Part shown: positions 1-32,000 of the stretch, piece by piece
Layout of the letters: each line of letters opens with the position of its first letter
Numbering within the stretch: position 1 is the stretch's first letter
Assembly: GCA_038889235.1 (NCBI GenBank)
Contig: JAWAHN010000001.1
Span: 824,499 to 856,498 of the forward strand
Source of the DNA: Candidatus Jordarchaeales archaeon
GTDB lineage: Archaea > Asgardarchaeota > Jordiarchaeia > Jordiarchaeales > Freyrarchaeaceae
Reading direction: 5' to 3'
DNA: 32,000 bases
The notes under the pieces: generated by a model
Told to the model about the DNA's origin: nothing
Database searches by the model: none
Seen by the model: the letters and a program-made list of their open reading frames with translations, nothing else
Made by a program: the position numbers and the translations under genes

Positions 1-2
1 CG

Positions 3-113
3 GTAGTTTATTATCCAATCCACCCCTCGAAAGTTATGATAACCAAGCTTAAACTTGACGATGAGCGAAGGAAGAAAATTATAGAGAGAAAAAGAGCGGT
101 CTTGGAGGCGTAG
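3..113 (+). CDS. rpl24: 3' end of 50S ribosomal protein uL24 (L24/L26e), truncated by the window start
   Basis: Manual translation [48 protein letters not shown] is the uL24 C-terminal motif, and the position before rps4e is canonical. Confidence 0.9.
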
Positions 114-119
114 TCGAAA

Positions 120-893
120 ATGGGTAAGATGGGGCAAAGTAGGCATCTTAAACGGATGGCTGCTCCAGGAAGCTGGCGCATTCCCCGAAAAGGGACAACA
201 TGGGTGGTTAAACCCAGTCCAGGGCCGCATCCTATTGAAGATTCGATCCCATTACTAATCCTAGTGCGCGACCTATTGAAGATAGCGGATAACATGAGGG
301 AGGCAAAGAAAATCATAAAGAGTGGACACATTAAGGTGGATGGAGTTGTCAGAAAAGACCACAAGTTTCCTGTTGGCTTAATGGATGTTGTAGAAATCCC
401 CTTAATAGATAAGGCATATAGGGTGCTTCCTTCGAAAAAGTGGTTCACATTAGTTCAAATAGATGCTAGAGAGGCAGAATTCAAGCTTTGTCAAATAAGG
501 AATATAATAACAGTCAAGGGTGGAAACATACAGTTAGCGCTACATGATGGTAGGAACATATTGCTGCCTGTAGAGAACCCCAAAATTTCGCCTCACGAAG
601 TTTACCCTTACAACACAAGAGATACGATAAAAATACTATTAGAAAACCAGGAAATAGTTGATCATGTGCCCTTTAAGGAAGGGGCGTACTCTTTGATAGT
701 TGGAGGAAAAATGAGGGGCGGGCAAGGGGAAATAGTCGAAATAAGGAGGAGAATTGGTCGAAGAGCAAGCACAGCGATTGTCAAGTGTGATGGTAATTTT
801 GTTGAGACGCTATTAGACTACGTGTTCCCAGTGGGTTTAACACAGCCTCTAATTAAATTGCCAGGCGTGGAGGAATCAACATGGAGCAGTTAA
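120..893 (+). CDS. rps4e: 30S ribosomal protein eS4 (S4e)
   Basis: HLKRMAAPGSW, PSPGPH, VDGVVRKDHKFPVGLMDV and LHDGRN motifs; spc operon context. Confidence 0.98.
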   Translation: MGKMGQSRHLKRMAAPGSWRIPRKGTTWVVKPSPGPHPIEDSIPLLILVRDLLKIADNMREAKKIIKSGHIKVDGVVRKDHKFPVGLMDVVEIPLIDKAYRVLPSKKWFTLVQIDAREAEFKLCQIRNIITVKGGNIQLALHDGRNILLPVENPKISPHEVYPYNTRDTIKILLENQEIVDHVPFKEGAYSLIVGGKMRGGQGEIVEIRRRIGRRASTAIVKCDGNFVETLLDYVFPVGLTQPLIKLPGVEESTWSS

Positions 894-1447
894 ACGAAGA
901 AGCCATAGAGGAAAAGTGGAAGAAAAACCCCATGTACAAACCTTACATAGCAAAGGTTGTAGTAAACATAGGTGTTGGAACAAGTGGCGAAAAACTTGTA
1001 AAAGCCATGAAGGTGTTAGAAAATCTAACAGGGCAGAAGCCGGTCGAGTGCAGAGCTAAGAAAACTATAAGGGAATTTGGAATTAGAAGGCGTGAACCCA
1101 TAGGATGTAAAGTAACTCTTAGAAAAGAAGCGGCAAGAATTTTCCTAGAAAAAGTGTTAGATGCCGTGGACAGAACGATAAACCCAGATTCATTTGATAA
1201 ATATGGCAATGTGTCGTTCGGTATACGCGAGCACATAGACATACCGGGAACAAAGTACGACCCTGAGCTTGGAGTTTTCGGCATGGATGTATGCATTTCG
1301 TTTGAAAGACCAGGGTACCGTGTTAGTAGGAGAAAGAGAAAGAAAGCGAAAATTCCGTTGAGACAAAGGGTTACTAAAGAAGAAGCTATGTTAATACTAA
1401 AAAAGGAATTTAATGTTAAGTTTGGAGAAAGAGCTAAGAAGTGGTGA
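881..1447 (+). CDS. rpl5: 50S ribosomal protein uL5
   Basis: KVVVNIGVG, LTGQKPV, IGCKVTLR, SFGIREHIDIPGTKYDP and FGMDV motifs. Confidence 0.98.
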   Translation: MEQLNEEAIEEKWKKNPMYKPYIAKVVVNIGVGTSGEKLVKAMKVLENLTGQKPVECRAKKTIREFGIRRREPIGCKVTLRKEAARIFLEKVLDAVDRTINPDSFDKYGNVSFGIREHIDIPGTKYDPELGVFGMDVCISFERPGYRVSRRKRKKAKIPLRQRVTKEEAMLILKKEFNVKFGERAKKW

Positions 1448-1462
1448 AGGGGGGGTTCAAAC

Positions 1463-1609
1463 GTGGGAACAAGGAAGTTTGGTAAGGGAAGCCGCGTATG
1501 TCGTAATTGTGGAACCCATAGAGGAATAATTAGACGCTACGGATTAATGATCTGCCGCAGGTGCTTTAGAGAGAAAGCGGCGAAGATGGGGTTCAAAAAG
1601 TATAACTAG
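1463..1609 (+). CDS. rps14: 30S ribosomal protein uS14 (Zn-binding, S29e-like), 48 aa; absent from the ORF track
   Basis: Manual translation from GTG: [48 protein letters not shown]. Two CxxC motifs; lies between rpl5 and rps8. Confidence 0.96.
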
Positions 1610-1620
1610 GAGGGAAATTT

Positions 1621-2010
1621 ATGTTATTAGACCCACTAGCGGATGCATTATCGAACATTATGAACAATGAAAGAGTAGGCAAGAAAGAAGTAATAATCAG
1701 GATAGCATCGAAGCTTGTTGGCAACGTGTTACGCGTTATGCAAAAATATGGATATATAGGTGAATTTGAGCACATAGATGATGGAAGAGCGGGAAAGTTT
1801 AGAGTGCAACTCTTAGGGAGAATAAACAAGTGTGGTGTCATTAAACCAAGATTCCCGGTAAAACTCAAAGAAATCGACCTGGCGGAAAGAAGATACCTTC
1901 CAGGGCAGGGTATAGGAATTTTGATATTAACGACTTCTCAAGGAGTAATGTCGCACTATGAAGCAAAAGAAAAGGGAATCGGTGGGCGGCTTCTAGCCTA
2001 CGTCTACTAA
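1621..2010 (+). CDS. rps8: 30S ribosomal protein uS8
   Basis: [33 protein letters not shown] and [11 protein letters not shown]...[11 protein letters not shown] motifs. Confidence 0.98.
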
Positions 2011-2072
2011 CCTGCCCTCCTTCCTTTATGTTTCCTGTTTCACGCCTTTAATAAGTAAAAATTTATCGTGTA

Positions 2073-2648
2073 TTATAGGATCTTCCATACGAGTTTATCT
2101 CCAACATATTTGCGGTAAACATATATGCCGTCTTGGAAGACTCTTGGATCCTTTTCTCTGATTTTTGTTGCTTGTTGTATATTTGCAGCGCTTTGCCCCA
2201 CAGCCTCAATGTCTATACCTGTTAATATTACGTCGTCTTTTTCTACTTTGACATTTACTCCTGGAAGAACGTAAGTTTTCCTAGGACTTTTTTCGCCTAG
2301 GAAGTTTTCTATGATCACTTCTCTAGACTCTGGAACAAATTTTACACTAATTGGGAAGTGTGCATAGACAATTTTCATAACATACTTGTAACCTTGCGTC
2401 ACACCTACGATCATATTCTTAATATGACTTCTCACACTGCCTAGAACAGCCAACTGCTTCTTTTTTGGATAATAGGCTTCCAAAACGATTTTATTATCTT
2501 CTTTTCTTATGGAAATCCCTCTTGCATGTGAAAAATCCTTTTCCAGCTCACCTAGAGGGCCCTTGACACGCACTTTCATGCCATCAATGTCCACGTTTAC
2601 ATTGTCAGGAATTTTAACTTCGAGAGCTGCATGGAACGTCTTGACCAT
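2073..2648 (-). CDS. rpl6: 50S ribosomal protein uL6, on the opposite strand to its operon
   Basis: VKGPLGEL, HIKNMIVGVTQGY, YAHFPI, IENFLGEKSPR and KDPRVFQDGIY motifs. Confidence 0.97.
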   Translation of the reverse strand: MVKTFHAALEVKIPDNVNVDIDGMKVRVKGPLGELEKDFSHARGISIRKEDNKIVLEAYYPKKKQLAVLGSVRSHIKNMIVGVTQGYKYVMKIVYAHFPISVKFVPESREVIIENFLGEKSPRKTYVLPGVNVKVEKDDVILTGIDIEAVGQSAANIQQATKIREKDPRVFQDGIYVYRKYVGDKLVWKIL

Positions 2649-2735
2649 TGTTTACCCTTCCCTCGAATTATTGCTTCAGACTGGATGGAAAATAAGGGGC
2701 TTTAAATTTATTTCGCAGCAGACTACTTCAAATTA

Positions 2736-3317
2736 TCACTTTTTAATACGTTCACTCCACTCCTCAAGCTTGCGCATTAGTTCTTCAGCAGTCTTAATGT
2801 CTAATTTCGCTTGCCCGCTCATCCTTAATTGCTTAATGAACTGTGAAATCTCGTAAAATATTGGACCGTGAACCCTTGATTGCAACTGATCTCTAGCAAC
2901 CTCCAGCGCATTTGCTATAGCCTCGGCAGGCTGATTTCTTTCGACGAGCTCGACAACTTGCGAAAAGGCAGGGGAAAGGCGTACACCGAAACTTTTAACG
3001 GTTATCTCCCTTTCAACTGGCAGAGTGGGTTGAACGGGAGCAATCCCTTTTTTAGCAGAAACGAGTTCTTCAAACCTGCCCCCAGAAAGTTCTTCGAGAC
3101 GTTTTACCACACTCAAAGCTTCGTCCATTTTCGTGATTAAGACGGACATGCCACCAAGCGCTCTGTATATTTCATTCAGCATGCTTCTGAGCTCGTTTAA
3201 CACCGTTTTTATTTCACCGAATACGCCAAATATCGCTCTTGAAAAGTCGTCGAGAACTATTTTAACAGCAGATATCTCCTCCAAGACTTTTTCAAATTTC
3301 TTATCCATTTCCCCCAA
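2736..3317 (-). CDS. Hypothetical protein: N-terminal coiled coil, Pro-containing linker, C-terminal four-helix-bundle-like domain
   Basis: 193-aa ORF with amphipathic heptad patterning and protein-like composition, co-oriented upstream of rpl6. Start is TTG 3317 or ATG 3308. Confidence 0.8.
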   Translation of the reverse strand: MGEMDKKFEKVLEEISAVKIVLDDFSRAIFGVFGEIKTVLNELRSMLNEIYRALGGMSVLITKMDEALSVVKRLEELSGGRFEELVSAKKGIAPVQPTLPVEREITVKSFGVRLSPAFSQVVELVERNQPAEAIANALEVARDQLQSRVHGPIFYEISQFIKQLRMSGQAKLDIKTAEELMRKLEEWSERIKK

Positions 3318-3447
3318 AGGGAAATCCCTCCGGAAATTAAATTAGTACTCCAAAGTTGGTGGAGAATATAGTATCAAAATTTTATCACTAGACACATATA
3401 AAATGTTTCCCCAAGCATTCGTTGTCGACGTCGCGATCAAAACCAGA

Positions 3448-3461
3448 AGAAAAATTTAAAT
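3448..3461 (+). promoter_or_regulatory. Candidate BRE/TATA promoter restarting the ribosomal operon at rpl32e, within a divergent promoter region
   Basis: AGAAAAATTTAAAT (purine run plus TTTAAA) in the 225-nt divergent gap between the 193-aa ORF and rpl32e. Confidence 0.45.
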
Positions 3462-3542
3462 TTCAAAGGTTTGTTGGTAATTTGCCGAGACATTTTCTTA
3501 AAATATAACCTCTCGTATCAGGTAGCGATCACATAGTCCCTA

Positions 3543-4202
3543 GTGGTGGGAAAGACTTTGGTGGAGAAACGACTCTTAATGCTTAGGAAGAGATTGAAAA
3601 TGAAGAAACCAGACTTTATTAGGTGCGAGAGCTGGAGGTACGTCAGGGTAAAACCGAATTGGAGAAGGCCACGTGGAATAGATAATAAAATGAGGGAGAA
3701 AGAAAAAGGGTGGCCGAAGTCACCTAATGTAGGATATCGAGCGCCCAGAAAGGTTAGAGGACTTCACCCATCAGGCTTTAAAGAGGTTATTGTGTGGAGA
3801 GCAGAAGATTTAGAAAAGTTGGATCCTAACATTCATGCTATAAGAATTGCTGGTACTGTAGGTAGGAGAAAAGCTCTTGAAATAATGGATAAGGCTGAAG
3901 AAAGGGGCTTTTGGGTTCTTAACCCCAGAATAGTTAGAGAGGAAATTGAAAAAGAGATCTTAGAAGAAACCATAGAAAAAACAGAAGAAGTTGTCCACGA
4001 AGAAGGGACGCGTCTATCCGAAGTCGAGTGGATCGACAAGGAGAGCGCAAAGAAGTTGGAAGAAGTTGGCGTTTTTACACTTGAAGCGCTCGCCGATGAA
4101 GATAATCCAAGGGAGCTTTCTGAAATAACGGGAATAGCTTTAGAGAAACTTGAGGAATGGATTAAAAGAGCTAGAGAGGAATGTAAGGAGGAAAAGAAAT
4201 GA
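3543..4202 (+). CDS. rpl32e: 50S ribosomal protein eL32 with a C-terminal acidic linker and helix-hairpin-helix-like domain
   Basis: KKPDFIRCESWRY, WRRPRGIDNKMR, GYRAPRKVRGLHPSG and IAGTVGRRK motifs; about 90 extra C-terminal residues. Confidence 0.96.
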   Translation: MVGKTLVEKRLLMLRKRLKMKKPDFIRCESWRYVRVKPNWRRPRGIDNKMREKEKGWPKSPNVGYRAPRKVRGLHPSGFKEVIVWRAEDLEKLDPNIHAIRIAGTVGRRKALEIMDKAEERGFWVLNPRIVREEIEKEILEETIEKTEEVVHEEGTRLSEVEWIDKESAKKLEEVGVFTLEALADEDNPRELSEITGIALEKLEEWIKRAREECKEEKK

Positions 4203-4648
4203 ACTTGACTGTTCAGCGAAGGCTTGCAGCTGAGATACTTAACGTCGGAGAAAATAGGGTTTGGTTCGACCCCGAAAGGCTTGAGGAGATTTCTGCTGCA
4301 GTTACACGTGAGGACATACGCAACTTGATAAAGCAGGGAGCCATAAAGGCTAAACCGAAAGAGGGAATCAGTAGGGCTAGAGCCAGAGAGTTAAAAGAGA
4401 AGAAGAAAAAGGGAAGACGCAGGGGTCCGGGAAGTAGGAAGGGGAAAGCCACGGCACACATGTCAAGGAAGGAAAAGTGGATGATAAAGATTAGAGCAAT
4501 AAGAAAATATCTCAGGAGTTTGAGAGCGCGCCGTATAATAACTCAAAGCACTTACAGGAAACTTTACAGATTGGCAAAAGGTGGTATGTTCGACAGCGTC
4601 GCTTACTTGAAGAGTTACATTAAAGAGAAAAAGCTAGCGAGAAAATAG
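4199..4648 (+). CDS. rpl19e: 50S ribosomal protein eL19
   Basis: QRRLAAEIL, RVWFDP, TREDIR, GRRRGPGSRKG and YRLAKGGMF motifs; ATGA overlap with rpl32e. Confidence 0.98.
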   Translation: MNLTVQRRLAAEILNVGENRVWFDPERLEEISAAVTREDIRNLIKQGAIKAKPKEGISRARARELKEKKKKGRRRGPGSRKGKATAHMSRKEKWMIKIRAIRKYLRSLRARRIITQSTYRKLYRLAKGGMFDSVAYLKSYIKEKKLARK

Positions 4649-4669
4649 CCAAAGCGGTGGGATGATCTT

Positions 4670-5266
4670 ATGGCAAAAGGAGCACGCTACAGAATTCCTT
4701 TCAGAAGGAGACGTGAAGGGAAAACAAATTATAGGCGTAGGAGGAAACTCGTTATTTCAGGTAGGTTGAGACTTGTGGTTCGAGGGAGCCTTAACAATTT
4801 CTCAGCTCAACTAGTAGAGCCGAAATTTGGTGGAGATAAAACTTTAGTTTCAGCGCACTCCAGGGAACTAGTCAAGAAATACGGCTGGAAAGGCCATTGT
4901 GGAAATGTGCCCACCGCTTACCTTACAGGCTTTCTCCTGGCGCTAAAAGCTAAGAAAGCAGGATTTAGAGACGCCATACTTGATATCGGATTACATACCC
5001 CGTCCAAAGGATGCCGCGTCTTCGCAGCTCTTAAAGGAGCCCTAGATGGAGGACTAGAAATACCCCATGGAGAAGAGATATTTCCAAGTGAGGAAAGAAT
5101 TAGAGGAGAACACATAGCCGAGTATGCTAGGAAACTTTTAGAAGAAAACCCGGAACTTTACGCTAAACAGTTTTCTGCTCAAATAAAGCGAGGGGTTAGG
5201 CCGGAAAATCTACCCGAACACTTCGACGAAGTTAAAGAAGCAATAGTCAAGGAATTTGGAGGTTAA
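4670..5266 (+). CDS. rpl18: 50S ribosomal protein uL18
   Basis: [27 protein letters not shown] and [17 protein letters not shown] motifs. Confidence 0.98.
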
Positions 5267-5269
5267 ATC

Positions 5270-5899
5270 ATGGGAATAGAAGACGAGTTGGAAGCGTGGA
5301 AGCCGAAAACTGAGCTAGGAAAAATGGTTAAAGAAGGGTACATTACCAGCATCGATGAAATTTTCGCGCAGGGACTTAGAATAAAGGAACCTCAGATAGT
5401 AGATTTGCTCCTTCCAGATTTGGAGGATGAAGTTGTAGGGGTGAGTCTTGTACAGAAACAGACAGATGCAGGGGAAAGAACAAGGTTTAAAGCGATAGTT
5501 GCTGTAGGTAACAAGAAAGGATATGTTGGACTAGGCACAGCTAAAGCCGCAGAGATAGGACCAGCAATAAGGAAAGCTATGATTGACGCGAAGATGAATG
5601 TGACCCCCGTAAGACTTGCATGTGGAAGCTGGGAGTGCGGTTGCGGAACCCCGCACACTTTACCATTTAAAGTGGAGGGCAAGGCTGGAAGTGTTAGAAT
5701 AAAACTGATACCCGCCCCGCGTGGCCTCGGACTAGTGACGTCAGATGTTGCGAAAATAGTTCTGAGATTGGCGGGCGTAAAGGACGTGTGGTCGTTTTCT
5801 AGGGGACACACAAAAACCACGTTGAACATGGCATATGCCACGTTCAACGCACTCAAACAAACCATGAAGATACTTACTCCGAAGGATTGGGGGCGTTAA
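5270..5899 (+). CDS. rps5: 30S ribosomal protein uS5
   Basis: [28 protein letters not shown] and PAPRGLGLV motifs. Confidence 0.98.
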
Positions 5900-5902
5900 G
5901 CT

Positions 5903-6382
5903 TTGAGTAACAAAAATTTGCTTGTCGTAATAAGGATAAGGGGAGACGTAGGTGTCAGAAAAGAGATACGCGACACGCTGAAAATGTTAAGATTGCACAA
6001 GGTGAACCACGCGATAATAGTTCCAAAAACTCCAAGCTTTCAGGGAATGCTTCAAAAGGTTAAGGATTACGTGACATGGGGCGAGATAAGTAAGGAAACA
6101 TTAGCCCTCCTTCTTAGGAAAAGAGGGAGACTTGAGGGTGATAATCCTCTAACCGACGAGTTTCTTGCAAAAAACTTGGGAATTAATTCCATAGACGAGT
6201 TAGCTGGGAAGATCTACAATGGAGAAATTAAACTAAGCGATGTTCCAAAGCTTAAGCCAGTTTTCAGACTACACCCCCCAAAAGGCGGGTTTAAGAGAAA
6301 GAAGAAGAGGCCGTTCGCAGATGGAGGAGAACTTGGATACAGGGGGGAAAATATAAACAAGTTAATCGAGAGAATGGTCTAA
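5903..6382 (+). CDS. rpl30: 50S ribosomal protein uL30 (long archaeal type)
   Basis: [32 protein letters not shown] and [17 protein letters not shown] motifs. Confidence 0.97.
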
Positions 6383-6398
6383 CTGGAGGTTTGGCGAG

Positions 6399-6821
6399 TT
6401 GATTAGAAGAAGGAAGAAGTCACGGAAAATGAGAGGAAGTAGGACGCATGGATACGGCCGAGTAGGGCAGCACAGAGGAAGTGGGCAACGAGGTGGCAAG
6501 GGACGTGCAGGAAGACACAAACACTTTTGGATATGGGTTTTGAAGTATGCGAGAGACTACTTTGGGAAGCGCGGTTTTAAGAGGAAAGGAGTACAGAGAG
6601 AGTGGGTGATGTTAAATGTGAGTGACATAGAGGAAAAACTGGAAGTTCTTAAAACAGGGGAGGAAAATGGTGTTCCACTAGTGGACCTTACCAGGATAGG
6701 CTATGTTAAAGTCCTTGGCACCGGGAAAGTAACCAAGCCAATAGTGGTGATGGCGCATGCTTTCAGTGAAGAGGCTGTGAGAAAAATAGAAGAAGCTGGA
6801 GGAAAGGCAATAAAAATTTGA
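6399..6821 (+). CDS. rpl15: 50S ribosomal protein uL15
   Basis: RGSRTHGYG, HRGSGQRGGKGRAG, YFGKRGF, KVLGTG and FSEEAVRKIEEAGG motifs. Confidence 0.97.
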   Translation: MIRRRKKSRKMRGSRTHGYGRVGQHRGSGQRGGKGRAGRHKHFWIWVLKYARDYFGKRGFKRKGVQREWVMLNVSDIEEKLEVLKTGEENGVPLVDLTRIGYVKVLGTGKVTKPIVVMAHAFSEEAVRKIEEAGGKAIKI

Positions 6822-6886
6822 GATATTTATTACTGATAAGCTAGAGGGGAACTTTAATTCCCATCATTTCCTCTCGGTGAAGCCCT

Positions 6887-8542
6887 ATGACGAGCACTTT
6901 TTTAAAATCTTTTAAACCGCTAATCCGCTTAATGCCAGAAGTCAAACCTCCAGAGCGGAGGGTTAGTTTTAGAGAAAAACTGGTGTGGACAGGGGTCATA
7001 CTTCTTTTATATCTCATAATGGCTAACATTCCCCTTTACGGTGTTCCAAGAGGGCAAGGGTATGACTACTTGTACTTCCTCAGGCTCATCTTTGCTTCTT
7101 CGAGAGGAACATTGATGGAGCTAGGAATAGGGCCTATAGTAACAGCCGGCCTTATCATGCAGCTACTTGCAGGCTCTAAATTGATTGATGTCGACTTCTC
7201 TAATCCAGAGGATAGGGCGCTTTTTACCGGGGCGCAAAAAGTTCTCGCAGTTATAATGACTATGTTTGAGGCAGCAGTGCTCGTACTTGCTAAGACTTAT
7301 GGTGACCTGTCAAGTTACCAGGCAACACTGGTTTTTCTCCAGCTAACAATTGCAGGAATCATCCTTATACTGATGGATGAAACTCTTCAGAAAGGCTGGG
7401 GGCTTGGAAGCGGAATAAGCTTGTTTATAGCCGCTAACGTAGCAGGGCAAATTTTGTGGCTTTCGTTAAATCCAAACATTAGCCCATACGACTACCTTGG
7501 AAGCGGAGTATTGGTTGCATTAGTTCAGGTTCTAACGTTTCAGTACTGGCCTGTTGCTTCAATGTTCTTTTATGTTTTGGGTTCATACCCAACCGTTGAA
7601 CGGTTTAGTGAAAAAGCTATTACAGCAGCAACTGAAGCGGCAACTTACATGTATTACTATATGATATTCAACCCAAACACTGGAATATATTACGTCTTAT
7701 TTAGACCACACGGCCAACCAAACGTAGTCGGCCTCATAGGCACCTTGATAATATTCTTAATAGTCGTTTACATACAGAGCGTGCGGGTCGAAATACCCCT
7801 TCAATATGCAAGGTTTAGAGGATTCAGGGGAAGATACCCGATTAAGTTCCTCTACGTGTCAGTGATACCAGTAATTTTAGTTCACGCTATAAGCGCAAAT
7901 ATATTACTAATTTCGCAGGCATTATGGTCTAATTACGGCTATGTTTCGGTAGCACAACTCATACCACTTCTCTCTACCTACCTGCCAGATATAAACTGGA
8001 GCGGGCTATCGAGCTTAGCTAATATGGGTTGGAATTTCAACCCGATAGTTAACCTGATCGGGCAGTATGCTCCTTCAACAACAAATTTAAACCAGCTGAC
8101 CCCCATAGGGGGCATAGCGTATTACTTCTCGACACCATACGGACTTGAAAATGTGTTTAGAGACCCGGGGCGGGCGCTAATTTACCTTCTTATCTTTTCA
8201 TCCCTTTGCGCTGTATTATCATATATCTGGATAGACGTCTCAGGAATGAACGCAAAAGATGTAGCTAAACAGTTGATAATGGCCGGAATGCAGGTTCCAG
8301 GGTTTAGAAGGTCACCAAAGGTGATAGAAAAAATCCTTGAAAGGTATATCCCACCAGTCACCGTCCTTGGAGGGTTCACTGTTGGTTTGCTAGCAGCGTT
8401 TGCCGACTTTCTTGGCACTTTAGGAACAGGAACAGGGGTTCTACTAACGGTGGGAATAATTTATAACTACTATGAGTTAATTGCAAAAGAGAGATTGGCA
8501 ACTATAAGTCCCGCGCTTAGGGGATTGTTGGGATTGGAGTAA
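6887..8542 (+). CDS. secY: Preprotein translocase SecY/Sec61-alpha with enlarged external loops
   Basis: GTLMELGIGPIVTAGLIMQLL, KGWGLGSGISLFIAAN, YPIKFLYVSVIPVIL and GTGTGVLLTVGIIY motifs; 551 aa. Confidence 0.98.
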   Translation: MTSTFLKSFKPLIRLMPEVKPPERRVSFREKLVWTGVILLLYLIMANIPLYGVPRGQGYDYLYFLRLIFASSRGTLMELGIGPIVTAGLIMQLLAGSKLIDVDFSNPEDRALFTGAQKVLAVIMTMFEAAVLVLAKTYGDLSSYQATLVFLQLTIAGIILILMDETLQKGWGLGSGISLFIAANVAGQILWLSLNPNISPYDYLGSGVLVALVQVLTFQYWPVASMFFYVLGSYPTVERFSEKAITAATEAATYMYYYMIFNPNTGIYYVLFRPHGQPNVVGLIGTLIIFLIVVYIQSVRVEIPLQYARFRGFRGRYPIKFLYVSVIPVILVHAISANILLISQALWSNYGYVSVAQLIPLLSTYLPDINWSGLSSLANMGWNFNPIVNLIGQYAPSTTNLNQLTPIGGIAYYFSTPYGLENVFRDPGRALIYLLIFSSLCAVLSYIWIDVSGMNAKDVAKQLIMAGMQVPGFRRSPKVIEKILERYIPPVTVLGGFTVGLLAAFADFLGTLGTGTGVLLTVGIIYNYYELIAKERLATISPALRGLLGLE

Positions 8543-8559
8543 GTACGAGCGGAGGGTTA

Positions 8560-9177
8560 TTGATGAGTAGAAAAGGGGCTGTTGTAGTGGTTACAGGTGT
8601 CCCGGGAGTAGGCAAAACAACTGTGATTGATAACGCCATAGAGGCTGCAAGAAAAGAGGGGATGAAAATTACTCTGATGAACTACGGCACCGTAATGTTG
8701 GAAATAGCGAAGGCAAAAGGGCTCGTCGAAAATAGAGACCAAATGAGAAAACTGCCCTCAAACATCCAGAGAGAGGTGCAAAAACTCGCAGCGGAGAAAA
8801 TTGCGGACGCAGCAAAAGAGGGCATAGTTGTTGTTGACACACACATGTTAATTAATACTCCAGAGGGTTTTCTTCCGGGGATACCAGCATGGGTAGCGGA
8901 GAGCCTCAAACCAAATGTGCTAATTCTAATTGAAGCAGATCCCGAAGAGATAAAAAATAGAAGGAGGGGAGACGAGAGCAGGGAGAGAGATGTACAATCA
9001 GTCGAAGAAATCCGCCTGCATCAGGAGATGTGCAGATCAACTGCTGCGGCTTGCGCAACACTTACAGGCGCCACAATAGTTATTGTGCCAAACCGTGAGG
9101 GCAAGGTAAGTGAGGCGGCCGAAAAGATCCTTAAAATTTTTAGAGGAATAGCAACGAAGACATCGGAGGGGGGCTAA
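8560..9177 (+). CDS. adkA: Archaeal adenylate kinase
   Basis: GVPGVGKTT P-loop, NYGTVM, RDQMRKL and VDTH...PEGFLPG motifs; canonical position after secY. Confidence 0.96.
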   Translation: MMSRKGAVVVVTGVPGVGKTTVIDNAIEAARKEGMKITLMNYGTVMLEIAKAKGLVENRDQMRKLPSNIQREVQKLAAEKIADAAKEGIVVVDTHMLINTPEGFLPGIPAWVAESLKPNVLILIEADPEEIKNRRRGDESRERDVQSVEEIRLHQEMCRSTAAACATLTGATIVIVPNREGKVSEAAEKILKIFRGIATKTSEGG

Positions 9178-9178
9178 C

Positions 9179-9892
9179 TTGGTGTGGGATCCTTCCGCTC
9201 CACCATGCTCAACCATTATAGTGTTTGGAGCAGCCATTTTAATGACTTTTATTTCGAGCTTAATTAACAGACTGCTCTTACCAATAGCTAAGATAAAGAG
9301 GTATTCTCAAGAAATAAGCAAGTGGAAGAAGGCCTTACAGAGGGCGCGTGAAACCGGAGACGAAAAATTAATGATAAAAGTTAAAAGGAGACAAAAGCTC
9401 ATCGAGAGAATGCAGCGGGAGCAAGCCAGCCTTCAACTTAGACCATTACTCGTTTACTTCATACCTTTCTTAATCATGTTCTACTACTTGAGTAGTTTTT
9501 ACAGTTTCCCGTTGGGCCCAGTCGTCTCGCCAAGCATCGTCGCCGTATTACCGTTCTCGGTTACAGATGTCCCAGGATTCCCCCCAGGAACTTTTGGAGG
9601 ATACGTGAGCCCACTACTTACCGACGTGTCCGCAGTCTATCCGTTACTTCTCGTTTTGTGGCCGAGGGTATATCTCATGCAGCTGATCCCAGAGCTTTCA
9701 AGGCTGCAGGCTTTACTTAACTTGCTCAAGTTGACAATAGGTTTAAATGTAGATTTGCCATTTCTCCCTGTCGTTGACGGTTGGGCACCATTGCCCGGAT
9801 TTGGACTGTGGTTCATTTGGTGGTATTTCATGACGAGCGTTGCTTTCGGAAGCCTATTTCAACGCCTTTTCGGACTACGCATACAACAATAA
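9179..9892 (+). CDS. EMC3/TMCO1/Get1 (Oxa1 superfamily, DUF106) membrane protein
   Basis: TM1, then a charged coiled coil, LRPLLVYFIP TM2 and a C-terminal WWYFMTS TM3; conserved position between adk and rpl34e. Confidence 0.88.
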   Translation: MVWDPSAPPCSTIIVFGAAILMTFISSLINRLLLPIAKIKRYSQEISKWKKALQRARETGDEKLMIKVKRRQKLIERMQREQASLQLRPLLVYFIPFLIMFYYLSSFYSFPLGPVVSPSIVAVLPFSVTDVPGFPPGTFGGYVSPLLTDVSAVYPLLLVLWPRVYLMQLIPELSRLQALLNLLKLTIGLNVDLPFLPVVDGWAPLPGFGLWFIWWYFMTSVAFGSLFQRLFGLRIQQ

Positions 9893-9911
9893 AATTGGGG
9901 TGATGGTTGAA

Positions 9912-10181
9912 ATGCCGGCGCCAAGGTTAAGATCTAGGAGTTGGAAAAGAAAAATGGTCCGAACCCCTGGAGGACGATTGGTCGTTCATTACTGGAGGGA
10001 TACTTCGAGGAAATACAGATGCGCAGTTTGTGGTGGAGAACTGCATGGATGCCCTACAGATAAGTACGAGGAAAAGGAGGCGAAAACTAAGAAGAGGCCG
10101 GAAAGACCTTACGGAGGATACCTCTGCAGCCGCTGCCTCAAGAAAATGCTGAAGGACAAAATAATGCAGGGGGTTGTCTAG
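9912..10181 (+). CDS. rpl34e: 50S ribosomal protein eL34
   Basis: From ATG 9912: MPAPRLRSRS, VRTPGG, CAVCG, RPERPYGGYLCSRCL. The ORF-track extension from 9840 is spurious. Confidence 0.96.
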   Translation: MPAPRLRSRSWKRKMVRTPGGRLVVHYWRDTSRKYRCAVCGGELHGCPTDKYEEKEAKTKKRPERPYGGYLCSRCLKKMLKDKIMQGVV

Positions 10182-10186
10182 GGACA

Positions 10187-10750
10187 TTGGTAGTGATAAC
10201 TATCAGCGGTCTCCACGGTACAGGAAAAACTACGCAAGCGAAGTTTCTAGCTCAGCGCTTCAACTTAAGATATATTTCAGCAGGAGAAATAATGCGTAAT
10301 ATGGCGAAAAACCTGGGCGTAAGTCTTGAAGAGTTTTCTAAAATAGCTGAAAAAAACCACGCGATAGATAAGCAAATAGATGAGGCAATAATATCAGAGG
10401 CTGAAAAAGGGAACGTGATTTTAGACGGACGACTAACTGCTTGGATGGCGGGGAAAAAAGCAGATATAAAAATCCTCCTAACAGCGCCACTTGATGTTCG
10501 GGTTAAAAGAATAGCTGAAAGGGATAAAAAGAGCTTTGAAGAAGCTTTAAGAGAGACCGTGGTGAGAGAAGAAAGTGAGAAAAAAAGGTATATAGAGATC
10601 TATGGAATAAACGTGGATGACTACAGCGTGTTTGACGTCGTGATAAATACATCACTGTGGGATGAAGAAACTATAAAAAGGGTGTTGGAGCTACTGGTTG
10701 AAGCGTACTTAACCTCATCTAAGAATAAGATGGGCACAGAAAAAGTTTGA
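10187..10750 (+). CDS. cmk: Cytidylate kinase (archaeal type)
   Basis: ITISGLHGTGKTT, ISAGEIMR, ILDGRLTAW and VRVKRIAERD motifs. Confidence 0.95.
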   Translation: MVVITISGLHGTGKTTQAKFLAQRFNLRYISAGEIMRNMAKNLGVSLEEFSKIAEKNHAIDKQIDEAIISEAEKGNVILDGRLTAWMAGKKADIKILLTAPLDVRVKRIAERDKKSFEEALRETVVREESEKKRYIEIYGINVDDYSVFDVVINTSLWDEETIKRVLELLVEAYLTSSKNKMGTEKV

Positions 10751-10779
10751 GACACAAAATGAAAATTGGAGGTGGAAAT

Positions 10780-11052
10780 GTGGCATTAAGGCCGGGAAGT
10801 ATTTGCGTTAAAACGGCTGGAAGAGAAGCTGGAAAGAAGTGCGTTGTTGTAGATATTTTGGACAAAAACTTTGTTTTAATAACAGGACCGCCAGCTCTAA
10901 GTGGTGTTAAAAGAAGGAGGGCAAACATTAAGCACCTAGAGGCTACAGGGGAATATATAGATATACCTAAAGGGGCGGACGACGAACTCGTATTGAAGAA
11001 GTTGGAAGAAGCAGGGTTAGCTGAAAAGATTAAGGAAAGAATTAAAATTTAA
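10780..11052 (+). CDS. rpl14e: 50S ribosomal protein eL14
   Basis: GSICVKTAGREAGKKCVVVDILDKNFVLITGP and VKRRRANIKHLE motifs; GTG 10780 follows a GGAGGTGG SD. Confidence 0.96.
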   Translation: MALRPGSICVKTAGREAGKKCVVVDILDKNFVLITGPPALSGVKRRRANIKHLEATGEYIDIPKGADDELVLKKLEEAGLAEKIKERIKI

Positions 11053-11083
11053 GCTAAATTATATTCTTAATTAAGATCTTCGT

Positions 11084-11109
11084 TTATTTCTAAAAGGTTA
11101 TTTCTAAAA
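11084..11109 (+). repeat. Direct repeat TTATTTCTAAAA x2 (14-nt period) in the very AT-rich gap upstream of cbf5
   Basis: Copies at 11084-11095 and 11098-11109, read directly. Confidence 0.75.
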
Positions 11110-11147
11110 TTAATTTAATTTATTTAAAAGTACTTAAATAAGAAGTA

Positions 11148-12205
11148 GTGGTGGTTGTGTTGCCCAGGATGCTCCCGCCGGAGGGTGTAAAGAGGAAAAT
11201 TATAGTTAAAAGTGATGACGAAACTAGCGAAGAATATGGTAAGCGCCCTGAAGAGAGAAGCATTGAAGAGCACTTGAAGGGATGCTTCGTTAACATAGAT
11301 AAACCAGCAGGACCTACTAGTCACGAAGTCTCTTCTTGGGTTAGGAAAATTTTGGAGTGCTCGAAAACGGGGCACGCCGGAACACTAGAGCCCCTTCTCA
11401 ATGAGGGGGGCGGTGAAATCCTAAGGTTACCGGCGTTCTACCAGTGGCTATAGGTTCGGCTACCAAGCTTGTACAAGCTCTTCACCTTATAGGGAAAGAG
11501 TATGTATGCGTTATGAGGTTGCATGGCGATGTTGACCCGGAGAGAGTTCAAAGCGTCTGTAAGGAGTTTATTGGACCGATTTATCAAAGGCCTCCAATAC
11601 GTTCCTCTGTGAAGCGGAGGCTTAGGGTGAGACAAATATACTACCTTGATGTGCTCGAAATTGAGGGGAGAAACGTCTTACTAAAAGTGGGGTGCGAGTC
11701 TGGCACGTACATAAGGAAGCTTTGCCACGACATAGGAGAAGTCTTGGGTTGTGGAGCGCACATGCGTGAGCTTAGGAGAACGCGTAGTGGACCATTTACT
11801 GAAGACAATATTGTAACTTTGCACGACTTAAAAGATGCTTACGTTTTCTGGAAGGAAGAAAAGGACGAGACATATATTAGAAAGGTGTTATTACCCTTGG
11901 AGACTGGAGTGCAACACTTACCCAAGTTTTACGTGCGTGACTCAACTGTTGATGCCATATGCCATGGAGCAGATTTAGCCATTCCCGGAATTGTCAAAGT
12001 TGAAGATGGAGTTGAAAAAGGGGATGTTGTGGCGATTTTGACGCTCAAAGGCGAACTTGTCGCCCTAGGGACTGCAATGATGACGCTTGAGGAAGTTATG
12101 AGGGAGAAAAGAGGTATAGCTGTTAAGACAAAAAGAGTGGTGATGGAGAAGGGTACGTATCCGAAGCTTTGGAAGAGCAAGAAAGAGTCGAACAAAAGTG
12201 GGTGA
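11148..12205 (+). CDS. cbf5: Cbf5/TruB pseudouridine synthase, spliced: join(11148..11388,11418..12205), 342 aa (335 aa from ATG 11169)
   Basis: Two track ORFs join to give GHAGTL-D-PKVTGVLPVAIG after removal of a 29-nt BHB intron. DKPAGPTSHEV, YQRPP, SGTYIRKLCHD and a PUA domain are present. Confidence 0.96.
11389..11417 (+). other. BHB-type mRNA intron in cbf5 (29 nt)
   Basis: Central helix CACU/GGUG, bulges AG^A and AA^A, intron hairpin GCCCCU(U)CUC-AAU-GAGGGGGGC. Splicing recreates GAT (catalytic Asp). Confidence 0.93.
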
Positions 12206-12220
12206 AAGTGAGGGGGGTCC

Positions 12221-12234
12221 CGAAAAATATAAAA
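12221..12234 (+). promoter_or_regulatory. Candidate BRE/TATA promoter for rpl44e-rps27e-eIF2a
   Basis: CGAAAAATATAAAA about 50 nt upstream of the rpl44e TTG. Confidence 0.55.
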
Positions 12235-12284
12235 TCGCGCTGAATTTTTCCTTTCCCAAAAGCGATGCGGAGGTTAGGTGAGGG

Positions 12285-12601
12285 TTGAAGTACCCCAAAG
12301 TTAGGCGGACGTATTGCCCACGGTGTAAGAAGCACACGGAACACATGGTTAGCGTTTACAAGAAAGGAAAAGACCGAGCTTTAGCCGCGGGAGCTAGACG
12401 CTACGCTAGGAAGAAGCGAGGTTACGGAAGCCAGCCTAATCCCTCCTACGCTGCGTAGAGGGGGGTAAACCCGTACAGAGAGAGTTTGCGAAAATAACTA
12501 AGAAGGTAAGCTTTAAACTGAAGTGTAAAGAGTGCGGGCACATTCTACACACGAAGGGCATTCGCCTGAAGAAGGTCGAGGTAGTTGAGAAAGGAGGGTG
12601 A
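12285..12601 (+). CDS. rpl44e: 50S ribosomal protein eL42 (L44e), spliced: join(12285..12439,12469..12601), 95 aa; absent from the ORF track
   Basis: Manual translation [20 protein letters not shown]...[10 protein letters not shown]|[24 protein letters not shown]...[10 protein letters not shown]. Canonical position before rps27e. Confidence 0.95.
12440..12468 (+). other. BHB-type mRNA intron in rpl44e (29 nt)
   Basis: Central helix GCCU/GGGU, bulges AA^U and AA^A, hairpin CCCU(C)CUACG-CUG-CGUAGAGGG. In-frame TAG at 12456. Splicing gives CCT AAA CCC (P-K-P). Confidence 0.92.
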
Positions 12602-12607
12602 TATACG

Positions 12608-12814
12608 TTGCGGAAGAAGCGTGAAATTATCCCGCAGCCTAAAAGCCGTTTCTTGAAAGTCCAATGCCCTGACTGTGGCGCGGAAAACATACTTTTCGAT
12701 AGAGCTAGCACTGTGGTCAAGTGCCATATATGTGGCACAATACTGGCTGAACCTAGTGGAGGAAAAGCACACTTGTTAGTGAAGGAGGAAAACATAGTAC
12801 AAGTTTTGAGTTAA
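12608..12814 (+). CDS. rps27e: 30S ribosomal protein eS27
   Basis: IPQPKSRFLKVQCPDCG, FDRAST and VKCHICGTILAEPSGGKA motifs. Confidence 0.97.
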   Translation: MRKKREIIPQPKSRFLKVQCPDCGAENILFDRASTVVKCHICGTILAEPSGGKAHLLVKEENIVQVLS

Positions 12815-12837
12815 CCAAATTAAGAGGTCGTGGCAAA

Positions 12838-13632
12838 TTGGTTAAACTTAGAAAAGAATACCCAGATGAAGGAGATCTGGTAGTGGCAACTGTAACGAGA
12901 ATAGCAAACCATGGAGCCTATGTAACGCTTGACGAGTACGAAGGAAAAGAAGGGTTGGTCCATATTTCAGAAGTCTCCCAGAGCTGGGTTAGAAACATAA
13001 GGAATTTTCTCAAGGAAGGACAAAAAGTTGTTGCTAAGGTTTTAAGAGTGGACAAGAAGAAGGGTTTCATAGACCTTTCTCTTAGAAGAGTGACTGAACA
13101 GCAAAGGAAACAGAAGATACAGGAGTGGAAGAGGGCGCAAAAAGCGGAAAGCTTGCTTGAACTTGCAGCTAAAAAGCTGGGGAAAACGATTGACGAAGCA
13201 TACGAGAAAGCAGGATGGCCCCTCGAAGACAAGTACGGGGAGATATATGCTGGCTTTGAGAAAGCCGCAGAAAAAGGGGAGCAACCACTTATAGAGGCGG
13301 GTGTTGACGAAGAATGGAGTAAGGTGCTTGCGGAGCTAGCTAAAGCATACGTCGAAATTCCAAAAGTTAAGGTAAGAGGGATCCTAGAACTAACATCCCT
13401 CAGAAGGGATGGGATAGAGGCTATTAAGAAGGCTTTAATCGCCGCTGAAAGTGTAGTTAAAGACGGGGATGTTAACGTTGAAATCTACACTATAGGAGCG
13501 CCGCGTTATAGGGTGGAAATATCAGCCAAGGATTATAAGCAAGCCGAAAACGTGTTAAAAGACGTGGTTTCCACGGCTTTGGCAGTAATTAAGGAAGAGG
13601 GAGGAAGTGGAACGTTTATACGTGAGAAATAA
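12838..13632 (+). CDS. eif2a: Translation initiation factor aIF2 alpha
   Basis: PDEGDLVVATV, GAYVTLDEY, GFIDLSLRRV and YTIGAPRYR motifs. Confidence 0.97.
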   Translation: MVKLRKEYPDEGDLVVATVTRIANHGAYVTLDEYEGKEGLVHISEVSQSWVRNIRNFLKEGQKVVAKVLRVDKKKGFIDLSLRRVTEQQRKQKIQEWKRAQKAESLLELAAKKLGKTIDEAYEKAGWPLEDKYGEIYAGFEKAAEKGEQPLIEAGVDEEWSKVLAELAKAYVEIPKVKVRGILELTSLRRDGIEAIKKALIAAESVVKDGDVNVEIYTIGAPRYRVEISAKDYKQAENVLKDVVSTALAVIKEEGGSGTFIREK

Positions 13633-13635
13633 ATA

Positions 13636-13812
13636 CTACTCTTTTTGCGTAAGCTCTTTCTTCAGTTTCCGCCTCCATTCTCCGAAACGGTCTTCTAGAG
13701 AAAACTTAGGAGGGTGAGGAATTTTTAATTCCCCTCCACAGTAGGGGCACAAATCTTGTTTTAAGGTATATCTTTTGCAGGAAGTACACTTCCTAAGTAA
13801 GAACCCTGCCAT
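13636..13812 (-). CDS. nop10: Nop10 H/ACA RNP protein, 58 aa; absent from the ORF track
   Basis: Manual translation MAGFLLRKCTSCKRYTLKQDLCPYCGGELKIPHPPKFSLEDRFGEWRRKLKKELTQKE*. YTL, CPxCG and PHPPKFSxEDxF are Nop10 motifs. Confidence 0.95.
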   Translation of the reverse strand: MAGFLLRKCTSCKRYTLKQDLCPYCGGELKIPHPPKFSLEDRFGEWRRKLKKELTQKE

Positions 13813-13839
13813 TACTTACGCACTTCTCCTTGCGCACTT

Positions 13840-16377
13840 TTAGGATTCGGATGTTACTTCAACTATTATTTCTCTTGTGAAGTCAGGTATCGATGTTTCG
13901 ATCTTTAGAGGGACATGTACTCCTATTTCGAAAGTTAAATTGCTGGTGAACGGCACTTGAATGATCTCTCCCGGGTTAACTTTGACGGGCGAAATATTGC
14001 ACAACGTGTTGTTAAGGTAGACAGCAGTCACGTTGAAAGAAACACGACCAATATTCTGAACATGCACCAGACCGCTCCCATTTGTATAGACACTTGCGGT
14101 GATATTCATGTTGGCATCCAGTATCGAGTAGTCTATTTCGTATATTTTGACCAAGTGGTTGCTGGATATAAAGACCGGTTTGAAGTACTTTAGAATACTG
14201 AAGTTGCTCCAACCGGAGTACCAGCCAGGCTTTGCTTCAACCTCTCTATAGGAAATTACGAGTGGAAAGTTATTCTGCTTCATATACTGATACAACTGGT
14301 AGTCTAGTATTTTTTCACTGTAAACGGGATAGACTTCCGGTGGCGGGTCATGATAGTAGAGAAGCTTGTAGAGGGTTGTATTGAAGAACTTTGGTGTATA
14401 GATAGTTCCGGTTAATGTTGGAGTGTAGTACTCGTATTCCCATGCAGGTGGGGAGGGGAAAATCCATGGAGTGGAGAGGTATACGTCAAAAGGAATCCTT
14501 ACCATCCATATCCACTTCCCTTCATCCCCGTGGAGGTTTGGGTCGTTGTGGCCAAAGTACACTAAAACGTGAGTTGCGTTAAAGAGACGTAGAATCTGCA
14601 GGCTTTCCGTCTCATTTGTAGTAGTTAAAGCGCGCCCTATGAGCGCTATCTGGGTAGTGTTAAGCGTAGCATTGTCGACTATCGTCGTCTTATTACCGCG
14701 AACCATAATCCAGTAACCATAGTCCCACCAGGAAGCCACTATGGCGTCTTCGGGAAGCTTGTTCTGCATGAAGATAAAGGCTTCAAACCAGTCTAAATAC
14801 ACATTTCCATAACGATCTCTAGGGACAAATTGGGGAGCACCGGAATAAATGGCTACAGTGGCACCATGTGAGAACGAGAAGAACAGGATAAGACCTGTTA
14901 AAATGAGAACTGCTGCCGCAGATTCCCTCCCAAGAATGCGCTTCACAACCGCGTACCTTCTCTTAACAATAATTTTTTGTTCTCCGGACACGATTTTCGA
15001 AAGTGGGCTGTATATTCGTGATAAAGCAAAGCCGGCAAACAAGCAGGCTATGGGGGCAAACAAAACTATCAGGCGAACCATGGAAGACGCGAAGTAAACT
15101 GTTGTTAGACCTAGAAGTATAAGAAATATGTCTTCATCCTTTCTTCTCTGAAACGCTAGGTACATTCCTACGGGGAATAACAGCACCGCTACGTGGAGAT
15201 CGTAGAAGATCATAGCCCACGACGGCAACGCGTGCTCAGCAACGCTAGCCACGATAATCTCTTCTTGCCTATAGGACGGTACGACTACTGATAGATACCT
15301 GCCGCTGATGCTGAAAATCGATTGGGTGAAAGTGGACAAGGCAAGAGAGAAAAATGGGTTCATAGACGCCGCAAACGTGATTACAATTAAGATAGCTGCC
15401 AACGAAGCTACCGCTATGATGGTTATGTTCCGTTTGTTCCTAAGTTTTTCATAGAGTTGAGGGGTTTTTCTCGAAATAGCAGTTAGAAGAGGAGTTATGA
15501 ATGGCTTGATTCGAGGGGCTGCTTCCAAAACCACCAGTAAAGCTAGAATCAACATTGCCGGGAGGGAGGTGCTTGAAACCATGTAGCTGCTGCCATGGAA
15601 TGGAATTCTTGTCCCCACGAAGACGCCAAGCAGAACTGTGATGCTATAACTTAACAATAAGTTGGTTGAATATCTTTTCATCAACACTAACAGTACCACT
15701 GTTAAAGGGTAAATGTAAAGTAGGTACATAGAGGCGCCCCAGCTAGCTATAAATCCTCCAAGGGCTAATCCGGAAATAACTGCTGAAGAAACAGACGATT
15801 TCTTCAACGACCTTATGAAAAAGAGGAGGGAGAGAAGGAAGAAGAATAGGCCGACACATTCGTTGTCAACCAGCCCTGCTATAGATCGTTCAATGGCCCC
15901 TGGTAAGAACGAGTACATGAATGAAGAGATTAGGCCAGCCGTGTCATCTAGCACTTCTCTCCCAATGAAAAAGATTAAAACACATGATGCCGCGCCCATA
16001 ACAGCTGGGAGAACATAGCATACAGTGTTTATGTCAACATTGAAACCCAAAGCTTTCAAGAAAAAGAAAAAGGCAGCGGCTGTGAATGGAACACCAGGCA
16101 AATACTTTTGCGACATATCTAATCCATGAGGATACCACATTTTCGGATTGTACCAACCAAACCACGCAGAGTAGCCGTAAATCGATATGAAGGCTGCCTG
16201 GTAGTATTGTATTGTTGAGTCATAATCGGATATGTAAGGAGGGTATAAGAAGAACGGGTAGAGTCTTAACAGGAAACCGAGAAATGTTATAAAAGAAACG
16301 CCTAAAGCAGTAAGCAGTATGCGGCGACTCACTTTAAGTTTAACTCCGCTAAGTACGGCATTAAAAAGGGAAAGCAA
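13840..16377 (-). CDS. aglB: Oligosaccharyltransferase AglB/STT3
   Basis: RSIAGLVDNE, SVAEH, MVRL, WWDYGYWI, DNAT and GKWIWMVRI motifs; multi-TM N-half and a beta-rich C-terminal extension. Confidence 0.96.
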   Translation of the reverse strand: MLSLFNAVLSGVKLKVSRRILLTALGVSFITFLGFLLRLYPFFLYPPYISDYDSTIQYYQAAFISIYGYSAWFGWYNPKMWYPHGLDMSQKYLPGVPFTAAAFFFFLKALGFNVDINTVCYVLPAVMGAASCVLIFFIGREVLDDTAGLISSFMYSFLPGAIERSIAGLVDNECVGLFFFLLSLLFFIRSLKKSSVSSAVISGLALGGFIASWGASMYLLYIYPLTVVLLVLMKRYSTNLLLSYSITVLLGVFVGTRIPFHGSSYMVSSTSLPAMLILALLVVLEAAPRIKPFITPLLTAISRKTPQLYEKLRNKRNITIIAVASLAAILIVITFAASMNPFFSLALSTFTQSIFSISGRYLSVVVPSYRQEEIIVASVAEHALPSWAMIFYDLHVAVLLFPVGMYLAFQRRKDEDIFLILLGLTTVYFASSMVRLIVLFAPIACLFAGFALSRIYSPLSKIVSGEQKIIVKRRYAVVKRILGRESAAAVLILTGLILFFSFSHGATVAIYSGAPQFVPRDRYGNVYLDWFEAFIFMQNKLPEDAIVASWWDYGYWIMVRGNKTTIVDNATLNTTQIALIGRALTTTNETESLQILRLFNATHVLVYFGHNDPNLHGDEGKWIWMVRIPFDVYLSTPWIFPSPPAWEYEYYTPTLTGTIYTPKFFNTTLYKLLYYHDPPPEVYPVYSEKILDYQLYQYMKQNNFPLVISYREVEAKPGWYSGWSNFSILKYFKPVFISSNHLVKIYEIDYSILDANMNITASVYTNGSGLVHVQNIGRVSFNVTAVYLNNTLCNISPVKVNPGEIIQVPFTSNLTFEIGVHVPLKIETSIPDFTREIIVEVTSES

Positions 16378-16516
16378 CCTTTCCGTAGCCAGGTAGGCCG
16401 CCTCCTAACCGCTGTACATTAATCTCTGGAAGGAATTATCCTTTAAAACTTTCTTCACCGTTCCGTCGCAGATTCAGTACCTGGATTCACCATGCGGCAG
16501 CTGAGCCCCCGGAGGG

Positions 16517-16533
16517 CAAAAAGATTTATAAAA
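16517..16533 (+). promoter_or_regulatory. Candidate BRE/TATA promoter for rps3ae
   Basis: CAAAAAGATTTATAAAA about 85 nt upstream of ATG 16617. Confidence 0.55.
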
Positions 16534-16616
16534 GGAAGTAATTTTTAGTCCCCTTGCTATGGTTTAATTAATGAATTCACGTTGAATATTTACTAAGAGA
16601 GTGAAGGGGAATATTA

Positions 16617-17240
16617 ATGAGCAAAGAGCGCGTGAAAGATAAATGGATTACCAAAAAATGGTTTACAGTTCTTGCACCTGCATATTTCGGGAATGTTGAA
16701 ATAGGGTTAACCCCAGCTGATAGCCCGGAGAAGGTCATAGGCAGAGTGATCGAGACCACTTTGTACAACATCACTGGCGACTTCTCGCTAATTCACGTCA
16801 AAATATACTTTAAGATAATTAGTGTCTCAGGAGAGGTCGCCCAGACGGAGTTCTATGGACACGAGTTTGCCAGAGACTACTTAAGAAGTCTCATAAGAAG
16901 AGGAACTAGCAAGGTCGACGGAATCTTTGACGTTACAACCAAGGATGGACGAGCTCTACGAGTATACCCCGTAGCATTTACAGTTAACAGGATTAAAACG
17001 AGCCAAGAGAAAGCTATAAGAAAAATAATGGAAGAGGTTGTGAAAAGAAAAGCGGAACAGTTAAACTACGGCGAGTTTGCCCAAGAGGCCGTGCTCGGAA
17101 AAATAGCTTCCGAAATATACAACCTAGCTAAGAAAATAGTTCCTCTAAGAAAGTGCGAAATTTGGAAAACCAAGCCAATAAAAGCACGAGCAAAAATAGG
17201 TGAAGTGCCCCAGGTGGAGGAGGCACAAGCAGCAACCTAG
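16617..17240 (+). CDS. rps3ae: 30S ribosomal protein eS1 (S3Ae)
   Basis: KDKWITKKWFTVLAP, IGRVIETTL, RDYLRSLIRRGTSKVD and VPLRKCEI motifs. Confidence 0.97.
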   Translation: MSKERVKDKWITKKWFTVLAPAYFGNVEIGLTPADSPEKVIGRVIETTLYNITGDFSLIHVKIYFKIISVSGEVAQTEFYGHEFARDYLRSLIRRGTSKVDGIFDVTTKDGRALRVYPVAFTVNRIKTSQEKAIRKIMEEVVKRKAEQLNYGEFAQEAVLGKIASEIYNLAKKIVPLRKCEIWKTKPIKARAKIGEVPQVEEAQAAT

Positions 17241-17306
17241 CCCCAGCATTTTTCCTACCTTCCATTCATACTGGTAAATACTAAATGAAAGGAAAGGTGC
17301 TTCTTC

Positions 17307-17441
17307 ATGGATAAAAAATGTGTTAAGTGTGGTGCGTCTCAAGTTGAAGTTTTGTTGAAACAACCTGTACATGCTGGTTTTGAATACACCTATAAGTGTT
17401 TAGTATGCCATCATACTTGGAAGGAGAAGAAGCGTTTCTAG
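17307..17441 (+). CDS. 44-aa stand-alone zinc-ribbon microprotein; absent from the ORF track
   Basis: Manual translation MDKKCVKCGASQVEVLLKQPVHAGFEYTYKCLVCHHTWKEKKRF*. Two CxxC motifs; GAAAGGTG SD upstream; stop overlaps the pcc1 stop. Confidence 0.8.
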   Translation: MDKKCVKCGASQVEVLLKQPVHAGFEYTYKCLVCHHTWKEKKRF

Positions 17442-17689
17442 GCTTTTTGTACTGTTGAAGAAACGTCTTCTATAATCTTCATACTTGCAAGTATGTCGTC
17501 GAGTGTCGATAATAGTGTGCTGATGCTGCCCGTGTACTCAAGAAAGATTAGTAATTTGTTTTCGTTTCTTTCCATGCTGAGCTTCATGTTTTTAGGTAGG
17601 GGGGCGTTATCAGGTGAAAGAGTTTTTAGTGTAACTTCGGCTTCGAATGAGGACGAAAACTCAACTTCAATGACTACCTTAGCATTCAT
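17438..17689 (-). CDS. pcc1: KEOPS subunit Pcc1
   Basis: 83 aa with IEVEF, TLSPDN and ISTLLSTLDDIL motifs; canonical rps15-DHH-pcc1 context. Confidence 0.88.
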   Translation of the reverse strand: MNAKVVIEVEFSSSFEAEVTLKTLSPDNAPLPKNMKLSMERNENKLLIFLEYTGSISTLLSTLDDILASMKIIEDVSSTVQKA

Positions 17690-17705
17690 ATCATTACATC
17701 CGCTC

Positions 17706-19115
17706 CTACAATCCTGCTAATTCCGCACTTAGAACTTCGATGAATTCGTTTTCTTTGCCAGCGGGGATGTAGGCTCCAGCAGCAAGATCGTGTCCTCCCG
17801 CAACTAAGTTTAACCCCATTTTACTTGCAATATGCTTCATCAGCTCGCCTAGGTTTACTTCTTTTTTAATTTCTGGTCCTAAACGAGCGGAAACTTTAAC
17901 CGCTCCTTCTTCTTCGGAATATGCAAAACCAACTATTACCTTGTCTCTATACATTTTTGAGGAAGAAAGTATTGAAGTTATTGTTCCAACTATCCGTTCA
18001 TCTATGTAGCGTCCTCCATTAAACCAGCAGACATCGCCTTTGACATTTATATTGCCTTCTCCAAGCCAGTTCATGTATTCCGCTATCTTTGCCCGGTATT
18101 CCCCAGCCACCTTAATGGCTTCCTCAGAGAATTTTTTGTCACCCAGACATATCGCCAGTCCTAAACCGGCTTTTCCCGTGCGTCCACAAGCATTTAAAAG
18201 GAAGGCGAATTCTCTAGCGTCTCTTACAGGGGTTCCAAGGCGCTCATTGGCTAGTACGTAGACTGTCCCTACAATGCTCTGCGCTTCTTCCGCACTCATC
18301 CCACCGGGACCAAGCATATATTTTACCAGTTCTGAGACTAGAACCGACTTTTCTTGCTGCGAAAGATCCGATATGGTCCTCCACTTCTCTCCAACCTTTA
18401 GTGGAATCTTGACCCGCTCGTTAAGGAACTTTACGCAGGCAGCGTGGTTTCCTGAGAGCCCGGGTATAAACGGGTCCATCGTGTATTCAAGGGCGACAGG
18501 TATGGGGCGGAACTCGCGCCCAAAAAACATCAAGTCTTTAACTTCTTTCAATACGCCGACATCAACACCATCTTTTACTATTTCAGCGTTTAAACCAGTT
18601 AAGCTTCTCGCTTCGCCCTTATCTTGCCGGTCGCCAAGCGCACCCACCACTGCTAAAGCTGATAAGTCTCTATTTGAGACATCAACTTCCTTAGCTACCA
18701 GGTATGCCATCCCGGCACCGCTGACGTCAATACTTCCATCCACTCCGAATAAATGAGGGTTCAAGTGCATGAAATTCACTGTACCAGCCACTTCTTCTGG
18801 AGGGTGATGATCTATGACTATGAAGTCCTCCTTGAAAACTTCCTTTAAAATGCGCAGCTGCCCGCTACCTAAGTCCGTAAACACAAAAATTCTCTCCCTC
18901 TTTGGAAGAGAGGCTAAAGCTCGCTCGCTGAGTTGGTGCACGATCCTAACATGGAACCTAGCATTAAGTCTTTTGAGCATTTTTGAAATGATGCCAGCCG
19001 CCGCTAGCCCGTCAGCATCCAAGTGAGATACTACCTGAAATATGCTCGAACCTGCTTTTTTAACTAAAAAATCGGCGACGCTTTTAGCTGAGTCAATAAG
19101 TTGTTGAAGGGACAA
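17706..19115 (-). CDS. RecJ/Cdc45-like DHH phosphoesterase (rps15-linked family)
   Basis: SHLDADG, FTDLGSG, IDHH, SGAG, AVVGALGDRQD, FLLNACGR and GGHDLAAGA motifs. Confidence 0.95.
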   Translation of the reverse strand: MSLQQLIDSAKSVADFLVKKAGSSIFQVVSHLDADGLAAAGIISKMLKRLNARFHVRIVHQLSERALASLPKRERIFVFTDLGSGQLRILKEVFKEDFIVIDHHPPEEVAGTVNFMHLNPHLFGVDGSIDVSGAGMAYLVAKEVDVSNRDLSALAVVGALGDRQDKGEARSLTGLNAEIVKDGVDVGVLKEVKDLMFFGREFRPIPVALEYTMDPFIPGLSGNHAACVKFLNERVKIPLKVGEKWRTISDLSQQEKSVLVSELVKYMLGPGGMSAEEAQSIVGTVYVLANERLGTPVRDAREFAFLLNACGRTGKAGLGLAICLGDKKFSEEAIKVAGEYRAKIAEYMNWLGEGNINVKGDVCWFNGGRYIDERIVGTITSILSSSKMYRDKVIVGFAYSEEEGAVKVSARLGPEIKKEVNLGELMKHIASKMGLNLVAGGHDLAAGAYIPAGKENEFIEVLSAELAGL

Positions 19116-19140
19116 AGTTTCAAGGTCACCCTTTTTCTCA

Positions 19141-19599
19141 TTACTGCCTTACCAACATGGCTGCTTTCTCGGGGTCATACTTCCAGTCTGGAGGAAGTAT
19201 ACCAGTCCTCTTGTAGTATTTAACCAGCCTGTGGATTTTTGACTCCACGAGCTGCAGTCCTCTTCGTGAGTGCAGGTCCTTCCTATGTTCTTCAAGGTGG
19301 CGTCTGATCCTCAGAGCCCGCCGGATTAAGTTCATAAGGTCTTCGGGTAGGGGTGGAGCGAGGCCATGCTCCTTCAGAATTTGCGTGATTTTTTTCCCAA
19401 CTATTGGTTTAACTAGTGGGACGCCATACTGGTCTCTCAATATTATTCCGATCATTGATGGCGGGTAACCGTTCCTAGCTAGTTCTACTACTTTGTCGAC
19501 AACCCATTCCGGCGTTTTATCGAACCATTCTGGCGGTCTTTTGACCGGCGGGCGCTTGGATGATGATTTACCCCTCTTCCTTGCGTGCATTCTTGCCAT
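19141..19599 (-). CDS. rps15: 30S ribosomal protein uS15 (S13e-type)
   Basis: [35 protein letters not shown] and [17 protein letters not shown] motifs. Confidence 0.98.
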
Positions 19600-19659
19600 A
19601 CTTAGAACCCCTTCTCAACACTCTTTAGATAGCTGGAAGCAAATAAAGAGAGCATGGTT

Positions 19660-20229
19660 TTAAATAATTTTCGTGGAGGATAACCATTCTGCGAGCTTTC
19701 TGAGAGCCTTCGCCCTATGTGATAGTGCGTTCTTTTCTTCTATGCTGAGCTCGGCAAAACTTCTTCCATCTCCCTCACTTGGTATGAATATCGGGTCAAA
19801 CCCAAAACCAAGGTTACCCTTAACTTCATGGGAGATGAATCCCGAGGTGCGTCCTTCAAATGTTAACACTTCCCCTCCATCCGTGAACGCTACGACAGAG
19901 ACAAATTCAGCCCGCCTGTTTCTGACGTCTTTCATGAGCTTCAAAATACCTTCGCAACCTATCTTGCTGAAAACGTATGAGGAGTAAGGTCCGGGGAATC
20001 CTTTGAGCGCCTCTATAAAGAGGCCAGCGTCCTCAACGAAAAACGGACACTCGGGTTTCATCTCTGACATAATCCACGTTAGACTCGCCCTAGCTATTTC
20101 CTCCAAACTTTCCGATTGTATTTCAAGGCGCTTTACATTCCACTGCTCAACAATTATTCCGTATTCAAGGAAAATTCTGCTTGCCTCCTGAAACTTGTTC
20201 TTGTTTCCTGTGACGAAAAGAATTCTCAT
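19660..20229 (-). CDS. rdgB: Non-canonical purine NTP pyrophosphatase (RdgB/HAM1)
   Basis: FVTGNKNK, EIQ, VEDAGL, GFPGPYS, GFGFDPIF and KNALSHRAKA motifs. Confidence 0.96.
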   Translation of the reverse strand: MRILFVTGNKNKFQEASRIFLEYGIIVEQWNVKRLEIQSESLEEIARASLTWIMSEMKPECPFFVEDAGLFIEALKGFPGPYSSYVFSKIGCEGILKLMKDVRNRRAEFVSVVAFTDGGEVLTFEGRTSGFISHEVKGNLGFGFDPIFIPSEGDGRSFAELSIEEKNALSHRAKALRKLAEWLSSTKII

Positions 20230-20861
20230 CTTTCCCAATAACGCCCCCTCCTTTCGATCTCAAACATCTTCTCTATGACTTCGTTTGCACCCTCAAAGGC
20301 CTCCCTGTATCCTTCGAGGACTGCATTGAAACCCTCCTCGAAGACATCATAGTGGCTGCTTTCCATTGCACGCTTCATCAAATGAAGATCCACGCCTAGA
20401 TCTTCGATGTTCTTTGAGAAATCACCCAGACCAAAGTCTATGAGAAAGACTTTTCCATCACTAACTATCATGTTCGACGTGGTGAGGTCCCCATGGACTA
20501 TTCCTCCCTTGTGAAGCCTTCCTATTAGAACACCCACTTTACGTAAAAGTTCGGTTAGCTCTTCACGCGAGAGTTTTCTCTCTCTTATAAGGTCGCTTAG
20601 CGTTACCCCCTCAATGCGATCCATTACTATAGAAGTTGACTCGGGATCCACAAGGTAAACTGTCGGGGTAGGAACCCCAACTTTCTTGGCACTATGGAGT
20701 AAGCGTGCTTCACGAAAAACCCTCTGCTTCCTTAAACCGACGTCTAAGTCCTTAACCCTATACGATTTGGGCCTACGCTCCTTGACAACAACCATGCGGT
20801 TTAAAATTGTTTTTAAGAAAAGGTAGGCTTCGGCACCTTTCCTAATAATCATGACATTCAC
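20226..20861 (-). CDS. bud32: KEOPS kinase Bud32 (stand-alone)
   Basis: GAEAYL, KERRPKSYR, HGDLTTSN and IDFGL motifs. Confidence 0.96.
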   Translation of the reverse strand: MNVMIIRKGAEAYLFLKTILNRMVVVKERRPKSYRVKDLDVGLRKQRVFREARLLHSAKKVGVPTPTVYLVDPESTSIVMDRIEGVTLSDLIRERKLSREELTELLRKVGVLIGRLHKGGIVHGDLTTSNMIVSDGKVFLIDFGLGDFSKNIEDLGVDLHLMKRAMESSHYDVFEEGFNAVLEGYREAFEGANEVIEKMFEIERRGRYWER

Positions 20862-21915
20862 CCTTCAATCCACGTTACCTGGACTTCATCTAGCCTCCAC
20901 CTGGGCTTAACGTAGCTCTCTTCGATGCTTAAAGTTCTTCCATAAAGGTACTCTAATATCCCCGTCCAGGCAATCATGGCTCCATTGTCCCCTGCAAGCT
21001 GGTGGGGGACCACGTGAAAGGTGGCATCATGCTCCTCGGCTACCGCCCTGATCATCTCCTGCAATCTATTATTCCTACCGACTCCACCAGTTAAGAGCAC
21101 ACTGCTTTTTCGCGTATGAGCCAAAGCTCTCTCAGTAACTTCAGCCAACATTGAGAAGCAAACTTCTTGTACACTGTAGCATAGGTCTTCGATCTTACAA
21201 CTACCAATTTTGCCCACCGCGGCGGTGTAGACCCCTGAAAATGAAAGATCCATGCCTTTGACGACGTATGGTAGTGGGATAAATGTTTGCCCCCTCCTCG
21301 CCAGCTCCTCTATCTTTGGCCCACCTGGATGCTTTAATCCCAAGGCCCTTGCAAACATGTCCAACATGTTTCCAATTGCTAGGTCTAAGGTCTCACCGAA
21401 GACACGGTATTTACCCTTCTCGTAAGCCGCAACTATAGTGTTACCTCCCGACACGTAAAGCGTTAATGGGTCATTGACGTTTTCGGTGAGACGGCCTATT
21501 TCAATGTGCGCCAGGCAGTGGTTAACCCCAACTAGGGGAACACCTAACAGTAGCGCCAGTGCTCTAGCTGCCGTCGCCACAGTTCTTAGGCAGGGGCCTT
21601 TGGAGGCTTCGCTAACCCCGGCCCCTGGGAGAACGCGACAAGCCCTATTTCTTTTATATTAATGCCCGCTGTCTCTATAGCGGAAGCTATCACTTGTTTA
21701 ACGACATTGGAATGGTGTTGCGCAGCCTCTCTGGGGTGGATTCCCCCTTCCAAGGGGACGTATTCGTCTTTAACGTTCGCTAATATCTCTCCTTCACTGC
21801 TTACTATGCCTACACCTAGCGTGTGAGCTGTTCCCTCGATGCCGACGCACAATAGGCGGCGGGAGCCTAGTAACTCCCTGACTTTTTTCAGAGTAACGTT
21901 GTTATTCGCTTTCAT
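20858..21915 (-). CDS. kae1: KEOPS t6A synthase Kae1/TsaD, spliced: complement(join(20858..21599,21614..21915)), 347 aa
   Basis: [27 protein letters not shown]|[33 protein letters not shown] and DNGAMIA motifs. The two track ORFs join after removal of a 14-nt BHB intron. Confidence 0.96.
21600..21613 (-). other. BHB-type mRNA intron in kae1 (14 nt, AGCGAAGCCUCCAA)
   Basis: CAGGGGCC-GGGG-UU^A-GC-GAA-GC-CUCC-AA^A-GGCCCCUG: 8-bp outer helix, 4-bp central helix and two 3-nt bulges. Splicing gives TTA GGC CCC (L-G-P). Confidence 0.93.
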
Positions 21916-22102
21916 CTTCCCTTTCTTTTCCCTCTTTCTTCTTCTCCTTAGTCTCCCTAACGTATTCCGTATAACCGCACTTGCCGCAGGTGTATCGTCG
22001 CCAGTGTTCCGCCATGAACACTCCTGGGCCGCATCTTGGACAGAATTTCTTCAGCCGAACCAGTTTTCCATCAACAATCTTGTAGTACTTACTAACACTC
22101 AC
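21902..22102 (-). CDS. rps27ae: 30S ribosomal protein eS31 (S27ae), with no ubiquitin fusion
   Basis: [25 protein letters not shown] and CGKCGYTEY motifs. Confidence 0.96.
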
Positions 22103-22121
22103 GATTACACCTCCTTACGAT

Positions 22122-22424
22122 TTAAGCTGCGCTTTCCCCTTCCTTGCCTAGATTGCGCTTAATGATATACTCGGGTTCTATGCTGAGAGCGGCTTCTTTC
22201 GAGTCGTAAACCCTGGCTTCACCTTTAGAGCGGCCGATTCCATACTCTGTTATTATTTTCCGGACGAACACTTGATCTAGGGAGACGTTGAAGAGAGCGG
22301 CTAATTTACGCCTGACCTCCATTCTGGTGGGCGTGCCTTCACCGCCGTGCTCCACTATAAATGTCACTTCTTCTCTATTGAAAAACGGGTTTCTACTTCG
22401 TGCAAGGATTTTCACTTCCATCAC
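22122..22424 (-). CDS. rps24e: 30S ribosomal protein eS24
   Basis: NPFFNREEV, TPTRMEVRRKLA, ITEYGIG and EPEYIIKRN motifs. Confidence 0.95.
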   Translation of the reverse strand: MMEVKILARSRNPFFNREEVTFIVEHGGEGTPTRMEVRRKLAALFNVSLDQVFVRKIITEYGIGRSKGEARVYDSKEAALSIEPEYIIKRNLGKEGESAA

Positions 22425-22953
22425 TTATAGCCTCCCGCATTCCTTTAATAATATCCATGGCTCGTTTTTTCACGTCTTCATCGACTTTTACGACTACTAA
22501 CCCCTTTTCAGGTTGACCATAAATTATTATCGTTTCGTTTGGGGCGAGTAGCACCGCCGGTAATGCAAGCAAGTCCTCTTCACCTTCAACCTCTACGCAG
22601 ACTTTACCCGTCCTGGAGTACGCATCTTCAAACACTTTCCATGCTTCCTTCCTTATCGTCCCGGGAGGGTTTTTCAGTTGAAGCTTCTCCCACTTGTCTA
22701 GATTAAGCTCGAGGAAGACGTTTCTAAGTGTTTTTCCATCTACTACAACTACATCGGGTTCAACACCTACTTCTAAGAGAGTTTTCGTCACCACGTCGCC
22801 TATGGTAACTATTTTAGTGTGCTCTCTGCACTCTTCAAGCATTAATTTAGCTTTTCTGCTGCTTTCAGGGTGGCGCCCCTCAATTAACACGCCAAATGGC
22901 TCCTTGAGACGCTCTCGCAACTCCAAAGGTAGTTCTAAATCATGGTTCAGCAT
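22393..22953 (-). CDS. DUF359 GTP-dependent dephospho-CoA kinase
   Basis: LKEPFG, IGDVVT, VVDGKTLR, NPPGTI, VEGEEDLLALP and YGQPEKG motifs; canonical position. Confidence 0.92.
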   Translation of the reverse strand: MLNHDLELPLELRERLKEPFGVLIEGRHPESSRKAKLMLEECREHTKIVTIGDVVTKTLLEVGVEPDVVVVDGKTLRNVFLELNLDKWEKLQLKNPPGTIRKEAWKVFEDAYSRTGKVCVEVEGEEDLLALPAVLLAPNETIIIYGQPEKGLVVVKVDEDVKKRAMDIIKGMREAISDGSENPCTK

Positions 22954-22959
22954 TAGTGT

Positions 22960-23145
22960 TCACCTGACTTTTAACGCGTACCTACCCTTCTTCTTTATGT
23001 TGAGCTTCTTAGCTATTTGAGAACCCTCAGGGTCGAATACTATCAGTAACCCGCCATAATCATCCGACAGAGAGAAAGACTTGCATTCAGGGCACATTTG
23101 ATCTTTCACTAGGAGTTTGCATGAACGGCAAGCTCTTTCCCTCAA
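22960..23145 (-). CDS. spt4: Transcription elongation factor Spt4 (RpoE2)
   Basis: ACRSC...CPEC, GLLIVFDPEGSQIAKKL and GRYALKV motifs. Confidence 0.96.
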   Translation of the reverse strand: MRERACRSCKLLVKDQMCPECKSFSLSDDYGGLLIVFDPEGSQIAKKLNIKKKGRYALKVR

Positions 23146-23161
23146 AACACAATCCTCCTAA

Positions 23162-23725
23162 TCATTCTTTCTTTTCTTGACTCTTCTCCACTTCTTCTTT
23201 TATCCATTCCAGTTTTCCTAGGAAGGGTTGCCTCATGGTCAACCCTATCTTCCCACCCTTTGCCCCTCCACTCATAGACACAGAGACCACTCTTGCCCTA
23301 ACGACGTCGTTTTGCATTATCTGCCTCTTTGTCTCCTTTCCCGTCAATATTCCAGCCTTGCGGTCATAGTCTATGAAGTCGTCCATAAGCTGGGATATGT
23401 GTATCAAACCTTCCAAAGGACCGAGACGCACAAAAACCCCGAAGTCAACGACGGCTGTCACAATACCTTCAACTATCTCGTTTTGCTCTGGTTTAAAGGT
23501 GAGGATCTTGAAGACCGCCTCATGAAATGCTCCACCGTCACCTGGGATGAGCCGACCGACGCCGACATCTTCGACATCTATAACACTGAGCACTATCCCT
23601 AGTTCAGGGTCCATGATTTTTTCGTACTCCTGCCTAAGCATTTCAAGAGCCACTTTTTCAACCGGCTCGCCAAACCTTTCAGGAGGTATTCTTATAACGT
23701 CTTTAAGTGTAATAAGTTTGTACAT
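23162..23725 (-). CDS. rpoE1: RNA polymerase subunit Rpo7 (RpoE1)
   Basis: From ATG 23725 (GGGGGT SD): VIRIPPERFG, GDGGAFH, FGVFVRLGPLEGLIHISQ and KIGLTMRQPFLGKLEWI motifs. Confidence 0.96.
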   Translation of the reverse strand: MYKLITLKDVIRIPPERFGEPVEKVALEMLRQEYEKIMDPELGIVLSVIDVEDVGVGRLIPGDGGAFHEAVFKILTFKPEQNEIVEGIVTAVVDFGVFVRLGPLEGLIHISQLMDDFIDYDRKAGILTGKETKRQIMQNDVVRARVVSVSMSGGAKGGKIGLTMRQPFLGKLEWIKEEVEKSQEKKE

Positions 23726-23840
23726 GCAACAAACCCCCGGAGCGCGTAAGCATCTGGCAGTTAAGGAGAACGCAGCTGTAACACCGCCTACAAGTAAACA
23801 TTTCGCACAACTGTTCAGCTTCACGACTAACACAATTCCC

Positions 23841-23856
23841 TTTATAAAATTTCTCC
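23841..23856 (-). promoter_or_regulatory. Candidate internal BRE/TATA promoter upstream of rpoE1
   Basis: Minus-strand GGAGAAATTTTATAAA overlapping the PIN stop codon, about 115 nt before the rpoE1 ATG. Confidence 0.45.
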
Positions 23857-24255
23857 ATCAATACATAGATGGCTTCTCTGCCTTAAGTAAATTACAGGAA
23901 TCCCCGCCTTTCTGAGACGCTTGCGAAGAACATTGTCGTTGGTGGCAACGACGCAACGTTCCCTTCTGGCGTATTCAAGTATAGCATCATCTACACCCAC
24001 ACTCTCAACCCCTGACGGGCAGACCTTAAAAGCCTTCTGCCTGACGAAGTTTAAAGCTGCCTTGGCTAGTTTTCCCCCCTCGCTGCCCTTCTCAGCCAAC
24101 TTTTCTAGCTCTTCTAGCACCTTATCTAGAACCACGACCTCGTAACTTCTACCAACGACAACGCCCAGTTCCGAGAAAAAATCCCTCCCGAACAGGAAGG
24201 GAGCTATTAAAAAGTTGCTGTCAACAACTATCTTAACGTATGAGCCCCCACCCAA
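23842..24255 (-). CDS. PIN-domain ribonuclease (Fcf1/Utp24-like), eIF2g-linked
   Basis: IVVDSNFL, VLEEL, VDDAIL, VATNDNVLRKRL and GIPVIYLR motifs; TTG 24255 follows a GGAGG SD. Confidence 0.92.
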   Translation of the reverse strand: MGGGSYVKIVVDSNFLIAPFLFGRDFFSELGVVVGRSYEVVVLDKVLEELEKLAEKGSEGGKLAKAALNFVRQKAFKVCPSGVESVGVDDAILEYARRERCVVATNDNVLRKRLRKAGIPVIYLRQRSHLCIDGEIL

Positions 24256-31574: not shown

Positions 31575-32000
31575 CTTTTAGGGCACCTCGAGGAATACCG
31601 GTTTTCGGCGGCTTTCTAAAAGTTTTCTTTCCTTGGGTAAGTATGTGAAGCGCAGATTATTTGAAACGTAGTTCCTACAAATTAAGGAAAGAGGCTATTT
31701 AGTGTTTTCGTTTCGCAATGTTCTAAAAAGGTGCCTAAAGTTTGTATTTGTGAAAGTGAGGGATGCAAAAGTTTAAATAACGATCATTAATGAAGAGGAT
31801 TTCAAAGAAACATAAAAGTAAGTATGAGGGTTCTTATAGGGGAAAACTTTTCGAATAAGAGTAGAAATGAATAGAAATGAATCTAATGGGAGGAGAAATG
31901 GATAACAATGGATGATAATTATTGTGAGGAACGACATAAAACTTCTTCTGTGAATGGCAAGAAAAACGGTGACCACAAGAAGAGCAGTAAAAGTAATCAC

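Follow-up and report, generated by a model that had tools for sequence, protein, structure and literature searches.

Bulge-helix-bulge (BHB) introns in the pre-mRNA of crenarchaeal cbf5 were reportedly described by Watanabe in 2002 and by Yoshinari in 2006. The BHB intron of the cbf5 pre-mRNA is documented in the Desulfurococcales and Sulfolobales of the Crenarchaeota (Yokobori 2009, PMC2738675), and among the references of a 2025 paper on splicing endonucleases those on this topic are the cbf5 papers only. In the literature searched, endonuclease-spliced introns in archaeal coding sequences are confirmed for cbf5 of the Crenarchaeota only; the same literature reports no BHB introns in the protein genes of Asgard archaea and no intron in any archaeal ribosomal-protein gene, in agreement with the original prediction for the locus described here, which had stated that none was known. 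Among eukaryotes, the HAC1 and XBP1 mRNAs undergo an unconventional, stress-regulated splicing by IRE1 and RtcB (reviewed in PMC13149111).

Closest in lineage are the non-canonical tRNA introns of the Jordarchaeia (Jordi- and Freyrarchaeaceae) and Atabeyarchaeia. The tRNA genes of the Jordiarchaeaceae and Freyrarchaeaceae hold, on average, 2.01 and 2.42 intervening sequences per gene, respectively (10.64898/2026.10.13.758758), and 92-95% of the tRNA genes are interrupted in complete genomes of the Freyarchaeia and Atabeyarchaeia (10.1101/2023.11.21.568159). Non-canonical motifs, the HBh' form among them, are cut only by the (alpha-beta)2 and epsilon2 types of the splicing endonuclease EndA, and the Asgard archaea possess an (alpha-beta)2 EndA with an L1 loop (PMC5829648).

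The window (the whole stretch of DNA analysed, 32,000 nt, from a member of the Jordarchaeia) very probably contains a relaxed BHB intron of the tRNA type within the coding sequence of the single gene for the ribosomal protein eL42 of this Asgard archaeon. The gene and its predicted interruption are arranged as follows.

12285 to 12439, + strand: exon 1 of eL42 (rpl44e), with a TTG start, codons 1-51 and the AA of Lys52, from the ORF list and translation
12440 to 12468, + strand: predicted BHB intron of the HBh' type, 29 nt, in phase 2, dividing the Lys codon as AA/A
12456 to 12458, + strand: in-frame TAG, which closes the unspliced frame after six foreign residues (NPSYAA)
12469 to 12601, + strand: exon 2 of eL42, with the last base of Lys52 and then PVQREF...CKEC...EKGG, stop codon at 12599-12601, from translation

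The ORF at 12285-12458 (+) begins with a typical eL42 N-terminus that extends to ...KKRGYGSQP and continues through NPSYAA to the TAG, while the frame from 12467 reads KPVQREFAK...CKECGH...EKGG up to the stop at 12599-12601. Exon 1 corresponds to positions 1-36 of Pfam PF00935 (Ribosomal_L44, 76 positions; E 3.4e-12) and exon 2 to positions 37-76 (E 3.3e-11), and these half-matches abut exactly at 36/37, both above the curated 25-bit cut-off. The 29-nt insert introduces a frameshift and the in-frame TAG into eL42. Removal of 12440-12468 produces CCT AAA CCC, the motif GYGSQPKPVQ and a protein of 95 residues, with a predicted spliced junction of ...AGCCAGCCTAA joined to ACCCGTACAG...; as both borders carry a TAA, the register of the intron may slide (12437-12465 to 12440-12468) with no change in the product. 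The original prediction had described a hidden rpl44e gene with a 29-nt, TAG-bearing insert in GYGSQP/KP, and both the abutting gene halves and the insert were found where it had placed them. Of the intact rpl44e paralogue that it had also raised, there is no trace in the genome (2.14 Mb in 8 contigs; completeness 95%), which offers the two halves and no second eL42 match anywhere.

The surroundings are those of a ribosomal-protein gene in its conserved operon context (L44e-S27e-aIF2alpha), with Cbf5 and an L14e-like gene upstream and eS27 (12608-12814) and aIF2-alpha (12838-13632) downstream. The nop10 gene at 13636-13812 (-) lies tail to tail with aIF2-alpha, just downstream of aglB, and is not co-oriented behind aIF2-alpha here. 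Exactly the same insert is found in a further two MAG assemblies of this species (GCA_038821275.1 and GCA_038886715.1), with the locus present on 9 contigs, and is therefore not an artefact of assembly. Public gene calls on these sister assemblies give eL42 (1178-1351) as a 57-residue fragment ending at the TAG.

The RNA structure proposed for the intron is composed of the following elements.

12423 to 12427, + strand: 5' strand (UACGG) of a weak, offset outer helix, paired with 12471-12475
12434 to 12437, + strand: 5' strand (GCCU, exon 1) of the central 4-bp helix, paired with 12463-12466
12438 to 12440, + strand: bulge at the 5' splice site (AAU), with cleavage predicted to follow 12439; AA invariant in 10 of 10 species
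12441 to 12462, + strand: inner intron hairpin (h'), which folds with 9-10 bp, one bulged C and the loop CUG
12463 to 12466, + strand: 3' strand (GGGU, intron) of the central 4-bp helix, with pairing across 10 species
12467 to 12469, + strand: bulge at the 3' splice site (AAA), with cleavage predicted to follow 12468; AA invariant in 10 of 10 species
12471 to 12475, + strand: 3' strand (CCGUA) of the outer helix, partner of 12423-12427

Two 3-nt bulges on opposite strands are separated by a helix of 4 bp, the inner helix h' adjoins the 5' splice-site bulge, and the 5' exon end pairs with the 3' end of the intron, as in a tRNA intron. If both bulges are cut behind their second base, the frame is restored and the product is collinear with intact eL42. 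The structure departs from the strict hBHBh' form on its outer side, where the sole candidate for an outer helix is offset by 6 unpaired bases from the central helix; as this helix does not adjoin the 3' bulge, the motif belongs to the relaxed HBh' form. Across 10 species the outer helix has 80% of its cells paired, a value to be read with the constraint of the GYG and KPV codons on both of its strands. The hairpin between GCCU/GGGU and the AAU/AAA bulges, the offset UACGG/CCGUA helix six unpaired bases away and the classification as a relaxed BHB had all been part of the original prediction, and each was recovered.

Viewed singly, the structure is unexceptional. Folding of the single sequence does not surpass that of shuffled ones (z = -0.40), and 15,808 loose BHB-like motifs occur in the genome. 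What makes the case for an intron is that the motif coincides precisely in register with the break of the frame and that nine other species conserve it with covariation. In the sequence of the window two of the central-helix pairs are G-U, and a longer hairpin is favoured as the minimum-energy fold (-23.0 vs -22.1 kcal/mol for the BHB). This longer hairpin was rejected as the functional fold, as it cannot form in two of the species (G002 and G003), while the BHB is possible in all ten. A scan for promoters and terminators, using models of bacterial promoters, returned nothing useful.

A conserved regulatory hairpin or some other RNA element, whose processing would fall to a different enzyme from the splicing endonuclease, is very unlikely to account for this structure. 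The outer side does fail the strict BHB definition and endonuclease cleavage at this site is a prediction, yet eL42 would still require the precise removal of 29-33 nt, the 4-bp helix, 3-nt bulges and cut positions are exactly those of an endonuclease substrate, and Rfam holds no relevant family match to the sequence from 11000 to 14000.

The comparison across the class supports the BHB intron. An insert occurs at the same codon in 10 of the 11 species genomes of the Jordarchaeia, in three lengths.

29 nt: G000, G001 and G004
30 nt: G002 and G003
33 nt: G005 and G007-G010

The inserts are regarded as homologous because they share the core CUAC...GUAGAG. The eleventh genome (G006), which is complete at 3.6 Mb and belongs to the same genus as five of the carriers, is without the insert and reads CAGCCTAA-GCCAATACAG, exactly as the predicted spliced junction; the original prediction had obtained CCT AAA CCC from the canonical cuts, this was reproduced from the window, and the corresponding junction is present in the DNA of this species. 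In the alignment of the 10 species with inserts, 89.8% of pair cells are paired, as opposed to 35-52% when the partners are slid by 1-3 columns, though such pair statistics overstate independence because the ten species are kin and four are nearly identical. Pairing in the central helix reaches 97.5%, G-C alternating with G-U and C-G with U-G where the exon base falls in the third position of its codon; in the hairpin it reaches 91.8%, and 3 of the pairs there have both partners altered. G007-G010 adopt the BHB as their unconstrained minimum-energy fold, while in G005 it ties with the minimum and in the other five species it lies 0.1-2.3 kcal/mol above it. It is the structure and not the sequence that is conserved in the ten species. 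From this distribution we infer that one gain of the intron in the ancestor of the class, followed by one precise loss, is the simplest history.

The wider sample comprised 151 Asgard genomes, each at least 80% complete, and a PF00935 match was found in 149 of these; among the matches listed (two are absent from the table), the 139 other Asgard genomes with an eL42 match are all uninterrupted. A further 52 loci are likewise contiguous; they belong to Thermoproteota, to a single Lokiarchaeial genome and to a few records whose taxon label is different or missing. The nearest named loci are those of Candidatus Jordarchaeum sp. LHC_1308 and of Jordarchaeia archaeon QC4. Two Asgard genomes, G027 (98% complete) and G134 (81% complete), are the only ones of the 151 with no PF00935 match, although members of the same genera have one, and their eL42 could be concealed by an interruption that is longer or sits elsewhere, or by a contig break. 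Additionally, several Asgard families (e.g., G041, G013 and G034) have stop-free eL42 matches of 243-249 nt, roughly 21 nt above the usual 225-228. These probably reflect a protein insertion of 7 residues, and in-frame, stop-free mini-introns may be the alternative.

Translational recoding, in which ribosomes would bypass the insert (as in phage T4 gene 60), shift frame or read through it, is exceedingly improbable. The 33-nt inserts lie in frame and are flanked by AAA...AAA, which could act as take-off and landing codons, and a hairpin follows the take-off site. In the 29-nt forms, however, the codon at landing (GGU or GGC-AAA) does not match that at take-off (CCU or AAU). Read-through or frameshifting would add about 9 foreign residues to a motif shared unchanged by 13 of 16 other eL42 proteins, and would take two events where both TAG and TAA occur. 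The exon-intron helix of 4 bp and the AA bulges are conserved though bypassing has no need of them. Use of TAG for pyrrolysine has been reported only in the Sifarchaeia among the Asgard archaea (PMC9723677), and decoding of this kind could not in any case mend a frameshift of 29 nt.

The predicted spliced products behave as a gene under selection. Those of the 10 species align without gaps to intact eL42 of the Odin-, Hel-, Hod- and Bathyarchaeota, and GYGSQPKP(V/I)Q is common to all of the Jordarchaeia products and four of the six references, with the other two differing by one and two residues. Of the 16 other eL42 proteins in the alignment, 13 have an identical GYGSQPKPVQ motif, and all but one of the 17 aligned sequences retain CPRC and CKEC, the exception (P0025) having CKEN at the second pair. 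Exon 1 supplies CPRC and exon 2 supplies CKEC, such that two of the four cysteines lie in each half; the cysteines of the CxxC...CxxC arrangement in eL42 are zinc ligands. Codon differences are predominantly synonymous, with 38 synonymous and 9 non-synonymous between G000 and G001 and 48 and 11 between G000 and G004. Both eL42 exons are under purifying selection.

A decaying pseudogene, with eL42 inactivated by the insertion and either dispensable or replaced, is hardly credible against this background. The unspliced frame does amount to 57 residues and the public gene calls yield only the fragment, yet this is the sole copy of eL42 in the genome, selection has acted on both halves over a deep divergence, none of the ten species has an additional frameshift or stop in eL42, the insert is fixed at one site with its structure maintained, and eL42 is matched in all but two of the Asgard genomes sampled. 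Least credible of all is a split gene, in which two separately translated polypeptides would assemble on the ribosome: two open frames each cover half of the PF00935 domain, yet the exon-2 frame, read by eye, has no ATG, GTG or TTG from the TAA at 12437-39 up to exon 2, the ORF list gives no + strand ORF of at least 20 aa for this frame, 29 nt is too short for a ribosome-binding site, the zinc-ligand cysteines are divided 2+2, and the insert lies in frame in G002, G003 and the 33-nt forms, leaving no separate second ORF.

An intron spliced by the tRNA machinery requires the corresponding enzymes, and the genome encodes two EndA paralogues and RtcB (E 1.6e-180). The chains most like EndA1 (196 aa) are 3p1z_B, 3ajv_B, 2zyz_B and 2cv8_A, which we take to be catalytic subunits of crenarchaeal heterotetramers. 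In the alignment the stretches with Tyr, His and Lys, presumably the catalytic triad, are conserved in EndA1, as is an L1/CSL-like loop (GQPL..KP....F..PL). EndA2 (195 aa) has Val at the position of the His, and is thus assigned as the structural (beta-like) subunit. Judged from its gene products, the genome encodes a splicing endonuclease belonging to the (alpha-beta)2 type, and the pairing of EndA1 with EndA2 agrees with the type described for Asgard archaea (PMC5829648).

The 29-base intron almost certainly must be excised from the eL42 mRNA. In the proposed mechanism, the (alpha-beta)2 endonuclease would cut the eL42-eS27 transcript after 12439 and 12468, and RtcB would join the exons to give CCU-AAA-CCC and an eL42 of 95 residues, the four zinc-ligand cysteines of which would come from both exons. 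As the unspliced mRNA would supply only the 57-residue fragment, the synthesis of eL42 would depend on the tRNA-splicing enzymes. Searches for the spliced product were uninformative: a search of a protein collection with exon 1 recovered no full-length Jordarchaeum eL42, the best match being 75% identical and from the Odinarchaeia, and the absence carries no information. Two 26-mers of the spliced junction, one exact and one degenerate so as to cover four Jordarchaeum species, had 0 matches among JGI metagenome contigs, an absence that says little, and the contigs found to encode the downstream eS27 belong without exception to DNA assemblies of this species, each of which bears the intron.

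The predicted eL42 intron shares several attributes with the described systems. As with cbf5, the host has a hetero-oligomeric splicing endonuclease, the intron shows both gain and loss among relatives, and the interrupted gene is mis-annotated by gene callers. It differs in that the host gene encodes a ribosomal protein, the lineage is Asgard (Jordarchaeia) and not Crenarchaeota, and the splicing of eL42 is deduced from genomic sequence. With the tRNA introns of the Jordarchaeia and Atabeyarchaeia it has in common the lineage, the presumed enzymes, similar sizes and, within the class, repeated gains, whereas those reports deal with tRNA genes only (10.1101/2023.11.21.568159; 10.64898/2026.10.13.758758). 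The likeness to HAC1 and XBP1 is one of working and not of membership: in both cases an mRNA intron would be removed independently of the spliceosome by a protein endonuclease acting at structured sites, with a change of frame and with sealing by RtcB (in metazoa), but IRE1 acts on paired stem-loops, under regulation by stress, and EndA on a bulge-helix-bulge.

The eL42 insert has potential counterparts, alike in build, in the same window.

11389 to 11417, + strand: insert in cbf5, 29 nt, with the central helix CACU/GGUG, the bulges AGA and AAA and a hairpin of a C-run with a G-run
25482 to 25450, - strand: first insert in aIF2-gamma, 33 nt
25435 to 25407, - strand: second insert in aIF2-gamma, 29 nt, with the helix UGGC/GCCA and the bulges AAU and AAA, splitting the Lys codon of the P-loop (DHGKTT)
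about 21611 to 21598, - strand: insert in a kae1-like gene, 14 nt, read by eye

The cbf5 gene is split into ORFs at 11148-11453 and 11444-12205, and removal of the insert restores GHAGTL-D-PKVTGVLP; in GCA_038821275.1 and GCA_038886715.1 the gene is called as two overlapping genes (63-347 and 338-1099). This insert would place a cbf5 intron in an Asgard lineage, where the published cbf5 introns are from Crenarchaeota only. The aIF2-gamma gene appears to carry two inserts, with a micro-exon of 14 nt (25449-25436, -) between them, and the ORF called for it (24233-25432, -) has a start that leaves out the P-loop. Such introns would lead to a systematic mis-annotation of marker genes. A census of BHB motifs with spliced ORFs over the whole genome was set aside, as its 601 candidates compare with 585-604 when the 3' cut is shifted by 1-2 nt and it therefore does not discriminate; filtering on A-rich bulges left 17 candidates, which include cbf5 and eL42 and are mostly noise. 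Within this noisy census, GC-rich inserts of 28 and 27 nt, at G000:C1 ~964006 (+) and G000:C3 ~304882 (+), have perfect central helices of 4 bp and join long open frames upon removal, and it is possible that these are additional mRNA introns.

With eL42, the introns spliced by endonuclease in coding sequences would gain one more host gene and one more phylum, and the intron would be one conserved across a whole Asgard class. An essential ribosomal-protein gene that would be untranslatable without tRNA-type splicing extends the phenomenon to the core of translation, and its occurrence in the phylum nearest to the eukaryotes is relevant to when, and in what manner, introns first came to be tolerated in protein genes. 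The precise loss in the complete genome of G006 serves as a natural control, confirming the junction at the level of DNA, and provides material for the study of intron loss. There are practical implications as well. The eL42 protein is a phylogenomic marker in some sets of ribosomal proteins (e.g., PMC3082918), and as gene callers return the fragment of 57 residues, eL42 will be truncated or missing in annotations of the Jordarchaeia; estimates of completeness, marker-gene trees and inferences of gene loss for such lineages can be biased. It is conceivable, if doubtful, that the introns of cbf5, eL42, kae1 and aIF2-gamma, all within 14 kb, gate the output of translation by the capacity for tRNA splicing. 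Should this be the case, these introns would form a set placed in conserved motifs of the translation-machinery genes of the Jordarchaeia, and the production of ribosomes and initiation factors would be coupled to the tRNA-splicing enzymes of a lineage whose own tRNA genes are heavily interrupted.

Follow-up and report, generated by a model that had tools for sequence, protein, structure and literature searches.

A probable miniature BHB-type intron in the kae1 pre-mRNA of a Jordarchaeales archaeon, with inserts at the same site in other Asgard families

The kae1 gene of the Jordarchaeales archaeon analyzed here is interrupted by a 14-nt insert which, in all likelihood, represents a genuine miniature intron of the archaeal splicing-endonuclease (BHB) type in the kae1 pre-mRNA. 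The insert is very probably excised from the mRNA by the enzymes that splice tRNAs. It is comparison across relatives, rather than the single sequence, that supports the intron reading, and the same comparison lends support to the core of the original prediction: an EndA-type intron whose removal restores a conserved motif, in a genome with no intact copy of the gene.

An interrupted kae1 gene in a KEOPS gene pair

Within the 32-kb window (the whole stretch of 32,000 nucleotides that was analyzed), kae1 occupies 20858..21915 on the minus strand and is broken at GPGL/GPCL. Exon 1 (21614..21915, minus strand), whose ORF opens at the ATG at 21915, encodes amino acids 1-100 and the first two bases of Leu101, and it matches profile positions 1-78 of NCBIfam TIGR03722 (arch_KAE1) with 100 bits. 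Exon 2 (20858..21599, minus strand) runs from the third base of Leu101 to the stop codon and matches positions 80-323 of the same profile with 386 bits, which unaided exceeds the curated cut-off of 375 bits. Together, the two exons give a full-length TIGR03722 match over contiguous profile ranges. The gene belongs to an intact KEOPS gene pair with bud32 (20226..20861, minus strand; TIGR03724 arch_bud32, 233.6 bits), which lies directly downstream with a 4-nt overlap at the kae1 stop and is separate from kae1 in this genome. Family f28, some of whose genomes are single contigs of 4.3-6.0 Mb, has its kae1 match within open frames of 570-627 aa, and this suggests Kae1-Bud32 fusions.

Removal of 14 nt (21613..21600) yields a 1044-nt ORF of 347 aa that reads FSQGPGL up to the junction and aligns without gaps to 12 intronless homologues across the FS(Q/R/M)GPGLGPCLR segment. 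Judged by this intact ORF, its TIGR03722 coverage and the gapless alignment, excision at the bulges restores what is predicted to be a functional product, and the earlier claim that removal recreates the conserved Kae1/TsaD motif holds. With the insert retained, the frame from the ATG at 21915 reads FSQGPGL, continues as AKPPKAPA and ends at a stop codon at 21588-21586, where the original prediction had placed it (21586). That prediction had also named an intact kae1 elsewhere as evidence against an intron; our search of the genome (2.14 Mb, 8 contigs, 95% complete) found a single copy and no second kae1, the other PF00814 matches being weak and confined to one 784-aa frame.

A candidate 14-nt intron in a relaxed BHB fold

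The whole BHB-type element spans 21591..21627 on the minus strand, and its architecture is the same in 17 sequences. Read directly, the 37-nt string from 21627 to 21591 is CAGGGGCC GGGG UUA GCGAAGC CUCC AAA GGCCCCUG, exactly as it had been quoted. The exons supply the outer helix, in which 21620-21627 pairs with 21591-21598; all eight pairs are Watson-Crick, and the helix is as perfect as had been claimed. The central helix joins GGGG (21616-21619) to CUCC (21602-21605) in 4 bp, one of them G.U. Between these helices and the inner segment lie the 3-nt bulges, UUA on the 5' side (21613-21615) and AAA on the 3' side (21599-21601), and the inner GCGAAGC (21606-21612) forms a 2-bp h' (GC/GC) closing a GAA loop. 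The predicted 14-nt intron, AGCGAAGCCUCCAA (21600..21613, minus strand), begins and ends after the second base of each bulge, its excision restores both the frame and GPGL/GPCL, and its make-up agrees with the one first given (A + GC-GAA-GC + CUCC + AA). The predicted spliced junction is ...CCGGGGUU^AGGCCCCUG..., and owing to a flanking A the alternative 14-nt window 21612..21599 would give an identical product.

This copy had been described as a textbook BHB, a description that suits the longer homologues of families f2 and f32 and not the copy itself. The strict hBHBh' definition asks for more than two base pairs in both flanking helices (PMC3978253); here h has 8 bp and h' only 2 bp, so that the copy is of a relaxed form (hBH/BHL-like). 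In effect it may be modeled as a 10-nt loop that contains the 5' site and is closed by the central helix, followed outward by the 3' bulge and the outer helix. The 2-bp inner helix contributes -0.3 kcal/mol at 37 C and is destabilizing at 55 C and above, whereas the f2, f32 and f3 homologues have inner helices of 5-9 bp. The unconstrained MFE fold of this copy adopts a slipped register, in which GGGGUU pairs with AGCCUC around a 5-nt loop with a 4-nt CAAA bulge; it is better than the BHB by 2.7 kcal/mol at 37 C and stays ahead by about 1-2.5 kcal/mol at 55-85 C. Across the 13-14-nt family, the BHB lies +0.2 to +4.7 kcal/mol above the MFE. For most f2 and f32 sequences the unconstrained MFE fold is the BHB itself, which in the rest falls short of the MFE by no more than 0.6 kcal/mol; in f3 the gap is 1.4 kcal/mol, a consequence of a central helix that is mostly G.U. 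Relaxed substrates are processed by EndA enzymes with a Crenarchaea-specific loop (PMC3241643, PMC5829648). The further claim that this is about the smallest possible insert applies to a complete BHB only; it does not stand as a record, since the insert of a congener is 13 nt long and A. pernix is reported to have BHL tRNA introns of 5-7 nt (PMC3241643).

Inserts at the same codon position in related Asgard archaea

Comparing kae1 orthologues with and without the insert, as the original prediction had proposed, showed that 16 relatives from four Asgard families, the own family included, carry an insert of 13-32 nt at this very codon position; the intronless homologues align without gaps. The junction DNA of these relatives places every insert after the second base of the Leu codon. 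Insert lengths are 14, 14, 14, 13 and 14 nt in the own family, 28-29 nt in family f2, 25 nt in the three genomes of family f32 and 26-32 nt in four genomes of family f3, one of which is a 1.4-Mb single contig. A search with exon 2 found the frame broken at exon 2 residue 1 in every matched member of the own genus, family and order, and likewise in f32 and f3. Among the matches listed, no interruption was found at the site in other Asgard families, where frames of approximately 320-630 aa are open; none was found in representatives of seven further families (frames of 335-364 aa), and none in 80 loci from Bathyarchaeia, Methanosarcinales, Promethearchaeota, Hadesarchaea and other groups that do not include close relatives (0/80).

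All 17 sequences parse alike: beyond an outer helix of 8 bp, a central helix of 4 bp separates two bulges of 3 nt that lie on opposite strands. In each of them the outer helix consists of the Q-G-P and G-P-C codons, and the central helix pairs exon bases with the last paired bases of the intron. The 5' bulge is the Leu codon itself (YUA or UUG), and the 3' bulge is AAA, UGA, UAA or AGA, its final base being A in 17/17. When each bulge is cut after its second base, the protein junction comes out exactly in every one of the 17; in family f2 the predicted spliced junction is ...CCGGGGCU^AGGGCCUUG.... The inner sequences are wholly different between families while the geometry is retained.

Two other broken kae1 genes, both in Asgard MAGs, were considered as further introns and set aside. 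Those of G337 (a 255-aa open frame; L042, C10:76020-76320) and G018 (stops within the gene; L136, C121:600-1800) each look like a single-base frameshift, one at the GPG codons, in their GC run, and the other after DLSFSGLLTA, and both look like assembly errors or real lesions rather than introns.

Plain 1-nt frameshifts of this kind in MAG relatives lend some credit to the idea that the kae1 studied here is a split or decaying gene, either a pseudogene or the source of two polypeptides (109 aa and approximately 240 aa) made without RNA splicing, and a GTG at 21580 does open a 240-aa ORF over most of exon 2. That start would, however, drop the invariant GPCLRT segment, and both halves of the gene are well conserved: within the genus, exon 2 identity is 87-89%, and the halves cover TIGR03722 positions 1-78 and 80-323. 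Synthesis of t6A is near-universal, and this is the sole kae1 found in the genome. The break also falls on the identical codon in four families, amid RNA helices that covary, and a split gene is accordingly very unlikely.

The insert lengths speak to a second alternative. Eight lengths occur (13, 14, 25, 26, 28, 29, 30 and 32 nt), covering all three residues modulo 3, and the in-frame 30-nt insert carries a stop; given these length classes and that stop, only removal of the insert accounts for all of the sequences. Strong hairpins can stimulate translational recoding, and the insert is short and lies within such a hairpin, which might suggest that it is kept in the mRNA while ribosomes shift frame or hop to make full-length Kae1. 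The cbf5 introns were in fact formerly mistaken for frameshifting, as Yokobori et al. (PMC2738675) relate. Recoding would nevertheless need another shift or hop for each of the eight lengths. We read 21591-21627 for a slippery heptamer and for matched take-off and landing codons and saw neither, and what is conserved and covarying is the helix-bulge geometry at the two cut sites, not a recoding signal. Recoding is therefore an extremely improbable account of the insert, and an intron removed at the RNA level is the reading that we follow below.

Covariation of the helices and chance expectation

The 17-sequence alignment (A1) has 204 pair cells, 98% of which are standard pairs, and both sides have changed in four pairs (27 cells). 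Pair 6-50, formed by the synonymous third positions of two Gly codons, occurs as G-C, U-A, C-G, A-U, U-G and G-U. The central helix is 98.5% paired, and its two outer pairs alternate between G-C or G.U and C-G. Sliding the 3' partner by 1-3 columns lowers pairing to 25-66%. The covariation score of 0.399 compares with 0.168 in shuffles and is reached by 0/500 of them, figures that overstate the support because the 17 sequences are related and not independent; kinship weighs less on the count of distinct pair types. Many of the pairs are G.U, which would be A-C mismatches on the antisense strand, so that the structure under selection appears to be that of the sense-strand RNA. The pattern points to selection acting at the RNA level on the sense strand.

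The flanks form an 8-bp inverted repeat, as seen in some insertion footprints, and the insert might on that ground be put down to an artifact or element at the DNA level: a misassembly, or the trace of a tiny mobile element with inverted repeats, lacking any function in RNA. This account is scarcely credible. The insert recurs in independently assembled genomes, single-contig ones included (G006, G011), the inverted repeat is itself coding (Q-G-P and G-P-C codons), the inner sequences differ wholly between families around a constant geometry, and selection on the RNA is indicated by the G.U pairs together with the strand-specificity of the covariation.

The fold alone is no proof of an intron. 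A strict descriptor (12 pairs in an 8-bp outer and a 4-bp central helix, two 3-nt bulges, an intron of 12-35 nt, G.U allowed) yields 1274 matches in the genome; the reversed genome gives 1282 and block shuffles approximately 830. Since it matches the reversed genome equally often, the descriptor is useless as an intron finder. The window holds 17 such matches, of which 16 look like noise and only the one in kae1 is meaningful. From the density of the descriptor we calculate a chance expectation of about 1e-5 at the exact position, strand and length, as an estimate. The improbable part is the coincidence: cut sites set by RNA geometry fall where the protein alignment demands them, in both position and length.

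Splicing endonuclease, ligase and tRNA genes

The genome encodes two EndA paralogues (196 aa and 195 aa) and one RtcB. The 196-aa EndA aligns without gaps to the catalytic alpha subunit of A. pernix (3p1z_B; E 4e-47), keeps the Tyr/His/Lys residues (vY...idHap...svrKk) and carries the YGQPLxxxKP loop, which reads YGQPLGIRKPK here and YGQPLDVEKPR in A. pernix alpha. Opposite this loop segment, the N-terminal (structural) unit of M. kandleri EndA (5x89) shows a gap of 10 residues in the alignment. In the 195-aa paralogue, Val takes the place of the catalytic His of M. jannaschii EndA (1a79), which fits a structural beta subunit. As judged by sequence alignment, then, the pair has the composition predicted for an (alpha-beta)2 EndA, a catalytic alpha with the loop and a non-catalytic beta. 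Asgard EndA has been described as an (alpha-beta)2 enzyme with an L1 loop and broad specificity (PMC5829648), a description that the predicted pair matches.

For the whole genome Aragorn detects no more than 14 tRNA genes, and introns with called lengths of 11-96 nt occur in 10 of them. Several of these introns sit at non-canonical positions around 30-33, and some are 11 and 14 nt long; Aragorn also gives one implausible call of a 1333-nt tRNA intron. Most tRNA genes are presumably too interrupted for detection. In Freyr-/Jordiarchaeaceae nearly all tRNA genes are interrupted, often non-canonically, and are missed by standard tools (bioRxiv 10.64898/2026.10.13.758758; PMC11291895), and the low Aragorn count fits this published picture. 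Within the 32-kb window, Aragorn found no tRNA genes and no Rfam family reached its gathering score.

Proposed mechanism and history of the intron

In the mechanism that we propose, the Q-G-P and G-P-C codons would pair in the transcript as an 8-bp exon-exon helix, and the next four exon bases, GGGG, would pair with the intron's CUCC as the 4-bp central helix. This would leave the Leu codon UUA and the intron-exon AAA as 3-nt bulges on opposite strands. The (alpha-beta)2 EndA would cleave after the second base of each bulge, and RtcB would ligate UU to A, restoring the UUA Leu codon and an in-frame mRNA for the 347-aa Kae1. The A that ends the 3' bulge in 17/17 sequences would thereby take over as third base of the Leu codon. 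Unspliced mRNA would give only a 109-aa dead end, and Kae1, hence tRNA t6A37, would thus depend on the tRNA-splicing machinery. Cleavage, ligation and the direction of the size change described next are what we infer from the sequences.

The 14-nt form probably arose by shrinkage from the 25-32-nt hairpin intron kept in three other Asgard families, since inserts of 25-32 nt with an inner hairpin of 5-9 bp occur in three of the four families and reduction is the simplest explanation of the 13-14-nt form. In a tree of Kae1 exon 2, deep nodes are unresolved and intron-bearing rows fall into three groups; family f9, which shares the phylum of the present genome, is placed with full support next to Promethearchaeota and Hodarchaeota loci that carry names, and this supports an Asgard identity for the phylum. 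The tree fits either a single origin of the intron with subsequent losses or several gains, neither of which it shows or excludes.

The symmetry of the exonic sequence had suggested a proto-splice site that predates the insert, and this idea survives in part. Six of the eight pairs of the outer helix are dictated by the Q-G-P...G-P-C codons. The two pairs at free third positions match in only 8/11 and 5/11 intronless genes, versus 15/17 and 16/17 intron-bearing ones. It is plausible that a proto-splice site existed before the intron; the site appears to supply most of the helix free, with the remainder tuned once the intron was present.

Neighboring observations and significance

The first archaeal mRNA introns to be described were those of cbf5. 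In the same window, on the plus strand, cbf5 is divided between two ORFs (11148..11453 and 11444..12205; region 11385-11475) by a GC-rich, hairpin-forming insert of 29 nt at approximately 11390-11418, inside GTL/DP. Without these 29 nt, GHAGTL joins DPKVTGVLPVAIGSATKLV, and the insert reads as a cbf5 intron in an Asgard genome. Elsewhere in the window, the rpl44e ORF (12285..12458) ends early beside a strong hairpin (12415-12485, plus strand), and 25395-25495 on the minus strand forms a pair of neighboring hairpins flanked by short helices.

A broader idea, which we regard as speculative and rather unlikely, is that the kae1 and cbf5 introns belong to a set of introns that certain Asgard lineages must splice by EndA and RtcB out of essential genes for translation and RNA modification. 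Such a set would couple production of the translation apparatus to tRNA-splicing capacity, and would have arisen because coding palindromes (GGNCC...GGNCC) act as proto-splice helices. If true, this would offer a concrete route by which protein-spliced introns enter coding genes among the archaea most closely related to eukaryotes.

Besides the Haloferax 5'-UTR case, the papers searched name that of crenarchaeal cbf5 as the only BHB intron reported, and it lies inside an archaeal CDS (PMC7714728, PMC2738675). We found no published report of this kae1 intron in the full-text literature that was searched, outside which most subscription journals fall. A conserved kae1 intron supported by covariation would extend the class of CDS introns to a second essential gene and to Asgard archaea, and would imply that the extreme tRNA-gene interruption of Freyr-/Jordiarchaeaceae spills into protein genes. 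Gene callers will give such a kae1 as two fragments or a pseudogene, distorting completeness estimates and pathway calls. The 13-14-nt copies, in which the inner helix is almost absent, are natural minimal substrates with which to probe what a broad-specificity EndA needs, and the exon-encoded outer helix provides a testable idea of where such introns may insert.

Comparison with known systems

In eukaryotes, HAC1/XBP1 mRNAs are cleaved by Ire1, with ligation by RtcB in metazoa, as a stress-regulated switch. The proposed kae1 intron resembles these in being a short mRNA intron cut by a protein endonuclease at stem-loops and joined by a ligase of the tRNA-splicing type, with a change of frame that decides the protein. 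It differs in the use of EndA/TSEN instead of Ire1 and in its RNA motif, and regulation is known for HAC1/XBP1 only. The ligases have been reviewed (PMC3400036).

Within the archaea, the HVO_1309 mRNA of Haloferax volcanii has a BHB intron in its 5' UTR (Schwarz 2020, PMC7714728). It shares with kae1 the role of an mRNA as substrate of the archaeal splicing endonuclease; that intron lies in an untranslated leader, whereas the kae1 intron interrupts a codon within the ORF. Very short or non-canonical BHB/BHL introns of archaeal tRNAs (PMC3978253; PMC3241643), those in the heavily interrupted genes of Freyr-/Jordiarchaeaceae among them (bioRxiv 10.64898/2026.10.13.758758; PMC11291895), are alike in their 3-nt bulges and 4-bp central helix, in the enzymes presumed to act on them and in size, the 11- and 14-nt Aragorn calls coming from the same genome. 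Unlike these, the kae1 intron has an mRNA host, in which the reading frame and not a tRNA fold checks excision and in which retention truncates the protein.

A further parallel is drawn with the BHB intron in the cbf5 pre-mRNA of Crenarchaeota (Aeropyrum, Sulfolobales, Desulfurococcales; Watanabe 2002, Yoshinari 2006, Yokobori 2009, PMC2738675), whose splicing has been demonstrated experimentally, while that of kae1 is predicted. Both are short introns of the EndA type inside the CDS of an essential RNA-modification enzyme. Both occur in hosts with a hetero-oligomeric, broad-specificity EndA, show a patchy distribution with gain or loss among lineages, and are easily taken for a frameshift. 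The kae1 intron differs in its host gene, which encodes a t6A synthase, and in its phylum, Asgard; its outer helix is built of exon codons on both sides, and the present copy has been cut down to 14 nt with a vestigial inner helix.
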